In this document: positions 1 through 64,000 of the stretch, piece after piece
Numbering within the stretch: position 1 is the first letter of the stretch
How the letters are laid out: each line of letters starts with the position of its first letter
Source: a virus
DNA length: 64,000 bases
Virus record (IMG/VR): IMGVR_UViG_3300025133_000028
Direction: 5' to 3' (one strand)
Position numbers and translations under genes: made by a program
The notes under the pieces: generated by a model
Database searches by the model: none
Seen by the model: the letters and a program-made list of their open reading frames with translations, nothing else
What the model was told of the DNA's origin: nothing

Positions 1-1
1 C

Positions 2-379
2 GAAGGATTATCAACGTCAACAAAGACTACGGCAGAGTTAATACAGGAATATCAACAAGCAAGTATTTTTGTCAATACGTCAACAATTAGTCCTGTTCCA
101 ACAGTTATGCTAGAAGCAATGGCGTGTGAATGTGCCGTTGTAACTACAGCAACGTGTATGATTCCAGAGATTATTATTGATGGACACAATGGTTTTATCT
201 CAAATGACGAAACAGAACTTAGAGAAAAATTTCAGTATTTATTAGATAACCCTAAAGTAGCAAGAGAGTTAGGACAAAACGCCAGAAAAACCATATTAAA
301 CAATTTTGCAGAAGATAGATATGTCAAACAATGGAACGACATATTCAATCAAGTCAAAAACACAGTATTTACAGGATAA
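2..379 (+). CDS. Glycosyltransferase family 4 (GT-B), C-terminal part, 5' truncated by window edge
   Basis: Open frame from base 2; motif 'IFVNTSTISPVPTVMLEAMACECAVVTT...EIIIDGHNGF' typical of the GT4 C-terminal domain. Confidence 0.85.
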   Translation, partial: EGLSTSTKTTAELIQEYQQASIFVNTSTISPVPTVMLEAMACECAVVTTATCMIPEIIIDGHNGFISNDETELREKFQYLLDNPKVARELGQNARKTILNNFAEDRYVKQWNDIFNQVKNTVFTG

Positions 380-383
380 CAAA

Positions 384-833
384 ATGAAAAAAGTAAGAAT
401 ATCTGTCGGATTAAACCAACTAAACGGTTATGTGAATATTGACCCCTTACATGGTAAAAATCCCGAAAACTTCGACGAAGACGTATTGCCATCGGAATGT
501 AATGAAATAATTCTAGAAAACATCTTAGAATATATACCCCAAGAACAATTACCTAGCATGATGGAATACTGGGTATCCAAAATGAGACATAAAGGAAAAA
601 TATCAGTAAAATTTACTAATTTGGCAGCTATATGCAGAAAATATTTGTATAATAGATTGACGGCGGCTCAAATAAATGAATTACTATATGGTTCTGGACA
701 ACATGTGTGGGATGTTAGACGCGGGAATTATGAAGCTCAATACATAGAAGAGATATTACTACATATGGGATTAGTCATAACAGGAAAAGAAATTTCTGGA
801 ACAGACGTATTATTAACTGCGGAGAGACCATGA
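384..833 (+). CDS. SAM-dependent methyltransferase-like protein
   Basis: Probable start ATG 384; 'GYVNIDP...EIILENILEYI...W..KMRHKGKI' resembles short class I methyltransferases found in glycan clusters. Confidence 0.5.
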   Translation: MKKVRISVGLNQLNGYVNIDPLHGKNPENFDEDVLPSECNEIILENILEYIPQEQLPSMMEYWVSKMRHKGKISVKFTNLAAICRKYLYNRLTAAQINELLYGSGQHVWDVRRGNYEAQYIEEILLHMGLVITGKEISGTDVLLTAERP

Positions 834-1633
834 CCGACGAAAAAACCCTTGAGATTACAACTCATTGCTCAGATTGTTATTTTACAGAAATAGAAGACGG
901 TATACAAACAGGATGTCGTCTCAATAGAATTGATAAATTCATCGAATACGACAAAGCAGAGTTTGATGAAGAAGGCATCCCGCAGGCATACGTAGTTAAC
1001 ACTATGTGTTCAGCTAAAAGGTCAGACATTTGGGCAAACGCACATAAAGACCCAGAAGCTAGAATTAAGACAGAAACGCAAGTGCCGTTGGACTGGGTTG
1101 TATTACATGTGGGAAACGATGAAAAACAATTATATTTTTCTCTTAAAGAAATTAAAAAACATACTATTCAACCACGGCGAGTTATGTTTGTAGTTAAAGG
1201 TAGTATACAATTTTCAAAATTTCTCGAAGATGCTAAAAATTGCCTATCAGATTCAATTGTTCAGATTACGAGAGTGATTGAAAACGCTAACACAAGAAAG
1301 TGTTTAGATATTGGGGTTAAAAAAATAGATTCTAAAGGACCGTTTTATGTCATGATTAAAGCAGGAGAGTCTTTTAATACCGACTTAAACGAAAGACTTA
1401 ATACCGCAATTAATGAGGAACTTTTAACACCTTTGTGTATTACTGGAGATTGTGAATATCATGGCACAATCATATCAACGCAACTACACAAAATGGTTGG
1501 TGGTAATAAAGAAGCGGAAATGGTGTATAACGAGACCAAACGGACTCTTTATAGAGTAGAAGACAAAATTAAAGCAATCGCTATAGAACAAGATAAACAA
1601 CAAAGCTTTATTTATACATGGGGTCAAATATGA
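830..1633 (+). CDS. Hypothetical protein, possibly degenerate GT-A fold with N-terminal Cys cluster
   Basis: 267-aa ORF translationally coupled within the glycan operon; N-terminal CxxC...C motif. Confidence 0.45.
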   Translation: MTDEKTLEITTHCSDCYFTEIEDGIQTGCRLNRIDKFIEYDKAEFDEEGIPQAYVVNTMCSAKRSDIWANAHKDPEARIKTETQVPLDWVVLHVGNDEKQLYFSLKEIKKHTIQPRRVMFVVKGSIQFSKFLEDAKNCLSDSIVQITRVIENANTRKCLDIGVKKIDSKGPFYVMIKAGESFNTDLNERLNTAINEELLTPLCITGDCEYHGTIISTQLHKMVGGNKEAEMVYNETKRTLYRVEDKIKAIAIEQDKQQSFIYTWGQI

Positions 1634-2415
1634 GTTTGCCAGCGGTAACGGTTTTAATTACGAACTACAACTACGGAAAATATATATCTAAAGCTATTAG
1701 GTCTGCGTTATTACAGGACTATAAAGGTGTTGTTAATATTGTGGTAGTAGACGATTGTTCTACAGACAGTTCTGTTAAATCAGCACAAGAGACATTGTGT
1801 TTATCAAATCCGCCAGAACCATGGACAAAAAACGGAGACATATCTTATACATCATTAGTAACAGACAATGATGGCGTACACATGATAGTTAAGTTAAACA
1901 AAAACTCTGGACCAAGCACAGGTAGAAATATTGGTATAGAAGTATCTAAAGACTTTACAGATGTTTATGCTGTTCTAGACGCTGATGATATGATGATGTC
2001 AAATAAAATATCTGCATGTGTCACAGTTATGCAAGCAACGCCACAGATAGGAGTGGTGTATGCAGATTATAACATCGTAAATGTAAACACAGGCAATGTC
2101 GTCAGAGAATATAAAGAACCGTTTAGTTTTAAAAGACTGTCTGAAGAATGTATAGTTCATAGCGGAAGTCTTATTACTAAACAGGCTTTATTAGAATGTG
2201 CTGACCAATTCGGTTATTATGACAGTCAAATGAGAACATGTGAAGACTATGATTTATGGTTACGTGTTGCCGAAAAATTTATGATTGTACATATTGCAGA
2301 ACCCTTAACACTAGTAAGAGCAACTGATATGTGTTCTTCTGCTACGGTTCCTACAGAAATATGGCAACAAAATTGGGCTCGCGTCCAACAAAAGGCTCAA
2401 AACAGAAATGGTTAA
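1630..2415 (+). CDS. Glycosyltransferase family 2
   Basis: 'VTVLITNYNYGKYI..AI.SAL.Q', 'VVVDDCSTD', 'GPSTGRNIG', 'VLDADD', 'EDYDLWLR' GT2 motifs. Confidence 0.93.
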   Translation: MSLPAVTVLITNYNYGKYISKAIRSALLQDYKGVVNIVVVDDCSTDSSVKSAQETLCLSNPPEPWTKNGDISYTSLVTDNDGVHMIVKLNKNSGPSTGRNIGIEVSKDFTDVYAVLDADDMMMSNKISACVTVMQATPQIGVVYADYNIVNVNTGNVVREYKEPFSFKRLSEECIVHSGSLITKQALLECADQFGYYDSQMRTCEDYDLWLRVAEKFMIVHIAEPLTLVRATDMCSSATVPTEIWQQNWARVQQKAQNRNG

Positions 2416-3124
2416 AAGAAGAGATTGTGTAACAACGACGAGAAAAAAGGTAGGAGAAAAGCAGCTTTTACCAATTGTTTTTTTGTCTTCAGGTATAGGC
2501 TATAGAATGAAAGGCTATGGCCCAAAACCTTTGATTAAAATACATAAAGAACAAAATATATTAGAAAAGCAAATAGAAGAAGTAGAAAAAGTATATCCAA
2601 ACTCTGAAATTATTTTAGTTACCGGCTTTGAATCTGAAAAAATAGCCAGAAATGTAGACCAAAAAATTCGTATAGTTGAGAACCGATTGTATCAGACTAC
2701 AAATGAAGCAGAAGAATTACGACTTGCTTTGCAAAATATAATATCAGACCAAGCGTTGGTTATTCAAGGCGATATAGTATTTGACTACTTTGCCGTTGAG
2801 GGACTGTGTAATGATAATTCGTCAGTGTTGGTTGATAGTTTAAATCGTATGCCAAAAGACAATGTTGGAGTAACATCTGTTAATAATGTGGCTACGATTT
2901 TTTCTTATGGATTAGACATCAAATGGGGAGGAATGGTTTATCTTGCTGGTAAGGAATTTAAATTAGCAAAAAAAATATGTTCAATCACAAATGAAAAATT
3001 GTATTTGCATGAAATCTTAAACAGAATCATAGAAAAAAGCGGAAGCTTTAAAACCATAGAACAAAACCAAATGAAGATACACAAAATAGATTCTAAAAAC
3101 ATTGAAACACTAAGGAATGAATAA
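2408..3124 (+). CDS. Sugar-phosphate/choline-phosphate nucleotidyltransferase (NTP_transferase, LicC-like)
   Basis: 'SSGIGYRMKGYGPKPLIKI' signature and 'VIQGDIVF'. Confidence 0.75.
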   Translation: MVKRRDCVTTTRKKVGEKQLLPIVFLSSGIGYRMKGYGPKPLIKIHKEQNILEKQIEEVEKVYPNSEIILVTGFESEKIARNVDQKIRIVENRLYQTTNEAEELRLALQNIISDQALVIQGDIVFDYFAVEGLCNDNSSVLVDSLNRMPKDNVGVTSVNNVATIFSYGLDIKWGGMVYLAGKEFKLAKKICSITNEKLYLHEILNRIIEKSGSFKTIEQNQMKIHKIDSKNIETLRNE

Positions 3125-4173
3125 TGAAAATTTTAATTAGTAGCGATTCGCCAACCGCACATTATTATATTAGACTGGCTATAGCTAGAGTTTTAACGTA
3201 TATGGGTCACGAAGTAATTTTGTGGGACATTACAAAAAAATCAGCTTTCGATGCTTTCGATGAATTTGAACCAGATATTTTTATGGGCCAAACATACAAT
3301 ATTGATAGTGCATTAATTAAGTGTATTGCAGAACGTCCTTTGTTAAAAGTATTTATGAAAGCTGCTGATTGGGGCGAAACATCAGACTATATTGATAGAA
3401 AGAAATATCCAATATTGTTTGCAACAACAGAAGAACAAAAACGAGTTATCGAGTTAGCAGACAGAACAGGCAAGCCAGACTTTTTATATATACACTATCA
3501 TAAAGATTGGCTAGAAGAAACACACGGCAATTGGATGAAACTTGGTTTTAAAGTTGATTCTTTAATGAATGCTGCTGATATTTTTGATTTTACTAAAGGT
3601 AAGTTTAATCCCGATTTTGCAAGTGACGTTGCTTTTGTTGGCGGGTATTGGCCGTATAAGGCTATTACTTTAGATAGGTATATAACTCCTTTGTGTAATC
3701 CCGATATGGATATTAATGTTAAAATCTTTGGTAACCAAGGATGGTCAGTGCCTCAGTATTGTGGGTATATTGAAAACAATCTAGCAAAGGACGTACTGGC
3801 ATCTGCTAAAGTCTGCCCTAACATCAGCGAATTACATTCTCAAGATTTTGGCTTTGATATTGTAGAAAGACCGTTCAAATTATTAAGTAATAAGTGTTTT
3901 GTGATTTCTGACTACGTACAAGGAGCAGAAGAAGTGTTTGGAGATTCTGTAGTATTTGCAAAGACACCAGACGAATTTAAAAAACTAGTCTTGCACTATA
4001 TTTCGCACCCAAACGAAAGAGACTATCATATAAACAAAGGGTATGAATTAGTAATGCAAAAACACACATATTTTCATCGGGTACATCAAATATTAAACAA
4101 CCTTAGACTACACGACGAAGCAAACAAATGTTTAGAATTGTTTAATAACTTAAAACAAAAATTATCACTTTAG
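3124..4173 (+). CDS. Glycosyltransferase, CgeB/GT-B type
   Basis: 'DVAFVGGY', 'ERPFKLL...FVISD', 'HTYFHRV' resemble the CgeB-family C-terminus. Confidence 0.75.
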   Translation: MKILISSDSPTAHYYIRLAIARVLTYMGHEVILWDITKKSAFDAFDEFEPDIFMGQTYNIDSALIKCIAERPLLKVFMKAADWGETSDYIDRKKYPILFATTEEQKRVIELADRTGKPDFLYIHYHKDWLEETHGNWMKLGFKVDSLMNAADIFDFTKGKFNPDFASDVAFVGGYWPYKAITLDRYITPLCNPDMDINVKIFGNQGWSVPQYCGYIENNLAKDVLASAKVCPNISELHSQDFGFDIVERPFKLLSNKCFVISDYVQGAEEVFGDSVVFAKTPDEFKKLVLHYISHPNERDYHINKGYELVMQKHTYFHRVHQILNNLRLHDEANKCLELFNNLKQKLSL

Positions 4174-4181
4174 GAGAAATC

Positions 4182-5102
4182 ATGAGAGTCTTAATTACTG
4201 GTAGTACTGGATTTATTGGTCATCATGTTACCAAACATGTTCTTAAAGATAATAAAATTACCAGCGTATTATTACCGTCTAGAAACACAACGACTCTACG
4301 CAGTGTGTTAAAGAGCAATAAAATATCTAGATGTTGGTACACTCCTGGTGATTTACACGACCTTGGAAGAATAGTTAAAAACTATAATCCACACTATGTG
4401 TTGCACCTAGCAGCAAATCCTTCTCCTCGTCCTGGTGGTGTTGGTAATATGATTGACGATAACATAAAGCTAACCAAAGTATTACTTGATAATGTACAAA
4501 AAAAATGTAAATTTCTATACGCTTCTAGTGTTGTCGTTTACGGCAATCAGTCTGGTCAATGTGATGAAAGCACTTTGTTAGAACCAACATCATTGTATGG
4601 AGCGACAAAAGCAGCATCAGAAGCTTTAATTAGTGCATATCACCACATGGGATATATTAGAGGTACTAATTTAAGATTGTGTGCTACCGTTGGTAAGGGT
4701 TTGACTCATGGTATTATTTTTGATTTTATTAAAAAACTAAAAGCAAAATCTGATGAATTAGAAATGTTTGGAGATTGTCCAGGTAGTTCTAAACCTTTTA
4801 TACACGTAAGTGACGTAGTAAAAGCGTTTCATATGGCTATGTATAATTGTAACACTAATCTTAAAACATATAACGTATGTCCAAACGATTATATTAGTGT
4901 GAGTGGAATTGCTGATGTTGTTATGTCAACATTAGATATTAAGAAGAAAAAGAAATGGATGGGCTCAACATCAGTATGGAAAGGTGATAATAAATATATT
5001 CATTGTAGTAATAATAGAATTAGATTTGCGGGATGGATGTCAGATTACCCAACATCTAGAGAAGCTATCTGCCAAGCAGTAAAGGAAGAAAATGAATCTT
5101 AA
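4182..5102 (+). CDS. NAD-dependent epimerase/dehydratase
   Basis: 'ITGSTGFIG' Rossmann motif, 'ASSVVVYG', catalytic 'YGATK'. Confidence 0.93.
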   Translation: MRVLITGSTGFIGHHVTKHVLKDNKITSVLLPSRNTTTLRSVLKSNKISRCWYTPGDLHDLGRIVKNYNPHYVLHLAANPSPRPGGVGNMIDDNIKLTKVLLDNVQKKCKFLYASSVVVYGNQSGQCDESTLLEPTSLYGATKAASEALISAYHHMGYIRGTNLRLCATVGKGLTHGIIFDFIKKLKAKSDELEMFGDCPGSSKPFIHVSDVVKAFHMAMYNCNTNLKTYNVCPNDYISVSGIADVVMSTLDIKKKKKWMGSTSVWKGDNKYIHCSNNRIRFAGWMSDYPTSREAICQAVKEENES

Positions 5103-5781
5103 TCGAATAGTTGACAAAGCCATATGTTTAGTTTTAGACAAAAGATACGATGACTGGTCACAAAAAGTTTTGCCACAATTAAAAATCTTAGGCGTAGAAG
5201 TCGAAGCTTTTATTGCTGGCGACGGTGGTTATAATTTGGAATACGACCATATAGACAGTCAGGAATTGCCTGTATATTGTGGAGGAATAGATTATCCAAC
5301 GTGGTATAAAAGACCAAACGCTTACAACGCTTGGAAATGTCATAAAAAAATGCTAGAACAATGTGTTGAACAAGATGTAGAATATGTTTTGTTTCTTGAA
5401 GACGACGTACAAGTACACGAAGATTATGAAGAAGTAACAAGACAAGCAATTAGAGACCTGTCTTATAACCATATTGACATGTTATATCTAGGACATTATG
5501 GAACCAAACACAATAGTAGAAAAACTAATGTGCCCAATGTTGTTAGAATGAGTGGTGGTGGTGGATGGCATTCTGTAATTATACACAATCGCGTAATGAA
5601 ACAATTACTTAGAATTAACGATGTTCCGTATGGCCCATTTGATTGGCAGTGTGGACAACAGATTCATAAACAGTTCGATTGTTATGGATTAAACCCGTCT
5701 GTTATTACTCAAATAGACGGACATAGTTATGTTGAAGGACACCATTTGGATAAACCAGGGAGACACATACAATGGGACTAG
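5092..5781 (+). CDS. Glycosyltransferase family 25-like
   Basis: 'CHKKML...YVLFLEDD...DMLYLG' GT25 motifs. Confidence 0.75.
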   Translation: MNLNRIVDKAICLVLDKRYDDWSQKVLPQLKILGVEVEAFIAGDGGYNLEYDHIDSQELPVYCGGIDYPTWYKRPNAYNAWKCHKKMLEQCVEQDVEYVLFLEDDVQVHEDYEEVTRQAIRDLSYNHIDMLYLGHYGTKHNSRKTNVPNVVRMSGGGGWHSVIIHNRVMKQLLRINDVPYGPFDWQCGQQIHKQFDCYGLNPSVITQIDGHSYVEGHHLDKPGRHIQWD

Positions 5782-6437
5782 TACCTTGTGATGTTAACAC
5801 ACACAGCACTGCTGTAATGATGCGACAATTTGAAATCAACCCAAAATACGTTATGCATATTGGTGCTCATGACGGTATTGAGGCAGATATTTACGACCAC
5901 TTTAATGCTAAGTCTGTCATATGGTTTGAGTGTAACGATAAGCTATTTGAAGACCTGTGGACAAGATTAGAAGGTAGAAAAAACCACGTAGTTGAACCAT
6001 ACTGCTTGTGGCATAAAGATGGTGAAACTCTTGATTTTCATTATTACAGAGACGAAAAAGACGGTGCTTCTGGACTATTTGAAAATGATAAAATGTTTGA
6101 TTATATTAAAGATTGCCCAATTGTTGGAAAAACCCAAGTACACACATTAACCTTTGATACATGGGCAGAAGAAGCCGAAGGTGTACCTTGGAATGAAACA
6201 GATTTTCTAAATATCGACGTTCAAGGAGCAGAATTAAATGTCTTTAAAGGGGCACAAAAATTACTTAACCTCTCTTCTCTTAAATATATATGGTGTGAAG
6301 TATCTTGGGACCATGTTTACAAAAATGCACCGCTTATGGAAGATATTGACAAATGCTTGGAACAATACGGATTTGTCAAAATCGGAGTTAGAAAAGATTG
6401 GGAAATTCACGGAGACGCATTGTATGTTAAAGCATGA
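5772..6437 (+). CDS. FkbM-family methyltransferase
   Basis: 'HIGAHDG', 'FLNIDVQGAELNVFKGA', 'EVS'. Confidence 0.9.
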   Translation: MGLVPCDVNTHSTAVMMRQFEINPKYVMHIGAHDGIEADIYDHFNAKSVIWFECNDKLFEDLWTRLEGRKNHVVEPYCLWHKDGETLDFHYYRDEKDGASGLFENDKMFDYIKDCPIVGKTQVHTLTFDTWAEEAEGVPWNETDFLNIDVQGAELNVFKGAQKLLNLSSLKYIWCEVSWDHVYKNAPLMEDIDKCLEQYGFVKIGVRKDWEIHGDALYVKA

Positions 6438-6495
6438 TAAAGGATTCCACGGAGTACCAGCAAACCCAAAGAGTATTATATTAGAGGAGGATAAG

Positions 6496-6837
6496 ATGCA
6501 ACCCAGAGATTTTTGTTATTGGCTCAAAGGTTATTTTGAATTAAGAAAAGACCAAGGTGAAGATAAACACTATTTAGATGAAGTACAAACCCAAATCATT
6601 GAAGACCATCTTGACTTGGTTTTTAAAAAGGAAACACCAGATAGACAACCCAGAAAAGAAGATGTAGTACAACTACGTTCTATACTGGCACAAAATGGTG
6701 TCCCAAACAAAAATGACGACATTTATTGTACAAGTTCTTTTACTATGCCACCAGACCAAGTCGCTCGTCAGGACCAATTAAAACACGATAATTTTCCAAC
6801 CATATTTTGGCCAGATGGTCCACCAGCAAGTTGCTAG
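6496..6837 (+). CDS. Hypothetical phage protein
   Basis: Strong RBS GAGGAGG before ATG 6496; 'FCYWLKGYFEL...IIEDHLDLVF' is a common small phage protein pattern. Confidence 0.7.
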   Translation: MQPRDFCYWLKGYFELRKDQGEDKHYLDEVQTQIIEDHLDLVFKKETPDRQPRKEDVVQLRSILAQNGVPNKNDDIYCTSSFTMPPDQVARQDQLKHDNFPTIFWPDGPPASC

Positions 6838-6847
6838 GAGAAATAAT

Positions 6848-7759
6848 ATGAAACTAATTGACACATTCTTATTTTCCGAACCTTACGAATCAGACCTGTT
6901 GTGGTTAAAGTTTAAACTTGAAACACCATTTGTGGACGAATGGATTATTCAAGAATGTGACCACACCACGCAGGGAGATTTTAAAGGATTATTTGCCAAC
7001 GGAATATTAGAGGAAGAGAGATTTAAACCATATCTAAACAGAATTAAGATTTTTCAACATCATGGAAATCCCGCAATAAAAGACGGTAAAGAAAACACCA
7101 ACTTTATGCGAGAAAACTTTCAAAGAACTTTATGTGCTGAATATCTGTCTACGCAACATGACGACACTCTGGTTATTGTTTCTGATACTGATGAAATGAT
7201 TGATTGTACAGACGAAGATAAAAGATTGTGGCGATTTAAAGAAATACTCAAACGACACCATAATGAGTATTTTTTTCTTGGTAGAATGCGTTATTGGTTT
7301 GATTATGACAATAGGTGTTACCTTCCAAATATTAGAATTCCTATTGCGAACGTTGGAATGATGAAACGTAGTGGCGGATTAAAACAATGTTTATCTACCT
7401 TAAGACATATTCAAGGACAAGGACCAACCTACGACGTTGGTGAGACTCCAATTGCTTTTGAGTACTCTTACGTATTTAAAAGCTTAGAAGACTTATGGAG
7501 AAAGAAAACTACATACGCTCATAATAACTTTGATGTAGAATGTTTAGAAAAAGCATTAAAATACAATCATTGGCCAAGGACATCCAAAAGAGGAGAACGT
7601 GTTGGTCAAGAGCCATATGATTTCTTTGAAAAAGTTACACTCACAGAAGAAAACTCGCCAAAATATGTGCGAGAAAATATAGAGAAATTGCGTACAAACA
7701 TAGTAAGTTCGGTGTATAGATTAAATAGGACTAATGATAGGATAGGACCAAATGAATAA
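6848..7759 (+). CDS. Glycosyltransferase family 17-like (MGAT3-type GlcNAc transferase)
   Basis: 'IDTFLF..E.DLL..K...VDEWII.E...T.QG..K', 'RENFQR', 'IVSDTDE' match the GT17 pattern. Confidence 0.7.
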   Translation: MKLIDTFLFSEPYESDLLWLKFKLETPFVDEWIIQECDHTTQGDFKGLFANGILEEERFKPYLNRIKIFQHHGNPAIKDGKENTNFMRENFQRTLCAEYLSTQHDDTLVIVSDTDEMIDCTDEDKRLWRFKEILKRHHNEYFFLGRMRYWFDYDNRCYLPNIRIPIANVGMMKRSGGLKQCLSTLRHIQGQGPTYDVGETPIAFEYSYVFKSLEDLWRKKTTYAHNNFDVECLEKALKYNHWPRTSKRGERVGQEPYDFFEKVTLTEENSPKYVRENIEKLRTNIVSSVYRLNRTNDRIGPNE

Positions 7760-7932
7760 TTATTGGGATTTTTACGCAGACGGCGATTTGATTATTTGTC
7801 ATCCATCTAACTACAATCTTATATGTGACGAAATCAACTGAAAGAATAACTGAAGATAAGCCAGTATATGGTATATGATTAATACAAAGCCTTTACGCAG
7901 AATATTAACATTGCCAATCGACGGAGATAAAG

Positions 7933-8856
7933 ATGAAAGTATTAGTCAGCGGAGCGGGTGGGTTCGTGGGAAATGTTTTGTGCCGCCAACTTCTGTACAA
8001 AGGACATCAAGTAGTAGCTTTTGACAATTTTCATAAGGGCCAATGCGATGCGTTAATTCCACTGGTCAGTAATGATAATTTTTCCTTCATATATGGAGAC
8101 GTAACAAATAAATCAGACGTTACTAAAGCAATGTCTGGAATAGACGGAATTATCCACCTAGCAGCAATAGTTGGTGTTCCCGCATGTAATCGCCATCCAG
8201 CATTAGCAAAAGCGGTTAATGTAGAAGGAACGCAAAATATAGTAAATGCCAAATCTCAAGATATGCCGATTGTGTATGCTTCTACTGGTTCTGTTTATGG
8301 AGCAGTTGAAGGAACATGTACAGAACGTAGTCCAACAAACACAAATACGCTTTATGGTATTACAAAACTAAATGCAGAAAAAATTATTAGAGATACTACA
8401 AATTCCGTATCTTTAAGATTTGCAACAGGTTTTGGTTTAAGTCCGTGTATGCGAGTAAATTTATTAGTTAATGACTTTGTTTATAGAGCTAAAAACGAAG
8501 GTTGCTTAACTGTGTTTCAAAAATCTTTCAGAAGAACTTTTATTCATGTTACAGACATGGCACGAGCACTAATTTTTTCTTTAGAACACAACAAAACATT
8601 TAAAAACGACGTTTATAATTGTGGTGACAATAATTTAAACTGGACCAAAGAACAACTATCGGAGTATGTTAAAGAAAGGACTGGATGTTATGTTAGTTAT
8701 GCAGAGTTTGGAACAGACGCTGACCTTAGAGATTATGCTTGTGATTTTAGCCTGTTAAATGAAGAAGGGTTCTTTTGTACGGTTACCATGGAAGAAGGTA
8801 TAGACGAACTTATTAAAGCAACACCGTTATTACAAATAAGACATCAATATGAATAA
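7933..8856 (+). CDS. NAD-dependent epimerase/dehydratase
   Basis: 'VSGAGGFVG', 'HLAAIVG.PAC', 'YGITK', 'LRFATGFG.SP.MR..LLVNDF'. Confidence 0.93.
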   Translation: MKVLVSGAGGFVGNVLCRQLLYKGHQVVAFDNFHKGQCDALIPLVSNDNFSFIYGDVTNKSDVTKAMSGIDGIIHLAAIVGVPACNRHPALAKAVNVEGTQNIVNAKSQDMPIVYASTGSVYGAVEGTCTERSPTNTNTLYGITKLNAEKIIRDTTNSVSLRFATGFGLSPCMRVNLLVNDFVYRAKNEGCLTVFQKSFRRTFIHVTDMARALIFSLEHNKTFKNDVYNCGDNNLNWTKEQLSEYVKERTGCYVSYAEFGTDADLRDYACDFSLLNEEGFFCTVTMEEGIDELIKATPLLQIRHQYE

Positions 8857-9004
8857 ACAAGAAGAACATGTGTATTGGATGACACAAAAAGAACTAGTAA
8901 CTTGGTTATTAAGAAATTCTGCTCATAATTCTGATGGTTCTATAACTATACCAAAAACAAAAGTAGACTTTTTAGAAAAGAAACTAGGATTTAGAAATGA
9001 ATAA
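8849..9004 (+). CDS. Small hypothetical protein (51 aa, not in ORF track)
   Basis: ATG 8849 overlaps the upstream stop and TAA 9002-9004 overlaps the next start, filling the operon gap. Confidence 0.55.
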   Translation: MNKQEEHVYWMTQKELVTWLLRNSAHNSDGSITIPKTKVDFLEKKLGFRNE

Positions 9005-9776
9005 ATTAATAAATTTCATAGGACTACAAAGATGCGGTACTCACGCGGTTGCAAACTGGATTATTCATCAAAGTGAAAACGCAGAAAAAGAACAACATCC
9101 AACACACTTTCATGATGATGTTTGGTATTATGATTGGGGCTCTTTTACATGTGGCATAATGTTTAACTCTAGATTTCCACATAATCCAGAGATTGGATAT
9201 AATCATCTTAAAAAAATCAAAGAATATTTAGGCAATCCAACTGTTGATGTGTGTCTTTTGTGTTATGAGTGTTCTTTAGTTTATATGCATTATGATTGTA
9301 AAGCAGAACCCGATTTATATGAAACAGATAGAAAAAACTTTCAATCTAATAACGAACAAACAGTTATATTACTTAGGGATGTTAAAAATTGTTTTGCTAG
9401 TTTCTACAAAAAATACGGTCATGTACCTCAACATATTATAGGACATTGGGAAGCTAGAGCTAATGAAATACTTGGAAAAACGAAAAATGTTCCAAATCAT
9501 GTATTCTTAAATTACAACAAATGGTTTATTGACAAAAAATATAGACAACAACTATGTAATGATTTAAGTTTATATTTTACTGACATTGGCAAAAGTCAAG
9601 TTCCAAATTTTGGTGGTGGTTCCTCTTTTTCTGGCAGACAAGCAGATGGTAACGCAAGTTCTATGGACGTACTAACCAGATTTAGAAATTTTGATAAAAA
9701 CGCAGGATTCCAACGAACACTGCAAACCCATAAACACTTAGTTGAATTATCGGACGAAATTTTTGGAGAAATGTAG
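8997..9776 (+). CDS. Sulfotransferase-fold protein
   Basis: 'FIGLQRCGTHA' (5'-PSB-like) and 'ILLRDVKNCFAS' (3'-PB-like) motifs. Confidence 0.6.
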   Translation: MNKLINFIGLQRCGTHAVANWIIHQSENAEKEQHPTHFHDDVWYYDWGSFTCGIMFNSRFPHNPEIGYNHLKKIKEYLGNPTVDVCLLCYECSLVYMHYDCKAEPDLYETDRKNFQSNNEQTVILLRDVKNCFASFYKKYGHVPQHIIGHWEARANEILGKTKNVPNHVFLNYNKWFIDKKYRQQLCNDLSLYFTDIGKSQVPNFGGGSSFSGRQADGNASSMDVLTRFRNFDKNAGFQRTLQTHKHLVELSDEIFGEM

Positions 9777-9782
9777 ACAATA

Positions 9783-10724
9783 ATGGAAATTAACTTAAAG
9801 GAAAAAAAATGTTTAATTACGGGTTCTGGCTCAATGATTGGGCTCGCTGTTGTAAAATCTTTGAAAAGACGTGGTGCTGACTGTATTGAAGTTTATCATA
9901 AGGACTGGGATTTAGAGTACGGACCTGAAGTTGATGACATTTTCCGACTTATGCAACCAGATTACGTATTTCACTTGGCTGGATATAACGGCGGAATTGA
10001 ATGGAATAGAAAATATCCAGCAGACATTTTTAAACGCAACGTTCAAATGGGTTTAAACATCCTTAATAGCTGTGTAACATACAATACCAAAAAAATAGTA
10101 TCAGTTATGGCATCTTGTGCTTACCCAGATATGCCCGCAGAAGAATACGAAGAAAAAGATTTCTGGGCAGGCTTACCAAACTCAAGCGTAGAATGTCATG
10201 GACTGGCCAAACGAATGCTACACGCTTATTCTCGACAGATTAACAAACAATACGGAGACCAAGCTACAACCGTTATTTTAACTAACTCATACGGTCCTCA
10301 CGACAGTTACCATCCAGAAAAAACCAAAGTTGTTGGAGCAGCAATTAAAAGAATAGTTGAAGCTCAACAGAACAACACGGATTGTACGTTTTGGGGCAGT
10401 GGCAAACCATTGCGAGAATTTATGTTTTCTCTTGATGCAGGCGAAGCCATTGTACAGACCATGGAAAAATACGACAATTTTGAGTCTCCTTTAAACTTGG
10501 GTTCTGGACAAGAAGTATCCATTCAGAGATTGGCTTATACCATATCTAAAATAGTAGGATATGACAGTAACAGAATACATTGGGACACAACCAAACAGGA
10601 TGGCCAAATGAGAAAAAGATTAAATACTACCAAAATGAGAGAATATCTTAATGTCCCAATTACTAGACTAGAAGACGGATTGTTCAAAACTATCGAATGG
10701 TATAAGGAGACATATTGTGACTAA
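9783..10724 (+). CDS. fcl: GDP-L-fucose synthase (GDP-4-keto-6-deoxymannose epimerase/reductase)
   Basis: 'ITGSGSMIG', 'HLAGYNGGI..N...PAD', 'SCAYP', 'WGSGKPLREF', 'WDTTKQDGQMRK'. Confidence 0.88.
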   Translation: MEINLKEKKCLITGSGSMIGLAVVKSLKRRGADCIEVYHKDWDLEYGPEVDDIFRLMQPDYVFHLAGYNGGIEWNRKYPADIFKRNVQMGLNILNSCVTYNTKKIVSVMASCAYPDMPAEEYEEKDFWAGLPNSSVECHGLAKRMLHAYSRQINKQYGDQATTVILTNSYGPHDSYHPEKTKVVGAAIKRIVEAQQNNTDCTFWGSGKPLREFMFSLDAGEAIVQTMEKYDNFESPLNLGSGQEVSIQRLAYTISKIVGYDSNRIHWDTTKQDGQMRKRLNTTKMREYLNVPITRLEDGLFKTIEWYKETYCD

Positions 10725-11193
10725 AAAAGTCGGATTAGTTCTTCCTCATTTACATTCGTCTCAGATTGCCTTTTTTGGATTGAGTTATATCAACAATATT
10801 GTCAGTCAAACCAACGAGTATGATTTTGCTGTTTTTTATCAAGATTTGTTACCTGCGTGCGTGCGTCCTAATTGTGCTATTATGAACTACAACGAAATAT
10901 GGACCCATAATGGACTATTGATTGCTACTAATTTAGATACCGCCGATGCTTGTTTACGAACAGTGTCATCGTCAAAAACATTATTTTATGTTAATGACTT
11001 AGAATGGTTGCGAAAAGATAGACATAATTTCTTACGAAACATCAACATATATCGCAATGTAAGCTATCTCGTATGCAGAAGCGAACACCACGCCAAGCAA
11101 CTACAACACTACTGCAATCGCAAAGCTGACGCCGTAATTTCTTTGTTTAATTTGACACAAATTCTTGACTTCGCATTTGACAAAACCGTCTAA
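10717..11193 (+). CDS. Hypothetical protein, GT-B N-terminal-like
   Basis: Coupled to fcl; 'LIATNLDTA...KTLFYVNDLEW' resembles glycosyltransferase N-domains. Confidence 0.45.
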   Translation: MTKKVGLVLPHLHSSQIAFFGLSYINNIVSQTNEYDFAVFYQDLLPACVRPNCAIMNYNEIWTHNGLLIATNLDTADACLRTVSSSKTLFYVNDLEWLRKDRHNFLRNINIYRNVSYLVCRSEHHAKQLQHYCNRKADAVISLFNLTQILDFAFDKTV

Positions 11194-11204
11194 AACCGTA
11201 TACT
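11177..11204 (+). promoter_or_regulatory. Sigma70-type promoter
   Basis: TTGACA-N16-TATACT upstream of the ATG at 11247. Confidence 0.65.
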
Positions 11205-11246
11205 GTATTGTACAGAAAATTAGATGTTTTTGAAGAATCGGAGAAA

Positions 11247-12176
11247 ATGATGACAATCCCACAAGAATACAAAAGCGTGACCGTTGCAGACCTACGAGCA
11301 GAATTGGTTTTACTTGACGTAGACGACGATATCGTAAACGCTCTTAAAGGCAAACAAGCTCTTGTAGATTACTTGGTAGATACTAAAAACGCTAATGTAA
11401 ATCTAGAGGAAGTAAAAGAAGTAGAAGAAGCACAAGTAGATACTGACCAAGACGAAGTAATTCCAGATTACAACTCTCCAGAATGGCAAGATTTTGTAAT
11501 GTCTAAATTTACTGATAGTGAAACAGTAGAAAACTCTAAAGGTAAACCAGAACCAAAAGTAGGTGGCTTACGTAGAGTAGTTGGATTACTAATTGGTGAT
11601 ATCCTTGAAAGCTATCCTCAACATTACACACCTTCGTTAGACGCTGGTGTAGACGGTAGAGCAAGTTGCTCTTATATTATCAAAGTAGATTTTGGTAATG
11701 AAGTTAGAACATTTGGTGCTGTTGCTGACAGTTGTATTAATAACACTGACGATTTCGTGGCTGGATATCCATTAGCGGTAGCCGAAACACGAGCAGAAAG
11801 CAGAGCACTTAAAAAGATTTTGCGGCTTGAGGGTCTAGCAGCAGAAGAAACAACCAGAGACAAAGACCCCACAATATTTGCCAGAACGGCAAAAAAGGAA
11901 GCAAGTGTGAATATTGATAATGATACTCCAACAAGTATTACTTCTGCTCAAATTAATATGATTACTAAAAAATGTGAATCGTTTAAAATAGATGTAGAGA
12001 AGTTCATTAATTCAGGAGTAAACAAATACAATAAATTTGAAGACGTACCTTATGAAACAGCACAAAGAATGATTAAGCGTCTAAATGATTATCAATCCAA
12101 CACTTCTACAACCAAGCACATTGATGTACCTGACGGGTTAAAACTTGTCGATATTGACGCGAAAAACGCAAACTAG
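11247..12176 (+). CDS. Putative ssDNA-annealing/recombination protein (Rad52/Sak-like) with N-terminal SAP-like helix pair
   Basis: RBS GGAG before ATG 11247; 'FGAVAD...AVAETRAESRALKKIL' resembles Rad52-fold annealing proteins. Confidence 0.5.
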   Translation: MMTIPQEYKSVTVADLRAELVLLDVDDDIVNALKGKQALVDYLVDTKNANVNLEEVKEVEEAQVDTDQDEVIPDYNSPEWQDFVMSKFTDSETVENSKGKPEPKVGGLRRVVGLLIGDILESYPQHYTPSLDAGVDGRASCSYIIKVDFGNEVRTFGAVADSCINNTDDFVAGYPLAVAETRAESRALKKILRLEGLAAEETTRDKDPTIFARTAKKEASVNIDNDTPTSITSAQINMITKKCESFKIDVEKFINSGVNKYNKFEDVPYETAQRMIKRLNDYQSNTSTTKHIDVPDGLKLVDIDAKNAN

Positions 12177-12182
12177 GAGAAA

Positions 12183-12554
12183 GTGATGAAAGTAACTTAT
12201 GATAGCAATACCAAAGGTCTTAAAGCAGAATTTGATTGTGCAACACAACAAGAGTTGTTTAAAGAATTGTCTGAATTTCAAGAAGTCTTTGAAGATGTCC
12301 CTACTAGAAAAGATAGTAACGGAAATCTAATGAGTCCGAAAGATTTGCGGTTTAACATCCGTAAAAACGGTGATGACGAATACTTTGAAGTTCGATACGT
12401 TGGCGACAACAAAGAATTTTGGGGTGTGAGAAAAGCTTTTGGTTGCCATAAGAAAGGTGGAGGACTATTCCCACAACGTAAGGATAAAGACGGAGAATAC
12501 CTACCCCACAAAGGTTGGGTAAAATGGGACAAGGAATCAGAAAAATACGTGTAA
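12183..12554 (+). CDS. Hypothetical phage protein
   Basis: RBS AGGAGA plus GTG start; cotranscribed with the upstream gene. Confidence 0.7.
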   Translation: MMKVTYDSNTKGLKAEFDCATQQELFKELSEFQEVFEDVPTRKDSNGNLMSPKDLRFNIRKNGDDEYFEVRYVGDNKEFWGVRKAFGCHKKGGGLFPQRKDKDGEYLPHKGWVKWDKESEKYV

Positions 12555-12570
12555 CAGCGTAATATACTAC

Positions 12571-12602
12571 AAAAATAGGTCAGAGAAATCTGGCCTATTT
12601 TT
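12571..12602 (+). terminator. Rho-independent terminator
   Basis: AAAAATAGGTCAGA-GAAA-TCTGGCCTATTTTT hairpin followed by a T-tract. Confidence 0.75.
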
Positions 12603-12616
12603 ATAGAGGGACTTCA

Positions 12617-12826
12617 ATGAGTAAACAAAAAACACATACACCAAGAACACTATGTAAATCATTAACACAATTGAGAAATATAGCTAAAAACTCACATTAC
12701 AACGAACATTTTACAAAAGAAGAATCTAAATTTATATACGATATTTATAATAAATCATTTGATATAAGAAGAAGGCTAATGTTAGAACATAATTTAGATA
12801 TACACAACGATTATAGGGACGTATAA
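12617..12826 (+). CDS. Hypothetical protein
   Basis: RBS GAGGGA; coupled to the next ORF. Confidence 0.6.
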   Translation: MSKQKTHTPRTLCKSLTQLRNIAKNSHYNEHFTKEESKFIYDIYNKSFDIRRRLMLEHNLDIHNDYRDV

Positions 12827-13161
12827 TGTACGTAGTATACAGAAAACACCTTTGGAAAATACCCAAAAGAAAGCTTAGAAAATCTAGGTCTAGAAAAGGT
12901 CTTAAAAAATGTCTGGATAAAATACTAGATAGTAGACCACAACCAGAATTTGACATTGGAACAGCTTGCGGTTGGATAATTAAATTCGGCAATCAAAAAA
13001 GTTTCGACGCTGTATCTAGGTCAATGAAAATAATGGAAGAGGGTTTCAAAAACAAAAAACCGTCACCTTATACAGACAAACTTAACCAATGGGCAAAGGA
13101 AGGTTTAAAAGATGAACAACGACGAATCGACAAAATTGTTGCCAAAGCAAAAAAACTTTAA
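12826..13161 (+). CDS. Hypothetical basic protein
   Basis: TAATG coupling with neighbouring genes. Confidence 0.6.
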   Translation: MYVVYRKHLWKIPKRKLRKSRSRKGLKKCLDKILDSRPQPEFDIGTACGWIIKFGNQKSFDAVSRSMKIMEEGFKNKKPSPYTDKLNQWAKEGLKDEQRRIDKIVAKAKKL

Positions 13162-13315
13162 TGAATGGTCGTGGAGAATCCTAGCTGCCTTTAGTTTTTC
13201 TGGTTTAATGTTTCTTGCTATATTAAAACTATCTCCTGCGTGGTTGATAGGTATCTGCGGGATTCTTTCGCTTTATAATTTTATAAGATGTTTATTACTT
13301 GCTAACAATCTATAA
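13161..13315 (+). CDS. Small membrane protein, two TM helices (start uncertain; ORF track start 13112)
   Basis: Two hydrophobic stretches; fills the gap before the ALDH gene; 5' boundary approximate. Confidence 0.35.
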
Positions 13316-13324
13316 AGGAAACAA

Positions 13325-14716
13325 ATGACAATTAAAGACGCAGTAAATACAGCAAACGAAGTATTTGCGTGGTGGAAAACCGTACCTGCCCCACAAAGGG
13401 GTGACTTGATTAGGGAGTTCGGGAATACTTTAAGGAAAAATAAGTCTAAACTTGCGGAAATTATCACGGAAGAGTCTCGCAAACCTATATCGGAAGCTTT
13501 GGGTGAGGTACAGGAAGCTATTGATATGTGTGACTTTGCTTGTGGTTTGAGTAGACAACTGTATGGTCTGACTATGGGAAGTGAACGACCTAACCACAGA
13601 CTACAGGAAATGTGGCACCCGCTAGGACCAGTTGGTGTTATCTCTGCGTTTAATTTTCCTTGTGCTGTTTGGGCATGGAACTTCTGTTTAGCTGTTGTGT
13701 GTGGAAATCCGGTTATCTGGAAACCAAGCGAAAAGACTGAAAAGACTGCGGAATTATGTAAAAAACTATGGAACGATACGGTATTTGACACAGCAGAAAA
13801 TAGAATTGGAGGTTTCAGTCCAGGTGCTGACTTTGATTTGGTACAAATAATCAAAGGAGGACAAGAAGCCGCAGAAGAAATGGCTGACCACCCAGGTATT
13901 AAATTAGTAAGTGCAACAGGCAGTACTAAAATGGGTAAGAACATTGCTGAAAGAGTTGCCAGACGTTTGGGGCGTAGTCTATTAGAACTAGGCGGAAATA
14001 ACGGCGGAATTATTTGTCCTAGTGCAGACCAAGACTTGGCATTACGCGGGGTTGTGTTCTCTGCTGTTGGAACTACCGGCCAAAGATGTACTACTTTACG
14101 TAGGTTATTTGTACATACCGACATCTACGACGAATTCGTAGGTAAGCTTAAAGCCGTATATCATAAACTTGAGCCAGGAAATCCCGCAGAATCTAAAACA
14201 CTGTTTGGACCATTGATTGACGAAGCAGCAGGCGATAAATATATAGACACTATAATTGATTCCAAAAACGTAACATCGAGAGGTATAATTTATGACAATA
14301 TTAATGACAAAATCAAGTACGTACATCCAGCCTTAATAGAATTAGACAAACCTAACGAAGCTTGTAAAAAAGAAGTGTTTGCACCAATATTATATATTTT
14401 TCCTTACAGTAATTTGCGTGACGCTATATCGCTACACAACGATGTACCACAAGGTTTGAGTAGTTGTATATTTACTAGAGATATGCAAGAGGCAGAGTTG
14501 TTTATTGGACCAGAAGGAAGTGATTGCGGAATTGTTAATGTTAACATTGGTCCGAGTGGAGCAGAGATTGGTGGGGCGTTTGGTGGCGAGAAAGACACCG
14601 GAGGAGGGAGAGAAAGCGGAAGTGACGCTTGGAAAAATTACATGCGTAGAACTACCGTTACTATTAATTACGGAAACGACTTACCGTTGGCTCAAGGAGT
14701 ACAGTTTGAATTGTAA
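13325..14716 (+). CDS. Aldehyde dehydrogenase family 7 (antiquitin / piperideine-6-carboxylate dehydrogenase-like)
   Basis: 'GVISAFNFP.AVWAWN', 'LELGGNN' (catalytic Glu), 'GTTGQRCTT' (catalytic Cys), 'GAEIGGAFGGEK.TGGGRESGSDAWK.Y', 'LPLAQGVQF'. Confidence 0.93.
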   Translation: MTIKDAVNTANEVFAWWKTVPAPQRGDLIREFGNTLRKNKSKLAEIITEESRKPISEALGEVQEAIDMCDFACGLSRQLYGLTMGSERPNHRLQEMWHPLGPVGVISAFNFPCAVWAWNFCLAVVCGNPVIWKPSEKTEKTAELCKKLWNDTVFDTAENRIGGFSPGADFDLVQIIKGGQEAAEEMADHPGIKLVSATGSTKMGKNIAERVARRLGRSLLELGGNNGGIICPSADQDLALRGVVFSAVGTTGQRCTTLRRLFVHTDIYDEFVGKLKAVYHKLEPGNPAESKTLFGPLIDEAAGDKYIDTIIDSKNVTSRGIIYDNINDKIKYVHPALIELDKPNEACKKEVFAPILYIFPYSNLRDAISLHNDVPQGLSSCIFTRDMQEAELFIGPEGSDCGIVNVNIGPSGAEIGGAFGGEKDTGGGRESGSDAWKNYMRRTTVTINYGNDLPLAQGVQFEL

Positions 14717-14905
14717 ATATATAGATGTTCAAAAATATCTTCAAACAGATAGTTTATTTTCTCGTGAAGATATAGACAAATGTATCGCATCACAAGATAT
14801 GATAGACGATTTTATTACAAACGGTAAATATATTTGTGTAGAAGGTTTAGACTTTATTATTGAAGGGTATTGTCAAAACGGCATATTTATGTTAACTAAC
14901 ATTAC

Positions 14906-14938
14906 AAAAAAAGCCCGCTGATTAAAGCGGGCTTTTTT
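14906..14938. terminator. Bidirectional rho-independent terminator between the convergent + and - arms
   Basis: A-tract-GCCCGCT-GATTAA-AGCGGGC-T-tract. Confidence 0.88.
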
Positions 14939-14955
14939 ATTGTAGAATTCTTATA

Positions 14956-15825
14956 TTATCTCTGATTCTTAAAATCTTCTATTATATTAGGATGATTTTC
15001 TGAAACATAATCATAAAATTGTTTAAAACACCTAAAATTCTCTGACGAACCCCTTTTAGATGGTGTAGATATTGCATCTTCTGGTTTCCAACCAGCTTCT
15101 CTAAGTCTATATATTAGTGAATTATAAGTACATTTACACCTACTATCTAATGACCAATTGTTGGCGTTTTTAGTTTCTCCCCATGCTGTTATGTTGATAC
15201 TAACACTACGATTATCGCTTTGTTCTTTAGTAGTTGCCCATCTGCAATTTTCTGGACAATAATTTCCAAGATTGTCTTTTCTATCAATAGATAATTCGTC
15301 AGAATATCCGTTTTTCATAGCCCAATTGTAAAAATTATCAAAAACAAGCCATTCTTCGCATACTCTAATACCTTTGGCTCCATAATTTTTATAAGCTCTC
15401 TGGCTTTTATATATACATCTGGCTTTCATGCCATTCCAAATACTAAACAATCTATGGTCGGAAAGACCGTGTGTAGTATTTTTCTTTGTAACATCTGGTC
15501 TTCTACGGTCTGGCCAACCAACTTTTCCTTTATTAAGTTGTGTTAACTTATAAACAGATGTTTTACCACATCCTAACGTAGATTTAACTTTTGCCATACT
15601 TATATGTGTGTTGCCGTCGTGTGTGATATATATATCTATAATTTCCCATCCTTTAACAACATCTCCAACAACACATGTTTCTTTTTCTAATCCAAGCTCG
15701 TTATACTTATGTCGAACAGACCTAGTTGTTCTTCCTAGTATCTTTGCTATGTCCTTACAAGCAATACTTGGTCCATGTTTTGTTAAGTAATCCAATTCTT
15801 CTTGTGTCCAAATTCGTCCTGCCAT
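14956..15825 (-). CDS. Free-standing HNH-type homing endonuclease with N-terminal HTH
   Basis: 'THGLS.HRL..IW.GMK.RC', 'YGAKGIRVCEEW', 'SIDRKDNLGNYCPENCRWAT'. Confidence 0.85.
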   Translation of the reverse strand: MAGRIWTQEELDYLTKHGPSIACKDIAKILGRTTRSVRHKYNELGLEKETCVVGDVVKGWEIIDIYITHDGNTHISMAKVKSTLGCGKTSVYKLTQLNKGKVGWPDRRRPDVTKKNTTHGLSDHRLFSIWNGMKARCIYKSQRAYKNYGAKGIRVCEEWLVFDNFYNWAMKNGYSDELSIDRKDNLGNYCPENCRWATTKEQSDNRSVSINITAWGETKNANNWSLDSRCKCTYNSLIYRLREAGWKPEDAISTPSKRGSSENFRCFKQFYDYVSENHPNIIEDFKNQR

Positions 15826-15870
15826 AAAAAATCTCCCATTCGTGTAAATAAAGTAAAAGTTTTCTCTACT

Positions 15871-15901
15871 TACTTATACACCAATGGGAGCAAAATGTCA
15901 A
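15871..15901 (-). promoter_or_regulatory. Promoter of the homing endonuclease gene (sigma70-like, also matches the late motif)
   Basis: Minus strand TTGACA-N17-TATAAG containing TGGTGTATAAG. Confidence 0.6.
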
Positions 15902-15931
15902 TAAAATTTTATACATTTTTGGTATTATTCC

Positions 15932-16543
15932 TTATAAATATTCCAGCTCAACGTATAATCCGTATAAATTCTTAGAGCCAATTGAGTCCGGTGAGGCACT
16001 AATAGCAACATAGTAATCGTGTCTATCAGCAGTAGTATCAGAACCATTAGGTCTCTGCCCCGACATACCAGGACTTGCAACCAAATCCATAATAACAGCA
16101 CTACCAGTTGGTGTATTCCAGGTTGTATCACCAGAACCATTGTTGTTTTGTACAACGTCTGGGTGGATAATTTCAGCTACTTTGGTTGTAACACCAGAAG
16201 CTGGATTATTGATATTTGTACGGTCAAAAATTCTCAACTTACTATTCTGCGTTTTTACAGCAGAAGTATGAGAAAATCTAACATTCAAAGTAGCCAAAGC
16301 ATTGGTAATTTGGGTCAAAGCAACAGAACCTAATCCGTTAATTGAACCGCTACCAGGGTGTTTCCACTTATTGTCATTAACCTGTGGACCCTGAATAGTA
16401 CCGTTTGCATCAGTAATAAACGTTGAAGTTTGGTATGAACCAACCTCAACTGACGAACCGAAAGAACTACCATAAAAACCCAAACCTGAGCCATTTAAAT
16501 TGGTGATTCCGTTGTCATCAGCATGAAAGCTAATAGTAGCCAT
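15932..16543 (-). CDS. Virion structural protein
   Basis: Ser/Thr/Gly-rich, strong RBS, preceded by the late motif, at the end of the tail module. Confidence 0.6.
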   Translation of the reverse strand: MATISFHADDNGITNLNGSGLGFYGSSFGSSVEVGSYQTSTFITDANGTIQGPQVNDNKWKHPGSGSINGLGSVALTQITNALATLNVRFSHTSAVKTQNSKLRIFDRTNINNPASGVTTKVAEIIHPDVVQNNNGSGDTTWNTPTGSAVIMDLVASPGMSGQRPNGSDTTADRHDYYVAISASPDSIGSKNLYGLYVELEYL

Positions 16544-16591
16544 ATCTTTATATCTCCTAATAATTTGTGTTTAAAATAATAGAACTCTAGT

Positions 16592-16604
16592 GTATTATAC
16601 GCCA
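16592..16604 (-). promoter_or_regulatory. Putative phage late promoter motif TGGCGTATAATAC
   Basis: One of about six copies of TGGHGTATAATAC in intergenic gaps of the structural module. Confidence 0.6.
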
Positions 16605-16606
16605 TT

Positions 16607-19600
16607 TTAAGCAATGTCTGTGTCATTTATCCAAACATTACCAGTTCTTTCAACAGTCATTCTACCATATGCCTTGGTAGACCATTGGGTTTGTAAAAAA
16701 GAAGGAGGGTCTATTAATCTCATCATTATATCAACAGTGTCTCCACTGGCAAAATTAACCAAAAAGTCTGTAGAATATGACCCTAATCCTTTAGAACGTG
16801 TGTGTTGAGGAAAAATAGGCACATCCCAGGGCCATTTCCAGCCGTTTTTATTAATAATTGGTTCTGTACTCAAACCGTTTTTATAAACAAATGTTTTCAT
16901 GGTGATAGTAGGATGAATAGTGGTTCTTAAACTATCAATATCGACTTGGTCAAAAACAACATCATGTGTATGAGCAACTGTTGGTCCAGAGGCTCCATCG
17001 GTATCTACTGTGTATGATGTTAACCTTGGATAACTTGTTAAATCCCAATCAAAAGTGAAACCAATTCTATAAACTCCAGATTTTTCTATCTTAACAGCAT
17101 ATGTGTCTGTGCTTAAGTCACTACTAACGGTTAAATCATTTTGATTTAAATTATCAGTATGTGAATTAAAATACAAACCGTCTGAAATAGCCGCTGTTGT
17201 AATAACCGGAGGAACAACATTACCAACAACTCCTGAAGAAGCAAAATTTAAACCCCAAAATTCTGAAACAGATTTCTGTGTTGTTGTCCAAACCTTGGCG
17301 CTGTCATCCCATCTTAAATCAATAGGTCCAGCTTTCCATTTGTCCATACGAGAATGGTGGTCGTCTAAAAAATCGTCAGTTGGAGTATCAGGGTCTGAAT
17401 TAGGTACAGGTTTTCCTTTGGTGTCATATCCCCAACCAACACCAATAGCAGGAAGTTTAATACCCATGGCTCTAACTTTTTCTGTGCCGTCAGCATCACC
17501 ATTAGATAACAAAGTATCTGGTATTTCAGAACTATGAGTGACCAATGATATGTCGTGATTGGAACCAAAAGGATTTAATGTTTGGGCATTAATATTGCCT
17601 GTTCCGGTTTCAAAGTGTGGTAAAACATCTGTATCTTCATCTACATCGTTTGAGTATGGTCTAAACATACCGTCCAAAGACATAGCCGCTTTCTTGTCAT
17701 AATCAACACCCATATGGCTACTAACATTATAATTAGGAGCAATAGCTGCCGTACCTTTTCTAGCGTCAGTATCAGTATTGGTTAACATCATACCCATAAT
17801 TACTTGGGATGACGAAGCTGGTTTCTTACGATTAATTCCTGCTCTTTCTCTCAAGGCAAAAAACTTACTAAAAGGTGGTGCTGGTTGCTTAAATAAATTT
17901 CTAAACATACGTCTTTGTTGTTGTTGTCTTTTAGAAATTCTTTGCATTCTATCAGCATTGGCTTTAGATATCTTACCAAATCTTCTAGTCCAAGTTTCCA
18001 TTCTATATGTACTTGTTACACCATCAGCACCAATTTTAATAGTAATATCCGTAACGTAAGGACCGGCAGAAATAAGTTGTCCACCCAATTGTATAGTTGG
18101 GGCACCAGGAAATTCTAACAATCCTGTTTCACCAACCTGAGCATTAGAACTAGCGCCAACAACTTTAGCGTTACCAGCTAAGTTCATAGCAGAAAAACCA
18201 CCATAGTTCCAAGGAACTAGTGATTCGTCCTGTTCAAATTCAACCTTACCTTCTGCACCCCATAGATACCATGGGCCATAAACATCGATATTACTCTTTA
18301 AAGGAACAGCAGCCATAGTAGGAATAACAGCAGCACCTCTGTTTTCAAAGAATAACTGTTCGCCCCCTGGTTGACCAATTAGTTTCGCAATTGTTTCTTC
18401 TACTTTTGCGTCTCCATGTGTTGTTAAAACTTCTCGAAGAACAGCTAACATAGCGCCAGCAAAATCATTGCTGTCATCTAAATCACGAACCTGACCGCTT
18501 ATAGTAACAATAGCTTTTGGACTAAAGTTTGTACTTCTGTTCAGATGAACAATTTCTGGATTGACTTGACATTTAACAAAAACAGTTGTTCCATTAGGTT
18601 GCATAATAAGGTCATTCTCTGGAACGTCAGAAAAATCTAAGTTTTGAGCATTGTCATACTTAACATACGCTTCAACTCTACCGTCTTGTGTAGTGACGGA
18701 ATTTACATCAAATGGCATTAAGTTTAAAGATACCGCAGATGCAAATTCATTTTCATCAATGTATCCCGCGTCAGTAGTTTCGTAACTTGTAGTAATTAAT
18801 CCGGTTTCATCATCCTGTGCGGTATATAAGAAAGGAATACTAACTAAAAATTGTTTACCATAAAACTCACTAGCAAGTTTATACACAAAGTCATAAATGA
18901 TTCTAATAGTTTCTTCGTGACCACCAGCAATGGCAGAATTAATTTGTTTACGTGAAAAACCACCAAACTCAATTGGCGACATAGCTTTGATTTCAGCCAA
19001 AGCTTTAGCTTCTAATGCTGTTTTTAGTTTTTCTAAACCATTGCCAATAATATTGAGCTTGGTTGCTCTTTTAAATTGTGGTGTATCTTTATTATCGTCT
19101 CTACCACTTAAAAATATTTCCCATGACTCTTGACCAGCTAGAGCAGCACGCATTTCAGCAACATCTGACCAGTAAAAAGCACCAATACCAGGAACATTTA
19201 GTGTTCTGGAATCTACCGCAAACGTATGAGCATCATTAACACCGACACCATATACTGGATTTTGAGCCGCGTTTAAACCCCAAAAAGGCCAAATGGCTTG
19301 ATTGCTACCAGCATACTGAAACCACGTAAGTAGTTTATTACCACCAACAGCAAACTTGCTTGTGGTCTCATTACGTAATTCTCTACCACTGTCTTTGACT
19401 ACAGTTTCGGTATTGTTAACTACGTATTCGTCAATCTTACCTAGTTGCGGAGCATCGTTTCTACTAATAGTTTGAAGTTTGATTACATTTCGGGTTTCAA
19501 ATATATCCAAAACCGTGTTATATACTTCTTCTTCTTGAAGGATAAAAAAGTAATCATGAACACCGGCTTCGCAGATTTCATTGATATAATCCATTAAGCT

Positions 19601-20164
19601 GATGTTTGCGCCACCTATTCTATAAAAAGACGGAACTGAAGGCAAAGCCGATAGGTCTAATACATACGTACTCCCTTTAAACACAACAGGGTCTAATGAA
19701 CTATCGGCTATAGCATTCATGGCAAGTAGAACATTTCTCCAAGGCATACCACCTTCATTGACTCCAGCTTGACCAAATCCGTAATTAGACTCTAAGAATC
19801 CGTAAACATTATATATGTTGGGAACGTTATATGTACTGCCTGTATAGCCATCCAAAATCATTTGGACACCATCAAGAATTTCTCTTGGGTCTGTAATTAC
19901 AATGTCATACAAAGGGTTGCCAGAAGTACCGTGTTTTCTCTTCCAGTTTTGAAGCAATCCACCAAAAGTCCATCCTTCATATTCAAAATATACAGGAGCA
20001 CCCAGTGATTCTCTAAATTGGTTAATTGGTGGATTAAAACTATCTCCATTTGCGTTGTCTTCAACTAGAGTTACATTCAGACTAGATGGCTGAGAACCCC
20101 AACCTAGACTTGCACTAAAGTTTACTATAGAAGCACCTAAAAAGCTTCCTCTACTTAAAGCCAT
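16607..20164 (-). CDS. Tail tip/baseplate hub-like protein
   Basis: 1185 aa, downstream of the tape measure gene, beta-rich. Confidence 0.55.
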   Translation of the reverse strand: MALSRGSFLGASIVNFSASLGWGSQPSSLNVTLVEDNANGDSFNPPINQFRESLGAPVYFEYEGWTFGGLLQNWKRKHGTSGNPLYDIVITDPREILDGVQMILDGYTGSTYNVPNIYNVYGFLESNYGFGQAGVNEGGMPWRNVLLAMNAIADSSLDPVVFKGSTYVLDLSALPSVPSFYRIGGANISLMDYINEICEAGVHDYFFILQEEEVYNTVLDIFETRNVIKLQTISRNDAPQLGKIDEYVVNNTETVVKDSGRELRNETTSKFAVGGNKLLTWFQYAGSNQAIWPFWGLNAAQNPVYGVGVNDAHTFAVDSRTLNVPGIGAFYWSDVAEMRAALAGQESWEIFLSGRDDNKDTPQFKRATKLNIIGNGLEKLKTALEAKALAEIKAMSPIEFGGFSRKQINSAIAGGHEETIRIIYDFVYKLASEFYGKQFLVSIPFLYTAQDDETGLITTSYETTDAGYIDENEFASAVSLNLMPFDVNSVTTQDGRVEAYVKYDNAQNLDFSDVPENDLIMQPNGTTVFVKCQVNPEIVHLNRSTNFSPKAIVTISGQVRDLDDSNDFAGAMLAVLREVLTTHGDAKVEETIAKLIGQPGGEQLFFENRGAAVIPTMAAVPLKSNIDVYGPWYLWGAEGKVEFEQDESLVPWNYGGFSAMNLAGNAKVVGASSNAQVGETGLLEFPGAPTIQLGGQLISAGPYVTDITIKIGADGVTSTYRMETWTRRFGKISKANADRMQRISKRQQQQRRMFRNLFKQPAPPFSKFFALRERAGINRKKPASSSQVIMGMMLTNTDTDARKGTAAIAPNYNVSSHMGVDYDKKAAMSLDGMFRPYSNDVDEDTDVLPHFETGTGNINAQTLNPFGSNHDISLVTHSSEIPDTLLSNGDADGTEKVRAMGIKLPAIGVGWGYDTKGKPVPNSDPDTPTDDFLDDHHSRMDKWKAGPIDLRWDDSAKVWTTTQKSVSEFWGLNFASSGVVGNVVPPVITTAAISDGLYFNSHTDNLNQNDLTVSSDLSTDTYAVKIEKSGVYRIGFTFDWDLTSYPRLTSYTVDTDGASGPTVAHTHDVVFDQVDIDSLRTTIHPTITMKTFVYKNGLSTEPIINKNGWKWPWDVPIFPQHTRSKGLGSYSTDFLVNFASGDTVDIMMRLIDPPSFLQTQWSTKAYGRMTVERTGNVWINDTDIA

Positions 20165-20167
20165 TTT

Positions 20168-21664
20168 TTATTCCTCATATACCCAATCTATAGAATAAGA
20201 AAAACTCCCTTCTGTTGGGTTCCAGTTTGATTGTGGTTGATTTCTGAAAACCTGACTACCAGTTGGTTGAGCAGCTTGGATAAGACTTCTAATATCTCCC
20301 GAAGTGTTAGCTTTTTCCAATGGTGTTTTCATAAATTCCTTAATAGACGCTTGGTCTGTTCCCGATAGGGTGTCTGGTTTAAATGCCACTTCGATATTAA
20401 GACTTCTATTCAACGCAGGACGAGTACCAATATCTTGCAATACTGGTCCTACTGCTCTTCCTAATACCGGAATTTGAGCGAAAATATCACCATCCAAACC
20501 ATCTCGAATACCAATAACTTCACTTAGAGAGCCTGACACTATGTTTGAGGGTCTATCGTCATATAACAAGCTATAATTAATTGTGCCCGTCACAGGGTTT
20601 CTAGCAGTCGTTTGTGATAAAGGATTGATATTTAATGAAGTGTTTTCAGAATATGCCCGAGCACGACCAAACGCCATGCCAGACGCAACAAGATATGCTT
20701 CCTTAGCACTGTCCCATTTACTTTTAGTAATTAGATGACTGGTTGAATCTCTTAATTCTAAACCAGCAATGTTACCATCTATATTAACTTGTACTCTACC
20801 GCCATTATTGTTAGTAGATACATTCAACGTTTCAACAGCAGAACCACTAGACGCCATAAGCCAAGTCTCTACCAATGCGTATGCACCACCAAGTTCGTCT
20901 ACATTTTCATTAATAATGTGATTAAATGCTTGGTATGTATCATTAAAGCTATGTAGATTAAATTCACCAGAATTAAACGTAGGATTAAATCTTTCTCCTT
21001 TTTTAGAATGTACATAATCTCTAGCTTGTTGCCATGCGGGTTTAGCTAATGTTCCAGTATCATCATAAAAAGCTTTGCCTACAGCACTTAAATTATGAGT
21101 CAAAACATAGGTTGGAATATTTCCACCAGAACCAAAAACAACCTGTTCTTCATTAGTGTCTATCGACCAGTTTTCACTTGCGGTACTCACATACACACCA
21201 GATGGTGCCAAACCCAACTGAGCTACATAGTCTTCTTGACCTGGATATAAAATATCCGTATCTAAAACTATAGAATAAGTACTTGTATTAAAGTGTTGAC
21301 CTTGAGGAAAAACAATGGAAACAATCCTAGGATTACACTTAATTGATTGTTGCCCGTCTGCACTTTGGACTTCAAACTGTAAACCTTGTTGAGAAAACAA
21401 CGAACGAATAGATTCTTGCTTTCTTTGAATATTTCCAAGTCTACTATCTCCATCAACAGTTTCGTCTGGAGGGAATCCGCCAACAGTATGAAAAGTGCCA
21501 CTTCCACTAGGCGAACCTTTGAAAGAACAAATAGTTCCATTAATAGTGATACTATATTTAGAACCTATTTGTGTACTATCACCCGTTGTTTCATACTGTT
21601 TAGATACAGCAATAAACGGAGCAGGAATCAACCTGTTTCCATTATACATAACTCTAGTAGACAT
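20168..21664 (-). CDS. Tail protein (distal-tail-like)
   Basis: 498 aa beta-rich protein in post-TMP position. Confidence 0.5.
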   Translation of the reverse strand: MSTRVMYNGNRLIPAPFIAVSKQYETTGDSTQIGSKYSITINGTICSFKGSPSGSGTFHTVGGFPPDETVDGDSRLGNIQRKQESIRSLFSQQGLQFEVQSADGQQSIKCNPRIVSIVFPQGQHFNTSTYSIVLDTDILYPGQEDYVAQLGLAPSGVYVSTASENWSIDTNEEQVVFGSGGNIPTYVLTHNLSAVGKAFYDDTGTLAKPAWQQARDYVHSKKGERFNPTFNSGEFNLHSFNDTYQAFNHIINENVDELGGAYALVETWLMASSGSAVETLNVSTNNNGGRVQVNIDGNIAGLELRDSTSHLITKSKWDSAKEAYLVASGMAFGRARAYSENTSLNINPLSQTTARNPVTGTINYSLLYDDRPSNIVSGSLSEVIGIRDGLDGDIFAQIPVLGRAVGPVLQDIGTRPALNRSLNIEVAFKPDTLSGTDQASIKEFMKTPLEKANTSGDIRSLIQAAQPTGSQVFRNQPQSNWNPTEGSFSYSIDWVYEE

Positions 21665-21676
21665 AATTACCTCTTA

Positions 21677-24600
21677 TTAAAAACCGTGAGTATAAAGTTC
21701 CATACTGCCAGAAGGTTGTGATTCAAGAATATTTGGCATTACAAGTGGCATATTATTATTTACACCACTTTCACCACCTTCGACAAATAAATTCATATTA
21801 TTATTTTCACCAGATTGAGCCAACAAGTGTAACGACACACGATGATGAACACCATTAAACTGTCGGTTAATAAACAAATTCATATTATCATTAAACGGTA
21901 CAGCACCTAAAGTTCCAGAAGGAGCAGCCATAAACAACGGAATATTTCCAGATTCTAAAACATAATCGTTTTGCAAGAACAATGGAATATTATCATTAAC
22001 AGAATTGTCGTTTTCTAAGAACAAATTCATGTTAGAAGTTAAATCAGATGAAGCATCTCCTTGCATAACCAAATTAAGCTGATAATCAGGGTCTGGTGTT
22101 CCTGATATTCCAATATGTAATGGTGTTGTGTTAAATACGCCAGAATTAGTGGTAGACCACATAAACAATGAAATGTCACCACTACTTTCTAATGGTGTTA
22201 AACCACTAGAATAAAGATTCATAGAAGCATTGTCATACAAACCACCTTTAATATATAGTGGAATACTACCAGAAATAGGTGCTCCGTTAATATATAAAGT
22301 AGTATCATCAAATTTAGTACCAGCTAAAGTATATAAAGGAATAAATTCATTTAGAATAGAACCAGAAATATATACCGGAACACCAGAGGGTCCATTATTA
22401 ACATGAACTCCTCCCAAAACGTGTAATGGCATATTGTCGTTGCTGGCTAAACTACCATCAATAAATAAATCTAAATTTTCAGCAGCACCGCGATTTTTGA
22501 TGAACAAGTCTAATTCATTGTCGTCAAAATCACCCAGAGTAAACAAAGGCATACTGCCAGTACCAGTAGCAGGAATACACAAAGCATCAAAGCCAACATT
22601 GTAAGAAAATAGTTTTAAATCGCCAAAATAATTCTCATTACCGTCTTGGTTGTATTGTAAGTCTACGGTTAGGTCATTGTCGTGAATCTCGCTTGCTAAT
22701 ATTTCTCCAATATCATTACTATTGTATAATCTGTATACCTGTTTTTCACCTGAAGGAAAAAATGTACTAAATTCTGCGAAATTAATAGGAAATCCGCCAG
22801 CATCTTCAAATATAACAGCACCATCAAACTTAACACCAGATACGTGATTAGTTGTGTGTTCTACACATACGTCCATCCATATAGAACTCGGACTTAATTG
22901 TAATGTATTATATAAAATACTGTCAGTGCCACCAATAGCGTATAAATTGTCAATATTCTTAATAATATTAGTATTATAGGCAGTATAACCAGTGACATCG
23001 GCTTTGGTGTTACCGCTTGGTAATATCCACCTAATAAACGAACTATCACCAGAACATTCGGCGGCTGTCGTTACAACATCACCAACATATTGTGCCGTAT
23101 TTACTGTCTGCATAACAGTGCCAGACAATTCTGGTGTTGTTGCAGAAATCGGATTTCCACTACCTATTCCAAAATCAGTAATCCATCCACCAAAAGAATT
23201 ATTGCTAAAAAGTGTTGGATATCCAGACGGCACACCACCAACTGTCATTTTAGGATTGGGATTGTTGATATATCTATTATTTGGGAAACTAACTGAACCC
23301 TTATTCTGTAAAAATCCATTTGCTGGTGAACCACCGTCTGTCCAAATATCAATACTATCTTCGTCAAAAACAAGTACAATAGTTGTAGTATATATATCTA
23401 TAGCAGATGCAGAACTAGTCAAAGTAATCGGATTTAGTAAATCGTCATATCCACCAATAAGAATAGTATCATCTAACAAAGACACCTGAAGTTCAGCTTG
23501 TGATGGAAATCCTCTATAGAGAATAGTTTCATTTTGTGGAGTCTTACCGCCACTAGGAGCTACTCGTAGCATAACAAAATAGTTAGTAGGATTCGGAATA
23601 ACAACCCTTTCACTAAAATCAATGTAAGCTTCCCCGAATGTACCACTAGACAAAGTTCCAGTAGGACCATAAATAGGTCCATGTGATTCTCTAAATTGGT
23701 CTCCCCAAACACCACTAAAGCCAGGAAAATAATCATGAGTCAAAATACCACTTGTGGCACCATTTGTTGAATTGACTATTTTTCCTTGATATTCATTTAT
23801 TGGCCAATATCCAACATCATAAATATTGTCTAATGATTGTTTACCAAAGTCATCACCACTTCCTCTTAAGGTCCAATATGCATTACCACCACCAGAAGGA
23901 GTTATTTCTTTTTGACACGCAAAAGTATGACCAAAAACATTCAGTCCCATCGTGTCATCTTCTGCATAATGCACATTTAAATGTGTGGCAGAAACTTGTA
24001 CGCCAGATGGTAAACCAATAACTTTAAGTTCTAAATCACGAAACGCTTCTATAACATCATGATGTCTGCGTTGTTGTGTACCGCTTCCATCTCCCCATGG
24101 AGTAGGTTGAAAAGCTTGATGTAAAGGATTATACCAGTTTAACTCACATGTGTAATTTTTAAATCCAGAATATTCAACAATCTGACCAACACCATATAGT
24201 TCTGGTGCGATATGTAGTTTTTTACCAACGCCAGCATAGTAACTTTTAATACAATGCGAAATACCATATACTTCAAATTCATCACGTAAATTTACACCAG
24301 AAGTTGGAACATTCATTCTCATATTAAGAATAGCTCTACCAATTCTTGTATAATTTCCGCTACCTTGTAAAGCGCCAAAATATAAACTAAGATAATCTGT
24401 TTTTTTTGCAGATGACACTCCAAATGAATTTAATTGAAGATATTCAGTATCCGTATCAACACCACTCACAGGATGTGAAACTCTGCCTATATCGCTTGCA
24501 CTTACAACAGCCGCAACATCGTTTCTCCAATCTCCACAATGTCCAATAAGACCACTTGGATAAACTTCTGTCTCATATTGCATACTGTTGAAGTGGTTAT

Positions 24601-25843
24601 TTCTAAATTGTCCACCAGAATAATATATTTCTACAGCATTTAATCGAGTACCAGAAGAAGCTGGAAAATCTATTCTTAATGATTCATAACGACTTTTTAC
24701 ATTACCATTATCGGCAGACGTAGGATAACAATTAAAGTCTAACAAACGAAAAATATCATCTCTAGTTCCATCTGTTAAGTCAATATGTCTAGTAGTAATG
24801 CCTTCATCAAAATCTACAGTGGTTAAAAACTTTTCATTTAACCAAAAATCTGTTGTGGCAGAAGAAGTAGTATTCACGCCACTAACTTTAACGGTGATTC
24901 TATCTGGAATTCTATTCGTCTTTTCTATTTTGAACAATGCAGTAACAGCACTACTGGTTGTTGTTTGCATATACTCATTTGCTGCATCTGCATTAACATC
25001 TACATCAATTTTTTCATATAACGAATTAGTATGACTTCTAAAATTATGATTTTGGTCAACATAGCCATCTTCATCATGTTCAAGAATGTCTCTTACAAAT
25101 CTAACACGGTCTTGACTAGCAAGAGCTAAACAAGCATTGTATTCGCCAGAATTACTACACAGGCACAAAGGTGTACCAGAATCTGTTACAGAAATAGGTC
25201 CAGATATATATAACGGTATATTATCGTTTAAGTCTACAAAAGACTCGCCAGAGGCAACCACATTTAGTTCGTCGAACTTGGTATTTATAGAATTACTAGG
25301 AGTTGTTAAATCAAAAACTATTTCAGGATATCCATCAAGAGAAAAAGTTCTCCAAATTGGCTTAGTGTCGTGATTTACCGTTAGATTAATTGTCGTGGTT
25401 TCAAACTGACTAGCGTCTGGAATGTAAGTATTATCGCCGGAAGCAATTAAGACTTTGGTTTGAGCAAGGCCGGAATTTTGTAACTGATAATACCACAATT
25501 GCGGATTATTAAAGTTTATGTCACCACTACTTCTTATCTGGATACTGATAGAAGATGGCAATACAGCAAAAGGTTCAAGCGTAAGTTGAGCATGTCCATT
25601 CGCTGGGTTGTGGTCTTCGTTATCTATCCAATACTCAGTACTAACAGGTGTTGCTACTCCGTCATTAATAAACGCAGATGCACTACCAGCACCAAAATCC
25701 GGCACCGAACTAAGTTCAGTATCAGATGGAGTTGTAGTACGTACACCATGCCATTCATTAATGCATAATGCGTCACCATCAGTACCCTTTAGTACTCTGT
25801 TAGTCCTAGTAGGGTCTAAATATACAGTACGTTCTATACCCAT
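21677..25843 (-). CDS. Large tail/fibre protein with C-terminal 'xPL(F/Y)xxG' repeats
   Basis: 1388 aa directly after the TMP; repeated MPLF/IPLY/MNLF units near the C-terminus. Confidence 0.55.
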   Translation of the reverse strand: MGIERTVYLDPTRTNRVLKGTDGDALCINEWHGVRTTTPSDTELSSVPDFGAGSASAFINDGVATPVSTEYWIDNEDHNPANGHAQLTLEPFAVLPSSISIQIRSSGDINFNNPQLWYYQLQNSGLAQTKVLIASGDNTYIPDASQFETTTINLTVNHDTKPIWRTFSLDGYPEIVFDLTTPSNSINTKFDELNVVASGESFVDLNDNIPLYISGPISVTDSGTPLCLCSNSGEYNACLALASQDRVRFVRDILEHDEDGYVDQNHNFRSHTNSLYEKIDVDVNADAANEYMQTTTSSAVTALFKIEKTNRIPDRITVKVSGVNTTSSATTDFWLNEKFLTTVDFDEGITTRHIDLTDGTRDDIFRLLDFNCYPTSADNGNVKSRYESLRIDFPASSGTRLNAVEIYYSGGQFRNNHFNSMQYETEVYPSGLIGHCGDWRNDVAAVVSASDIGRVSHPVSGVDTDTEYLQLNSFGVSSAKKTDYLSLYFGALQGSGNYTRIGRAILNMRMNVPTSGVNLRDEFEVYGISHCIKSYYAGVGKKLHIAPELYGVGQIVEYSGFKNYTCELNWYNPLHQAFQPTPWGDGSGTQQRRHHDVIEAFRDLELKVIGLPSGVQVSATHLNVHYAEDDTMGLNVFGHTFACQKEITPSGGGNAYWTLRGSGDDFGKQSLDNIYDVGYWPINEYQGKIVNSTNGATSGILTHDYFPGFSGVWGDQFRESHGPIYGPTGTLSSGTFGEAYIDFSERVVIPNPTNYFVMLRVAPSGGKTPQNETILYRGFPSQAELQVSLLDDTILIGGYDDLLNPITLTSSASAIDIYTTTIVLVFDEDSIDIWTDGGSPANGFLQNKGSVSFPNNRYINNPNPKMTVGGVPSGYPTLFSNNSFGGWITDFGIGSGNPISATTPELSGTVMQTVNTAQYVGDVVTTAAECSGDSSFIRWILPSGNTKADVTGYTAYNTNIIKNIDNLYAIGGTDSILYNTLQLSPSSIWMDVCVEHTTNHVSGVKFDGAVIFEDAGGFPINFAEFSTFFPSGEKQVYRLYNSNDIGEILASEIHDNDLTVDLQYNQDGNENYFGDLKLFSYNVGFDALCIPATGTGSMPLFTLGDFDDNELDLFIKNRGAAENLDLFIDGSLASNDNMPLHVLGGVHVNNGPSGVPVYISGSILNEFIPLYTLAGTKFDDTTLYINGAPISGSIPLYIKGGLYDNASMNLYSSGLTPLESSGDISLFMWSTTNSGVFNTTPLHIGISGTPDPDYQLNLVMQGDASSDLTSNMNLFLENDNSVNDNIPLFLQNDYVLESGNIPLFMAAPSGTLGAVPFNDNMNLFINRQFNGVHHRVSLHLLAQSGENNNMNLFVEGGESGVNNNMPLVMPNILESQPSGSMELYTHGF

Positions 25844-25864
25844 TATTTTTTACCTTGATTGATA

Positions 25865-28800
25865 TTAACCATTGTTCATACCAAATTCTGATTTAAGTCC
25901 AGCGATAGCAGTGTCTACTTGACCAACTACCATTTCTTTAACCACACTAATAAGCTTGCTTTGTATACCTTCTGCTAACGTATTACCACCAGCAAATGTA
26001 ACATTGACATTATGTGTAGCAACATGATTAACTTCTCTTGGAAAATTATTCAGAGCTTCTATATGGGTTTGTAATCCACTATTGAAAGAACTAACAGCAG
26101 CAGCAAATTTACCAGTATCTACACCTTCTCTGTTACTACTACTATCCGCTCGTATTCCAGCTTGCATTCCTGCTTGTAATCCAACTTTTCTAACTGGTCC
26201 ACCGTGTTTGAATCCTTTAATACCAAGGTTTCGTCCAGCAATATTAGCGTCTCTTAAAACATCTCTAGGCATTCCTTTGTCTGTTCCTTTGTTTCTAATA
26301 TATTTTAAAGCTGTTCGTAAAGCACGAACATCTGGAGTACTAGGCAGTGTTTCTAGTAGGTTTAATCCAGCTTCTGGATTGTTTTTTAATGATATTGCTG
26401 TTGTTCTGTTAAATATTCTTTGACGGTCTGAACCGCTATATCTCCTACCTTTGCTAATTGAATGATGTCTAAAAGCCCATTTTTTAGCTCTACGATTTCT
26501 TTCTGCTAACCAATTCGCTCTTCTTTCTGCTTTACCAGCTAAATAATTTTCTCTTCTTTCTGCTCTACGTCGTGGGTCTAGTCTTCTAACACGACCACCA
26601 CGAGCAAATCTATCGGCATTGTTAAGCTCATTAAGTGCGTCTGGTCCTAAAGCAGAAGCGGCATCTTTGCGAATAACAAACTCACCAGGAGTTAACATAG
26701 CAGGAACAGTATCACGTCTACCAGAACCAGGAACACCACCCCCAGTATTTCTAACAATACCAGCACCTATAGGAATTCTAGCAGATAAACCAATAAGAAA
26801 ATCTTTTAAAGTAATATGTAGTTTATTGACAAAATTGTTTAAAATAGTTTTTTCGTAGTTTGCCAAAGCTAACGCAGCCGCAGCAGCTTGTTTTTGAACA
26901 ATAATAGCTTCTTTTTGAAGTTTAACTATTTCAGCATCTTCTACTTTTAATGCACTGCCAAGATACTTACCTAAAGCACCCTCAAGAATCTTATTACCTG
27001 TTTCACCAGTTCTTCCTACAACTGCTCCACCAAATCTTTTCAAACCTGCTTGAATTAATCTAAGTTCGGCACCACCAATTTTAGATATGTCTCTGTCACC
27101 AGAAGCAAACTTCCTAGCAGCAAGCAACTCTTTAATTATTTGTCTTTGGCCTTTTCTGTCTGCTCCAATAAAACCTTCTGCAATACCAATCTTAGCTGCC
27201 CTAGCACTTTCTACTTCTTCTAATCTTTTTAGCGTATCAGCAGTACGACCAGAACCATCAGCAAGTTTTTTCAAAGCCTCAGTTGTAGACTGAATAATAG
27301 GTTGAAGTTTAGCTTGTTGAATATCTGTTCCTTTTGCAAACGCTTCATTAAGGGCATTTAAATTCTTAGCCAAAACATCAACATCAGCACTACCCGCTAG
27401 TCCAACAGCAGCAGATTGAGCAATACGATTACCAATTCCTGCTCTGCCAAATTCTGTGCCTGCAAAACTATCTTGCAAACTAGTAACTCCAGCAGCAGCA
27501 GATTGAGAGTTAGAAAACGCATCAACCGTTCTGCCTCTTTGTCCAAACACCGTCGATAATTGTTGTGCTAAAGCTTTTTCGTAGTTTGCAGCAGCAACAG
27601 CAGCATCATTAAAGGTTTTAACAAGAGGATTAAATTTGCTTGTAAATTTTTCAACAGCACCAGGAACATCTTCTATAAGCTTAGCAAATTCATCAACACC
27701 AAGTTCAGAAATTTGTCTTTGGATATCATTAGCAACAATGTCACTAACACCAAAACCTCTTAATGCATCACCAATTCCTGTTGGTCCATCTCCTTTGTAT
27801 TTACTAGCAAGATTTGGAGAAGCAAATATTTTAGTTAAAGCTTCTTTGGTTATACCAACTTGTCTAAAAGATTCAGCTTGTGATTTACTTGTATATCCCC
27901 TGTTAACAAGTTTGTGTAAACTACTAGTCTGTCTAGCAGTACCTGTTAAACCTATATCATCATATCCTCTAATTAATCCAGCAGCAGAAGTACTTGGTCC
28001 CAAAAGAGGCTTTACAGTAGCTTCTCTGATTCTTTTTGTAGTGTCAAATATAGAACTAGACATTTGAGTAATACCATCACCCAAAAATTCAATAGCATCA
28101 ATAACTTTTATAGAAGCATTTCTAGCTCGATGTTGAGCATCTAATTGTTCTGCATAATCAGCGCGATAAGTACTATTAGCATTTACAAAAATTTCTCCTA
28201 ATATTTCAGTTTCTTTTCTAAATTCTGCTCCCGTCATTCCTTCAAAATCGCCTCTTTGGCGTCTTGTTTCAATTACACCAATTGCTTCTTTTTCACTAGC
28301 TTTAGCAAATTCGTAAACTCTTCTATCTCTAGCTTCAACATCTGCCTTAGATAGTTCTGCTCCAGCGCCTGCGTTCTTACCAAATGCTTTCCCTTTATTT
28401 GCTAGTTCTATAGCTTCTTTATCAGTAGAAGCAAAAGTAGCATTAAGAGCAGAAACAGGATTATAAACTTGTCCGATTCCTCTTCCAATCAAACCAAGTG
28501 CAGAAAAAAATGTACCAACAGCACCTGCGTCTTGATTTAATGCTCCTTTTTTTCTTTGTCTAAAAGCTTCAGCTATTTTTTCTTCTTGAACTTTTCTATC
28601 TGCGGCATTTTTACTTGCTCCTTTATCAGAAAATTCTTGAAGAATATCAGAAAATTTAGTATTTCGTACTTTTTCATCAAGAGCAACTAAAGCATTACCG
28701 GCACCTATAGCGCCCACAGCCAAGGCTGCTAATCCAACAGCTAAAGGACCACCACCAACAGCAGATGCTAAAAATCCACCAGTTAATGCACCACCACCAC

Positions 28801-30958
28801 CACCAGAGGCAATTGCTCCAATAGTACTATCTTCACCTAATGCTCCACTGGCGGCTAAAGCAACACCAGCAATACCAGCGGCTTTACCTCCTACTCCAAG
28901 TCCTGTTTTAAATCTTTGTTGACGCAATCTGGCTCTTGTTGCTTTTCGCCCAGCATTCCTTGCTTTTTCACGTCTTTTTTGTTTTTCGTCTATATTTTTT
29001 CGATGTGCAAGTAGATTATCATTTGCTACTCCAGCATCTCTTACTAATTTAGGACCGTCTAATCTTACAGCGTCTTTTTTTGCTTTTCGATATGCAGCAT
29101 CTCGTTGTTCGTGTATTTTGGTAATTCTATCAACTCTTGCTTGTTGTTTAACAAAAGCTGGAGATGTTGTACCACCAAATGTTGATTGTTCAATACCTGC
29201 TAATACGCTTTTTTCTTGTCTAAGTTTTCTGCCAGATTGAACAGCTTGCTGTCCTGTAAAATATTCTCTACTTGTTTGATGAGATGCTTTAATAGCAGCA
29301 TCATAAGCAGCCCGAGCTTGTTTATACAAACCCGCATCTTTTTTATCTGGTTTAGCTTGACCAGGAGAAAAAAGTTTAGGCTTATTAAAAACTTGGTTAA
29401 AACTACTAACACGATGACGAAGACTTGGTGTTCCAGGTTTTCCAACGGTTCCTGTAATAAAATTACCATTAACGTCTCTTTTTCCAGCGATACCTGTGCC
29501 GCGAGTACCAGGAATAAGATTTTTAAGACCTGGAATTCTAGTAGCACCAAAAGCTAACAAAGCAGGAGCCAAAGGAGCTAAAGCACTGATAACTTTTAAA
29601 ATTGTTGATGCAAGACTTTCCATAGTCTTAATAAATATTTGAATTTCAGAGTTACTGGCAAGTGTCGCAATAGTATTAACAAATTCGTTTCTTAATTTTG
29701 CTAATCTATTTTCTGTACCTTCTGCTGCAATTCCAGCGTCTCTAATAAGTTGGTCTGGAGCATCTCTTAATAATTGAGCGGTCTTTAGAGCAACTTCTGG
29801 ACCACCAGCAATAGCAGCATGAGCGACAGGTAAACGACGAACACCACCAACAGCTTGGCCAATTTGTGCTCTTCTTCTATCACCGGGTTTAAGTTTAGAA
29901 ACAACAGCGTCTAATTTAACCAAAGCTTCAGTAGCACCAACAAATATATGTTCGCCGTTTTTGCCAACTCTTTCTAAATTAATACCAAATTCTTTTAAAG
30001 CATTACGAGTAGATTGTTTTTGCAGTCTAGTAATAATAGTGTTTAAAGAACGCGCAACTTCGTTAACAGGACGACCAGAATGAGTAGCAGCAATACCAAT
30101 CAAAGCCATAGTTTCAGCAGCATCACCACCAGAACTTTTAACCGTATTACCAAGAATAGTTATACCTTCAGACAAACCCTGAACATCAGCAGAAGTTGTT
30201 TTAGCTGTTGTAAGAATCTGATTAAAAGCTTTTCTAGCACCATTTTCTGTAACACCAAAAATCTTATTCAAGGTAACATAAGTGGTGGCAAGTCTACTAA
30301 CGTCAGTAACTTGTTTATTAACATCTAGTTCAGAGAATAATTTGACTAAAGAAACATTAGCGTTCAAACCTGCTTGTTCCACAGTAACTAAAGCTTGTGC
30401 TACTTTACCAGCATCAGCACCTACACGAACAGATTGACTACGAACCTCTTTATTAATTTTTGTGATATCATCACTACTAATGCTTGTACCACGGATTTGA
30501 CCAATAGCTACAAACTTAGATTGTAATTGAATATTTTTTGTTATAGCATCATTAATTAATTGTACGGTTCTATAAAAAGCAAACGAACTAACAATAACGG
30601 TTTTAAGTCTGCGTGTATAATTACCCCAAGCTGAGTTTCCAGCATTAACCAACAAACTCTGCTGAGTTAATGCGGTATTACTTCTTTTTATAGAAACAGT
30701 TTGAGATTTAAATGCCTGATTAGACCTATTGATAGATTTTTGCTGAGCAGTTAAAGTTTTGTTAGCAGCAGCACTAGCTGTAGACACTCCCTTAAGTTCA
30801 CTAGTAAGACCACGTAATGCTGCTTTATTAAACTGGACATCTGCCTTTAACACAACTCCTTTGAGTTGGTTATTAATTTGTGCCTTAACTGCTTTAACAT
30901 TAGTTGTAGAAGGTGCTTTTAACGCTAAGTGTGCAGATATGATAAATGGTTTAGCCAT
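25865..30958 (-). CDS. Tape measure protein
   Basis: 1697 aa, Ala/Gly/Lys-rich and helical; TP901-like core; 'GGVPGSG..DTVPAMLTPGEFVI' motif; follows the chaperone genes. Confidence 0.88.
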   Translation of the reverse strand: MAKPFIISAHLALKAPSTTNVKAVKAQINNQLKGVVLKADVQFNKAALRGLTSELKGVSTASAAANKTLTAQQKSINRSNQAFKSQTVSIKRSNTALTQQSLLVNAGNSAWGNYTRRLKTVIVSSFAFYRTVQLINDAITKNIQLQSKFVAIGQIRGTSISSDDITKINKEVRSQSVRVGADAGKVAQALVTVEQAGLNANVSLVKLFSELDVNKQVTDVSRLATTYVTLNKIFGVTENGARKAFNQILTTAKTTSADVQGLSEGITILGNTVKSSGGDAAETMALIGIAATHSGRPVNEVARSLNTIITRLQKQSTRNALKEFGINLERVGKNGEHIFVGATEALVKLDAVVSKLKPGDRRRAQIGQAVGGVRRLPVAHAAIAGGPEVALKTAQLLRDAPDQLIRDAGIAAEGTENRLAKLRNEFVNTIATLASNSEIQIFIKTMESLASTILKVISALAPLAPALLAFGATRIPGLKNLIPGTRGTGIAGKRDVNGNFITGTVGKPGTPSLRHRVSSFNQVFNKPKLFSPGQAKPDKKDAGLYKQARAAYDAAIKASHQTSREYFTGQQAVQSGRKLRQEKSVLAGIEQSTFGGTTSPAFVKQQARVDRITKIHEQRDAAYRKAKKDAVRLDGPKLVRDAGVANDNLLAHRKNIDEKQKRREKARNAGRKATRARLRQQRFKTGLGVGGKAAGIAGVALAASGALGEDSTIGAIASGGGGGALTGGFLASAVGGGPLAVGLAALAVGAIGAGNALVALDEKVRNTKFSDILQEFSDKGASKNAADRKVQEEKIAEAFRQRKKGALNQDAGAVGTFFSALGLIGRGIGQVYNPVSALNATFASTDKEAIELANKGKAFGKNAGAGAELSKADVEARDRRVYEFAKASEKEAIGVIETRRQRGDFEGMTGAEFRKETEILGEIFVNANSTYRADYAEQLDAQHRARNASIKVIDAIEFLGDGITQMSSSIFDTTKRIREATVKPLLGPSTSAAGLIRGYDDIGLTGTARQTSSLHKLVNRGYTSKSQAESFRQVGITKEALTKIFASPNLASKYKGDGPTGIGDALRGFGVSDIVANDIQRQISELGVDEFAKLIEDVPGAVEKFTSKFNPLVKTFNDAAVAAANYEKALAQQLSTVFGQRGRTVDAFSNSQSAAAGVTSLQDSFAGTEFGRAGIGNRIAQSAAVGLAGSADVDVLAKNLNALNEAFAKGTDIQQAKLQPIIQSTTEALKKLADGSGRTADTLKRLEEVESARAAKIGIAEGFIGADRKGQRQIIKELLAARKFASGDRDISKIGGAELRLIQAGLKRFGGAVVGRTGETGNKILEGALGKYLGSALKVEDAEIVKLQKEAIIVQKQAAAAALALANYEKTILNNFVNKLHITLKDFLIGLSARIPIGAGIVRNTGGGVPGSGRRDTVPAMLTPGEFVIRKDAASALGPDALNELNNADRFARGGRVRRLDPRRRAERRENYLAGKAERRANWLAERNRRAKKWAFRHHSISKGRRYSGSDRQRIFNRTTAISLKNNPEAGLNLLETLPSTPDVRALRTALKYIRNKGTDKGMPRDVLRDANIAGRNLGIKGFKHGGPVRKVGLQAGMQAGIRADSSSNREGVDTGKFAAAVSSFNSGLQTHIEALNNFPREVNHVATHNVNVTFAGGNTLAEGIQSKLISVVKEMVVGQVDTAIAGLKSEFGMNNG

Positions 30959-30980
30959 ATTAGCCTCATACTAGTATAAT

Positions 30981-31031
30981 AAAAAAAGGCAGACCACTAG
31001 CCATCCTTCAAGGAAAAACTAGTGATATACC
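30981..31031 (-). terminator. Putative terminator/attenuator upstream of the TMP gene
   Basis: Minus-strand hairpin (CACTAG...CTAGTG core) followed by a T-tract. Confidence 0.55.
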
Positions 31032-31046
31032 CATTAAACTGTCCAA

Positions 31047-31928
31047 TTATTTTGCGGAACTTTTTGCCTTCTTTTTAGACTTAACTTCCGGTTGTGTTTT
31101 AACTTCTTCTTTTGGTTCTTCTGAGATTTCGGGTTTTACAACACCTAAGTCATCTTCAAAATTGCCGTACTCTTCAAAGTTGTTGTCAACTACGTTGCCT
31201 TCGATGTCAACTCGTTCGCCTTTGTCGTTAACAACATACCCTTCGTCGTCAACTAGCTTTCCATCAATATCTACTTTATGTCCTTCTTTATTAACGAGAT
31301 TTAGTTCGTCGTCAACAAATCCAAACTTACTTAGAAAAATGTTTTCTGGGAGTTTCTTTTCCCAGTCATTGTCTAAGTCGTAAATCAACATACTTAGTTG
31401 AGATGCCGCTTGAGAAGCATACGTTTCAGACTGTTTACTGTGGTATGCTTCTACACTATCAAATACTTTCTCGCCCTCTTCGTCTTTAACACAGTGAGAT
31501 ACCAAAAAGTCAAACTTTGCGTCTTCACAAATAGATTCCGCAGTTAACCCTTCGTGTTCTCTCATGATACTACTAAGAACAGTGTGTTTGATAACGTCTC
31601 TACGAATGTCAATAGCAAGTTCTTTGGCGGCAGATATTTTGTTTAATCCCGCCTTTTTGCCTTGTCGTAGTTTCTCGCGATTAGTAGCAATAGCCAATTC
31701 GAGTTTGTCTAACTCTTTTTGCTGGTCATTGTCCCACAATCCGCGATTTGTCATGTGCTCTGCTAACTCTTTTTTCCACAACGCACCCGAACTAGTACAT
31801 TGTTTGAACGTAGCACTTGCTACGATTTGTGCTTCTCGTAAAAGTTTTGGCGTAGGTCTTGTAACATAAACTGTAACATCTTTACCTTCGCTGTCCTGAG
31901 ATTCTACCTTAATTCTGTTGCGAGCCAT
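31047..31928 (-). CDS. Putative tail assembly chaperone
   Basis: Lies between tail tube and TMP; charged; 'V(N/D)xEGxxV' repeats. Confidence 0.5.
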   Translation of the reverse strand: MARNRIKVESQDSEGKDVTVYVTRPTPKLLREAQIVASATFKQCTSSGALWKKELAEHMTNRGLWDNDQQKELDKLELAIATNREKLRQGKKAGLNKISAAKELAIDIRRDVIKHTVLSSIMREHEGLTAESICEDAKFDFLVSHCVKDEEGEKVFDSVEAYHSKQSETYASQAASQLSMLIYDLDNDWEKKLPENIFLSKFGFVDDELNLVNKEGHKVDIDGKLVDDEGYVVNDKGERVDIEGNVVDNNFEEYGNFEDDLGVVKPEISEEPKEEVKTQPEVKSKKKAKSSAK

Positions 31929-32310
31929 CTTCTTTGTTCTCCACCCTTTCTAAATTCCTAACTGGTAATTTTAATTGATAACGAGTCCACTCTACGTTAT
32001 AATTTTCTAACTCTTTCCTAAGACTTCTAATTTGTGCATTGCCGTTATCCAAAATACGCTGTCTGACATCTTCATACATCTCTTTGAATTCAACTTGTTC
32101 TGGCTGTAATTCGCCGTTTTCGTCTTCCCATAAGAATGAAAATTTCTTTTCCACAGCATCTAAGGCACCAATCATCGTAGTTGTTATTTTTTTCTTGATG
32201 ATTTTTTCTAACCTATCTTTGGAATCTTGGTTGTATTTTAAATCACGTTCTTTTTCTTTTGCTCTTTTAGCTTGCAAAAAGGTGATTATATTGTCTGGTC
32301 TATTGTCCAT
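31909..32310 (-). CDS. Hypothetical protein (tail assembly region)
   Basis: Coupled ORF, helical. Confidence 0.6.
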   Translation of the reverse strand: MDNRPDNIITFLQAKRAKEKERDLKYNQDSKDRLEKIIKKKITTTMIGALDAVEKKFSFLWEDENGELQPEQVEFKEMYEDVRQRILDNGNAQIRSLRKELENYNVEWTRYQLKLPVRNLERVENKEDGSQQN

Positions 32311-33344
32311 TATTTTTGTCCTTTTACCATTTCGTTGTATGCCTGCGACATAGCTATTGACCTATCCCGCTGAACATCTGGAAACTCTTGTTGTTTCATC
32401 ATTCCTTTTTCTTCTAGTAAGTTCATTCTTTGTTGTAGAATAGAACGACTATAGTCTGTATTTAAGTCATAAATCTTATCAGCATCGTCTTGAGTGTCAA
32501 CTTTAACATATTGTTCTGAGTGGTTGCTGAGTTTAGATTCTGCCAATCTTACGTTTCTTTGCCCGTCTCTGTCTTTCTTTTGTGATATTAGCCAACCATC
32601 CAACATGTCATCGTCATCAAATACGTCATCTGCTGGAGCGTCTGGCGACTCTTTAATGTTGTCATATAGACTAGACCACATAACTAATCGTTGTTGGTCC
32701 ATTGTCATTTCACAAGACGGAATGCCAAAAACTTCAAAATTCTTACCAGCAGTCCACGTTAAATCCCAAGGTGAACTTCTGGCTAGTTCTCGAATCGTAG
32801 CTTCTTCTACAAATGACTCATTAAATTTATTTAACACAGTCTGTATAGAAATATTATACCAATTACATCTTTTGTTGCTATGTAGGTGATATGTACTGTT
32901 TTTTAAATAATGTACTATTTTAGCTAATGTTGCTAAACCGTGACATGTCATATGGTCAAAAGCGTGCAAGATTCTATTCAGTCTATTGTATTCGTCTTTT
33001 GCTACTTTAAGATACTTTCTAACTCTTGCTTTTTGATTGCTGCGAAAATAACTTTTAAACAGTTCAACTTTCCAATATTCAATATGGTTTGGCAAAACAT
33101 CGTCTATTTCGTTTTGCTTATCCTCTGACCACATATCTTTATCTATCAAAACAGCTTTAATGCCCGTATCATCATAAACATTCTGATTTAAACATTTGTT
33201 ATATTCTATTTCGTAAATAGCTTGTGCTTCATACATTAAGTCTTTATTTGGTCTGTTAACCTTAAGTATGGTCTTTCTATATGGAATTAACAAAGTACCA
33301 GAAGTGATTCTAGCAATCAGCAATTCTTTTTGCCTAAAATTCAT
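32310..33344 (-). CDS. Hypothetical protein (tail chaperone-like)
   Basis: Probable start ATG 33344 after GGAAGG; 'IKESPDAP.DDV.DDDDMLDGWL' resembles tail chaperone C-termini. Confidence 0.5.
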   Translation of the reverse strand: MNFRQKELLIARITSGTLLIPYRKTILKVNRPNKDLMYEAQAIYEIEYNKCLNQNVYDDTGIKAVLIDKDMWSEDKQNEIDDVLPNHIEYWKVELFKSYFRSNQKARVRKYLKVAKDEYNRLNRILHAFDHMTCHGLATLAKIVHYLKNSTYHLHSNKRCNWYNISIQTVLNKFNESFVEEATIRELARSSPWDLTWTAGKNFEVFGIPSCEMTMDQQRLVMWSSLYDNIKESPDAPADDVFDDDDMLDGWLISQKKDRDGQRNVRLAESKLSNHSEQYVKVDTQDDADKIYDLNTDYSRSILQQRMNLLEEKGMMKQQEFPDVQRDRSIAMSQAYNEMVKGQK

Positions 33345-33365
33345 ATACCTTCCTGTAAGTTCCAT

Positions 33366-33402
33366 AAAAAAACCAGCTTGACTGTTAAGCCAAACTGGCT
33401 TG
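33366..33402 (-). terminator. Terminator after the major tail gene
   Basis: Minus strand CCAGTTTGGCT-TAAC-AGTCAAGCTGG followed by T7. Confidence 0.7.
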
Positions 33403-33407
33403 TGTTA

Positions 33408-34445
33408 TTAGTTATTAACTCCAGGGTTTTGGTCCTGAGTAATTGTTAAGTCATTAAAAGTGGTATAACTATAACTATTAGTGTCGTTACCACCACCAGT
33501 ATCACCACCACCAGATGTTACACTAGATAGTTTGTTTTGAGTACCAAGGTAGAACAATGTTGAGTCTTCAAGCTTAACTTGAATAGTATGAGCACTTAAG
33601 TTGTTACCATCAGCAAGAACACCAGCTTCGGTAGCTTCAATTTGGTCACCAGTTGTTGACAAAACTTCAATTTCTGTGGTTACTTCAACAGGAAATGTAA
33701 CAAATCTGAAGAATGGTCCACGTCTACCAAGTTCGTTCAAAGCTTCACGACCAAGGTCAACACTAAAGGTAACATTCTGAACGTGAGCACCATATACGTC
33801 TACTGTCTTGTTGTTTGTACCAGAAGAAGAAATACCTGGAATACCATTTGTTCCACCAGGAAGCAAGGTTTCGGTTAGTTGACCAAATACAACATTTTGT
33901 CGTCTTTGAACACCGCCGTTACCAGAATCTAAAGCTAGAGGAGTATCAGCATTATCAAACAAAGAACCACTGAAAGTATATGCGGCAGACAACCATGTTT
34001 TATCGTTACCAACCAAACTCACAGATTCAGTGCAGTTACCTTCAGTCGGGATTGTATATGTTAAACTATTAACGTACATACCAGACAAGTTAACTTGTGC
34101 AACTGGAACACCAGAAGCAGCATTTTGCGTATCGCCAAAAATACTCATAGCAACATTGGCTCTAGCACCTGAACGTCCAGAAAGTGTGTTACTTGCAGCA
34201 TCTACAGTAGCCAAGTGGTAAAGTAATGGGTATCCATCCAAAACTCTTTCAACAGTCATTTCAATATCTGGAATATCTTCGATATTTTGATAGATAGAAA
34301 TTTGACCATATTCAAACACTTGCTCTAGATTAAAGGTGGTTGTAATACCAGCACTTTGCACACCGTGAACTACAGCATGTGTAGAACTACCGTGTGGAGC
34401 AACTCCGATGGCTTTCACAGCCCAAAAAATACGATTATTGACCAT
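33408..34445 (-). CDS. Major tail (tube) protein
   Basis: 345 aa, Thr/Gly-rich; own late motif upstream and terminator downstream; synteny. Confidence 0.7.
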   Translation of the reverse strand: MVNNRIFWAVKAIGVAPHGSSTHAVVHGVQSAGITTTFNLEQVFEYGQISIYQNIEDIPDIEMTVERVLDGYPLLYHLATVDAASNTLSGRSGARANVAMSIFGDTQNAASGVPVAQVNLSGMYVNSLTYTIPTEGNCTESVSLVGNDKTWLSAAYTFSGSLFDNADTPLALDSGNGGVQRRQNVVFGQLTETLLPGGTNGIPGISSSGTNNKTVDVYGAHVQNVTFSVDLGREALNELGRRGPFFRFVTFPVEVTTEIEVLSTTGDQIEATEAGVLADGNNLSAHTIQVKLEDSTLFYLGTQNKLSSVTSGGGDTGGGNDTNSYSYTTFNDLTITQDQNPGVNN

Positions 34446-34571
34446 TTAAGTTATTATCCTATAGAGATTTAGAGTATTTATAAGTTAAATAATTACAAAT
34501 TTTTCTAATTAAAAGTTATGTTTGAATAATTGGATTTACAGAAATACCAATCAGTAAACAAGTTATCTATT

Positions 34572-34584
34572 GTATTATACACCA
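34572..34584 (-). promoter_or_regulatory. Putative late promoter TGGTGTATAATAC
   Basis: Motif copy upstream of the tail tube gene. Confidence 0.6.
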
Positions 34585-34591
34585 AGGAGAC

Positions 34592-35566
34592 CTAAATATC
34601 GGTCAAAACAACATGAGTCGTCATATCCACAGATGTGGTGTACACATTATGGCTTAACCACTGTCCATTACTGAAGTTCGAGTCAGAAAAAGTCAATTTT
34701 CCATATTGGATATTACTTCCGGTATCTCTGTAACCTCCTACTCCGCTATGACTTACTAGCTTAGGATATGACATCGCTCCAGAAACCCTATCTCCATTGG
34801 CATCAAGAGGAAAAACATCATCATCTGCCATTCTATCAGGGTCAAACATGAAAATAGTCTTTTCTGTCTGATGGCCAATAATGTCTGCTATTTTTTGGGC
34901 TTCTTCGTCGTTTTCTGCAATAACGTGAAAAATTACGTCAGTCCACACATTTTGAGCAGAACCTAATTGGTATGGGGTATATTCTCGTCTTGGAGTTATT
35001 TCTACTGCTACCATCGGCAAAGGAAGTCTGGTTTGTGCTAATTGTGACCACTGACCACTACTGCTAACATAGTCAGATTCGTCTACTCTGTAGGAACGGG
35101 TTTGGATTTCTCTTAACCACGGAACTGCTCTAGCATCGCGGAATTTAACCCACTTATGACTAAATTCCAAATGAACATTACTAGTCAAGGCAATTGCAGT
35201 ATCAAATACTACTCTTCCTTCTAAATGGTTAATATAGTATGTACCACTACCTCTTGGGGTAAATACATCATCTACAAACACGCCAGATATGTCAATGGGC
35301 TCAGATTGTGTTGTTCCGCTTTGCCATACCCAATCGCTTTGATAACCTTCCCAAACTGTACCAGACGTAAATCGTGGGTCAGCTATTGGACGTAAGGTAT
35401 GTCTTGTTCCGCCATATGCACCAGATGTTGGCACTGTAATATTCATAAAATTACCGGCGTTTAAGAATCCCCAGTCAAAAAATTCAATTAAGTTTATTTT
35501 TAGCTTTTTCGACAAGGTAGAATCACCAAAGTCAGAGAAGCCTTTTAATGTGTCGTGTGTAGCCAT
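34592..35566 (-). CDS. Tail terminator/neck protein
   Basis: Synteny: immediately before the tail tube gene. Confidence 0.5.
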   Translation of the reverse strand: MATHDTLKGFSDFGDSTLSKKLKINLIEFFDWGFLNAGNFMNITVPTSGAYGGTRHTLRPIADPRFTSGTVWEGYQSDWVWQSGTTQSEPIDISGVFVDDVFTPRGSGTYYINHLEGRVVFDTAIALTSNVHLEFSHKWVKFRDARAVPWLREIQTRSYRVDESDYVSSSGQWSQLAQTRLPLPMVAVEITPRREYTPYQLGSAQNVWTDVIFHVIAENDEEAQKIADIIGHQTEKTIFMFDPDRMADDDVFPLDANGDRVSGAMSYPKLVSHSGVGGYRDTGSNIQYGKLTFSDSNFSNGQWLSHNVYTTSVDMTTHVVLTDI

Positions 35567-36234
35567 TATAGTGCTCCTAAGAATTTTTCTACAATGATTG
35601 CTCTAACATGTGCTTTAAAAACTCCGTCTCTTGCATTAAGAGAACGTGTAACCCAGTTAGAATTAACAGTACCAGCATATTTAGAAGGAACTCGCCAAGA
35701 CCTGGAATCATTAAAAACCATAATCGCCTGTCCAGAACGTCCTGAACCATCACGAAAATCTATTCTAAAATCTTGAATAATAAGTTCATTACCTCTAAAT
35801 AACAACCAATTTAACCAAGGTAAATGGTCTCCTTTTTTGGTATCTACAATAGCAGGAGCAGTAAGTACTGTTTCGTCTAAATCGTTAACAATACCAACTG
35901 TTATACCAGCGCCTGTAATTTTACCTTGTTGATTAACATGAAAAGGTTTAGATGTTACTGTGACTTGATTAGCAATCATATCTACTATTTTATCAACTCT
36001 GGATGATGCTGTCCCTTTAGGAAAACCAAAATGCCCAATCAACGCACCAGAAGTTAAAGCTATATATGTGGCATGTGATGTAAGATATAAAGGAATTACT
36101 TCTATAAGACGTTGCTCTATTCTATTTGCGGTATGAACTAATATATCGTTAATGTGGTCTACAAGAGCAATAGTTGCTTTAATTCTAAAACTTTTGGTAC
36201 TTTCAGTAATTTGTAATTCAACTTTTTTAACCAT
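35566..36234 (-). CDS. Tail completion/neck protein
   Basis: Synteny; translationally coupled. Confidence 0.45.
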   Translation of the reverse strand: MVKKVELQITESTKSFRIKATIALVDHINDILVHTANRIEQRLIEVIPLYLTSHATYIALTSGALIGHFGFPKGTASSRVDKIVDMIANQVTVTSKPFHVNQQGKITGAGITVGIVNDLDETVLTAPAIVDTKKGDHLPWLNWLLFRGNELIIQDFRIDFRDGSGRSGQAIMVFNDSRSWRVPSKYAGTVNSNWVTRSLNARDGVFKAHVRAIIVEKFLGAL

Positions 36235-36235
36235 A

Positions 36236-36730
36236 TTATACCCTTTCTAAATAAGCAATAAAATACTTGTCTTTTCCAAAACCGTGTGGATATAATTCTC
36301 CAGAAAGAGCGAATCTTAATTTTCGGTTGTTCTTATCGTTAACTAAAACGACTTCATTAGCCTTAATTAACTTATCTGCATCTGATGCGTACCCAATGAC
36401 TTGCACTGTTCCTTCTGGGTAGTTGATATTGTCGCCAACCTTTATCCACTTAGGAGTTCTCCAATAGACACGAAGACTAATTTCTTCAGTAGTTTCTGTC
36501 TCTTTATATCCTTGTCCTCCACATAATGGACAATTCCCAAAAGTGAAAGACATTGGACCACCTGTTTTATATACATTTGTACTTCCCCAGTTGCTATAAA
36601 TACAATTAATACAAGCTGTTCTAAGAGGAGGATATACTAAAGTACATGAGTCAGCAACTCTACTAGACATCAACGCATCAATTGCGTCATGATAAATAGT
36701 AAAAATGTCATCTGGAATTGAAAATGCCAT
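36236..36730 (-). CDS. Head closure/stopper-like protein with Cys pairs
   Basis: 'CINC...CPLCGGQG' motifs; head-tail joining position. Confidence 0.5.
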   Translation of the reverse strand: MAFSIPDDIFTIYHDAIDALMSSRVADSCTLVYPPLRTACINCIYSNWGSTNVYKTGGPMSFTFGNCPLCGGQGYKETETTEEISLRVYWRTPKWIKVGDNINYPEGTVQVIGYASDADKLIKANEVVLVNDKNNRKLRFALSGELYPHGFGKDKYFIAYLERV

Positions 36731-36738
36731 ATGTTCCT

Positions 36739-36939
36739 CTAACTAGTGTAATAAGTAGTGTCGTCAAATCTATCATGTTTACTTAAAGCAATACCAGACA
36801 CAGAAATTGTTTGTGCAAATTCTGGAGCTAAGGTATCACTGTTGCCGTTCATATCAGCATTTACTATAGCATGTCCTTGATTAATGTCGTTGCCAACAAT
36901 AGGTTTGCCAATTACGTCTGATTGAAATTGTCCAGCCAT
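36739..36939 (-). CDS. Small virion protein
   Basis: RBS GGAGA; lies within the structural operon. Confidence 0.55.
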   Translation of the reverse strand: MAGQFQSDVIGKPIVGNDINQGHAIVNADMNGNSDTLAPEFAQTISVSGIALSKHDRFDDTTYYTS

Positions 36940-36974
36940 TATATTCTCCGATTACTCGTAAAAATACGAGATTA

Positions 36975-37469
36975 TTAGCGAAAAGGACCAAATCTATGGT
37001 CGTGGTGTGTATTGGTAGTTGTATATGGAGCAAGAACAGATTCACCAGGACTATTACTACCTGCTTGATGTTGTAGTTTTGCGTTGTTATAATTGTCACA
37101 CATTTCATCAAGTTGTTCTTTAAGTGCATTATATCTTCCTTTAGTATCAATAGTCGAAAAACCATCAACAACTCTAAAGGTTTCAACAGCAGCTTTTTTA
37201 CATTCTCCGGTTAAAATAATACAAGCAGCTTTTATACTAACTAAATTAACAAATCCGTCATCAATACTTGGAGTAGTTGGGTCTGGAGTAATTGCTCTAG
37301 TTGCAATATTCAGCGTATATGTATTGTCAAAATCAACATCGTTTTGTACAAACTGAGCGGCTATAACAATAACTTGCTCGATTTGTCCTGTACTATATGT
37401 GCTTCCATCTAAATCATTTACTAACCAGCGTATCATATCTGGTATCATATCATGCCAACTCATAGTCAT
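36975..37469 (-). CDS. Head-tail adaptor-like protein
   Basis: 'IRWLVNDLD...YS...I' helical adaptor pattern; synteny. Confidence 0.5.
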   Translation of the reverse strand: MTMSWHDMIPDMIRWLVNDLDGSTYSTGQIEQVIVIAAQFVQNDVDFDNTYTLNIATRAITPDPTTPSIDDGFVNLVSIKAACIILTGECKKAAVETFRVVDGFSTIDTKGRYNALKEQLDEMCDNYNNAKLQHQAGSNSPGESVLAPYTTTNTHHDHRFGPFR

Positions 37470-37472
37470 CTC

Positions 37473-37784
37473 CTATTCGTTACATATTCTTAAGATACCG
37501 TCACCAATTAATATCTGAGAAAGACTAGTAGTAATCGTATGTTCAATACGGTATCGTTTACCATTAGTCCCACCAGCAACATTAAAAGTCACAGTTTGTC
37601 CAGAAATTGCTACACTTGATATTGTTAAATCGGTTGAAGTATCTCCGTTTAAATACTTCTGAGTAGAAGAATCAACTGAAGATATAGTCTCTGCACTGGT
37701 CATTAAATTAGAAAAATCCATAGTAAAAGAACGTGTCTCACCAGATTGTTTTTCTAATTCTGTTACAATTTTTGTACTACTCAT
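37473..37784 (-). CDS. Fibre/adaptor-type small virion protein
   Basis: 'EKQSGETRSFTMDFS...VAGGTNGKRYRI...TT' pattern. Confidence 0.5.
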   Translation of the reverse strand: MSSTKIVTELEKQSGETRSFTMDFSNLMTSAETISSVDSSTQKYLNGDTSTDLTISSVAISGQTVTFNVAGGTNGKRYRIEHTITTSLSQILIGDGILRICNE

Positions 37785-37798
37785 TACCTACCTCCAAA

Positions 37799-38581
37799 TT
37801 ATGCAGAACTTCCAGTTGCTCTTAATGTGTAAGTAGTCTTAGCAGGAGCAGTACCAGCAGCTAATGTAAGTTTAAGCCAAATGCCAATATGTGATGCAGC
37901 AGCAAGGTCAGCAGTTGCAGCGTCTAATTCATCTGCAAGTGCTTTGTTAGCACTGTCAAAACCACTACTACCAAGGTCAGTCCCGGTCGGAGCAGTTGTT
38001 CTATCGGTACTTGTACCAGTATCGTCAATAGCGTCTTCAAGTGCAAAAGTCACATTCCCAGATGGGTCTGCGTTTTCTTGAATTTCAGCACTTAACAAAG
38101 ACAAGGTAGCATGGTCGTTTTGAACAAAAATCTTTTCATAAAAATCACGACTAGAACCAGTAGATACATCAGCAGACACATCATAAAAAGGTCTACGTAA
38201 AGTTGTAATACCAGCTTCCATAGTACCAATTGCGGTATAAGTAGGATTATTATTACGAGCAACCGTAATAGTGCCAGTGGTTGTACCACTTAAAGTTACT
38301 TTTAATATTCTTTCAAAAGATTGTGCAGTTGTCACTCTAGTTGTACCAGTAAGTGTTTCAGCCTCACTAACAATACTACCACCACTATCGCGACCATAAA
38401 TAGTAACGGTTTGTGTAGTATCACCAGCATTATCGCTCACAACAGAAACAGAATCTGTTGCTGCAATATCTGTAAACACAACTTTAACAGCGGTGTCAAT
38501 TGCCCCACCTTGTGTGCCACTATCTGATTCTTGCATGTTAGCACTACCATATACAACAAGGTCTGTATCAGCAATAGCCAT
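37799..38581 (-). CDS. Virion structural protein
   Basis: Thr/Ser/Ala-rich beta protein in the head region. Confidence 0.55.
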   Translation of the reverse strand: MAIADTDLVVYGSANMQESDSGTQGGAIDTAVKVVFTDIAATDSVSVVSDNAGDTTQTVTIYGRDSGGSIVSEAETLTGTTRVTTAQSFERILKVTLSGTTTGTITVARNNNPTYTAIGTMEAGITTLRRPFYDVSADVSTGSSRDFYEKIFVQNDHATLSLLSAEIQENADPSGNVTFALEDAIDDTGTSTDRTTAPTGTDLGSSGFDSANKALADELDAATADLAAASHIGIWLKLTLAAGTAPAKTTYTLRATGSSA

Positions 38582-38596
38582 ATTTATATTCTCCTA

Positions 38597-39781
38597 TTAT
38601 TTTGTGAAAGTCCAAGTAGTTGGTCTTTCTTCAAGTATTGATGATTTATTTCTATCAGCTAAATCCCAAATATTAACCCTGGTAGATAATACCCACTGAT
38701 TATTTCTACTTCCTAACGTCCAAGACGTTGTGCGACCACCAAGTATCCAATCTAAAGACTCTCCAGGTATACCCAAAGCGTCTGATAAATGAGATACAGG
38801 TATAGTACTATCACTATTTAATACCAATAGATTAGACACCAAAACTTGATTATCGCCGTTAATATCCAGTAAATAATCAATCGGTGTCTGAAAATCGGTA
38901 GTAACAACTGTTGTGTCAGCCAAATATGACACAGGAATACTAGAATCAGTATTTACATTTATTAAGTAAGATACAGAAATACCATTGTCTAACAACACAT
39001 CTAAAACATGACCAAGAGACATGGTATTATCAATAGAGATGTTTAATAAATAAGACACAGGTATTTGTTTATCTGCGTTTATATCTAAAATATGAGATAA
39101 AGAAACACTAGAATCAGTATTTACGTCTAACAAATAATCAAACAGTGTTTGACCATCTGAAACTATATCTAAAATATGACCAAATGGTATTTGACCATCC
39201 GAAACCATATCTAACAAATGGTCAATTGGTATCGCAAAATCTGCCGAAATCGCACTTTCAGACAAATAAGACACTGGAATAATACTATTACCGTTAACAT
39301 CTATTAAATGACTAAACGGTATGACCTTATCGCCATTTATATTTGAAGCATAACTAAAAGGTATAACTTTATCGCTGTTAACATCTAAGAGATGCTCAAG
39401 ATTTATTACTTTATCAGAATTTATGTCTATTAAATGGCTAAACGGTATAGAATTATCGGAATTTACGTCAATCTGGTAATCAATATTTGTTAGATGGTCC
39501 GAGACTAGGTCTAATATATGACCAAACGGAATAGATTTATCTGTGTTAACGTCGATTTTATAACTGAGTGGTATATTTTTATCTTCATTGACTTGTAAAA
39601 GATGACCTATAGGAATTGAATAATCTTGATTTACATCTAGTATATAGCTAAAAGGCAGTTGTTTATCAGAATTTAAATCTAACGCATGTGATATTGGAAT
39701 CTGAAAGTCTTGAAACACAGTAGTCGCACTATCAACTAAAGCTGATATTGGAGATTCAGATATTGAATGAAAACCTAGCAT
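38597..39781 (-). CDS. 14-residue repeat fibre-like virion protein
   Basis: About 20 tandem copies of D-x-x-I-P-x-S-(H/Y)-L-L-D-(V/I)-N-S. Confidence 0.65.
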   Translation of the reverse strand: MLGFHSISESPISALVDSATTVFQDFQIPISHALDLNSDKQLPFSYILDVNQDYSIPIGHLLQVNEDKNIPLSYKIDVNTDKSIPFGHILDLVSDHLTNIDYQIDVNSDNSIPFSHLIDINSDKVINLEHLLDVNSDKVIPFSYASNINGDKVIPFSHLIDVNGNSIIPVSYLSESAISADFAIPIDHLLDMVSDGQIPFGHILDIVSDGQTLFDYLLDVNTDSSVSLSHILDINADKQIPVSYLLNISIDNTMSLGHVLDVLLDNGISVSYLINVNTDSSIPVSYLADTTVVTTDFQTPIDYLLDINGDNQVLVSNLLVLNSDSTIPVSHLSDALGIPGESLDWILGGRTTSWTLGSRNNQWVLSTRVNIWDLADRNKSSILEERPTTWTFTK

Positions 39782-39791
39782 TAATTACCTC

Positions 39792-40952
39792 TTATAAAGC
39801 AGAGCCCATCATAAAAGTATTTGTTGTACCACCACCACCACCACCACCACCACCACCACTTTCGTCACTCAGTTCCCACGGAATCATTTCTGCCGAACTA
39901 GAATAACAATAAACACCCCCATAAAGTTGCGTATCAGGAGCATTAGTATCAGTGTATGGACCAATCGCATTACCATCATGAGAGCCTGAAACATCACTCC
40001 CACTTACGTCTGTAATCCACTCAACCAAATGGCTACCACCGCTCATCGAGCCAGAAGCAATGGTTGAAAACGTGCCAACAGAATTCAAGTTATGACACCT
40101 TAGATACCAATTACCAGACCACCAATACAACGTATAAAACCATTTTGTTCCAATAAACATCGGAGCGGGCATTCGCACAGCAGGACCAAGGGGAGTCGTC
40201 GTACCCCCTGCTATTACTGTCCCTGTGCAAGTATGGTCTCCGTCACTAACTCCTGTTTCGCAATGTATTGCTCTGTGACCAGCGCTCTCGTAAATCGAAA
40301 TTGTGGAACTCATAAAGTCTGCTGTACAATTGTATCCTGTCCACATATTAACAGGGATTGACGCTGCTACCTCTGTTACGACCGTTGAGGGAGGTAAGGG
40401 AGGTCCATCGTCTGTATATTGGTCTTGAATCTCTGTCCAATCAAAACCTTTTTTTGTTTGTAAATATAACCATTTGCGAGCTTGAGTTAAGTTACTACGA
40501 AGGTCAGCATATCCTTGTTTTTTTCTAGTGATTACCTCTAAAGCGTGCTCTTTGGTGCGATGAAATCTTTCCCTGTAAAGAACATTACCATCAAAATAAA
40601 TAGATGATTGTCCCCTTTTGTTTGGTTCAATTGGATTTGGACCCAAGCTATTACTAATGTCCGCACCTAATGTCATAGCCTCCCACAGTCCCTTTCCCAT
40701 CTTATTTGCACGAATGTTTTGCTTTAAAGAAAAGTATGTGGATAGCTTACTACGCAAAGAACTTGTTATATTTATATTGGCTAAATCTCTACTTTGTCCA
40801 ATATATTTGTATCTTGGAGGGGCAACAGCATTATTCAACATAGAAACTACTGCCCGATTTTCAGTAATAAATAACATAGATTTAACGCCGGGGTGGAACC
40901 CAGTGTCTTCTATATTGTTAGGAGTAGTCGCCTCTGCCATATAAAACTTCAT
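39792..40952 (-). CDS. Hypothetical virion-associated protein with C-terminal beta-sandwich and poly-Gly linker
   Basis: 386 aa; ten consecutive Gly near the C-terminus. Confidence 0.5.
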   Translation of the reverse strand: MKFYMAEATTPNNIEDTGFHPGVKSMLFITENRAVVSMLNNAVAPPRYKYIGQSRDLANINITSSLRSKLSTYFSLKQNIRANKMGKGLWEAMTLGADISNSLGPNPIEPNKRGQSSIYFDGNVLYRERFHRTKEHALEVITRKKQGYADLRSNLTQARKWLYLQTKKGFDWTEIQDQYTDDGPPLPPSTVVTEVAASIPVNMWTGYNCTADFMSSTISIYESAGHRAIHCETGVSDGDHTCTGTVIAGGTTTPLGPAVRMPAPMFIGTKWFYTLYWWSGNWYLRCHNLNSVGTFSTIASGSMSGGSHLVEWITDVSGSDVSGSHDGNAIGPYTDTNAPDTQLYGGVYCYSSSAEMIPWELSDESGGGGGGGGGGTTNTFMMGSAL

Positions 40953-41269
40953 TATTTAAACACCTCTAAACACTGCCCCATAATCCATGGGTCTATAACA
41001 TTGTGTTTAATGCTTTCAAAAATTAAGTTTGCTTGCGAGTCTTCTAAATCTGCTTCACCTTTTAGGTTGACTAATTTAGAAATAATTAAAAATTTTTCAT
41101 AACGTATGTCTTCATTGTCTTTTGAATTTGGTTTTCTTAGAGATTGAATAACAATATCTTTGACTGTTAGGTTTGCTAATATGTTTTTTTCTTCAAGTTT
41201 ACCAACGACCCTGCAAATATTTTTTCCATCAATTTCAGTAATTATTTTATCGACATTATAATAGTCCAT
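40952..41269 (-). CDS. Hypothetical protein (fibre chaperone-like)
   Basis: Follows the fibre gene; translationally coupled. Confidence 0.45.
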   Translation of the reverse strand: MDYYNVDKIITEIDGKNICRVVGKLEEKNILANLTVKDIVIQSLRKPNSKDNEDIRYEKFLIISKLVNLKGEADLEDSQANLIFESIKHNVIDPWIMGQCLEVFK

Positions 41270-41279
41270 CTTTTATTCC

Positions 41280-42476
41280 TTACATATAACCTAAAGAGTA
41301 TGTTCCACGATAGGTTGTTCCATCAAAAATAAAACAAACTATATCAGTTCCAGATGTTGATAAAGTAGGTGCCCCAGCAGTACCCCAATCAACACCCATA
41401 GGCCAGGAAGCTGTTCTACTACCTGTCATATCTTGCGTTAATATTAATGTAAAACTACCAACCTCTGCATATGTTGGGTCTGTAAATGTATAAGTAACAT
41501 TTCCAGTTAGAGTTGATAATTGATAATTACTCAAACCCCAATCTATAGTGTCAGAAGTTCCACTGTTTCCGTTATCAAAATAGTCAAAACTAGCAGATTT
41601 ATAAAACAAAGACTCGCCGTTTTGTTCAATACGAAAAGCTTCAGCTAATGTACCACCTTCTCCTGTATGAAAAGACAAATAACCATCGTCTTTATTTGTA
41701 TTGTCAAAACCAGCAGCAAACTTAATTCTAGCAACTTCTGTGGCATTCCATTCTGCGCTTATTTGATACAATATGTCATCAGCAGAAGCACGATTACTAT
41801 CTGCTGTCCACACACAATCTTCATCTCCTGAATAAATATAAAACCTATCAGAAGCATCAGGAACAGAACCAAAACCAATATTTTCGTTACCCATGTCCAT
41901 TGTAAAAATATTAGTATTTCTAGCGCTACCGCTATCAAGCGTACTTCCGTGTCTAATCAAACCGCCGTCAACATATACTCTATACCACTTATCGTCAGAA
42001 GCACCACCATTATCTATTAAGTTTAAACTAGCAATATCACCTTCTGCAACAAAACCACACTCATAAGAAGCGTTGTTTATATTTACCCAAGTTCTATTAC
42101 TTCCAGATGCCCAACTAGCTAAATTTTGCGGGTCAGTACCACCAAGACCTAAACTGCCCTCACTGCTTAATACACATAATTTATCAGCAGGACCAGTACT
42201 AAACACAGTCAAGGAACCAGTAAAACTAACTAAAGCATCGGCATTACTACTCTGTAAAACGGTTGTGCGAGACAATGTGTCTGGAGTAGCGTCTGTAACA
42301 GTTCCAAGACCAACTTCCCAATCTGTTCCGTTGGTTATAGCATAATAGGTTATATTTGTAGTCCCAACACCAGCAACAAACGTTTGGAAACCAGTAGCAG
42401 CACCATCTAAGTCTAATGTACCAGTCCCAGTAGTAGCACTGGTTTCTTTAACTCTATCAGCAATTACTAATGCCAT
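41280..42476 (-). CDS. Fibre protein
   Basis: Likely start ATG 42476 (RBS GGAG); N-terminus 'MALVIADRVKET..TTGTGT'; C-terminal 'LTGNVTYTF...LILTQD.TGSRT..WP..V.W....PTLS' fibre domain. Confidence 0.7.
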   Translation of the reverse strand: MALVIADRVKETSATTGTGTLDLDGAATGFQTFVAGVGTTNITYYAITNGTDWEVGLGTVTDATPDTLSRTTVLQSSNADALVSFTGSLTVFSTGPADKLCVLSSEGSLGLGGTDPQNLASWASGSNRTWVNINNASYECGFVAEGDIASLNLIDNGGASDDKWYRVYVDGGLIRHGSTLDSGSARNTNIFTMDMGNENIGFGSVPDASDRFYIYSGDEDCVWTADSNRASADDILYQISAEWNATEVARIKFAAGFDNTNKDDGYLSFHTGEGGTLAEAFRIEQNGESLFYKSASFDYFDNGNSGTSDTIDWGLSNYQLSTLTGNVTYTFTDPTYAEVGSFTLILTQDMTGSRTASWPMGVDWGTAGAPTLSTSGTDIVCFIFDGTTYRGTYSLGYM

Positions 42477-42494
42477 AGTACTACTCCATATAAT

Positions 42495-42528
42495 AAAAAA
42501 ACCTGTGGCAGCTAGTGCCACCACAGGT
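42495..42528 (-). terminator. Terminator after the major capsid gene
   Basis: Minus strand ACCTGTGG-TGGCACTAGCTG-CCACAGGT followed by a T-tract. Confidence 0.75.
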
Positions 42529-42562
42529 AATAATTTATTTTACCTAGTATATAAACGTTTGA

Positions 42563-43579
42563 TTAGAACGAACCTAGGATAACACGTCTGTTGTCAAGTA
42601 CAGCAAAACCTAGTTCAGCCCAACCGTAGAAACCAGCACGCTGGAATCTATGCAAAGCAGGGTCACTAAAGATGCTTACTTCTTGCTTAACAGGCATCAA
42701 GAAGGAATCATTAGCAGAAAGGTCAAGACCAACAACCAATTCAAGGTCAGAACCTTGGATACTAGCACCAAGCTGGTTGGTGAAGTAAAGTTGATATTCT
42801 TGGTTTTCACCAAATTCATCCAAGTCATGCAAGTTAATGCCGAATACGCGAGTGATTGATGCACTGTTATCACTTGCCATGAAAATTTCACGACGGGTAA
42901 AGTCATCAACTTGGTCAAGACCCCAGTTGCGAATGTCTTCCAACATTTCAGGCGAACCGTAAAGGTCAGTCAAACGACCACGACGAAGGCTACCAGTGTT
43001 ACCACCAGCATTACGTCTCATGATTGTTTTCATCAAACTTACCAATCTCTTAGTAAATTGACCAGCAGTAGCATCACCATCGAAAACCAAAATGTTACGG
43101 TCAGCACCAGCACTCAAGAGTGTATGCCATCCACTATCATTGACTTTCTTAACGAAACCACCTTCCATGACTTGCAAAGCGCGAGCAACAATATCCCAGC
43201 GGCCTTCACGAGCATAGCGAAGCAACCAGTCGATACTTGAGGTAATTCCAAAAGTAGGAACTTGAACGTAGTCACCTTCGACTTGACGTTCAGGAATACG
43301 ACCGTTACCAGGATTGGTATAAGCAACATGGTCATCTTCTGTACCAGGAGCTAAAAGGTCAAGAGGAAACTCTACAGAAGTTCCAGGTTCCATAACCATG
43401 GTTTCGTAGATATTACCCAAGACATCTCCGACCAAAACGCCTTCACGAAGAGGCTTTTCTAAAGCAGATGCCAATTCAGCTTGTGCTTTCAAGGCAATAG
43501 CTTGGTCAGTTGCGTGACCAGACTGACGGATTAAGTCAAGTGTCACGTCATCAGGTCTTTTAAAAGTATTAGTTGTCAT
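42563..43579 (-). CDS. Major capsid protein
   Basis: 338 aa after protease and decoration genes; strong RBS, downstream terminator, HK97-like layout. Confidence 0.8.
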   Translation of the reverse strand: MTTNTFKRPDDVTLDLIRQSGHATDQAIALKAQAELASALEKPLREGVLVGDVLGNIYETMVMEPGTSVEFPLDLLAPGTEDDHVAYTNPGNGRIPERQVEGDYVQVPTFGITSSIDWLLRYAREGRWDIVARALQVMEGGFVKKVNDSGWHTLLSAGADRNILVFDGDATAGQFTKRLVSLMKTIMRRNAGGNTGSLRRGRLTDLYGSPEMLEDIRNWGLDQVDDFTRREIFMASDNSASITRVFGINLHDLDEFGENQEYQLYFTNQLGASIQGSDLELVVGLDLSANDSFLMPVKQEVSIFSDPALHRFQRAGFYGWAELGFAVLDNRRVILGSF

Positions 43580-43623
43580 TATAAGATATCTCCCTTATAT
43601 ATTAACTATTATCGTAACAAAAG

Positions 43624-44088
43624 TTACGGAAGGTTGACAGACACTTTAGCAAACCCAAGTTCGTTTATAGTACTATGAAAAGTACCAATCTTAGGACTAG
43701 CAGCAGCACCAGTGTTTACGTTAGTAATACGGCCTTCAGCGCCAAGATATGCACCTTGACCGGCAGTAACGGTAATACCAGAAGCTAAGTGGTCAGTAGT
43801 AACTTGACCTTTAACAAGAATGGTAACTTTACCACCCTGTTGTCTTTCTTCTTTGTGCCAGTTTTCATGTTGGCGAGTCAAGTCAAGGTTAACAACCTCA
43901 CTTAACAAGATACCAACAGGAGTAGCACCAGACGGTGAAGTGTCGTAATGGACAGCTTGAACACTTTGGTCCATAGCAGCACCAGAACCAGCAGTCAGAA
44001 CAGAAACCACACCACCACGGTTAGCTGTTTGATTCATGAAATAATCGATACTTGTATCGATTGTTACTCTATCAGGTTTTAAAGCCAT
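43624..44088 (-). CDS. Head decoration/cement protein
   Basis: 154 aa between scaffold and capsid; 'GILL..V...G.KVTIL.KGQV.T' beta-tulip-like pattern. Confidence 0.65.
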   Translation of the reverse strand: MALKPDRVTIDTSIDYFMNQTANRGGVVSVLTAGSGAAMDQSVQAVHYDTSPSGATPVGILLSEVVNLDLTRQHENWHKEERQQGGKVTILVKGQVTTDHLASGITVTAGQGAYLGAEGRITNVNTGAAASPKIGTFHSTINELGFAKVSVNLP

Positions 44089-44115
44089 TATTAATTTCTC
44101 CCTTAAATAAAAGGT

Positions 44116-45645
44116 TTATTCTTCTTCGTTCTGTTTGATAGAAGCAGTTGATTTAAGAACCGTACCTTGTAACCACGATGCAGCAGCCTTTCTAGCACTA
44201 GTAGTTGCATCTTCGCCACCAGCAGACATGTCAATATCACCTTCTTCTTCTTTAGCGTCTTCCAAACCTGCTTCTGCATTTTCTGCATCATCAGATTCTT
44301 TATCTTCTTCAGAAGCTTCAGACTTATCTTCTTTTTTATCTTCGTCTTTTTTGTCTTTTTTGTCGTCTTCTTTTTTAGCTTCGACTTTCGGCAAAGCATC
44401 AACAAATTCAGCAAAGACTTCTTCAGAAACTTCAGCGAATTTCACCAAAACCTCTTCTTTTCTTTCATCAGAAAGACTAGTAGTTGCCAAAGCAGCCATA
44501 CGTACAGCTTGTTTAGCTTCTGCTTTCATGTCTTCCAATTCTTTCGCAATACCTTCGTTACTTTTGTTTGCTTCCGCAATTTCAGTATCCAAAGCTTGAA
44601 TGCGTGTTTCGTTTTCAGTGTTTGCTTCTTTTTGAGCAGCAACACTACTTTCTAACTCCTGCTTGTCATTAGTAAGACTAGCAACAGAATCTTTCAATTC
44701 TTTGACTTCTTGTTCAACAGCTTTTTGGGCAGCTACTTGAGCAGCACTTTCGGCTTTTTGAAGTTTGTCTTGCAAAGCATTGAATTCGGCTTCTGTATAA
44801 GTTCTATCAGCCATTAAAATTTCTCCTTTGTTAGTATGTTGAATATCATCTAATGTCGTTTTTGTAGATGCACTAATAAAATTAGATACGTCTTTTCCAG
44901 CATTTAAAATGACGCTTCCTGGGTTAGCAGGATTGTCAACTAAACCTTTACCACTAAAAGTAAAACCCTTAAGCAAACGACCAATAGTATAACCATTGAA
45001 TTTGCCTTCTCCTCCGTATGCACGAAGGTGTTTTGTTAGATATGCTGTTTCAGCATTTCTCGCAATCGTATATTGACTATTGTCAGGAGCTATTACAGCG
45101 TAATCAAAATCAAAGAACAAACATTCCATGGAAACAAACCATTTGCCTTCTTGAATTTCGGCAATAATCTTATCCATTCTTTCTTGTAAGTCTTTGTCTG
45201 ACCAGTGCGTGTAAAGTACAGCACCAACAATGATATCAAAATCGTTAGGAACTTTATCTACTTCAGATGCAGTAACTTCAATCCCGTCTTTTCCAAAAAT
45301 CGCACTTGATGTTATATGTCCAATAATATCAGACTCATCATGCATAAAATTAAACTGCTTATCCACAGGTGTGTTTCTAGCAGCAAAAGCATATTCTTTA
45401 GAAAAAACGTCATCATTAAGATTCCAACCTAAAGACACAAGTACCGTATTAAGATAATATAAGTCTATTTGATTGGGATTTGCTTTAGCCAATACCTTTT
45501 TGAATCTCAACCAATATTTCCTGTCAATATCAACTTGGTTGGGTTTGGTTTTAGCAACATTAGCTTTGGAGGTAAATGCTATACTGGCATTGGACTTAAT
45601 AATATCAGTCAAGCCAGCGTCTACTTCGGGTTGGTAAACCTTCAT
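44116..45645 (-). CDS. Prohead protease-scaffold fusion
   Basis: N-terminal 'WNLNDDVF...FNFMHD...IIGHI...VSMEC...FSGKGLVDNPA' protease-type domain plus acidic coiled-coil C-terminus. Confidence 0.75.
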   Translation of the reverse strand: MKVYQPEVDAGLTDIIKSNASIAFTSKANVAKTKPNQVDIDRKYWLRFKKVLAKANPNQIDLYYLNTVLVSLGWNLNDDVFSKEYAFAARNTPVDKQFNFMHDESDIIGHITSSAIFGKDGIEVTASEVDKVPNDFDIIVGAVLYTHWSDKDLQERMDKIIAEIQEGKWFVSMECLFFDFDYAVIAPDNSQYTIARNAETAYLTKHLRAYGGEGKFNGYTIGRLLKGFTFSGKGLVDNPANPGSVILNAGKDVSNFISASTKTTLDDIQHTNKGEILMADRTYTEAEFNALQDKLQKAESAAQVAAQKAVEQEVKELKDSVASLTNDKQELESSVAAQKEANTENETRIQALDTEIAEANKSNEGIAKELEDMKAEAKQAVRMAALATTSLSDERKEEVLVKFAEVSEEVFAEFVDALPKVEAKKEDDKKDKKDEDKKEDKSEASEEDKESDDAENAEAGLEDAKEEEGDIDMSAGGEDATTSARKAAASWLQGTVLKSTASIKQNEEE

Positions 45646-45676
45646 ATCGTTAATTCTCCAATAACTCTCTCATATT

Positions 45677-45688
45677 GATAATACGCCA
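45677..45688 (-). promoter_or_regulatory. Putative late promoter TGGCGTATTATC
   Basis: Variant of the late motif upstream of the protease gene. Confidence 0.5.
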
Positions 45689-45715
45689 AACTATTCATAA
45701 GTCTTAAAAAACTAC

Positions 45716-47890
45716 CTATTTACACTCTTCTTCGCCTTCGTTTATAAGAGCAAAAATACTACTTTGAATTTGTCTAGATTCGTCCACACTAGGTTTACGC
45801 CCCTGATTTGATATGAATTGTCCCATTAAAACATCTTGTAAACTAGCTATAATGGGGTTATCAACTGGACATTCTTTGCTCAAAAGGCTATACACCAATT
45901 CGGCGGAAACTTCTTGATATGGCTGTAGATAGCACAATATACCAAACTTAATCTTTTCAGATTCAGCAAACTCTGCTTTAGTCAAACTCCTAACATTCTT
46001 TTTGCCATAAGCGTTTAATAAAGCGGGAGTTACAAGTTCTGAAACAGCCTTTTGTGCCTCATTTCCCCATATAAACAAGTCCACAAACGCTTTTGTTCTA
46101 GGTTTAGCTGTTGGTTTAGGCTTGCGTTTTTTGGTTTCTGTCTTATTTTTAGGTCTGCCACCAGAATTGGGGTCTCCCTTTGGTTTTGTTTCTGGTTTGC
46201 CCTTGTTTACCTTAATCTGCATATCTAACTGTTGTTCTAGTCTGGTTTGTTCACCAGTCTTTTTCTCTTCAAGTTGGATACCCAATTCAGACGGAGCTAC
46301 GCCACCACCATTAAGTAAGATTTTCTTGAGTTCTTCAGTATTTTGAGGATTGTGATAAGGACCAGCTTTAAGACTTCTAGTTCCATCAACACGTTCTGTA
46401 TCTTCTTTTTGTTTACGCAAGTTTTCAATCTCTGGATTAAGATTAAACCTAGCAACTACAGACTCTTCACATATAACATCCATACCTAATAGCTGTATAA
46501 GTAAAGCCTTTTCAGCAGCTTCATCTGCTAAGATAATACGGTCATATCGTATAGTAGGAGCATGGTGAAAGCCCATAGCTTTTTGAACTCGCACAACCTC
46601 TTGTTGCCAGAATTCGTTGAGAATAATACGACCATATTCCAATCTCTCGATAAGGGTCTTCAAGGAAATGAAGTTATTAGTATTAACACTCGCATTTGAA
46701 CCAGAACGTAAAGCAGGCGAAATACCCAGTCCATCATAGACAGCATCTAAAGTAGGTTCGTACTTTTGTTTACCTAGGAATTTGTGTACTTCACTACTAG
46801 ATTCCGTAAACTTAAGTTCCGGTCCCCAAACTAAGTCAATAGGTCCACCACCAGCACTATTCGCTAGGATATTACGCAATTTGTTGATATTAGCCTTAGT
46901 AGGTAGAATACTGTTAACACCGTCAAGATGACCCAAACTCCACAGGCGAACCTGAGATATAGCACCGTCCAATGCGGATAAGTCGGCCAATTTCATTTTA
47001 TCCAGCATGATTAGGTCAGACAAAATAGAATAGGTCATTGGATGAGCCCAAGACTGCCAGTCGTCTTTTTTGTAGTGATAAACAGAGATTTGGTCATTAT
47101 CAAGCGGAATCATACGCTTGCCTTTTGAGAGTGCTTCTCTGATGTCTTTCGGTAGGCTTTTTAATAGCTCTTTAGTACCAAAACCTTTATTGCCTAACCT
47201 GTTAACATTATTGAAAGCCATTTTTAGAGCATTGCTAATAAGTAATGCATACTGTGGTTTCCCTGCAAACATAGCAAGTTCACCACCAATAATCTCAATT
47301 GTAGTCGGACTAATAAAAGAGTACTTTAAAGGAATGTAATTTTTCCTTACAGATACTTCTTCAAATTTGATATCATCAGCCGCTCTAGCTCTTTTCATAC
47401 GACTGGCTTGATTTTTAGTAATATGTCCTTCTCTGCGTTTAACGACTACATTTCCCGCACGATATAGCATATTTAGAAAGCGTTCAGAACGTTCCTTTCC
47501 TTTGACTTTTTCAAACCATCGGTTATAAAAATTCTCAACTGACTTATTAGGGTGTTCCAGACGGATTCCCTGACACGCAAAGTCTGCCATAAGGTCAATA
47601 ACATTGCGAATAATACCCACACGGTCATATGATGCCATGCAGGTTTGTATGATTTCTCTATGTTCTGTTGGAATTCTACCGCTTGGACGATAGTATTCGT
47701 AATCTCCGCGATTGTAGTCACTTCTGACCGAAATATTGGTATCTACACCAACAAAAGTACGACCTTCTTGTGTGTGACCAACAGCGTGGTTGTCTTCTAC
47801 ATAATCGTTGTTATTAGCAAAAGCTTGTGCCATGTGTGAGTCAGGGTCTGCGAAGACATACATTTCATCTTGTTTTTTGTTTCTTGCCAC
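45716..47890 (-). CDS. Portal protein
   Basis: 724 aa between terminase and protease; portal-like helical organisation. Confidence 0.78.
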   Translation of the reverse strand: MARNKKQDEMYVFADPDSHMAQAFANNNDYVEDNHAVGHTQEGRTFVGVDTNISVRSDYNRGDYEYYRPSGRIPTEHREIIQTCMASYDRVGIIRNVIDLMADFACQGIRLEHPNKSVENFYNRWFEKVKGKERSERFLNMLYRAGNVVVKRREGHITKNQASRMKRARAADDIKFEEVSVRKNYIPLKYSFISPTTIEIIGGELAMFAGKPQYALLISNALKMAFNNVNRLGNKGFGTKELLKSLPKDIREALSKGKRMIPLDNDQISVYHYKKDDWQSWAHPMTYSILSDLIMLDKMKLADLSALDGAISQVRLWSLGHLDGVNSILPTKANINKLRNILANSAGGGPIDLVWGPELKFTESSSEVHKFLGKQKYEPTLDAVYDGLGISPALRSGSNASVNTNNFISLKTLIERLEYGRIILNEFWQQEVVRVQKAMGFHHAPTIRYDRIILADEAAEKALLIQLLGMDVICEESVVARFNLNPEIENLRKQKEDTERVDGTRSLKAGPYHNPQNTEELKKILLNGGGVAPSELGIQLEEKKTGEQTRLEQQLDMQIKVNKGKPETKPKGDPNSGGRPKNKTETKKRKPKPTAKPRTKAFVDLFIWGNEAQKAVSELVTPALLNAYGKKNVRSLTKAEFAESEKIKFGILCYLQPYQEVSAELVYSLLSKECPVDNPIIASLQDVLMGQFISNQGRKPSVDESRQIQSSIFALINEGEEECK

Positions 47891-47947
47891 GATTTACTCC
47901 GTATAATATGTAATCCGATTGTAATCTGATTGTTTGCCTCATCAATA

Positions 47948-47960
47948 GTATTATACTCCA
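47948..47960 (-). promoter_or_regulatory. Putative late promoter TGGAGTATAATAC
   Basis: Motif copy upstream of the portal gene. Confidence 0.6.
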
Positions 47961-48237
47961 CTGCGTGCCGCAGACTGCTAAAAGTACTTAAAGGAAAAAT
48001 ATTAGTGTCGGAATTTACCAGAACAGTATCTGTCTCATAAACATTTGTCTTTTCCTCATTATTCTTACTATAAGAAAAGAACTTCTTCTGAATACTTGGG
48101 AGTGTTTTGTTGATAAAAATCCGATTTCTATAATTTGTTCTCTTGAAGTAGATTTTTTGCTTAACACGCACTATTTATGGGGTTAAGAAAGGTTTTATTA
48201 TTAACAAGAACAAAATAATCTAGGACGATTTATCGTC

Positions 48238-51200
48238 CTAGTATACATCTTTCATCTTTTCGGTAAACCACGCGGGTCCAATGTATCCAGCGTCGTTTTT
48301 GTCTATTTTCAAATTACCATCGTCAGCCCAACCTCCACCCATATCATATCTTCTAGCCTCTGGAGCACGCTGAATACCTCTGGCTATAGAATTAGCTACA
48401 ACCAGTGCAGAATAGCGGTCTTTTCTCATTCTGCCTTTTTTATTGCCTGGAAGCTTAATTTCTGGAGTATCCCACTTATCTCGCCCACTTGGCGTTTCTG
48501 TCATTGTAATAATAGATAACTCATTTTTAAGTTCTTCTATTTCCATCATACAATCTTCTAAAGTATCAAATGTACGATTATGTTGCTTATCTTGTGCTGC
48601 TGATAGTTCTATACTAACAGGGTCAAAGAAAGGAAACAATATCGCCCTATCTTCAAAGTCTTTACGAAGACCATGATTAGCGTCTGATGTCCAGTTGGCG
48701 TTTGCAAACTCTACGGGATAAACACAATGGTTACCAGAATATCCATCGGTAGGTTCTTCTTTTTCTGGATTAATCCAAGGCCAAAGTTGTGTCTCTCCTT
48801 CTTGTATCTTATCCTTATCACTTAAACCTTCAATTACAGCACGTCCACCACCTTGAGCATCGATTCCAATATGGTCAGTAGGAAATCTTTTCATAAGGGT
48901 GCGGATTTTACGACAACAGTACGAATAAAAATCTGCCTCTTGAGTTAAACCTAATTTCATCTTTTCTGTATGGTCTTTCTTATTAGTTGTCCATACATAA
49001 ATAAGTCTTCTATGTTCTGGTCTCATTTCCATAATAATAATAGAAAAATTGTCAACCTGTGAAGCTGGGTCAATTCCGTATACATATCTCATATTATGAT
49101 TACCATGTAATGTAGCATTGAACATAATATCATTTTCGCTATGAAAAGATATACGATTGTCAGGACTTACTACACAAGACTCAACAAGAGAACGTTTAAA
49201 GAATCCATCGCTATCATTTGAGAACGAATTATGAACAGTAGCATTCAATAAAGAATATGAATTATCTACATCTACTTCTAAATTATATAGTAATCCATCA
49301 TATTTAATTAATTCTTTTTCTGTTATTGGTAATAATGTTTTTTCTCCATCATTAAAAATCTTTTGTGGTTGTTTTTTTTCTGGTTCTCTAGATAGAACAC
49401 CATAAAATTCAAACATAAAATCTCTGAAATTTTTACCACTAAGTTTCAAATAATATGCATTTTCTTGTGTGCTCTTCATAAGAGACGATGAAATATTAAA
49501 ATATGACAATACTAATCGTACCTGATTTAATAAAGATTGACTCACAGAACTAGCAGATACCCATTCAGAATTTTTGATACTCCGTATATGTCCATCACCG
49601 TTCCAGTATCCTTCTACAAAACCCCTCATAAAATCTTCATTAGAAAATAAAATGTTGTGTTTTACTAATTTAGTAAATGAATTACCAGGACATATGTATT
49701 TCATAATATCAGCAACTAATCTACTATTAATATTAATAGATATTGTATTTTTTTGCTTAATATATGATTTACCGTGAAAACCAAATACTTTAAATATAGA
49801 GTCTAAAAGTTGCTTCTGATATTGAGTATCTTTATGTTCATCTAAAGCAAATTCTGCTTGTTTTCCATTACTACCAATACTGCCTTCTGCTGCATAATAT
49901 CCAATAATAAGACCAAAATCATAATCAAGAGGAACAATATTAGGTATACTATTTTTAGGAATATTTCTATTTTTTTGCACATAAGAAACTACAGCTTGTG
50001 ATAATCCAAACTTTTCTCCTAATTTGACCTGTGTTAATTTTTCTATATTGTTTCTAACTGCTCTTTGAGTTGTTATATTAAACGTACTCTTACTGCCTCT
50101 AGGATACAACCTCTGTCCGTTATATGTCTCTAAAATATCAGTTAATATTTTTCCTGGTATAAAGTATTTATCTCCATTTAATTCATTAAGATTAACAAGA
50201 TTAGTGTTATCACACATATGAGACATCTCTATAAACTTGTCGTTTTTAATCCAGTAAGGATGGTTTGGCGAAGTCATTACTTCTTTATTATATCCTAGTG
50301 TTTTATATTTTATGATGTTATCATTATACTGTCTAAACATCTTTTTGGATACCGGCATAAATCTACCTTTATGTGTCAAAACTAAGTCTCCAACTTCAAC
50401 ATCTACTATCTTCTTAATACCTTTAGATGTAGTTATTAGGGTATCAGAAGTTTGACATGCTCCATATTCCATGTTGTAGATAGCAGAGTGGTTAGTAGCT
50501 CTAGCACGAGCAATCTGAGCGTCATCCATAAAGCCTTTAGGAACCTTTTCATAAGGTATGCGTATAACAGAATAGTCATGATGATTAACACCAATTACCT
50601 GTTCTTCTTCGCTAAGATGCCCAGCAATTCTTCTCATATCACCACCACTGCTAATAATGTCTTTCCATTTTTTCCAATACTCACAAAAATGATTAAAACT
50701 ATAATATGCAGTACCAGAAATAACAATTTGGTTACCCATAACACTATCTAAACTATCGTCATACTCTACTGGTAGTTCAATCTTAATGTCGTGCTTTTTT
50801 TCTAGTTTTTTAGCTAACTCTTGAGCAGCACGTTTTTGAACGTTTGTTTTAGGGCTAGAACTAACAATAGCAAAACCAGCAATAACTCTTTCAAAAATAT
50901 CACGACTAATAGACGCAAATTCATCAGCAAGAATATCATTAGCACGTTGACCACGAATCTTTTGGCCGTCACCAATCGGCAACGCCGTAGCTACGTTCTC
51001 ACCTATAAAAACACGACACATGTCAGGACTAGTGCGGTCATATGCTCCTAAGTCTTTTAATATAGGAGCATTATTAATTGTGCTCTGCATGTACTCAAAG
51101 ATGACCTTAGACTGACGGAAAGCAGCACCACAAATAACGACCTTACGAGGAGCAGGCATTAATAAGATACGCAACAGCCCATATATACCTAATATCCACG

Positions 51201-51501
51201 ACTTTCCAAGACCACGACTTCCAATTAACATCGGAAATTTTCGATTCCACAACTCTCTAAGTATTAATGACTGCATAGGTAAAAGTTCTACGTTAAATAT
51301 TTCTGAACAAACAAAAGAAAAATATTCTGGTTGTTGCATTAACCATGTAACATATAAATGTGGATTTTCACTAAGCTCAGAAGGTATGTCCAATAGAGGA
51401 TTATATAACTTACTTTCATCTACAGTTATGTTTAACCAAGCGTCACCAAGTACTCTGTGTATATCTTCTTTGTCTTTAATATTAAAACGATTGTTTGCCA
51501 T
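48238..51501 (-). CDS. terL: Terminase large subunit, intein-containing
   Basis: Walker A 'GSRGLGKS', 'IRGQRA', Walker B 'ILADEF', nuclease 'GIDPAS' and 'KDRYSA'. Confidence 0.92.
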   Translation of the reverse strand: MANNRFNIKDKEDIHRVLGDAWLNITVDESKLYNPLLDIPSELSENPHLYVTWLMQQPEYFSFVCSEIFNVELLPMQSLILRELWNRKFPMLIGSRGLGKSWILGIYGLLRILLMPAPRKVVICGAAFRQSKVIFEYMQSTINNAPILKDLGAYDRTSPDMCRVFIGENVATALPIGDGQKIRGQRANDILADEFASISRDIFERVIAGFAIVSSSPKTNVQKRAAQELAKKLEKKHDIKIELPVEYDDSLDSVMGNQIVISGTAYYSFNHFCEYWKKWKDIISSGGDMRRIAGHLSEEEQVIGVNHHDYSVIRIPYEKVPKGFMDDAQIARARATNHSAIYNMEYGACQTSDTLITTSKGIKKIVDVEVGDLVLTHKGRFMPVSKKMFRQYNDNIIKYKTLGYNKEVMTSPNHPYWIKNDKFIEMSHMCDNTNLVNLNELNGDKYFIPGKILTDILETYNGQRLYPRGSKSTFNITTQRAVRNNIEKLTQVKLGEKFGLSQAVVSYVQKNRNIPKNSIPNIVPLDYDFGLIIGYYAAEGSIGSNGKQAEFALDEHKDTQYQKQLLDSIFKVFGFHGKSYIKQKNTISININSRLVADIMKYICPGNSFTKLVKHNILFSNEDFMRGFVEGYWNGDGHIRSIKNSEWVSASSVSQSLLNQVRLVLSYFNISSSLMKSTQENAYYLKLSGKNFRDFMFEFYGVLSREPEKKQPQKIFNDGEKTLLPITEKELIKYDGLLYNLEVDVDNSYSLLNATVHNSFSNDSDGFFKRSLVESCVVSPDNRISFHSENDIMFNATLHGNHNMRYVYGIDPASQVDNFSIIIMEMRPEHRRLIYVWTTNKKDHTEKMKLGLTQEADFYSYCCRKIRTLMKRFPTDHIGIDAQGGGRAVIEGLSDKDKIQEGETQLWPWINPEKEEPTDGYSGNHCVYPVEFANANWTSDANHGLRKDFEDRAILFPFFDPVSIELSAAQDKQHNRTFDTLEDCMMEIEELKNELSIITMTETPSGRDKWDTPEIKLPGNKKGRMRKDRYSALVVANSIARGIQRAPEARRYDMGGGWADDGNLKIDKNDAGYIGPAWFTEKMKDVY
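49228..50457 (-). mobile_element. Intein with LAGLIDADG homing endonuclease (410 aa) in TerL
   Basis: N-junction YGA|CQTSDTLI, 'LVLTHKGR', 'TSPNHPY', LAGLIDADG 'IGYYAAEG' and 'EGYWNGDG', C-junction 'YNLEV...ATVHN|S'. Confidence 0.93.
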
Positions 51502-51958
51502 CTAACTCCCTCACAGCGTCTGTCATTAGTTCTATAGCTTTACTTTCCGCTTCGTCTCTGTTCATACAATAGTATGGTATTACGTCATATTTCATACATA
51601 AAGTATTAATACTTTTATATAAGAACTTACCGTTAACTCGTAATTTGTCCCACCTATTTCTAGGTATTTCAGACCCCTCTGGAAAGGTATCAAAACAAAC
51701 CACAGGAAACTCACAAATAAGATACCTAAAACGAAAAGATGTCATTCTTTCAAATTCTCTTTCAAATCTGTATTTCAGTTTGCCAAGATTAGCAGCAACT
51801 TCACCAAGACTCTTTTTTCTCTCAATACATATATCTTTTTCGTAACCAACAACAGTGTAGTCGCCGGTCCTCAAGCCTTGAACAACCAAATGTTCACACT
51901 CGTCATGGAAAGAAAAATTCCATCCCGTCTGTTCTTTAGTATCTCGTATTATTTTCAT
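51482..51958 (-). CDS. ERCC4/XPF-domain nuclease
   Basis: 'IIRDTKEQ', 'L.TGDY', 'IERKKS', 'RF.RE.ERM'. Confidence 0.85.
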   Translation of the reverse strand: MKIIRDTKEQTGWNFSFHDECEHLVVQGLRTGDYTVVGYEKDICIERKKSLGEVAANLGKLKYRFEREFERMTSFRFRYLICEFPVVCFDTFPEGSEIPRNRWDKLRVNGKFLYKSINTLCMKYDVIPYYCMNRDEAESKAIELMTDAVRELDGKQSF

Positions 51959-52254
51959 TTTTTATCATTTACTATACGCATAAACATTGTAGCATAATGC
52001 TTTTCTCTGTTTTTAATTTTTTCATGACATTTCTTACCTAACGTAATTCCGTTACTTACTAAAAAACGTCCCGACACATTAGTAGAATAAGTTTTGATAT
52101 GATGTACATGCAAAACACCACAACTGCCTTCACAGCTTGGCATTTGACATTTGTACTTGTCTCTTGCAAAAACTTGTTTACGCCAATTACGATAACCTAG
52201 GTCATCAGCACGTTTGTTGATACGCTGAAAGAATTTCTTACGTCGTTTTGCCAC
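51955..52254 (-). CDS. HNH endonuclease
   Basis: 'WRKQVFARDKYKCQ...LHVHHI...NGITL.KKCH'. Confidence 0.85.
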   Translation of the reverse strand: MAKRRKKFFQRINKRADDLGYRNWRKQVFARDKYKCQMPSCEGSCGVLHVHHIKTYSTNVSGRFLVSNGITLGKKCHEKIKNREKHYATMFMRIVNDKK

Positions 52255-53415
52255 CTATCGGTCTCCGTTTGTTTTAATGTCACCTTCAACCATTATTTTA
52301 ACAAGTTCTTTAAAGTCTATCTGTGGTTCCCATCCAAGCTGTGTTTTTATTTTATTAGGACTACCACACAAATAATTTACTTCTGCGGGTCTTTTAAGAC
52401 CGTCGTCAATAACCACGTAATCTTCCCAATTGTCAATTCCGATACACTTAAAAGCCTCTGCTACAAATTCCCCAACTGTATGTGTTTCGCCAGTAGCAAC
52501 TAAATAATCTTCTGGCTTATCTTGTTCCATCATCAGGCTCATAGCTCTAACGTAGTCTTTAGCATGTCCCCAATCTCGTTTGGCGTATAAATTGCCTAAC
52601 CGAAGTTTTGGACACTTTGTAGACATAAATTCTCCACCAGGAGGAAATACATCATTATTTGTAAGAACCAAATCTTTATAACTTACGTTTTGCATATCAA
52701 ACCAGTGTTTAAATCTACCAATCCATTTAGTAACCTTACGAGTAACAAAGTTCTCACCACGACGTTCACTCTCGTGATTAAACAAAATCCCAGATACACA
52801 ATACATACCATAAGATTGTCTATACAAATTAACTAGATTATGTCCTACTAATTTGGCTATAGCGTATGGTGATTGTGGAACCATCTTTGTGTTTTCGTCT
52901 TGATATTTTTTACCATTATAAGCAATAATACTTCTGCTTAATTTACTATACGTTGGTTCTCTATCAAACTGGTCGCCAAACATCTCACTAGAAGAAGCCT
53001 GATAAAATCTTGGAAAACCGTTATCTTTATGTATTCTAATAGCCTCAAGGATATTAAGAACACCCTTTCCGGTAACATCAAGAGTATGGATAGGCTGATG
53101 AAAAGAAGTTGCTACATGACTTTGTGCAGCAAGATTAAATACAATTTCGGGATTATACTTACTAATTACAGAATGCACAGAAGCAAAATCTGTAATATCA
53201 CACTCAACTAGCGTAAATCTATTGTTCGCTAGGACGTGTTTAATACGTTGTGTATTATCTGTACTGTTACGACGGGCACAACCCACCACTTCAATACCTC
53301 TGTCAAGATAAAGTTCAGTTAAGTAAGAACCATCTTGTCCTGTCGCTCCAAAAATCAATACTCTATTTGGATTGAATTTCGAGAGATTTTTTGACTTTTT
53401 CTGCATTTTCTGCAT
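52255..53415 (-). CDS. gmd: GDP-mannose 4,6-dehydratase
   Basis: 'GATGQDGSYL', 'NLAAQSHV..SF', 'YQASSSEMFG', 'P.SPYA.AK', 'GILFNHES.RRG.NFVTRK', 'LGNL.AKRDWGHA.DYV'. Confidence 0.96.
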   Translation of the reverse strand: MQKMQKKSKNLSKFNPNRVLIFGATGQDGSYLTELYLDRGIEVVGCARRNSTDNTQRIKHVLANNRFTLVECDITDFASVHSVISKYNPEIVFNLAAQSHVATSFHQPIHTLDVTGKGVLNILEAIRIHKDNGFPRFYQASSSEMFGDQFDREPTYSKLSRSIIAYNGKKYQDENTKMVPQSPYAIAKLVGHNLVNLYRQSYGMYCVSGILFNHESERRGENFVTRKVTKWIGRFKHWFDMQNVSYKDLVLTNNDVFPPGGEFMSTKCPKLRLGNLYAKRDWGHAKDYVRAMSLMMEQDKPEDYLVATGETHTVGEFVAEAFKCIGIDNWEDYVVIDDGLKRPAEVNYLCGSPNKIKTQLGWEPQIDFKELVKIMVEGDIKTNGDR

Positions 53416-54232
53416 GTTCCTTATCCACGTCTTCTGGAATTAAAAATGGTTTATCTAATTCACCGTCCTCAAACTTATGATATTCTGATAAACGTATCTG
53501 TTCTACTTCTGTAGCCAGTCTCATTTTTTCCATACGAACACCAAGCTGTTTCCTAACTTCTACGTTTGATAAAACTTCCGTAATCCAACCAGCAAAAGAC
53601 TTTTTACTATCTTCAAGCTGTTTAACTCTTTGGTCACGGGTAGCTTTCAAAGCTTGTAGCATCTTATTCTTTTTGTCAAGCATATCACGAAAATCTTTAT
53701 TTAGAGATTCTTTTTGTGAATATGCTATTGCTATTTTTTCTTCAAGTAAGACTAATTCGTCAATAGGTGCTCCTTGTTTTTTAAGCTTGTCTAACTCTTG
53801 TTCCCACTCTACTATCTTTTGGAATAACTGACGTTCTCCAGCTAATGCTCTACTCATAAGTAGTTCTAGCTTGATAGCGTCAGCAATTTGCCATTCTTCC
53901 GTATGAAATACGTCATCTCTGAACTGACTAATAATTTGACCCCAGTGATGTAGAAACATGTCTAATTCCTTGGGAGTAAACTGATTTTTCAATTCTTGCC
54001 AAACAGGACTCTTACGAATATCATATTCCGCAATCAAAACAGCCTGTCTAGCCACTTTAGGTACTTTGCCTAGTTTAGCTTGAATAAATCGCTTTACAGT
54101 TTTAGCATTCCTTTTCAAGTGGTCTGCCATTTCTTCCGGTGTGTATTCATCGCAATTATCGGCAATATACTCTTTTTCTACTTTACTTAAGGGACCACTC
54201 TTCTGTCCCTTCTGATTGCCCGCAGTGCTCAT
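53363..54232 (-). CDS. HTH plus coiled-coil protein; candidate small terminase
   Basis: N-terminal HTH 'EMADHLKRNAKTVKRF' and long coiled coil; upstream of terL. Confidence 0.4.
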   Translation of the reverse strand: MSTAGNQKGQKSGPLSKVEKEYIADNCDEYTPEEMADHLKRNAKTVKRFIQAKLGKVPKVARQAVLIAEYDIRKSPVWQELKNQFTPKELDMFLHHWGQIISQFRDDVFHTEEWQIADAIKLELLMSRALAGERQLFQKIVEWEQELDKLKKQGAPIDELVLLEEKIAIAYSQKESLNKDFRDMLDKKNKMLQALKATRDQRVKQLEDSKKSFAGWITEVLSNVEVRKQLGVRMEKMRLATEVEQIRLSEYHKFEDGELDKPFLIPEDVDKEHAENAEKVKKSLEIQSK

Positions 54233-54785
54233 GTAAAATCTCCACTATGGCTTCTTCAACCTTTCGTCTTTTATGACTTGGTACTTGAACACCATCTAGC
54301 ATTTTAAGATAATCAGCACGCAATACTACATCTAAATGTTGATTAACTATTTCTAATATTTCTACCATTTCAAGATTTAATGTGATATCAAAATCGTATC
54401 GCATACCAGATTCTTGTTCGTCCTGTACATCTCCTAAACCTATTGGTTCCATTATATTCTTTTTTGCATCAATCCGCAATTGTCGCTTTTCACAATAGTC
54501 ACATTGTTCTCCACTATTATTACAGTGTGAACACTCATAACTAAATCTAGCAAAATTATCTCTTTTAAAAGTATATAGTCTATTCCTCATGTGAACAGAC
54601 AAGAAATTTTCAAGCGGCCTATTACTATCGTGTCTTTCAAGACCATCCATACCTATTAAAAAAGCCTCTTGTTCAATATCATAAACATCAAAATGACCAA
54701 AAGTAAACTTAGGAGCAAGACGTTTAGCTATTTTTTGTATTATTGCTACAACTTCTTCCTGTGTCATACCTTCTGGTATTTTCAT
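54183..54785 (-). CDS. Phage-encoded sigma70-family factor (putative late sigma)
   Basis: Region-2 pattern 'DIEQEAFL...L.R.D..RPLENFL..H.RNRL..F.RD'; inserted CxxC-x6-CxxC. Confidence 0.65.
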   Translation of the reverse strand: MKIPEGMTQEEVVAIIQKIAKRLAPKFTFGHFDVYDIEQEAFLIGMDGLERHDSNRPLENFLSVHMRNRLYTFKRDNFARFSYECSHCNNSGEQCDYCEKRQLRIDAKKNIMEPIGLGDVQDEQESGMRYDFDITLNLEMVEILEIVNQHLDVVLRADYLKMLDGVQVPSHKRRKVEEAIVEILHEHCGQSEGTEEWSLK

Positions 54786-54934
54786 TTTTCTTGATGTTTC
54801 TCCTTTTCTTTCTTTAAAAGAGCCTCCGTAACCTCTGGTTTTGGGTCTGGAATTTGTAGTTCTTTATTAACTTCGTCAGTTAATTTAGCGTGTGCTTTCA
54901 CAACAAGACTGCTGTGTACTTTATCATTACTCAT
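54782..54934 (-). CDS. Small hypothetical protein (50 aa, not in ORF track)
   Basis: RBS AGGAGA, ATG 54934, ATGA overlap with the sigma gene start. Confidence 0.6.
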   Translation of the reverse strand: MSNDKVHSSLVVKAHAKLTDEVNKELQIPDPKPEVTEALLKKEKEKHQEK

Positions 54935-55219
54935 ATTTTTCTCCTATTTTTAAAAGAATCGCCTATTGTACTATACACGGTTTTTAAATATAATTCTTAC
55001 CCAAAATCCCAAAAGTATACAAAAAACATGTAAAAAAACACCAATTTTCGTAAAATACTTTAAGAAAAAAATAATATCGGATTTTATCCAGACATTCCTC
55101 AGTACCCTCCCACAGTGCCAAGTATTACTGCAAATCCCGCAATATAATATTTCTCCTTGAAGTAATTTCCCCGAAAAACTTGGATTTTTGGTTATTTTTA
55201 TAATTTTTGGATTTTCTCT

Positions 55220-55247
55220 TTGACAGCGGGAGTAATTTCCGTACTAT
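55220..55247 (+). promoter_or_regulatory. Sigma70-type promoter (divergent arm)
   Basis: TTGACA-N16-TACTAT; a second TTGACA-N17-TATGTT lies at 55371-55399. Confidence 0.55.
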
Positions 55248-55503
55248 TAAAGAAAAAGAAGAGTGTTTGTGAGTAAAGCGCAGTTTGAGGAACGAAAACA
55301 AGCTTTGCTCTAAATAAAAAGAATCAAATGAATCAAAACGAATCATAAAGAACAAAAAGTCGCTGTTTCCTTGACATCTTCCTTCCTATAGGGTATGTTG
55401 TGTCGGACAGAGACTTTTTTTATTGGATAAAATGCGGGATTTACTCAGATAAATCTGAGAACGAAGTCAGAATTTTTTAATGTAAGTTTAGAAAGGATGT
55501 GTA

Positions 55504-55764
55504 ATGACTAGGTATCGTATATGTCGGGGTGGGATGTTTAATGGTAAGCCAGACCTGATGGTAGATTACGACGGTGACCCTCCTTGCTTGTTTTGTAATG
55601 AGCCGGTGACCAGTCCGAGTACTGATGGACCTTTGATTTGTGGGTGGTGTGACTGTGGTGGCAATAGAGATGGTACTAATTGGACATCAGAACAAAGAGA
55701 AGAAAGATGGGCCAATCGCATAAAGAGGACTGACGAAATAAAAAATTTGGATATAAACCTATGA
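55504..55764 (+). CDS. Small Zn-ribbon-like hypothetical protein
   Basis: RBS AAGGA; CxxC...CxxC motifs. Confidence 0.55.
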   Translation: MTRYRICRGGMFNGKPDLMVDYDGDPPCLFCNEPVTSPSTDGPLICGWCDCGGNRDGTNWTSEQREERWANRIKRTDEIKNLDINL

Positions 55765-55872
55765 TAATCGGGACTTTTTCTATACCTTTTGGTGTGGCTT
55801 GTGTATCCTGTTATGTTTTTTACATAGTAGTAAAAATTTGGATGTATTCTAAAGAAAGGTTGGATAAGTAAT

Positions 55873-56091
55873 ATGAAAGAATTTTGGAAAGTATTTGGAC
55901 TAATGTTACTTAGTTTGTTGCTCTCTGGTATTATGGCAACATTTTGGATTGGAATATTTGCATTAGCATTCTTTTATCCGTGGATTGGAGTTCCTGTGTG
56001 TGTTGTAGTCTTAGTGTCTATTACGGCGAGTTTGGCATGGTGGGAATCTAGTCTAATAAGAAAAAGAAATGAAAAACAAAACAAAATTTAA
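55873..56091 (+). CDS. Small membrane protein (2 TM)
   Basis: Two hydrophobic helices and a basic C-terminal tail. Confidence 0.6.
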   Translation: MKEFWKVFGLMLLSLLLSGIMATFWIGIFALAFFYPWIGVPVCVVVLVSITASLAWWESSLIRKRNEKQNKI

Positions 56092-56251
56092 TTGGCAATG
56101 CTGTTATTGTGGAAAACGTAATATATCCACATACAAGTTCCAGTTTAATATGCCACAAATATATACTAACGAAGTATATTGTTGTAAATGTGGTAAAGAA
56201 AACGAATTGGTATTTTCACTATCTGTTCGTAAGAGAGTAAAATATGAGTAA
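56069..56251 (+). CDS. Small Zn-ribbon protein
   Basis: 'CCYCGK...CCKCGK'. Confidence 0.6.
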   Translation: MKNKTKFNWQCCYCGKRNISTYKFQFNMPQIYTNEVYCCKCGKENELVFSLSVRKRVKYE

Positions 56252-56489
56252 TTCAAAAGCAGATTTTTATAGAGAATTCGCGGATTTACTAGAAAAATAC
56301 GAAGTCGAGCTATATGGCACGGAAACAGAACATGCTTACGGATTGCATCGTGGAATAATATGTATAGATTTTTTGACAGAACCACACGACGAAACATTAC
56401 TATATATTGACGCAGATACTTTAAGAGAAAAATATCAAATGGAAATAGACTTAGAACCGTATATTAGAAAGATGAATAATGACAATTAA
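56244..56489 (+). CDS. Hypothetical protein
   Basis: Coupled ORF. Confidence 0.55.
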   Translation: MSNSKADFYREFADLLEKYEVELYGTETEHAYGLHRGIICIDFLTEPHDETLLYIDADTLREKYQMEIDLEPYIRKMNNDN

Positions 56490-57240
56490 GATTGCAAAAC
56501 TTATACATGGCGACTGTTTAAAAAAAATGCTGGAACTGCCAGAAAATTCTGTGGATATGATTTTAGCAGACCCACCATATGGGACAACTGCTTGTAAATG
56601 GGATGCTGTAATAGATTTAAAAAAAATGTGGGATTGTATTAATTTTGTAACTAAAAAAAATATTGCTATTGTGTTATTTTGTCAGCAACCATTTACAAGT
56701 CGTCTGATATCTTCTAATTATAATATGTATAAGTATATGTGGTATTGGAGAAAAAACAGACCATCTGGATTTGTTAACGCAAAACTTAAGCCTTTAAAAG
56801 ACATTGAAGAAATTGTTGTGTTTTCTAATGGAACAACAGCAAACGGTAGTGATAAAAATATGCCCTATTTTCCACAAGGGCTTAAGGAAGTGAACAAAAG
56901 TTGGTCTAGACCAAAAAGATATGGAGATGGAAAAGGAGTAAATTGTTCTAGAAAAACACACAAACTTAAAAGAACAATTAAATACGAGAATTATCCTAGA
57001 CAAGTATTAGATTATAATAAACACAACAAAAAATTATTGCATCCAACTCAAAAACCAATACCATTATTGCAATATTTAATTAAAACTTACACAAATGAAA
57101 ATGATACTGTTTTGGATTTTTGTTTTGGCTCGTGTTCCACAGGTGTTGCTTGCAAAAAAACGAACAGAAATTTTATAGGAATAGAAAAAGACGAACAATA
57201 TTTTAATATTGGTACAGAAAGATTACAAAATGACAACTAG
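56479..57240 (+). CDS. DNA methyltransferase (N6A/N4C, beta class)
   Basis: 'GDCL', 'DPPYG', 'HPTQKP', 'VLDFCFGS.STG', 'FIGIEKD'. Confidence 0.93.
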   Translation: MTIKIAKLIHGDCLKKMLELPENSVDMILADPPYGTTACKWDAVIDLKKMWDCINFVTKKNIAIVLFCQQPFTSRLISSNYNMYKYMWYWRKNRPSGFVNAKLKPLKDIEEIVVFSNGTTANGSDKNMPYFPQGLKEVNKSWSRPKRYGDGKGVNCSRKTHKLKRTIKYENYPRQVLDYNKHNKKLLHPTQKPIPLLQYLIKTYTNENDTVLDFCFGSCSTGVACKKTNRNFIGIEKDEQYFNIGTERLQNDN

Positions 57241-57940
57241 GATTACGTGTATTAGTGATTTACACGGGTTTACTCCGGTAATTCCCGAAACTGACATTCT
57301 ACTTATAGGTGGGGATATAGCCTTACGTAATGGCCGTAAGAACCAACGTCGTGAATGGAGGCGTAAGTATTTACCGTGGCTACGTGAGGTTCCCGCTACT
57401 CATATCGTATTTGTTGGCGGTAACCACGATTGGCTTTTAGCAGACAAGAACTTTAAAGACGCATTAATCCCGCAACTACCAAGTAATGCTTTTTACCTTG
57501 AAGATTCTAGTATATCTCTCCATACTGACAATGGGAGTTTGTTAATATATGGTACTCCATGGCAAACCCCGTATGGTTCGTGGGCATTTATGAAACCAGA
57601 AAAGGAACTTGTAGAAACTTTTAATGAAATTCGTCCAGATGCAGAAATTTTGTTGTGTCACTCTCCTCCTTGGGGTATATTAGACGAAGTACCAGGAAGA
57701 GGACCGCAAGGTTCCGTAGCTTTGGCTAATCGTATTGTGGATTTGCCAAATCTGAAACTATGTGTGTTTGGCCATATTCACGAAGGGTGGGGATGGGTTC
57801 TTAAGCAAGATACAGTATTTGTTAATAGTCCTATACGAGATTGTAGGTATAATATTAACGAAAACATGCATACTGTGGTACTTGAAGGAAAAAATGTAGT
57901 AGATGTACAATTGAATAAAATTGCGGAATTTACTAGTTAA
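57230..57940 (+). CDS. Calcineurin-like metallophosphoesterase
   Basis: 'SDLHG', 'GGDI', 'GGNHD', 'HSPP', 'FGHIHE'. Confidence 0.92.
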   Translation: MTTRITCISDLHGFTPVIPETDILLIGGDIALRNGRKNQRREWRRKYLPWLREVPATHIVFVGGNHDWLLADKNFKDALIPQLPSNAFYLEDSSISLHTDNGSLLIYGTPWQTPYGSWAFMKPEKELVETFNEIRPDAEILLCHSPPWGILDEVPGRGPQGSVALANRIVDLPNLKLCVFGHIHEGWGWVLKQDTVFVNSPIRDCRYNINENMHTVVLEGKNVVDVQLNKIAEFTS

Positions 57941-57949
57941 AGAAGGATT

Positions 57950-58288
57950 ATGATGGGTAAAATTAACAAAATAATACTTGGTGATTGTCAAGAAATTTTA
58001 AAAACATTTGATAAAAACGGTGGCGAACTTATTATGTATAAGTATTTGTATAAACGCAAAGGCAAAATACTGTCTCCGTATTATAATATGACATGGCGGG
58101 TTGGAAAGGTGAATAAATCCGATGTTCATACGAGAGATAGTGTACATGGCACAAAAGTTGAGGAAGGACTCCACGGGTATGTAGTTTGTTCGTTTTATGA
58201 TATATGGCTAAACGGACTATGGGCAGAGCCATATGGTGTGTTGGTAAAGAAAGAAGACTTTGCACAGGAGAAAAAATATGGAAGATAA
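57950..58288 (+). CDS. Hypothetical protein with a methyltransferase-like N-terminal remnant
   Basis: 'INKIILGDCQEILK' N-terminus followed by unrelated sequence. Confidence 0.45.
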   Translation: MMGKINKIILGDCQEILKTFDKNGGELIMYKYLYKRKGKILSPYYNMTWRVGKVNKSDVHTRDSVHGTKVEEGLHGYVVCSFYDIWLNGLWAEPYGVLVKKEDFAQEKKYGR

Positions 58289-58463
58289 AATAGGGATGTA
58301 CTTTTTGTGTCTGACTGTTTTGTTTTGTGTGGGTGGCTCATTTGAGATTCCTGTCTTAACCATTTGTGCTATTTTTGGCTTTACTATATACGGTATGTAT
58401 CATGGTACGTGGTGCTTAATTAATATAGTGATTGACTCGCTTATTAAAGGCAGAGAGTCATAG
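58278..58463 (+). CDS. Small membrane protein
   Basis: RBS AGGAGA before ATG 58278; hydrophobic. Confidence 0.5.
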   Translation: MEDKIGMYFLCLTVLFCVGGSFEIPVLTICAIFGFTIYGMYHGTWCLINIVIDSLIKGRES

Positions 58464-58616
58464 CGACCTACAGTCGAGAACATAAAGGAAAATAATGTAT
58501 AAATTATGATGCTGTTTGCGATTGGTGTGCCTGTGGGAATATATACGATATCGATAATACTCGCACGAACGCACAGAAAAGTCCGATGCTGTCGCACGAC
58601 TTTTACAGAGAAGTCC

Positions 58617-58717
58617 GAGTTTTGAAAATTGGGGGCCGGATTTTTTTTGCGACTTGCAGTCGAGTTTTGGAATTGGTAACACCTGAGTTTTAGAAATCGG
58701 GGGCCGGATTTTTTTTG
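58617..58717 (+). repeat. Direct repeat GAGTTTT..AAAT.GGGGGCCGGATTTTTTTTG (2 copies)
   Basis: Cores at 58631-58649 and 58699-58717. Confidence 0.85.
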
Positions 58718-58840
58718 AAATGGAGGATTTCAGCAACGTATGGTATTTGATAAATATTGGGCGTATTTTTTATGGACCCCGTCAAAAAGATATGCCATAA
58801 ACTCCATAGGCTATATCACAAATAGAATGGGTAGGGTATC

Positions 58841-59698
58841 TTTGGCACGGAATTTGCTACGCAAATAGCATGCCAAATAGCAACTAAATTCTGTCTCAAA
58901 ATGAGACGCTAATTCCCACAATCCGCATAGGGATTCTAGCCTATCGGCGCGGTGCGAATATGCACAATCCCCATAGGGGTTCTATCTTGTGTGCGTATAC
59001 GCACACTCATAACCAGTGAGAATATGCACAATCCCCATGGCAATTCTGGCAGTTGGCGCGTAGCAAATTCCGTGCCAAACTATATGCCACAAACCCTATG
59101 GCAATTGTGATTTAGGCCAAATCGGCCATTTTTGTATCCTCTGTGAGTCTCTGTGCGGCCCGCTAACGAGCGCAACAGGTTAGGGGTATCCTAGGTCAAA
59201 ACGTGTTTTTCCACCCCTATGGGGGGTGTGGTTACCTATCTTACCATACTTGCCTATATTAACAAAAATCTCATTATGAGATTCAGTTTGGCACGATAGT
59301 TGCTTGTGCATATACGCACACTCACAGCACAAAACGCGCACATACGCACCCCCTCTATTGGGGAATTGGAACAAACCCTATGCGGAATATGCGGAATAGG
59401 CATTCGACCACTAGTGTTCATTTGTTCAAATTGTCATTTTGTAAGTGTGCGGCGCGCCGTTTGCTATGCACACTTCAAACGCACACTTCGTTATAACCCT
59501 ATGGTATATATAGACTTAGGGAGTGTCATTTTCGCACACTAGTGTGCATTCCGCAACGTGTTGATACATATAGACTTAGGTCAAATAGGCGTGCATATAC
59601 GCACACTCGGCCCGCTATGTGAGAATGGACCAAATAGCGTAACATGTTGATACATATAGACTTAGGAGAATCCTATTCTGTTTGGCACACGATATGCT
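58841..59698. promoter_or_regulatory. Cluster of six sigma54 (RpoN) -24/-12 elements with enhancer-like palindromes and IHF sites
   Basis: GG-N10-GC boxes: 58843-58858(+) TGGCACGGAATTTGCT, 58860-58875(-) TGGCATGCTATTTGCG, 59062-59077(-) TGGCACGGAATTTGCT, 59289-59304(+) TGGCACGATAGTTGCT, 59450-59465(+) CGGCGCGCCGTTTGCT, 59683-59698(+) TGGCACACGATATGCT. Confidence 0.75.
59554..59652 (-). promoter_or_regulatory. Two consensus IHF sites (WATCAANNNNTTR) inside a direct repeat
   Basis: TATCAACACGTTG (59554-59566, -) and TATCAACATGTTA (59640-59652, -), each overlapping TGTTGATACATATAGACTTAGG. Confidence 0.7.
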
Positions 59699-59708
59699 AC
59701 TTGGTTCT

Positions 59709-59930
59709 AACCGGCGTTGCCCTACGGCGACGAGGGCGGCTAGATACGGGCAGTATCACGCAACACCGCCAATCGCTCCTTGACAATTCGGTAGAACGCT
59801 AGGTGGTGACATCCGTAGAATGGACTGCGGACCTACCATATGCAACGGATTAGACTCTGTGCAGAACGGCCCGTAGGCGTCCTCTGTGGACGCATAGCGG
59901 GCTGTTTAGCGTATGGTCCAGTCCAAACCA
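59709..59930 (+). ncRNA. Structured 5' leader/ncRNA downstream of the last sigma54 box, with boxA-like motif
   Basis: Nested helices 59712-20/59760-68, 59743-47/59753-57, 59821-27/59919-25, 59835-43/59909-17, 59865-73/59898-906, 59877-82/59888-93; CGCTCCTTGACAA at 59774-59786. Confidence 0.6.
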
Positions 59931-59941
59931 AGGAGCATAGC

Positions 59942-60118
59942 ATGGAACCAGTACTAGTAACCCGCGAGCAATACGATTGGTTGGTTCAAAACCATTCTAG
60001 TTGGATGTTACACGATTGGTTAAGATTCAATCGGGAATGGCGCCTGTCGGGAGTAAAGTGTTACGGTTCGTTTTCAATGTTGGTTGAGCTACGATTTAAG
60101 CTTCGCCAGTTTAGTTAA
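59942..60118 (+). CDS. Small putative early protein
   Basis: RBS AAGGAG before ATG 59942; the ORF-track start 59840 lies inside the structured leader. Confidence 0.6.
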   Translation: MEPVLVTREQYDWLVQNHSSWMLHDWLRFNREWRLSGVKCYGSFSMLVELRFKLRQFS

Positions 60119-60203
60119 CCCCAAATTTCCTAAACAGCCTACTTTAACAGAGTAGGTTGATTTGGCAGTTTAGGTAACTTGCACAGTCTACGGAGATTAG
60201 ACA

Positions 60204-60392
60204 ATGCTGGAAAGCTTGCTAAACAGAGTAGTTTGGGACAAATGGGAAGTTTTTGACCCCCAAACTGGTCTACCTATCGTCCGCCTACCCGCCAAACATT
60301 TGGCAGTTTGGGTAGCATGGGCAATGAAGGCAAAATGGACCGTTTGCGGTCAAGGCGTGTTTTTGGCAAAATGGGAAGTTTACACAAGGTGA
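60204..60392 (+). CDS. Small putative early protein
   Basis: Shared leader CTACGGAG..TAG..ATG. Confidence 0.6.
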   Translation: MLESLLNRVVWDKWEVFDPQTGLPIVRLPAKHLAVWVAWAMKAKWTVCGQGVFLAKWEVYTR

Positions 60393-60490
60393 ATTCCCGA
60401 TACCGCTTATCTTGATAAGATAGGCGATTTCGGTAGTTTACGCCATTCTGGCGATTTGAGTAGTTAACACAATTTACGGAGTCTAGTGAA

Positions 60491-60835
60491 ATGACGAAGT
60501 TAGCATCGTTTGCGTCAAGTGCGGACAATTGGGACTATGCACAAGCTGTGAAAACAGCGGAAGCTACGGCTGGCGTTGAAATGACCGATTTAGACTGGTT
60601 TCGCGCGTTCAACGTGGCAGTACCAACGGAGGCGGGTACGCGAGACCTATGGACGCTTAAAAACACAAACAAGCGCAACACCGCCAATTCCGCACAATGC
60701 CCGAAGAAGGAGCGACAACGCCACCACGAAGACCATTATGGTAAAATGGGTATTGTGGGCAAACCAGGAAGCAAGGAGAGAATAGAGGCATTGCGGCAAG
60801 CTGTGGAAGCTGGAGAGTTTGGGCAAGATGAGTAA
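60491..60835 (+). CDS. Putative early protein
   Basis: Shared leader TACGGAGTCTAGTGAAATG. Confidence 0.7.
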   Translation: MTKLASFASSADNWDYAQAVKTAEATAGVEMTDLDWFRAFNVAVPTEAGTRDLWTLKNTNKRNTANSAQCPKKERQRHHEDHYGKMGIVGKPGSKERIEALRQAVEAGEFGQDE

Positions 60836-60839
60836 CCTG

Positions 60840-61306
60840 AGTAAGTGAAATAGTCTAGTCCGCCTAGGGTAGATGGGCGGACTAGCTAATTTCGGCTATT
60901 CTGGTCGATTAGGTAAGTTACACTTTCTACGGAGTCTAGTGAAATGGCACAAGATACATTGAATATGGGAACTAGTAATGTTTTGGCAAACGGAGCAGAA
61001 ATTGTGCAACGTTGGCAAGTTGGGCAAGTTGGGAAAGATACAACCGAAACTCCCGATTGGATAGTTTTGGCAAAGTGGGGAAACGAATATGCGACATGGC
61101 GAGTTTCGCACGATGGCCATGCATATTGGGGACACTACTTCAACACCTATTCCGCCGCAATGACAGACTACCAAAAACGAGTACGTTGGGTGTTTGGATA
61201 GAATGAGTAAAATAGTCTAATCCGCCTAGTTAAGCTGGGCGGATTGGATAATTTTGGCCATTCTGGCTAAATAGGCGAGTTACACTTTCTACGGAGTTTA
61301 GGGACT
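60840..61306 (+). repeat. ~100-bp repeated intergenic element (hairpin plus leader) flanking ORF 60944-61201
   Basis: 60840-60943 and 61205-61306 align and show a compensatory G-C/A-T change in the hairpin stem. Confidence 0.8.
60944..61201 (+). CDS. Putative early protein
   Basis: Shared leader; 'EYATW....GHAYWGHYF' motif. Confidence 0.7.
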   Translation: MAQDTLNMGTSNVLANGAEIVQRWQVGQVGKDTTETPDWIVLAKWGNEYATWRVSHDGHAYWGHYFNTYSAAMTDYQKRVRWVFG

Positions 61307-61558
61307 ATGATGCGAATAGAAGATTTGCGCAGGGCTGTCAAGATGGTTGAAATGGGCGAATTGGAAGACATTGCGGTATGGGAAGAAGCTGCGATATTTG
61401 ACGGGTTTGGGCTGGAAAGCTTCAAGCCGATAGTTTGCACAATTCAGCAACTAGCATGCCTAGTATTGTGGCAAGCTAGAACATTTGCGGGGACTTGGGA
61501 CAATGAGGCAATTGCGGAAATCAGGGCAAACAGGCGGAAGTTTACAGTTGTCAATTGA
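61307..61558 (+). CDS. Putative early protein
   Basis: Shared leader GTTACACTTTCTACGGAGT. Confidence 0.7.
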   Translation: MMRIEDLRRAVKMVEMGELEDIAVWEEAAIFDGFGLESFKPIVCTIQQLACLVLWQARTFAGTWDNEAIAEIRANRRKFTVVN

Positions 61559-61682
61559 CAACTGGTAAGATAGGCAAAGCAGGTAAAATGGCATAGCTTG
61601 GCATAATAGCTAAGCTAGGCCGTTTTGGTTGTTTATGTAATCCTGCAAAAGCAGGTAGTCTAATCAAGATAGGGAGTTTGGG

Positions 61683-62039
61683 ATGATTATTCAAATTAGC
61701 CTATGTGGGTCAATTATGGTCGATGTGGAGAATTGGGCACCTAGCACGTTAGAAGATTTTCTCGACTGCGCTAAAAGCGGCAATAATGACGAGGCTTGTG
61801 CGTTCTTCTTAAGTACTTATCAACCGGATTTTACGATAATCCGGCAAGATAGGCAAACTGGAGAATTTGCGGAAGTTACGGCAACTGAAGAAGAAATGGC
61901 GTTTGTGGTTCAAACTTCTGGTTGTTCGCCAGTTGACGAAGTAGAGAATTTGCCGTTGTATATTATTTGGTTTGCGGCGCATAATTTGCGGGAAGAAATA
62001 AAGATGGCGTTTGAAGAACGGAAATGGAGTCCGTGTTAA
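61683..62039 (+). CDS. Putative early acidic protein
   Basis: Leader CAAGATAGGGAGTTTGGGATG. Confidence 0.7.
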   Translation: MIIQISLCGSIMVDVENWAPSTLEDFLDCAKSGNNDEACAFFLSTYQPDFTIIRQDRQTGEFAEVTATEEEMAFVVQTSGCSPVDEVENLPLYIIWFAAHNLREEIKMAFEERKWSPC

Positions 62040-62153
62040 GATAGGCAATCTGCGTACTCTCGACAATCCAGGTAATCTAGGTAATCTAGGTAATCTGGAT
62101 AGTCCAGCGTATTTAGATGTTTTGAGTAATCCTCACAAGATAGGGAGTTTGGG

Positions 62154-62420
62154 ATGACTGCTGTAAATAGGCACGTTGAGTTGATTGCAATAGTTGGGCG
62201 GCATGGGGACACTAAGCGGGTTAATGCCGTTTTTCACGCTATGGTTAATGAATCACAAGCCGACTATGCGTCGCGTTGGCGGGATGTCATTAGCTACGTG
62301 TCGGGCACATTGCACGACATAAAGCGTATTCAAGCGGTTCAGTTGTGGCTCTTATGTACGGGTTACAAGTTGTCAAATTGTATCATCAAATCGGTAACAA
62401 TGGGCAAGCCGGTAAGCTAG
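62154..62420 (+). CDS. Putative early protein
   Basis: Identical leader CAAGATAGGGAGTTTGGGATG. Confidence 0.65.
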   Translation: MTAVNRHVELIAIVGRHGDTKRVNAVFHAMVNESQADYASRWRDVISYVSGTLHDIKRIQAVQLWLLCTGYKLSNCIIKSVTMGKPVS

Positions 62421-62511
62421 GCAATCTGCGTACTCTAGACATCCCAGCCCGATTAGGCGGGCTGGGTAATCTGTGGTATTTGGGTAATCCTCACAAGATA
62501 GGGAGTTTGGG

Positions 62512-62664
62512 ATGTCTGTTACAAATAGGGATTTTGGGAAACATACGTATTCTGTATATGATTTGGCAATTTACGAAAAATGGAAGGAAAAATCTCTGTT
62601 AAGATTGACTGAATTTCTACTATATGCCAATGTTCTACGAGGTTTGATTAGAACAGTGGACTGA
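62512..62664 (+). CDS. Small putative early protein (50 aa, not in ORF track)
   Basis: Third copy of the CAAGATAGGGAGTTTGGGATG leader; open frame MSVTNRDFGK...IRTVD*. Confidence 0.6.
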   Translation: MSVTNRDFGKHTYSVYDLAIYEKWKEKSLLRLTEFLLYANVLRGLIRTVD

Positions 62665-62706
62665 GTAACCTAGTCTAATCCGTTGCCGAAAATCCAAAGA
62701 TAATAC

Positions 62707-62777
62707 TTGACATAGGATAATACTATGTTAAGCTATGTATAGCTGTAGGGGAGGCTGCGCTAATTTATTTGGCTGTG
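62707..62777 (+). promoter_or_regulatory. Sigma70-like promoter plus conserved 40-nt element (copy 1)
   Basis: TTGACA-N16-TAAGCT, then TATAGCTGTAGGGGAGGCTGCGCTAATTTATTTGGCTGTG. Confidence 0.55.
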
Positions 62778-62878
62778 TGCTGGCGTGAGCTACGGCCCTT
62801 TGTGCGTCGATTTGCGGGACGTTACGCTAACGCGGACAATAGTAGGTCAAAGCACAAAAATGGCTTTAGACGCCAATT

Positions 62879-62936
62879 CTGACAGCCTAGCGGGTAATCC
62901 TGACAGCCTAGCGGGTAATCCTGACAGCCTAGCGGG
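62879..62936 (+). repeat. 21-bp tandem repeat CTGACAGCCTAGCGGGTAATC x2.8
   Basis: Units start at 62879, 62900 and 62921. Confidence 0.9.
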
Positions 62937-63222
62937 CTAGGGTAATACTTCAAGGAAAAAATATAATATCGGGATTTATCGGCACTTTATATTTGACAAC
63001 CGGAAATTCTATGGTAGGTAATCCTCTTATGGTAGTCTGGGCAATATGCACAATATAAGTATTTGACGAAGTATAGGTAAGTAATCCCGCCTTTTGACGA
63101 AGTCAAGGGTAATCCGTGAATAAATTGCCAAGTAATAATATATTTTTCCTTGAAGATAATCCGTTGCAATGCCGATAATGTATGGTAAGCTAGGGCATAC
63201 AACAAAACAAAAGGAGAGTACG

Positions 63223-63393
63223 ATGGAATTCAGAGTTATCAAAACGTGGGCATTTGGCCAAATTTTGGATTTTGTTGGCACTTTTGCTGAGTGTCAGGCG
63301 TATTGTCGTGGGTATTGTGGTTCAATGTATACGTATAGCTTATCCATTGTGGATAATAGCGGCACAGTTTGTGATGTTTGGCAAGATAGGTAA
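63223..63393 (+). CDS. Small putative early protein
   Basis: RBS AAGGAG before ATG 63223. Confidence 0.6.
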   Translation: MEFRVIKTWAFGQILDFVGTFAECQAYCRGYCGSMYTYSLSIVDNSGTVCDVWQDR

Positions 63394-63550
63394 TCTAAGC
63401 AAGGAGCTAGGCTATGGTCATTTTGCGGGAGTGGATAATCGAGAGACGGCAGATAACCACAACAAAGGAAGAAATTACGGAATTTTACCTTGACGTGGAT
63501 ATCGACGTGATTTTGGAAATGTGGGCGATTTTGGGAATCTAGGGTGAATT

Positions 63551-63763
63551 ATGAAAAATCAAGCCAATTTGACGATTTTAGACGTAGACAATGCTTTCCG
63601 CCTACTAGAGGAGCGAATTGCAAAACCAACTACTCGCGAAGAAATCTATAAAATCCGCGAAGAATTGGATTTTTGGTACGATACGTGCTATACGGAGTCT
63701 GGTTCAATTGCCACAAAGACTATGGATGATACGCAATTTGATTTGGCTTACGAAAAAGAATAG
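63551..63763 (+). CDS. Small putative early protein
   Basis: 70-aa ORF, same orientation and spacing as its neighbours. Confidence 0.55.
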   Translation: MKNQANLTILDVDNAFRLLEERIAKPTTREEIYKIREELDFWYDTCYTESGSIATKTMDDTQFDLAYEKE

Positions 63764-63840
63764 GTAAGATAGGCAAGCTGGGTAATATATCGGCAAATTT
63801 ATTTGCAGGCTAAAATTGGGAAATAATCTCAAGTTTAGCC

Positions 63841-63913
63841 TTGCAATAGCCGAAAACTAGGATATAATAAGAATATAGCCGTGGGGGAGGCTGCGCGGAT
63901 TTATTTGGCTGTG
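63841..63913 (+). promoter_or_regulatory. Sigma70-like promoter plus conserved 40-nt element (copy 2)
   Basis: TTGCAA-N16-TATAAT, then TATAGCCGTGGGGGAGGCTGCGCGGATTTATTTGGCTGTG. Confidence 0.6.
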
Positions 63914-64000
63914 ACAGCCGCCATACCACAGCGAGAAAAACACGAAGCTACTATAATAAGAATAACATAGATTTAGAAGAAGTCAAGCACTATTATCGGA

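Follow-up and report, generated by a model that had tools for sequence, protein, structure and literature searches.

Sigma-54-type sites clustered in the early region of an uncultured marine phage lineage

Phage early transcription is thought to use either the host sigma-70 polymerase or a polymerase of the phage, and the bacterial sigma-54 polymerase fires only on contact with an ATPase activator. A non-coding stretch in the viral DNA analyzed here (64,000 nucleotides, hereafter the window) raises the question of what sigma-54-type sites might do in the early region of a phage and which factor might read them. The first-pass annotation had placed six GG-N10-GC elements within 58841-59698, taking them as an array of sigma-54 boxes at the head of an early region.

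Genome setting and the boxes at 58841-59698

Positions 1-62915 of the window correspond to the final 62.9 kb of an IMG/VR record that is 163,651 bp long and rated 100% complete by CheckV. The remaining 1,085 bases (62916-64000) extend beyond the record end. Over its last 175 bases, the window shares 80% identity with the record start; each is a copy of a TTGCAA-N17-TATAAT promoter with GGGGGAGGCTGCGC behind it, and the assembly was probably broken within repeated early cassettes. The genome encodes a terminase with an intein, a portal, a capsid protein, a tape measure protein of 1,697 aa and sugar-modifying enzymes; the intein of the large terminase gene (window 48238-51501, minus strand) carries Hint and LAGLIDADG domains. 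No cultured relative was recovered by megablast with 5 kb or by tblastn with the capsid protein against 50,697 phage records, and tblastn with the portal against the phage collection returned 19% matches at best. In public data, the portal has more than 4,300 relatives, and the window sequence is present in marine metagenome runs from about 20 studies, with no RNA dataset among the public runs listed. Thus, the phage represents an uncultured marine lineage that is abundant in public data.

A leftward block of late structural genes occupies 115.7-155.5 kb of the genome, and all other genes are transcribed rightward. The first gene of the leftward block encodes a small sigma-70-family factor (Table 1), which contains cysteine-rich inserts; at least 470 relatives of this factor occur in viral contigs, the genomes concerned measuring about 120 to 230 kb. 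The rightward genes begin at position 55504, behind sigma-70 promoters at 55220 and 55371, so that plus-strand genes upstream of the boxes are already driven by these promoters and the cluster, which had been placed at the head of the early region, is not at the very head of the rightward genes. In agreement with the annotation of the region as non-coding, ORF inspection placed the cluster within a 1.4-kb stretch devoid of genes, ahead of a block of eight small ones. The G+C content rises from about 36% in the genome to 44-45% in the last 5 kb. Two copies of GAGTTTTGAAAATTGGGGGCCGGATTTTTTTTG (repeat family D2; 58617-58649 and 58685-58717) lie between the upstream genes and the cluster; they were considered as terminators and rejected, having a T-run with no proper stem and being negative in the terminator scan. 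Contigs from 4 marine runs covering a 1.8-kb region around the cluster are identical and show no joints, except at 59348-59351, a variable spot with a C>A change and 1-nt insertions that lies outside every box.

Table 1. Coordinates of the boxes and associated features in the window
Feature	Coordinates	Strand	Score or basis	Remarks
Phage sigma factor gene	54183-54785	-	Weak Pfam Sigma70_r2 match and alignment	Small sigma-70-family (ECF-like) factor
Box 1, TGGCACGGAATTTGCT	58843-58858	+	27.4 bits	Perfect sigma-54-type site; left half of face-to-face pair
Box 2, TGGCATGCTATTTGCG	58860-58875	-	22.2 bits	Faces box 1
Three 32-nt units	58906-59047		Repeat families D1, D3, D4	Each joins a GTGCRAATATGCAC palindrome to a CCCCATAGGGG palindrome
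Box 3, TGGCACGGAATTTGCT	59062-59077	-	29.5 bits	Perfect site; inverted copy of box 1
Box 4, TGGCACGATAGTTGCT	59289-59304	+	22.4 bits	Perfect site; own spacer and flanks
Box 5, CGGCGCGCCGTTTGCT	59450-59465	+	13.7 bits	Weak match
Three copies of (GTTGATAC)ATATAGACTTAGG	59492-59666	+	Repeat family D5	Last copy ends 16 nt before box 6
Palindrome GTGCATATACGCAC	59591-59604			Centre about 111 nt before the predicted start of box 6
Box 6, TGGCACACGATATGCT	59683-59698	+	22.7 bits	Candidate promoter of leader and early gene block
Structured untranslated leader	59709-59941	+	233 nt	Between box 6 and the first small gene
Eight small genes	59942-62664	+	50-118 aa	GGAG ribosome sites

All six elements were found where they had been annotated. 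Their bit scores (Table 1) derive from a matrix built from the boxes of relatives only, with strong sites defined as those of 20 bits or more. Boxes 1, 2, 3, 4 and 6 have the sigma-54 -24/-12 sequence at 22-29 bits. Scattered background matches in the genome score 12-15 bits with the same matrix, and since box 5 falls within this range, it was dropped from the count; its match is probably due to chance, and a small terminator-like hairpin overlaps it. Accordingly, the original division into three perfect and three near-consensus sites holds for the former and for boxes 2 and 6 of the latter. The head-to-head arrangement of boxes 1 and 2, which face each other across a 1-nt gap, and the inverted repeat that includes boxes 1 and 3 (58841-58862 and 59058-59079; 22 nt, 100% complementary) were both confirmed. 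Boxes 1 and 3 are hence copies of one repeat and not independent of each other. A palindrome, GTGCATATACGCAC, follows immediately 3' of box 4.

The strong boxes are concentrated in the cluster. All three perfect TGGCAC-N5-TTGCW matches of the 64-kb window, and one of the three matches with a single mismatch, belong to it, as do 4 of the 5 matches to a relaxed pattern in the whole 163,651-bp genome. The relatives-only matrix yielded 6 matches of at least 20 bits in the 163 kb, 5 of them within these 860 bp (22.2-29.5 bits), which bears out, genome-wide, the impression that the window holds no comparable cluster elsewhere. The sixth strong site (TGGCACGATATTTGCG, 25.7 bits) is located outside the window, at G000:C1:2721-2736 on the minus strand, antisense within the first codons of a small early gene and just past a TTGACA-type promoter, with TATCGCAAATATCG repeats nearby.

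The spacing between the two elements of the box is strict, as the GG-N10-GC description implied: in the loci of relatives (1.17 Mb), the N5 spacer gave 74 matches and the other spacers from N2 to N9 gave 0-9, and the respective numbers in this genome are 4 and 0-2, so that N5 alone is enriched. Among 119 sites, positions outside the search pattern favor T ahead of GG (82%), T ahead of TGC (74%) and A or T behind GC (80%), and this agreement with the consensus at positions not used for finding the sites supports their assignment to the sigma-54 type. Experimentally bound sigma-54 sites of Salmonella include TGGCAT variants and ATGC variants of the -12 element (PMC3844500), and the boxes fall within the range of these bound sites. 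Judged by sequence, the five strong boxes are sigma-54-type -24/-12 sites and not chance matches.

Conservation and arrangement of the boxes in relatives

We fetched 80 related loci using as an anchor the phage sigma gene, which was chosen for its location some 4 kb away from the cluster in this phage and from the corresponding boxes in two relatives, G002 and G008. The boxes are confined almost entirely to one side of the anchor, with 73 in 374 kb of the early side and 2 in 755 kb of the late side, and of 30 relatives whose early-side flank spans at least 6 kb, 18 carry them; seven relatives with full flank have none. G002 has two boxes at a place equivalent to the cluster of the window, and in G008, the portal of which is 42% identical to that of our phage, a stretch of 10.5 kb contains 12 perfect boxes, all on one strand, the reversed control pattern giving 0. 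The box motif is unchanged across phages with only 34-48% identity between their anchor proteins, as well as in unrelated viral contigs. Since the flanks are wholly different between this phage, G002 and the G008 group, it is the box itself that selection keeps. Sigma-54-type sites are thus a trait of the whole marine lineage, limited to the early side and kept by many of its members. Host inference from binning gave a mixed picture: the genomes with which relatives are binned come from many phyla, with 7 of 17 belonging to Bacteroidota and the rest scattered. Among viral contigs, the exact 19-mer of box 1 has a single unrelated match (L004:915-933, minus strand), in a 12-kb contig with no other similarity; it lies in an intergenic spacer and is followed, in the next 150 nt or so, by two terminator-like hairpins, an arrangement compatible with a small RNA.

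These data bear on two readings in which the boxes would have no connection to sigma-54. It is very unlikely that they are ordinary sigma-70 promoters with TTGGCA as the -35 element, or functionless repeats spread by recombination. TTGGCA is one change away from TTGACA, box 1 can be read as TTGGCA-18-TAGCAT (9 of 12 matches), a G002 box overlaps TTGGCA-16-TATACT, and the origin of boxes 1 and 3 from one repeat would suit recombination. However, boxes 3, 4 and 6 lack an acceptable -10 hexamer 16-18 nt after TTGGCA, only box 1 passing a lax scan, and the sigma-70 reading was rejected. Furthermore, the region is not enriched for sigma-70-like sites (7 found versus 5.1 expected), the gene-proximal boxes of relatives have an AT-rich stretch just 12-14 nt after TTGGCA, and a sigma-70 promoter has no use for the conserved TTGC at its fixed distance. 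Conservation across lineages with unrelated flanks argues against hitch-hiking repeats.

Least probable of all is a replication origin, partition or packaging site with the repeats as iterons. Several repeat families are dense in the 1.4 kb of non-coding DNA, and the cumulative GC-skew minimum is only a few kb away, at 54-56 kb; this minimum, however, coincides with the switch in gene strand. An iteron origin was rejected in view of the G+C content of the region, which exceeds that of the genome (about 44% versus 36%), the lack of a DnaA box in the region, and the boxes of relatives, which are dispersed over up to 10 kb with one per gene cassette, unlike a single origin.

In the relatives, a box typically occupies the gap that separates a gene end from the following sigma-70 promoter; 59 of 79 boxes are located 8-160 nt upstream of the -35 element and only 2 downstream. 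The partner is a strong sigma-70 promoter (TTGCAA-N17-TATAAT) driving a small gene; the G008 cassettes, for instance, comprise 12 units with 10 sigma-70 promoters of one type. The gaps between box and promoter cluster near 33, 45, 56 and 67 nt. Of the 59 boxes near a sigma-70 promoter, 40 point away from it and 19 toward it, and inversion within the same cassette was seen. Such free orientation is odd for a promoter. Several boxes are nonetheless placed as promoters would be. In L277 (8708 and 5638, both on the minus strand), the C of the -12 element is exactly 12 nt before an ATATAAG leader, which in this group is also the start region after sigma-70 -10 boxes, and one box of G002 lies 42 nt before a start codon. 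The L277 geometry is the best sign in these sequences that some boxes may fire.

Behind boxes that point away from the promoter comes a conserved element, about 100 nt long, in which GTAAG/CTTAC hairpins abound. One example, L216:9825-9952 on the minus strand (L216 corresponds to G008:20001-40000), has two GTAAGT..ACTTAC hairpins around a GC-rich stem. RNAalifold gave no consensus structure for the element and it has no Rfam match. Under our own model of three hairpins, the alignment contains 460 Watson-Crick, 103 G-U and 17 A-C cells, and the excess of G-U over A-C hints at an RNA made from the box strand. Because covariation is small and one copy has an inverted hairpin, we make no claim for an RNA gene; the element could be a small RNA or a protein-binding array.

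Face-to-face pairs like that of boxes 1 and 2 recur in the relatives L248, L258 and L279, and triplets in + - + order with offsets of 17-19 nt likewise recur among relatives. Outside this group, at least 120 viral contigs show the pair pattern, many of them as arrays that repeat every 47 nt or so; by a rough estimate, chance would yield just a handful. Three or four tandem pairs with a period of about 47 nt are found in the viral contigs L330 (3466-3639), L334 (8262-8392), L343, L350, L357, L361 and L365, and these arrays are much denser than the cluster of the window. In L139, sigma-54-type boxes at 42-59 and 132-149 on the plus strand and at 10533-10550 and 10623-10640 on the minus strand lie in apparent terminal inverted repeats; L111, L117, L142, L145, L155 and L169 are similar, all being viral contigs of 10-12 kb, mostly from one sample.

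The same arrangement has also to be weighed as a set of operators for another DNA-binding protein of phage or host that regulates the neighboring sigma-70 early promoters. Such a protein would recognize two TKGCW half-sites in direct orientation, spaced by one helical turn, and bind the face-to-face pairs as a dimer of dimers, and each box indeed consists of two similar half-sites, TGGCA and TTGCA/T, 11 nt apart, the pairs being palindromic. In either orientation, the boxes keep to positions near sigma-70 promoters, and the gaps, clustering near 33, 45, 56 and 67 nt, approximate helical steps, a pattern that does not count as independent evidence because only four or five cassette families contribute to it. 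We consider operators clearly unlikely. At each informative position, the motif agrees with the universal sigma-54 consensus, and no candidate protein came to light. If the reader were specific to the phages, protein and site should drift together, whereas the motif is constant across the 34-48% identity range and in unrelated contigs.

Box 6, its leader and the factor that would read the sites

Domain searches of this genome and 10 relatives revealed no sigma-54 DNA-binding domain. No activator domain or GAFTGA motif was found in this genome and no activator domain in the 10 relatives, weak PF00158 matches in jumbo relatives being RuvB. With neither sigma-54 nor an activator found in the phages, the reader of the boxes should be a host factor, which would also explain the absence of motif drift. 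An exact, non-drifting universal site in diverged and unrelated phages is most simply accounted for by the sigma-54 polymerase of the host.

The most promoter-like member of the cluster appears to be box 6, which the first-pass annotation singled out as the promoter of the early operon. Its predicted start, at about 59709, coincides with the foot of the folded leader, the box itself lying 12 nt before the leader. The leader folds at -101.7 kcal/mol compared with a mean of -79.2 for shuffled sequences (z = -4.37), and 0 of 200 shuffles fold as well. The spacers of the eight-gene block that follows (85-124 nt) are repeated among its genes and contain hairpins; the boxes are not part of them, no sigma-70 promoter was found within them, and the next clear sigma-70 promoters lie past the block, from about 62.7 kb. 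The folded leader and a set of eight genes with no sigma-70 promoter of their own thus favor the proposed role of this particular box; as a general role for such boxes it does not stand, since in most relatives they point away from the neighboring gene. Because no strong terminator was found between the promoters at 55220 and 55371 and the block, read-through from these promoters could also express the eight genes.

Several repeats surround the boxes. One perfect TGTGCGTATACGCACA accompanies the 32-nt units between boxes 1/2 and box 3, and the (GTTGATAC)ATATAGACTTAGG copies contain no good sigma-70 match. The motifs of the 32-nt units, the perfect TGTGCGTATACGCACA and the palindromes GTGCRTATAYGCAC (five copies), the CCCCATAGGGG type and ATATAGACTTAGG (three copies) are absent from the rest of the 163-kb genome. 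Region-specific palindromes are located 80-150 nt upstream of boxes 2, 4 and 6; the usual distance of a sigma-54 enhancer is 80-150 bp upstream (PMC3844500). By its distance, the palindrome at 59591-59604 is a putative enhancer of box 6. There is no transcription unit downstream of boxes 1-3. Small RNAs were considered after boxes 1 and 3 and after box 4, and rejected: the former interval folds on both strands (z of about -3), as DNA palindromes do, and the latter has z = -0.55. No Rfam family was found in the region or in the cassettes of relatives.

We favor, at a probability of about one in two, a mixed use of sites for the host sigma-54 polymerase, with box 6 as a conditional promoter and the paired and inverted copies as docking sites. 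The five strong boxes would be recognition sites for the host sigma-54 RNA polymerase holoenzyme, kept by selection in the early region. On box 6, and possibly box 4, the polymerase would sit as a silent closed complex until contacted by an ATPase activator. The activator could be host-derived or an unrecognized phage protein, and its binding sites may be the region-specific palindromes about 80-150 nt upstream. Starting near 59709, the transcript would comprise the 233-nt folded leader and the eight small genes up to 62664. We infer binding by the sigma-54 polymerase, firing, the start site, the activator and the presence of rpoN in the host alike. The pair formed by boxes 1 and 2, together with the inverted copy in box 3, would belong to a class of paired sites common in uncultured phages. 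Since the orientation of pairs is not fixed, boxes 1, 2 and 3 are more likely to hold the enzyme than to start a useful transcript. Against the favored reading stand the free orientation of boxes in relatives, the possible read-through from 55220 and 55371, the seven relatives with full flank that lack boxes, the absence of a consensus RNA structure in the element that follows most boxes of relatives and, judging from the known footprint, the probable inability of two holoenzymes to fit on one face-to-face pair at once.

The closest competitor takes docking as the sole function: the sigma-54 holoenzyme would bind and never fire, and the boxes would be putative insulators or roadblocks separating gene cassettes, or a decoy soaking up sigma-54. 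As a decoy, replicated phage DNA would titrate the small sigma-54 pool and silence the sigma-54 responses of the host; this titration, proposed in the first-pass annotation along with links to nitrogen, envelope and Psp responses, is speculation. In the absence of an activator, sigma-54 closed complexes remain stable and silent (PMC3844500), which suits pure docking, as does the lack of an activator gene in the phages examined. The free orientation within the same cassette, the + - + triplets, and the face-to-face pairs, often in arrays of the 47-nt period, in at least 120 viral contigs point in the same direction, and the boxes of relatives occupy the position of a terminator or insulator, from the end of a gene to the next sigma-70 promoter. 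Nevertheless, we regard docking alone as rather unlikely, because several boxes of relatives stand directly before genes with the exact -12 to +1 geometry, box 6 heads a leader and a gene block with no other promoters, and a decoy needs no fixed place beside sigma-70 promoters.

Comparison with known systems

Beyond this phage, the recurrence of boxes and pairs tentatively suggests a wider picture, in which many unrelated uncultured phages might use a parked closed complex of the host sigma-54 polymerase as a DNA-bound device of the early region. Most sites could then be activator-free insulators, polymerase holders or a sponge against host sigma-54 responses, with a minority of true conditional promoters. 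If true, phages would share a general strategy that relies on a host factor and has yet to appear in print; the literature searched yielded no paper on clusters of sigma-54 sites in phages. If the sites fire, phage expression would be gated by a signaling ATPase of the host and hence by host physiology, and if they only bind, phages would exploit a parked polymerase. Either outcome would add a layer of phage-host transcription control in the ocean.

The boxes share with bacterial sigma-54 promoters, such as glnAp2, pspA and the divergent hycA/hypA and zraP/zraS, the same -24/-12 sequence and invariant spacing, and the palindromes 80-150 nt upstream of boxes 2, 4 and 6 are placed in the manner of enhancers. 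Unlike in the bacterial systems, the phage has no recognized sigma-54 or activator gene, five sites are packed into 860 bp, and two of them lie 1 nt apart, so that each predicted start site is inside the other site.

Among phages, YuA of Pseudomonas needs host sigma-54 for its growth (Ceyssens et al. 2008, cited in PMC5053324 and PMC10914365). These two papers term the use of sigma-54 by phages rare, cite YuA for it and mention one sigma-54-like promoter region. In the reading proposed here, our phage would resemble this P. aeruginosa phage in that the host sigma-54 polymerase serves part of the phage program. YuA is an unrelated siphovirus with a known host, and clusters, face-to-face pairs and one site per early cassette are not reported for it in those papers.

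The nearest model for the early cassettes is provided by the PeSL (promoter-early stem-loop) cassettes of T4-type phages (PMC2839356, PMC4122927). As in PeSL, the small early genes of G008 are preceded by hairpins and a sigma-70 promoter, and the cassettes of relatives are repeated in a variable region of small genes. Unlike PeSL, the cassette of the relatives adds a sigma-54-type box in either orientation, and the phage studied here differs from both in that its boxes are gathered in one spacer rather than distributed one per gene.

What the first reader, a model, noticed from the sequence alone, without database searches (positions are those of the whole stretch)
58893..59652. Two families of enhancer-like palindromes plus consensus IHF sites give a complete sigma54 enhancer architecture
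Seen, family 1 (GTGC-N6-GCAC): perfect 18-bp palindrome GTGTGCGTATACGCACAC at 58989-59006, with variants at 58952, 59016, 59305 and 59591. Two copies fit TGT-N10-ACA. Seen, family 2 (TCTCA-N3-TGAGA): 58893-58907 and 59267-59283, the latter abutting sigma54 box 4. Two exact WATCAANNNNTTR sites lie at 59554 and 59640, the second about 30 bp upstream of the last -24 element. A related AA(T/A)CCC(C/T)ATRG motif recurs roughly eight times. Established: UAS, then IHF site, then -24/-12 is the textbook layout of bEBP-activated promoters, and TGT-N10-ACA is the NifA-type UAS. Inference: the phage offers landing pads for more than one host activator, acting as a multi-input enhancer. No bEBP is encoded in this window.
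Basis: partly seen in the sequence, partly recalled or inferred. Interest (0 to 1): 0.78.

Follow-up and report, generated by a model that had tools for sequence, protein, structure and literature searches.

The report
Phage sigma-54 control region with repeats
A 1-kb gene-free stretch at the start of the early genes of an uncultured marine phage holds four promoter cores of the type read by bacterial sigma-54, plus several short repeats found nowhere else in the genome, but only the last promoter has the textbook activator-site/bend-site/promoter layout, and that module is missing from the phage's closest relative.

Summary
Exact copies occur nowhere else in the 163.6-kb phage genome.

The "complete sigma54 enhancer" reading holds for one of four promoters. 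P4 (start about 59709) has a GTGC-N6-GCAC dyad at -112 and an IHF-consensus match at -63. The other strong dyads lie at or downstream of start sites: -3 of P3, and +128 of P1 / +53 of P2. TCTCA-N3-TGAGA lies at -40 and +31, so it is not an enhancer site.

The 327-bp block holding the P4 module is replaced in the only other allele, seen in five contigs. That allele has no sigma54 box, dyad or exact IHF match there.

The IHF matches sit in a 29-bp repeat. Its invariant part across four lineages is TAAGTCT, not the IHF core. This repeat next to a sigma54-type box recurs at the early-arm head of two distant relatives, so that pair looks ancestral.

The dyad was not found as an upstream site of sigma54 promoters in 185,579 species genomes. 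The phage encodes no sigma54, activator, IHF/HU or recombinase.

Most likely this is a host-sigma54-dependent, fast-evolving control region with borrowed activator sites (about 0.42). Operator, origin or packaging roles remain open. This scan has noted similar cassettes in other uncultured phages, and phage YuA is the published precedent.

The parts
58843..58858 (+). P1, sigma54-type -24/-12 core TGGCACGGAATTTGCT. Estimated start about 58869.
   Evidence: Exact match to the consensus. In the sister allele only one spacer base differs.
58860..58875 (-). P1', a weak face-to-face box TGGCATGCTATTTGCG overlapping P1. Probably not a promoter.
   Evidence: Score 20 of 22.5. The sister allele improves the -24 half but loses the -12 GC. 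Similar face-to-face double boxes occur in L143.
58894..58906 (.). Family 2 palindrome TCTCAAAATGAGA, at +31 of P1.
   Evidence: It lies in a 99-nt stretch with no substitutions between the two alleles.
58906..59057 (+). Three tandem 32-42-nt units (starts 58906, 58952, 59016), each ending in CACAATCCSCATRG. The GTGC-N6-GCAC 'variants' at 58952 and 59016 are part of these units.
   Evidence: the repeat finder families D3, D4 and D7.
58989..59006 (.). Family 1 dyad F1a, the perfect 18-bp palindrome GTGTGCGTATACGCACAC. It lies at +128 of P1 and +53 of P2.
   Evidence: Identical in the sister allele.
59062..59077 (-). P2, a sigma54-type core. It forms a perfect 22-nt inverted repeat with P1 and is convergent with it. 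Estimated start about 59051.
   Evidence: inverted repeat I2. Identical in the sister allele.
59211..59231 (.). CCACCCCTATGGGGGGTGTGG palindrome at about -95 of P3.
   Evidence: I6. Four substitutions in the sister allele.
59223..59284 (.). A 62-nt island with no substitutions, lying inside a zone that differs by 11% between alleles. It contains the family 2 palindrome TCTCATTATGAGA (59269-59281), at -40 of P3.
59289..59304 (+). P3, sigma54-type core TGGCACGATAGTTGCT. Estimated start about 59315.
   Evidence: The sister allele reads TGGTACGATAGTTGCG, keeping the GG and the GC.
59305..59351 (+). Family 1 dyads F1b (59305-59321, across the P3 start) and F1b' (59336-59349, degenerate here).
   Evidence: In the sister allele F1b is broken (TGAGC) while F1b' becomes a perfect GTGCATATACGCAC through two substitutions toward the consensus.
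59403..59422 (.). First copy of the TTCGNCCACTAGTGTNCATT repeat (a CACTAGTG palindrome), degenerate.
   Evidence: the repeat finder D13. Both genome-region copies of CACTAGTG are here, out of 3 in the genome.
59472..59797 (.). Allele-specific block holding the second CACTAGTG palindrome, three D5 repeats, dyad F1c, both IHF matches and P4. The sister allele has a 391-bp block here that does not align.
   Evidence: Alignments A1, A2 and A3. Motif scan of the sister block.
59531..59550 (.). Second CACTAGTG copy, GCACACTAGTGTGC (GCAC-N6-GTGC, the opposite polarity to family 1), at about -170 of P4.
   Evidence: D13, I19.
59492..59666 (+). D5 repeat, three copies (59492-59520 degenerate, 59552-59580, 59638-59666). 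The motif is CGYAACRTGTTGATACATATAGACTTAGG.
   Evidence: the repeat finder D5. Homologous units occur in the sister allele (inverted), G022 and L171, with TAAGTCT invariant.
59554..59566 (-). IHF-consensus match TATCAACACGTTG, inside D5 copy 2.
59590..59606 (+). Family 1 dyad F1c, CGTGCATATACGCACAC, centred at -112 of P4. This is the only copy at a canonical upstream-site position.
59640..59652 (-). IHF-consensus match TATCAACATGTTA, inside D5 copy 3, centred at -63 of P4.
59683..59698 (+). P4, sigma54-type core TGGCACACGATATGCT. Estimated start about 59709, leading into the G+C-rich leader and the first early ORF (ATG at 59942).
   Evidence: Absent from the sister allele.

Best explanation
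This is the gene-free control region at the head of the rightward early-gene arm of a virulent, uncultured marine phage.

Proposed mechanism:
- Host RNA polymerase carrying sigma54 binds the four -24/-12 cores. Because sigma54 promoters cannot open without an AAA+ activator and the phage encodes none, a host activator must be borrowed.
- P4 is a canonical module. An activator dimer would bind the GTGC-N6-GCAC dyad at -112. The D5 element at -63 would be bent by IHF or by another protein that reads its invariant TAAGTCT. The core then fires into the structured leader and the first early genes.
- The D5 element beside a sigma54 core is the ancestral unit of this phage clade.
- The remaining dyads are sites for the same dimeric regulator at non-canonical places. 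One cluster of three lies between the convergent P1/P2 pair, and one or two lie on the P3 start. They would act as remote or shared enhancers, or as operators.
- Family 2 is a promoter-proximal site, not an enhancer.
- The region turns over quickly. Whole modules are swapped between alleles that are otherwise identical.

Shown: the motifs, their uniqueness in the genome, their positions, the allele replacement, and the D5-plus-box conservation.

Inferred: sigma54 use, activator binding, IHF binding, and every transcription start site.
For: Sigma54 cores:
- Three exact cores and one near-exact core lie within 860 bp. They are the only exact ones in 163.6 kb.

Motif families:
- All occur only in this region.
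- They are short motifs with unrelated flanks, not long duplications.

P4 module:
- Dyad at -112, IHF-consensus match at -63, then the core.

Dyad turnover at P3:
- In the sister allele one copy is lost and the copy 30 bp away becomes perfect through two consensus-directed changes.

Relatives:
- D5 plus a sigma54-type box sits at the early-arm head of G022 and L171.
- G002 has two boxes at the syntenic place. Repeated dyads lie at -180 to -145 and an A+T-rich spacer lies before the gene-proximal box.
- Unrelated phage-like contigs also show sigma54-box arrays amid repeats.

Nothing phage-encoded to do the job:
- No sigma54, bEBP or HU/IHF gene in the phage.

Published precedent:
- Phage YuA depends on host sigma54 (PMC5053324; bioRxiv 10.1101/2023.10.13.562163).
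Against: - Only one of four promoters has an upstream dyad at enhancer distance. P1 has none upstream.
- P1 and P2 are convergent, and the dyad cluster lies downstream of both.
- F1b covers the P3 start, which is an operator-like position.
- The P4 module is missing from the commoner allele.
- Substitutions between the two alleles are not depleted in the motifs: 27 observed, 25 expected.
- The dyad was not found upstream of sigma54 cores in 185,579 species genomes: 1 hit, chance level. In IMG/VR it occurs only as chance-level singletons, none near a sigma54 box.
- The WATCAA core of D5 is not conserved, whereas TAAGTCT is.
- In L171 the box has lost its -12 GC.
- The host is unknown, so sigma54, IHF and a matching activator cannot be confirmed.
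Confidence: 0.42

Rival explanations
1. Operator reading. The palindromes (family 1, family 2, the CCCYATRGG type and CACTAGTG) are sites for ordinary dimeric regulators, phage-encoded early proteins or host factors such as a CRP-family protein. These would repress or time the promoters rather than activate them as sigma54 enhancers.
For: - F1b lies across the P3 start, and F1b' lies at +27. Family 2 lies at -40 of P3 and +31 of P1.
- The geometry TGTGC-N6-GCACA is that of CRP-type sites (TGTGA-N6-TCACA; general knowledge).
- The family 2 copies lie in the two stretches with no substitutions between alleles.
- The only literature text match to TGTGC-N6-GCACA is a LysR-type site, not a bEBP site.
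Against: - Sigma54 promoters are silent without an activator, so a repressor adds little.
- No regulator gene was identified next to the region. The flanking ORFs have no family match.
- F1c at -112 of P4 is not an operator position.
Confidence: 0.25
2. DNA-transaction reading. The block is a replication origin, packaging site or genome-end / injection-control region at the border of the early arm. The D5 and 32-42-nt repeats would be iteron-like protein sites, the IHF site an architectural element, and the promoters would serve in transcriptional activation.
For: - Several direct-repeat families, palindromes and IHF-type matches lie in 1.3 kb of non-coding DNA between gene modules.
- D5 acts in either orientation across alleles.
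- In G022 and L171, D5 sits exactly at the junction before the first early promoters.
- From memory only: phage P1 pac, lambda cos and the T5 injection-stop region combine repeats with IHF sites.
Against: - The region is richer in G+C (43-49%) than the genome (36.6%) and has no A+T-rich unwinding element.
- Repeat spacings are irregular (46/64 and 60/86 bp).
- Terminase lies 8-10 kb away and the replication genes are elsewhere.
- Six independent assemblies read through the region without a break.
- Such an essential site would not be expected to be replaced between near-identical strains.
Confidence: 0.15
3. Decoy, roadblock or relic reading. The boxes hold sigma54 holoenzyme in closed complexes without productive transcription, acting as an insulator at the arm boundary or as a sink for host sigma54. 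Alternatively the block is a decaying, largely neutral repeat region.
For: - P1 and P2 are convergent, and P1/P1' are face to face. These are odd arrangements for productive promoters.
- The boxes decay piecemeal in relatives. The sister allele has lost the -24 half at the P4 place, and L171 has lost the -12 half.
- There is no excess conservation of the motifs between alleles.
Against: - P4 sits correctly in front of a conserved leader and gene.
- In contig L144, nine such boxes each lie 40-50 nt before an ORF, which is how real promoters are placed.
- The 62- and 99-nt stretches without substitutions argue for constraint.
Confidence: 0.12
4. RNA reading. The palindromes are hairpins of small RNAs transcribed from P1 and P3.
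For: - 58870-59135 folds better than its shuffles, z = -4.4.
- One compensatory pair, 59322 T>C with 59444 A>G, preserves a 12-bp stem that joins the predicted P3 5' end to 59440-59451.
Against: - Substitutions between alleles break predicted pairs far more often than they keep them: 21 broken, 8 kept on the + strand.
- The P3 segment is not unusually stable, z = -0.7.
- No Rfam family matches in the window.
- The estimated P3 start cuts dyad F1b in half.
Confidence: 0.06

Closest known systems
Enhancer-dependent bacterial sigma54 promoters with an IHF bend (for example glnHp2, nifH, Pu; glmY/glmZ with GlrR) - general knowledge
   Same: A GG-N10-GC core that matches TGGCAC-N5-TTGCW. At P4, a 14-16-bp dyad lies at about -110 and a WATCAANNNNTTR match at about -60.
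   Different: - This is in a phage that has no activator, sigma54 or IHF gene.
- Only one of four cores has this layout.
- The other dyads lie on or downstream of start sites, and two cores are convergent.
- The dyad sequence matches no regulon that I could find.
- The module is allele-specific.
Pseudomonas aeruginosa phage YuA, whose development depends on host sigma54 (Ceyssens et al. 2008, as cited in PMC5053324; a sigma54-like promoter, P015, was seen by ONT-cappable-seq in bioRxiv 10.1101/2023.10.13.562163)
   Same: A virulent phage that uses host sigma54-type promoters alongside sigma70-type ones, without encoding sigma54.
   Different: - There is no sequence relationship. The portal protein's only hits among cultured phages are at about 19% identity, to Clostridium phage Amboise and Bacillus phage G.
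- Here the boxes are clustered in one control region with several repeat families.
- Nothing here is experimentally supported.
- The original YuA paper could not be read.
NifA-type upstream activating sequence TGT-N10-ACA (general knowledge)
   Same: Two dyad copies (58990, 59305) fit TGT-N10-ACA.
   Different: Those two copies are not at upstream-site positions (+128/+53 and -3). The copy that is at -112 reads CGT-N10-ACA. The pattern is loose: 66 matches in this genome.
Sigma54-box arrays in other uncultured phage contigs
   Same: Several consensus sigma54 boxes in non-coding or intergenic DNA, sometimes inverted or face to face, often set among short phased repeats.
   Different: The accompanying repeats differ in every case: GTAGTAC in L004, AAAATATCTYA in L143 and L146, and none in L144. 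No common enhancer motif exists. These contigs are unrelated to this phage.

Membership tests
bEBP-dependent sigma54 promoter with UAS and IHF site | A -24 GG and -12 GC core, 10 bp apart, matching TGGCAC-N5-TTGCW | tested here: met
   P1, P2 and P3 match exactly. P4 has ATGCT. These are the only exact matches in the genome.
bEBP-dependent sigma54 promoter with UAS and IHF site | Activator dyad(s) about 80-150 bp upstream of the start (P4) | tested here: met
   Dyad F1c is centred at -112 of the estimated P4 start, and GCACACTAGTGTGC lies at about -170. The start site is estimated, not mapped.
bEBP-dependent sigma54 promoter with UAS and IHF site | Activator dyad(s) about 80-150 bp upstream of the start (P1, P2, P3) | tested here: not met
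   - P1: no repeat-family dyad upstream.
- P2: the nearest family 1 copy upstream is at -262.
- P3: family 1 lies at -3 and +27, and family 2 at -40. Only an unrelated CCCCTATGGGG palindrome lies at -95.
bEBP-dependent sigma54 promoter with UAS and IHF site | An IHF site between the UAS and the core | tested here: inconclusive
   - There is an exact consensus match at -63 of P4. G022 and L171 carry exact IHF-consensus matches in their D5 elements; G022's lies at about -80.
- The WATCAA core reads TGGCAA in the sister allele and TACCAT in copy 1, whereas TAAGTCT is invariant.
- The consensus is not enriched in the window.
bEBP-dependent sigma54 promoter with UAS and IHF site | A cognate AAA+ activator and sigma54 are available | not testable with these tools
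   The phage has no PF00158, PF04552 or PF00216 match. The host is unknown. The dyad-plus-core pattern gave 1 chance-level hit in 185,579 species genomes.
bEBP-dependent sigma54 promoter with UAS and IHF site | rpoN- and activator-dependent transcription starting about 12 nt after the -12 C | not testable with these tools
   No transcript data are available.
NifA-type UAS | TGT-N10-ACA located 80-150 bp upstream of a sigma54 core | tested here: not met
   The two copies that fit lie at +128/+53 and at -3. The copy at -112 has CGT.
Iteron-type replication origin | Regularly phased direct repeats beside an A+T-rich unwinding element and an initiator gene | tested here: not met
   - Repeat spacings are 46/64 and 60/86 bp.
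- The region has 43-49% G+C against 36.6% for the genome.
- The flanking genes are a methyltransferase, a phosphoesterase and small unknown ORFs.
Invertible DNA segment (Hin/Gin type) | Inverted repeats flanking the segment, plus a site-specific recombinase | tested here: not met
   A perfect 22-nt inverted repeat (P1/P2) flanks 195 bp. However, the genome has no resolvase or integrase domain, and both alleles have the same orientation there.

The most novel reading that the evidence does not exclude
A virulent marine phage gates the first genes of its early arm through a host signalling protein (a sigma54 activator). It does so with exchangeable enhancer cassettes: closely related strains carry different or no activator sites, so they respond to different host states. 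A convergent pair of sigma54 promoters sharing a three-dyad cluster would act as a bidirectional switch, and the conserved TAAGTCT element would be a new architectural-protein site that partners sigma54 promoters across this phage clade.
Probability: 0.15. Interest if true: 0.7.

Novelty: new variant of a known kind. Interest (0 to 1): 0.45.

Why it matters
If these promoters are real, the phage makes part of its early programme depend on a host activator, and so on the physiological state of the cell. Phage YuA is the only phage known to rely on sigma54. Sigma54-type boxes were also found here in other phage contigs, and this scan's earlier notes report similar cassettes in further uncultured phages, so this may be a common strategy that has been overlooked.

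The two natural alleles, one with the canonical module and one without, are a ready-made comparison for testing it.

The negative results also matter. Most palindromes are not placed as enhancers, the IHF core is not the conserved part of its repeat, and the dyad matches no regulon found in the search of 185,579 species genomes. The textbook label should therefore not be applied to the whole block.

Tried and rejected
1. Phage DNA search with the region: no match.
2. Rfam and tRNA scans of the window: nothing.
3. Relatives of the flanking small proteins P0002 and P0003 in IMG/VR: none.
4. Family 1 16-mer in IMG/VR: 36 single hits, about chance. None is near a sigma54 box or is homologous to this region.
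5. Dyad plus sigma54 core in 185,579 species genomes: 1 hit, in Bordetella tumbae, which is chance level.
6. D5 21-mer in metagenome contigs: no hit.
7. D5 plus box in the window's orientation, in IMG/VR: only chance hits inside coding sequence.
8. Conserved RNA structure: rejected. Substitutions between alleles break 21 predicted pairs and keep 8.
9. Purifying selection on the motifs between the two alleles: not detectable, 27 against 25 expected. The pattern is a recombination mosaic. The alleles are identical left of about 58800, differ by 7.7% up to 59471, do not align up to 59797, and are 85% identical beyond.
10. Invertible-segment and temperate-switch readings: no recombinase in the genome.
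11. Phage-encoded activator in this or five other box-bearing contigs: none.
12. D5 as a sigma70 promoter: there is no consistent -10 element in the three window copies (by eye).
13. The two other sigma54-like hits in the genome, at 2721 and 38316: they lie inside or antisense to ORFs and are taken as chance.
14. Literature text search for the dyad: one LysR-type site only.
15. Ceyssens et al. 2008 could not be read.
16. Host identification: no tool route was left.
Full report
SETTING

The window is the last 62.9 kb of a 163,651-bp IMG/VR virus record with 36.6% G+C. It carries portal, terminase and tail genes on the minus strand. Its only protein-level matches among cultured phages are at about 19% identity.

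The stretch 58.6-59.94 kb has no plausible ORF. It follows a short rightward module (methyltransferase, phosphoesterase) and a set of T-run repeats. It precedes an array of small rightward ORFs with 45-50% G+C. Earlier notes of this scan place more than 20 sigma70-type early promoters further along the same arm, so this is the head of the early arm.

OBSERVATION

- GTGC-N6-GCAC occurs exactly at 58952, 58991, 59306 and 59591. That is 4 copies against 0.36 expected. One-mismatch copies lie at 59016 and 59336.
- TCTCA-N3-TGAGA occurs at 58894 and 59269, against 0.08 expected.
- WATCAANNNNTTR occurs on the minus strand at 59554 and 59640.
- The AAWCCSYATRG motif gives 10 hits, against 0.3 expected from genome density.

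None of the exact copies occurs anywhere else in the genome. The copies are short motifs with unrelated flanks, not parts of long duplications. That is the signature of discrete sites.

Three refinements:
- The 58952 and 59016 'variants' are part of a 32-42-nt tandem unit.
- The true dyads share a one-sided flank (GCRTATACGCACACTCR), all on the + strand. Five of the genome's seven CGCACAC heptamers lie here on the + strand.
- Both IHF matches are copies of one 29-bp repeat, D5. The IHF consensus is not enriched in the window as a whole (5 found, 7.8 expected).

SIGMA54 CORES

Four strong cores lie here: P1 at 58843 (+), P2 at 59062 (-), P3 at 59289 (+) and P4 at 59683 (+). Two weak ones lie at 58860 (-) and 59450 (+). 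These six are among only 14 sites in the genome at that score, and the three exact matches are the only exact ones in the genome.

P1 and P2 form a perfect 22-nt inverted repeat and are convergent. Counting 12 nt from the -12 C gives estimated starts at 58869, 59051 (-), 59315 and 59709.

GEOMETRY

- Only P4 fits the textbook order: dyad F1c at -112, IHF match at -63, then the core.
- F1a lies at +128 of P1 and +53 of P2.
- F1b lies across the P3 start at -3. F1b' lies at +27.
- Family 2 lies at -40 of P3 and +31 of P1.
- P1 has no repeat-family dyad upstream.
- The two copies that fit TGT-N10-ACA are not the copy at an upstream-site position.

COMPARISON WITH RELATIVES

The phosphoesterase gene led to three contigs and a sigma54-box pattern to two more. 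All five carry one identical sister allele. The two alleles compare as follows:
- Left of about 58800 they are identical.
- From 58819 to 59471 there are 52 substitutions.
- The window block 59472-59797 is replaced in the sister allele by a 391-bp block that does not align.
- Beyond that, identity is 85%.

The window block holds the second CACTAGTG palindrome, all three D5 copies, F1c, both IHF matches and P4. The sister block has no sigma54 box, no dyad and no exact IHF match. It does have two D5-like units in inverted orientation.

Other differences in the sister allele:
- P1 differs at one spacer base, and P2 is identical.
- P3 reads TGGTAC...TTGCG.
- F1b is broken, but F1b', 30 bp away, becomes perfect through two consensus-directed changes. 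This suggests a need for one dyad at that place.

Substitutions are not depleted in the motifs (27 against 25 expected). However, two stretches of 99 and 62 nt have no substitutions at all, and each contains a family 2 copy.

The portal protein finds 366 IMG/VR relatives at about 45% identity. Among the near-complete relatives, G002 has two sigma54 boxes at the syntenic place. Repeated dyads lie at -180 to -145 of the gene-proximal box, followed by an A+T-rich spacer. G001 and G003 have no boxes.

G022 has one box just before its first sigma70 early promoter. Its neighbour is a D5-like element. The pattern TAAGTCT-N5-T-NN-CAAC was found in 1.1 Mb of clade sequence only in the window and in G022. 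A composite scan of IMG/VR added L171, a 237-kb contig. In L171, D5 is followed by TTTGGCACGGAATT, but the -12 GC is lost.

An alignment of seven D5 copies from four lineages shows TAAGTCT invariant. The WATCAA core varies: TATCAA in four copies, TGGCAA in two and TACCAT in one. So D5 beside a sigma54-type box is the conserved pair. Whether IHF is what reads D5 remains open.

TESTS OF THE ENHANCER IDEA

- The phage has no sigma54 activator, sigma54 DNA-binding domain or HU/IHF domain. Five other box-bearing contigs also lack an activator.
- The dyad with a TATA centre, placed 56-86 bp upstream of TGGCAC-N5-TTGC, gave one hit in 185,579 species genomes. About two are expected by chance.
- The 16-mer dyad gives only chance-level single hits in IMG/VR.
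- The open literature holds no bEBP site of this form.

RIVAL READINGS

- RNA hairpins: 58870-59135 is unusually stable (z = -4.4) and there is one compensatory pair (59322/59444). Overall, however, substitutions break 21 predicted pairs and keep 8.
- Invertible segment: there is no recombinase.
- Origin: there is no A+T-rich element, the repeat spacing is irregular, and no initiator gene lies nearby.
- Packaging site or genome end: cannot be excluded without reads. Six assemblies do read through the region.

CONTEXT

Sigma54-type boxes recur in unrelated phage-like contigs:
- L004 has three boxes, one inverted, amid 10-bp-phased GTAGTAC repeats.
- L005 has two tandem boxes.
- L143 and L146 have seven boxes each, with phased AAAATATCTYA arrays and face-to-face double boxes.
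- L144 has nine boxes, each 40-50 nt before a small ORF, with no room for an upstream site.

Earlier notes of this scan describe similar cassettes in several other uncultured phages. The published precedent is phage YuA, which depends on host sigma54.

VERDICT

The block is most likely a host-sigma54-dependent control region that turns over quickly. One module (P4) is canonical, but it is allele-specific and apparently dispensable. The D5-plus-box pair is conserved across the clade. The dyads are real sites for one regulator whose identity, activator or repressor, is unknown.

'Two enhancer families' and 'several host activators' are not shown. Family 2 is not placed as an enhancer. The IHF label rests on consensus matches whose core is not the conserved part of the repeat.

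Noticed in passing
L144 (metagenome contig Ga0310691_10028100), 869-5218: Nine sigma54-type boxes, all on one strand, each lie 40-50 nt upstream of the ATG of a small ORF. Coding sequence or a terminator hairpin runs right up to each box. This amounts to one sigma54-type promoter per gene with no room for a common enhancer. The extended consensus is TGGCAC-N5-TTGCAATAtAGTAaGTgTAACC. The ORFs hit only PHROG families of unknown function.
   Followed up: partly
L143 and L146 (metagenome contigs, 32-34% G+C): Each has seven sigma54-type boxes in both orientations. They are flanked by 10-bp-phased AAAATATCTYA arrays and include face-to-face overlapping double boxes like P1/P1' in the window.
   Followed up: no
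L004 3400-3720 and L005 3790-3855 (unrelated IMG/VR contigs): L004 has three sigma54 boxes, one inverted, embedded in GTAGTAC/TACGTAGTA repeats spaced at multiples of 10 bp. L005 has two tandem boxes 46 bp apart in front of a phage gene. Neither contig encodes an activator.
   Followed up: partly
window 59315-59326 with 59440-59451: A 12-bp long-range complementarity begins exactly at the predicted P3 start. It carries a compensatory double change in the sister allele (59322 T>C, 59444 A>G). It is the only such pair in the region and could be chance.
   Followed up: partly
window 57900-60600 versus L102: The two alleles form a sharp recombination mosaic. From left to right they are identical, then differ by 7.7%, then do not align (with the D5 units inverted), then are 85% identical. 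The head of the early arm is a hotspot for allele exchange.
   Followed up: partly
window 62916-64000: The last 1,085 bases of the window are not in the genome record, which ends inside a GGGTAATCCTGACAGCCTAGC tandem repeat. Window 63815-63934 is 88% identical to record positions 16-135, so the early-promoter units are repeated across the record's ends.
   Followed up: partly
window 48238-51501 (-): The 1087-aa large terminase carries a LAGLIDADG-type insertion (PF14528 on the identical protein in L101). This looks like an intein or homing endonuclease.
   Followed up: no
L171 3077-3200 (IMG/VR contig of 237,915 bp): The first 14 nt of the window's P1/P2 box (TTTGGCACGGAATT) are kept 30 nt after a D5 element, but the -12 GC is gone. 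A sigma70-type early promoter with a GCCGATAA box follows directly.
   Followed up: partly

Follow-up and report, generated by a model that had tools for sequence, protein, structure and literature searches.

The leader RNA of the N gene of phage lambda is reportedly activated by RNase III, as Wilson and co-workers are said to have described in 1997 and 2002. RNase III sites are also found in the early mRNA of phage T7, where long imperfect hairpins devoid of U-tracts, such as R0.3, lie between or ahead of small early genes; a distant upstream strand is not known to pair with a Shine-Dalgarno (SD) sequence at these sites. Another kind of control involves boxA-type motifs. NusB-NusE recognise 8 nt of boxA, of which G2, C5, a pyrimidine at position 6 and U8 matter, while C6U and G9A have been argued to be tolerated, and the crystallised Aquifex rrn boxA reads GGCUCCUUGGCA (PMC3177189). 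The boxA consensus has been given as GYTCTTTAANA, and repression of suhB is exerted via Nus factors bound 6 nt from its SD sequence (PMC5725501). Here, we describe a leader of ~230 nt ahead of the early genes of an uncultured marine phage. Its boxA-like motif is perfectly complementary to the ribosome-binding site of ORF1, the first of these genes, and for this reason the leader resembles a gate for translation more than a proven antiterminator.

The window, a stretch of 64,000 nt, takes in the final 62.9 kb of an IMG/VR phage record of 163.6 kb and 1.1 kb past its end. The record ends within three copies of a 21-nt tandem repeat (62875-62937), at which it was probably broken, and the 1,085 nt beyond it (62916-64000) resemble the record start just in short promoter-like cassettes. 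The GC content of the genome is 35%, against 42-45% between 58 and 64 kb of the window. Virion genes occupy the minus strand up to ~54.8 kb; genes for a methyltransferase and a metallophosphoesterase and two small genes follow on the plus strand, ending at 58463. After ~1.5 kb of non-coding DNA rich in repeats and palindromes, the early array begins at 59942 on the plus strand as a series of small ORFs with hairpins between them. The portal-like protein encoded at 45716-47890 (minus strand) is 19% identical to that of the nearest cultured phage and has 366 IMG/VR relatives at 42-48% identity, whose records include ones of 143-154 kb. These figures point to a large marine phage family without a cultured member. 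At 13325-14716 lies an aldehyde dehydrogenase-like gene of 463 aa that is probably an auxiliary metabolic gene; copies of it occur in a 636-kb record of an uncultured phage and in an IMG/VR contig of 35 kb, at 52% and 57% identity, respectively.

ORF1 (59942-60118, plus strand) encodes 58 aa and has a consensus SD, AAGGAG (59930-59935), but this ribosome-binding site is masked in the predicted fold. The octamer GCUCCUUG (59775-59782), which is the core of the boxA-like element CGCUCCUUGACAA (59774-59786, plus strand), is the exact complement of CAAGGAGC (59929-59936, plus strand), in which the SD is contained. The two strands form a helix, termed P1, with the boxA-like core as its 5', anti-SD strand, and this helix encloses a variable stem and two hairpins, A and B. 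The first-pass annotation overlooked it because the interval quoted there ended at 59930. In all collections searched, the leader occurred as two alleles, that of the window (W), which at least 10 contigs carry in identical form, and L6, which is ~85% identical to W. Whereas P1 in W consists of eight perfect Watson-Crick pairs, a C-to-U change in L6 (GCUCUUUG) introduces one G.U among the eight, and a ninth pair, U-A, is gained.

The folds considered here are equilibrium folds, in which co-transcriptional folding and ribosome competition are ignored. P1 had a pair probability of 0.9-1.0 in 15 of the 16 5'/3' contexts and of 0.52 in the other one, with 0.93-1.0 in all eight contexts of W; since 15 of the 16 end combinations agree, P1 is independent of the transcript start. 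The probability that the SD is unpaired was 0.002 in W and 0.003 in L6, compared with 0.52 and 0.41 in dinucleotide shuffles, and the SD was as hidden in none of the 150 leader shuffles made from each allele. Among the 10 early ORFs with a recognisable SD, ORF1 alone was fully masked, the others having values of 0.2-0.97. When the anti-SD strand was omitted from the fold, the SD of ORF1 opened (0.62). The cost of opening the ribosome-binding site amounted to 7.5 kcal/mol in W (ensemble; 6.5 for the minimum free energy (MFE) fold) and to 8.8 kcal/mol in L6. SD-sequestering leaders are recognised by a complementary anti-SD strand, a helix favoured in the ensemble and its conservation in relatives, and this leader displays all of them.

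The strong folding that the first-pass annotation had noticed was borne out. On the plus strand, the 222-nt stretch folded with an MFE of -92.4 kcal/mol (z -3.5), equalled by one of 200 shuffles, whereas the minus strand reached a z of -1.9. When the 163.6-kb genome was scanned for GC-corrected folding energy in 130-nt windows on both strands, the leader core (window at 59785) ranked fifth among 8,178 (z -4.2), and the remaining top-ranked windows all lay in the early array on its plus (sense) strand. W and L6, folded independently, gave one shared architecture between 59797 and 59936, and RNAalifold recovered P1, hairpin A and hairpin B. The junction at 59787-59797 (plus strand), which holds a trivial 3-bp hairpin in W, carries a 32-nt insertion in L6. 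The insertion folds alone into its own hairpin inside P1, which fits a modular junction with a variable peripheral stem. Hairpin A (59798-59843, plus strand), seen in both MFE and consensus folds, is composed of an inner stem (59812-59818/59825-59831) with the loop AAUGGA, an outer helix (59803-59808/59834-59839) and closing GC/GC pairs; its loop and 3' arm are highly conserved, and U59812-A59831 of W is C-G in L6. A linker of 3 nt, AAC, separates it from hairpin B (59847-59924, plus strand), which has ~31 bp and the apical loop UCUGU, with 25 pairs below a single internal loop, broken by 1x1 mismatches only, and six apical pairs. With about two turns of near-continuous double-stranded RNA in its predicted fold, hairpin B is a candidate substrate of the RNase III type. 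The sequence CGGATTAGACT in its 5' arm (59846-59856) has its reverse complement in four array hairpins, at 60853-60862, 61215-61224, 61657-61666 and 62672-62686, with an exact inverted match of 15 nt between 59842-59856 and 62672-62686; by its recurrence, it may represent a shared duplex recognition site.

The region 5' of P1 varies more. One or more hairpins of domain 1 (59712-59736, plus strand) have two competing folds in W and are non-homologous in L6, where another hairpin stands. Domain 1b (59735-59769, plus strand) was found in the independent MFE folds of both alleles and reads GGCG-GC-UA, the GAUAC/GUAUC hairpin, and AC-GC-AACAC-CGCC in W; L6 keeps the frame GGCG-GC...GC-CGCC around a wholly different inner hairpin (GGUUGU.../...ACAACC). 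All motifs quoted in the first-pass annotation are present where it placed them, and several of its helices have to be redrawn. The GAUAC/GUAUC hairpin is well supported in W (pair probability 0.99), and its position, if not its inner sequence, is kept in L6. The nested stem proposed for domain 2 holds for its AACGGCCCG/CGGGCUGUU core and for GCGUCC/GGACGC, both kept in L6, but not for UGGACUG/CAGUCCA, whose pair probability is at most 0.01 and which is not conserved, nor for ACCAUAUGC/GCGUAUGGU, which has a probability of 0.0 and lacks its 3' arm in L6. The three-way junction closed by CGGCGUUGC/GCAACACCG likewise fell away (pair probability at most 0.03, not conserved). The values for these three rejected helices come from folds that take in the ribosome-binding site; in W, the helices return only as the best fold with this site forced open. 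The alternative pairing AUCCGU/ACGGAU, suggested as a switch or pseudoknot, has a probability near 0 and is weakened in L6, where the U-to-C change is compensated within hairpin A instead.

To what extent the shared fold reflects selection was judged from the two alleles. On a MAFFT alignment, the 46 pairs of domain 2 gave 95.7% paired cells. Between W and L6, pairing survived the substitution of both partners in four of them (59812/59831, 59861/59910, 59862/59909 and 59867/59904) and of a single partner in five; another four were broken in L6. The covariation among homologues that the first-pass annotation had called for can be read from these two alleles only, so that the four double-compensatory pairs speak for the structure without statistical power, and the covariation values, matched by 32 of 500 shuffles, carry no formal power with two sequences. 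Because covariation is powerless in this setting, we added a mutation test, in which each allele was mutated at random with as many transitions, transversions and indels as separate the two. The true partner alleles folded at -65.3 and -63.0 kcal/mol, compared with means of -42.8 and -44.9 kcal/mol (sd ~6) for the mutants, a mean loss of ~20 kcal/mol, and mutants as stable as the true partner numbered three of 500 and none of 500, respectively. At least six G.U pairs are conserved and a covariance model scored 160.6 bits on the plus strand against 29.9 bits on the minus strand, which argues for an RNA of the plus strand. Sequence conservation in domain 2 was 88% in the 5' half and 75% in the 3' half. 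As judged by these folding models, the leader is a real, conserved, strand-specific, structured and non-coding element.

Coding explanations of the conservation fared less well. An upstream extension of ORF1 from the in-frame ATG at 59840 finds no support, as the codon is AGG in L6 and no in-frame upstream start exists there. All of the 23 clusters of distant ORF1 homologues align from residue 1 of the 58-aa form, so the extension, whose translation and conservation would have spoken against a leader RNA, is not conserved at the protein level. We also considered a 36-aa ORF on the minus strand (59833-59943), overlapping hairpin B and the ORF1 start and open in both alleles. It has 61% amino acid against ~85% nucleotide identity, a frameshifted middle and no SD, seems to evolve neutrally, was rejected as a gene and is probably a chance ORF in GC-rich sequence. 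ORF1 itself differs between W and L6 at 16 nt, mainly at third codon positions, resulting in four amino acid changes, a pattern by which it is under purifying selection. Its distant homologues, at 35-54% identity, are all viral hypothetical proteins and lie in tight operons without the leader. No close relative of ORF1 was found in IMG/VR, its 90% cluster has three members, and Pfam and PHROG returned no family match for ORF1 or for its neighbours.

The alleles are known from contigs L007-L013 and L016, identical to W, and L014 and L015, which differ from it only by the loss of one upstream 86-bp repeat; L6 is represented by L006, L026 and L027, with identical leaders. W and L6 are 95% identical up to 59477 and ~85% identical from 59798 on, and in between ~320 nt of W (59478-59797) are swapped for ~385 nt of L6 (L006 3783-4166), which amounts to an exchange of the promoter-proximal leader module. 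A motif of the TAGACTTA type occurs in three direct copies at 59492-59666 in W and in two inverted copies (AAGTCTAG) in L6. In one recombinant metagenome contig, position 60493 is joined to the sequence of ~60948, deleting one ORF cassette. Judging from this junction and from the 86-bp repeat missing in L014 and L015 (59552-59666), natural recombinants between repeated cassette leaders occur.

Searches for further homologues returned few sequences. One metagenome scan added L026 and L027, which have the same leader as L006; four low-share DNA sequencing runs contained no leader variants, and viral contigs scanned for exact and IUPAC patterns of two leader segments contained only chance matches in unrelated coding DNA. 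A covariance model search found no further copy of the leader, neither elsewhere in the phage genome nor among five IMG/VR records related by their portal. For the 112-aa upstream protein, no homologue was found beyond its own cluster, and the next relatives of the metallophosphoesterase are at most 41% identical, on contigs (L030, L031 and L033) without the leader. As the first-pass annotation had supposed, the leader matches no known RNA family: Rfam gave no match at the gathering threshold in the 64-kb window, and a search of 4,227 families with both alleles at E up to 10 gave unrelated matches at chance level, none of them on the plus strand of the leader.

The swapped module also bears on the promoter. 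A sigma54-like -24/-12 box, TGGCAC-N5-ATGCT (59683-59698, plus strand), with a predicted start at ~59709, lies in this module of W together with the 5' hairpin of domain 1, and both are missing from L6. The box nearest the leader is absent from L006, L026 and L027, and the next one upstream is degenerate in L6, for which reason the start at 59709 is a prediction for allele W only. The sigma54 start site assigned to the beginning of the leader thus has its box in W and is not conserved in L6. A regular-expression scan of the 163.6-kb genome gave five sigma54-like boxes, four of them inside 58843-59698, and this clustering of TGGCAC-N5-TTGC boxes (four of five within 860 bp) is, by position, clearly non-random. 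We found neither a sigma54 activator nor an RpoN domain encoded by the phage. In the portal-related phage IMGVR_UViG_3300030330_004701, two such boxes, at a distance of 234 nt and both on the same strand, head a similar array of small ORFs (L117; G002:C1:12541-12789, minus strand). A sigma70 promoter from the TTGACA at 59780 was considered and rejected, as no -10 element follows at 16-18 nt and the spacing is not kept in L6.

With moderate confidence, we regard the conserved part of ~200 nt (59735-59936) of the leader as an SD-sequestering cis-regulatory 5' UTR, as suggested by the folding models. In the ground state, P1 would pair the anti-SD GCUCCUUG with the SD of ORF1 and hide the ribosome-binding site, closing a multi-helix domain of variable stem, hairpin A, linker AAC and long hairpin B. 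Translation of ORF1 would then require the opening or removal of P1. Among possible triggers, we rank endonucleolytic processing of hairpin B highest, by an activity of the RNase III type, for which the lambda N leader and T7 R0.3 offer precedents, followed by a protein or ligand acting on the conserved hairpin A or the junction, and then by temperature. If the leader is transcribed as predicted, translation-transcription coupling could extend the effect of such a trigger to polarity over the array.

The boxA-like motif allows another reading. The first-pass annotation had likened the linker at 59774-59788 to boxA and proposed for the leader a processive antiterminator of the Nus/boxA or put type that lets RNA polymerase read through the array, or else a new class of non-coding RNA. 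The motif is indeed present and conserved in L6, and a Nus/boxA function is conceivable, both alleles having an intact 8-nt core (CGCUCCUU in W and UGCUCUUU in L6). CGCUCCUUGACA of W and UGCUCUUUGACA of L6 keep G2, C5, the pyrimidine at position 6 and U8, differing precisely at position 6. Positions 2-8 of W, GCUCCUU, are identical to those of Aquifex GGCUCCUUGGCA. The first eight positions of L6 are what we take to be the E. coli rrn boxA core, and L6 shares 12 of the 13 positions of UGCUCUUUAACAA, presumably the E. coli rrn boxA. A genuine boxA would have NusB/NusE (S10) bind 59774-59786 and make RNA polymerase Rho-resistant, as in rrn or lambda, through leader and array. The tail ACAA after the anti-SD strand, kept in both alleles and not accounted for by pairing, would fit such a role, as would the C6/U6 swap between the alleles, which is argued to be tolerated (PMC3177189), and lambda nutL-N likewise has a boxA ~200 nt before the first early gene with structured RNA between (PMC5725501). 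This sole difference in P1 fits the boxA tolerance as well as the pairing. However, complementarity to the SD region accounts for all 8 nt, even for two flanking bases that form G-C pairs outside the SD. The frequency of core matches is that of chance, with six observed against 5.1 expected for the 9-mer class and three against 1.75 for the 11-mer class in the genome, and 32 against 28.6 for the boxA-like core in the window; the count expected in a 220-nt leader is only ~0.03, yet SD complementarity demands the same bases. At equilibrium, the core is not single-stranded but paired with the SD at a probability of ~1. Moreover, ORF1 has no arginine-rich N-terminal motif like that of N, and an intrinsic-terminator scan found no terminator-like site on the plus strand of the early array in the window, while L6 has one (L006 4787-4822) at an overall frequency equal to chance; a read-through role would need to counter Rho. 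The antiterminator is thus unsupported as it was put forward, and the linker is better explained as the anti-SD strand, although we keep a genuine boxA in mind as an unlikely alternative. The two roles could coexist, since the motif would be free for ~150 nt of synthesis before the SD emerges. If Nus factors captured the nascent motif, no SD pairing would take place, ORF1 would be translated and the array Rho-protected; with unmodified complexes, P1 would form, ORF1 would be silent and Rho could abort the array. Early-gene translation would thereby be tied directly to the antitermination state of the polymerase. Such a dual-use switch, or else a novel class of phage riboswitches whose aptamer would be the P1-closed junction together with its conserved hairpin A, is a speculative proposal that we think improbable.

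Other explanations dispense with translational control. The leader could be a processing or stability element only, with hairpin B as an RNase III-type site or 5' stabiliser and the SD pairing as a by-product. A strong hairpin lacking a U-tract stands in every intergenic spacer of the array (60119-62514), the array contains the genome's most structured windows (61145-61585, plus strand, z down to -5.7), hairpin B is a near-continuous helix, and the duplex motif GGAUUAGACU/AGUCUAAUCC is repeated in the leader and in four array hairpins. Yet the masking of the SD goes far beyond chance in both alleles and is peculiar to ORF1, and domain 2 shows more sequence conservation in its 5' half, relative to its 3' half, than a plain stem needs, so we judge processing alone to be rather unlikely. 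The neighbouring hairpins A and B, only 3 nt apart in cis near the start of the early operon, and the conservation in hairpin A also recall the put RNAs of phage HK022; the two stem-loops would bind RNA polymerase directly and confer termination resistance without protein factors. The likeness lies in the two-hairpin arrangement and is superficial, judged without sequence comparison. The put stem-loops are far smaller, ~70 nt in total, and the array in the window shows no terminators that would need read-through, which leaves this reading with hardly any probability. Finally, the segment adjoins the 1.5 kb of non-coding repeats and palindromes, and a TAGACT-type motif is repeated at the DNA level, as might be expected if there were no functional RNA and the stretch were untranscribed control DNA, such as operators or an origin, or folded by chance, being richer in GC. 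A strand-specific fold with conserved G.U pairs, whose stability is kept despite ~15% divergence and which lies directly 5' of ORF1, a gene with a consensus SD that is under purifying selection, makes this very unlikely. The SD-sequestering 5' UTR remains the reading we prefer.

Gene control in very large uncultured marine phage families is almost unknown. A conserved RNA that follows sigma54-like promoters and keeps the ribosome-binding site of the leading early gene masked would represent a concrete regulatory element that is cheaply testable. The locus also illustrates that a sequence resembling boxA may turn out to be an anti-SD strand. Given the inherent similarity of boxA and anti-SD sequences, motif-based annotation of Nus targets calls for caution.

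Compared with known systems, the hairpins of the leader and array are similarly long and imperfect and without U-tracts as the RNase III sites of T7, the cleavage being a prediction here. Translational riboswitches and RNA thermometers resemble the leader in having a P1-type helix that closes a multi-helix junction with the SD as its 3' strand, and variable peripheral stems comparable to the L6 insertion are found among them, too; the leader differs from them in matching none of the 4,227 Rfam families, in having no temperature-sensitive motif and in being known from two alleles only. With the E. coli suhB 5' UTR, it shares a boxA-type motif in the 5' UTR, lowered translation initiation and possible Rho polarity (PMC5725501), the latter two being predicted here, but in place of bound Nus factors we predict a direct RNA-RNA helix across ~150 nt. 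By analogy, the closest counterpart is the lambda pL N-leader. The leader described here has no boxB/N pair, so that it does not qualify as a lambda-type nut site, its boxA-like motif itself pairs with the SD, its promoter is sigma54-like rather than sigma70, and there is no sequence similarity between the two. Nevertheless, both are untranslated RNAs of ~200-230 nt before the first early gene with a boxA-type motif in the 5' third, and in both, structured RNA extends from boxA to the SD, limiting the translation of N in lambda (PMC5725501) and, as predicted, that of ORF1 in this phage.
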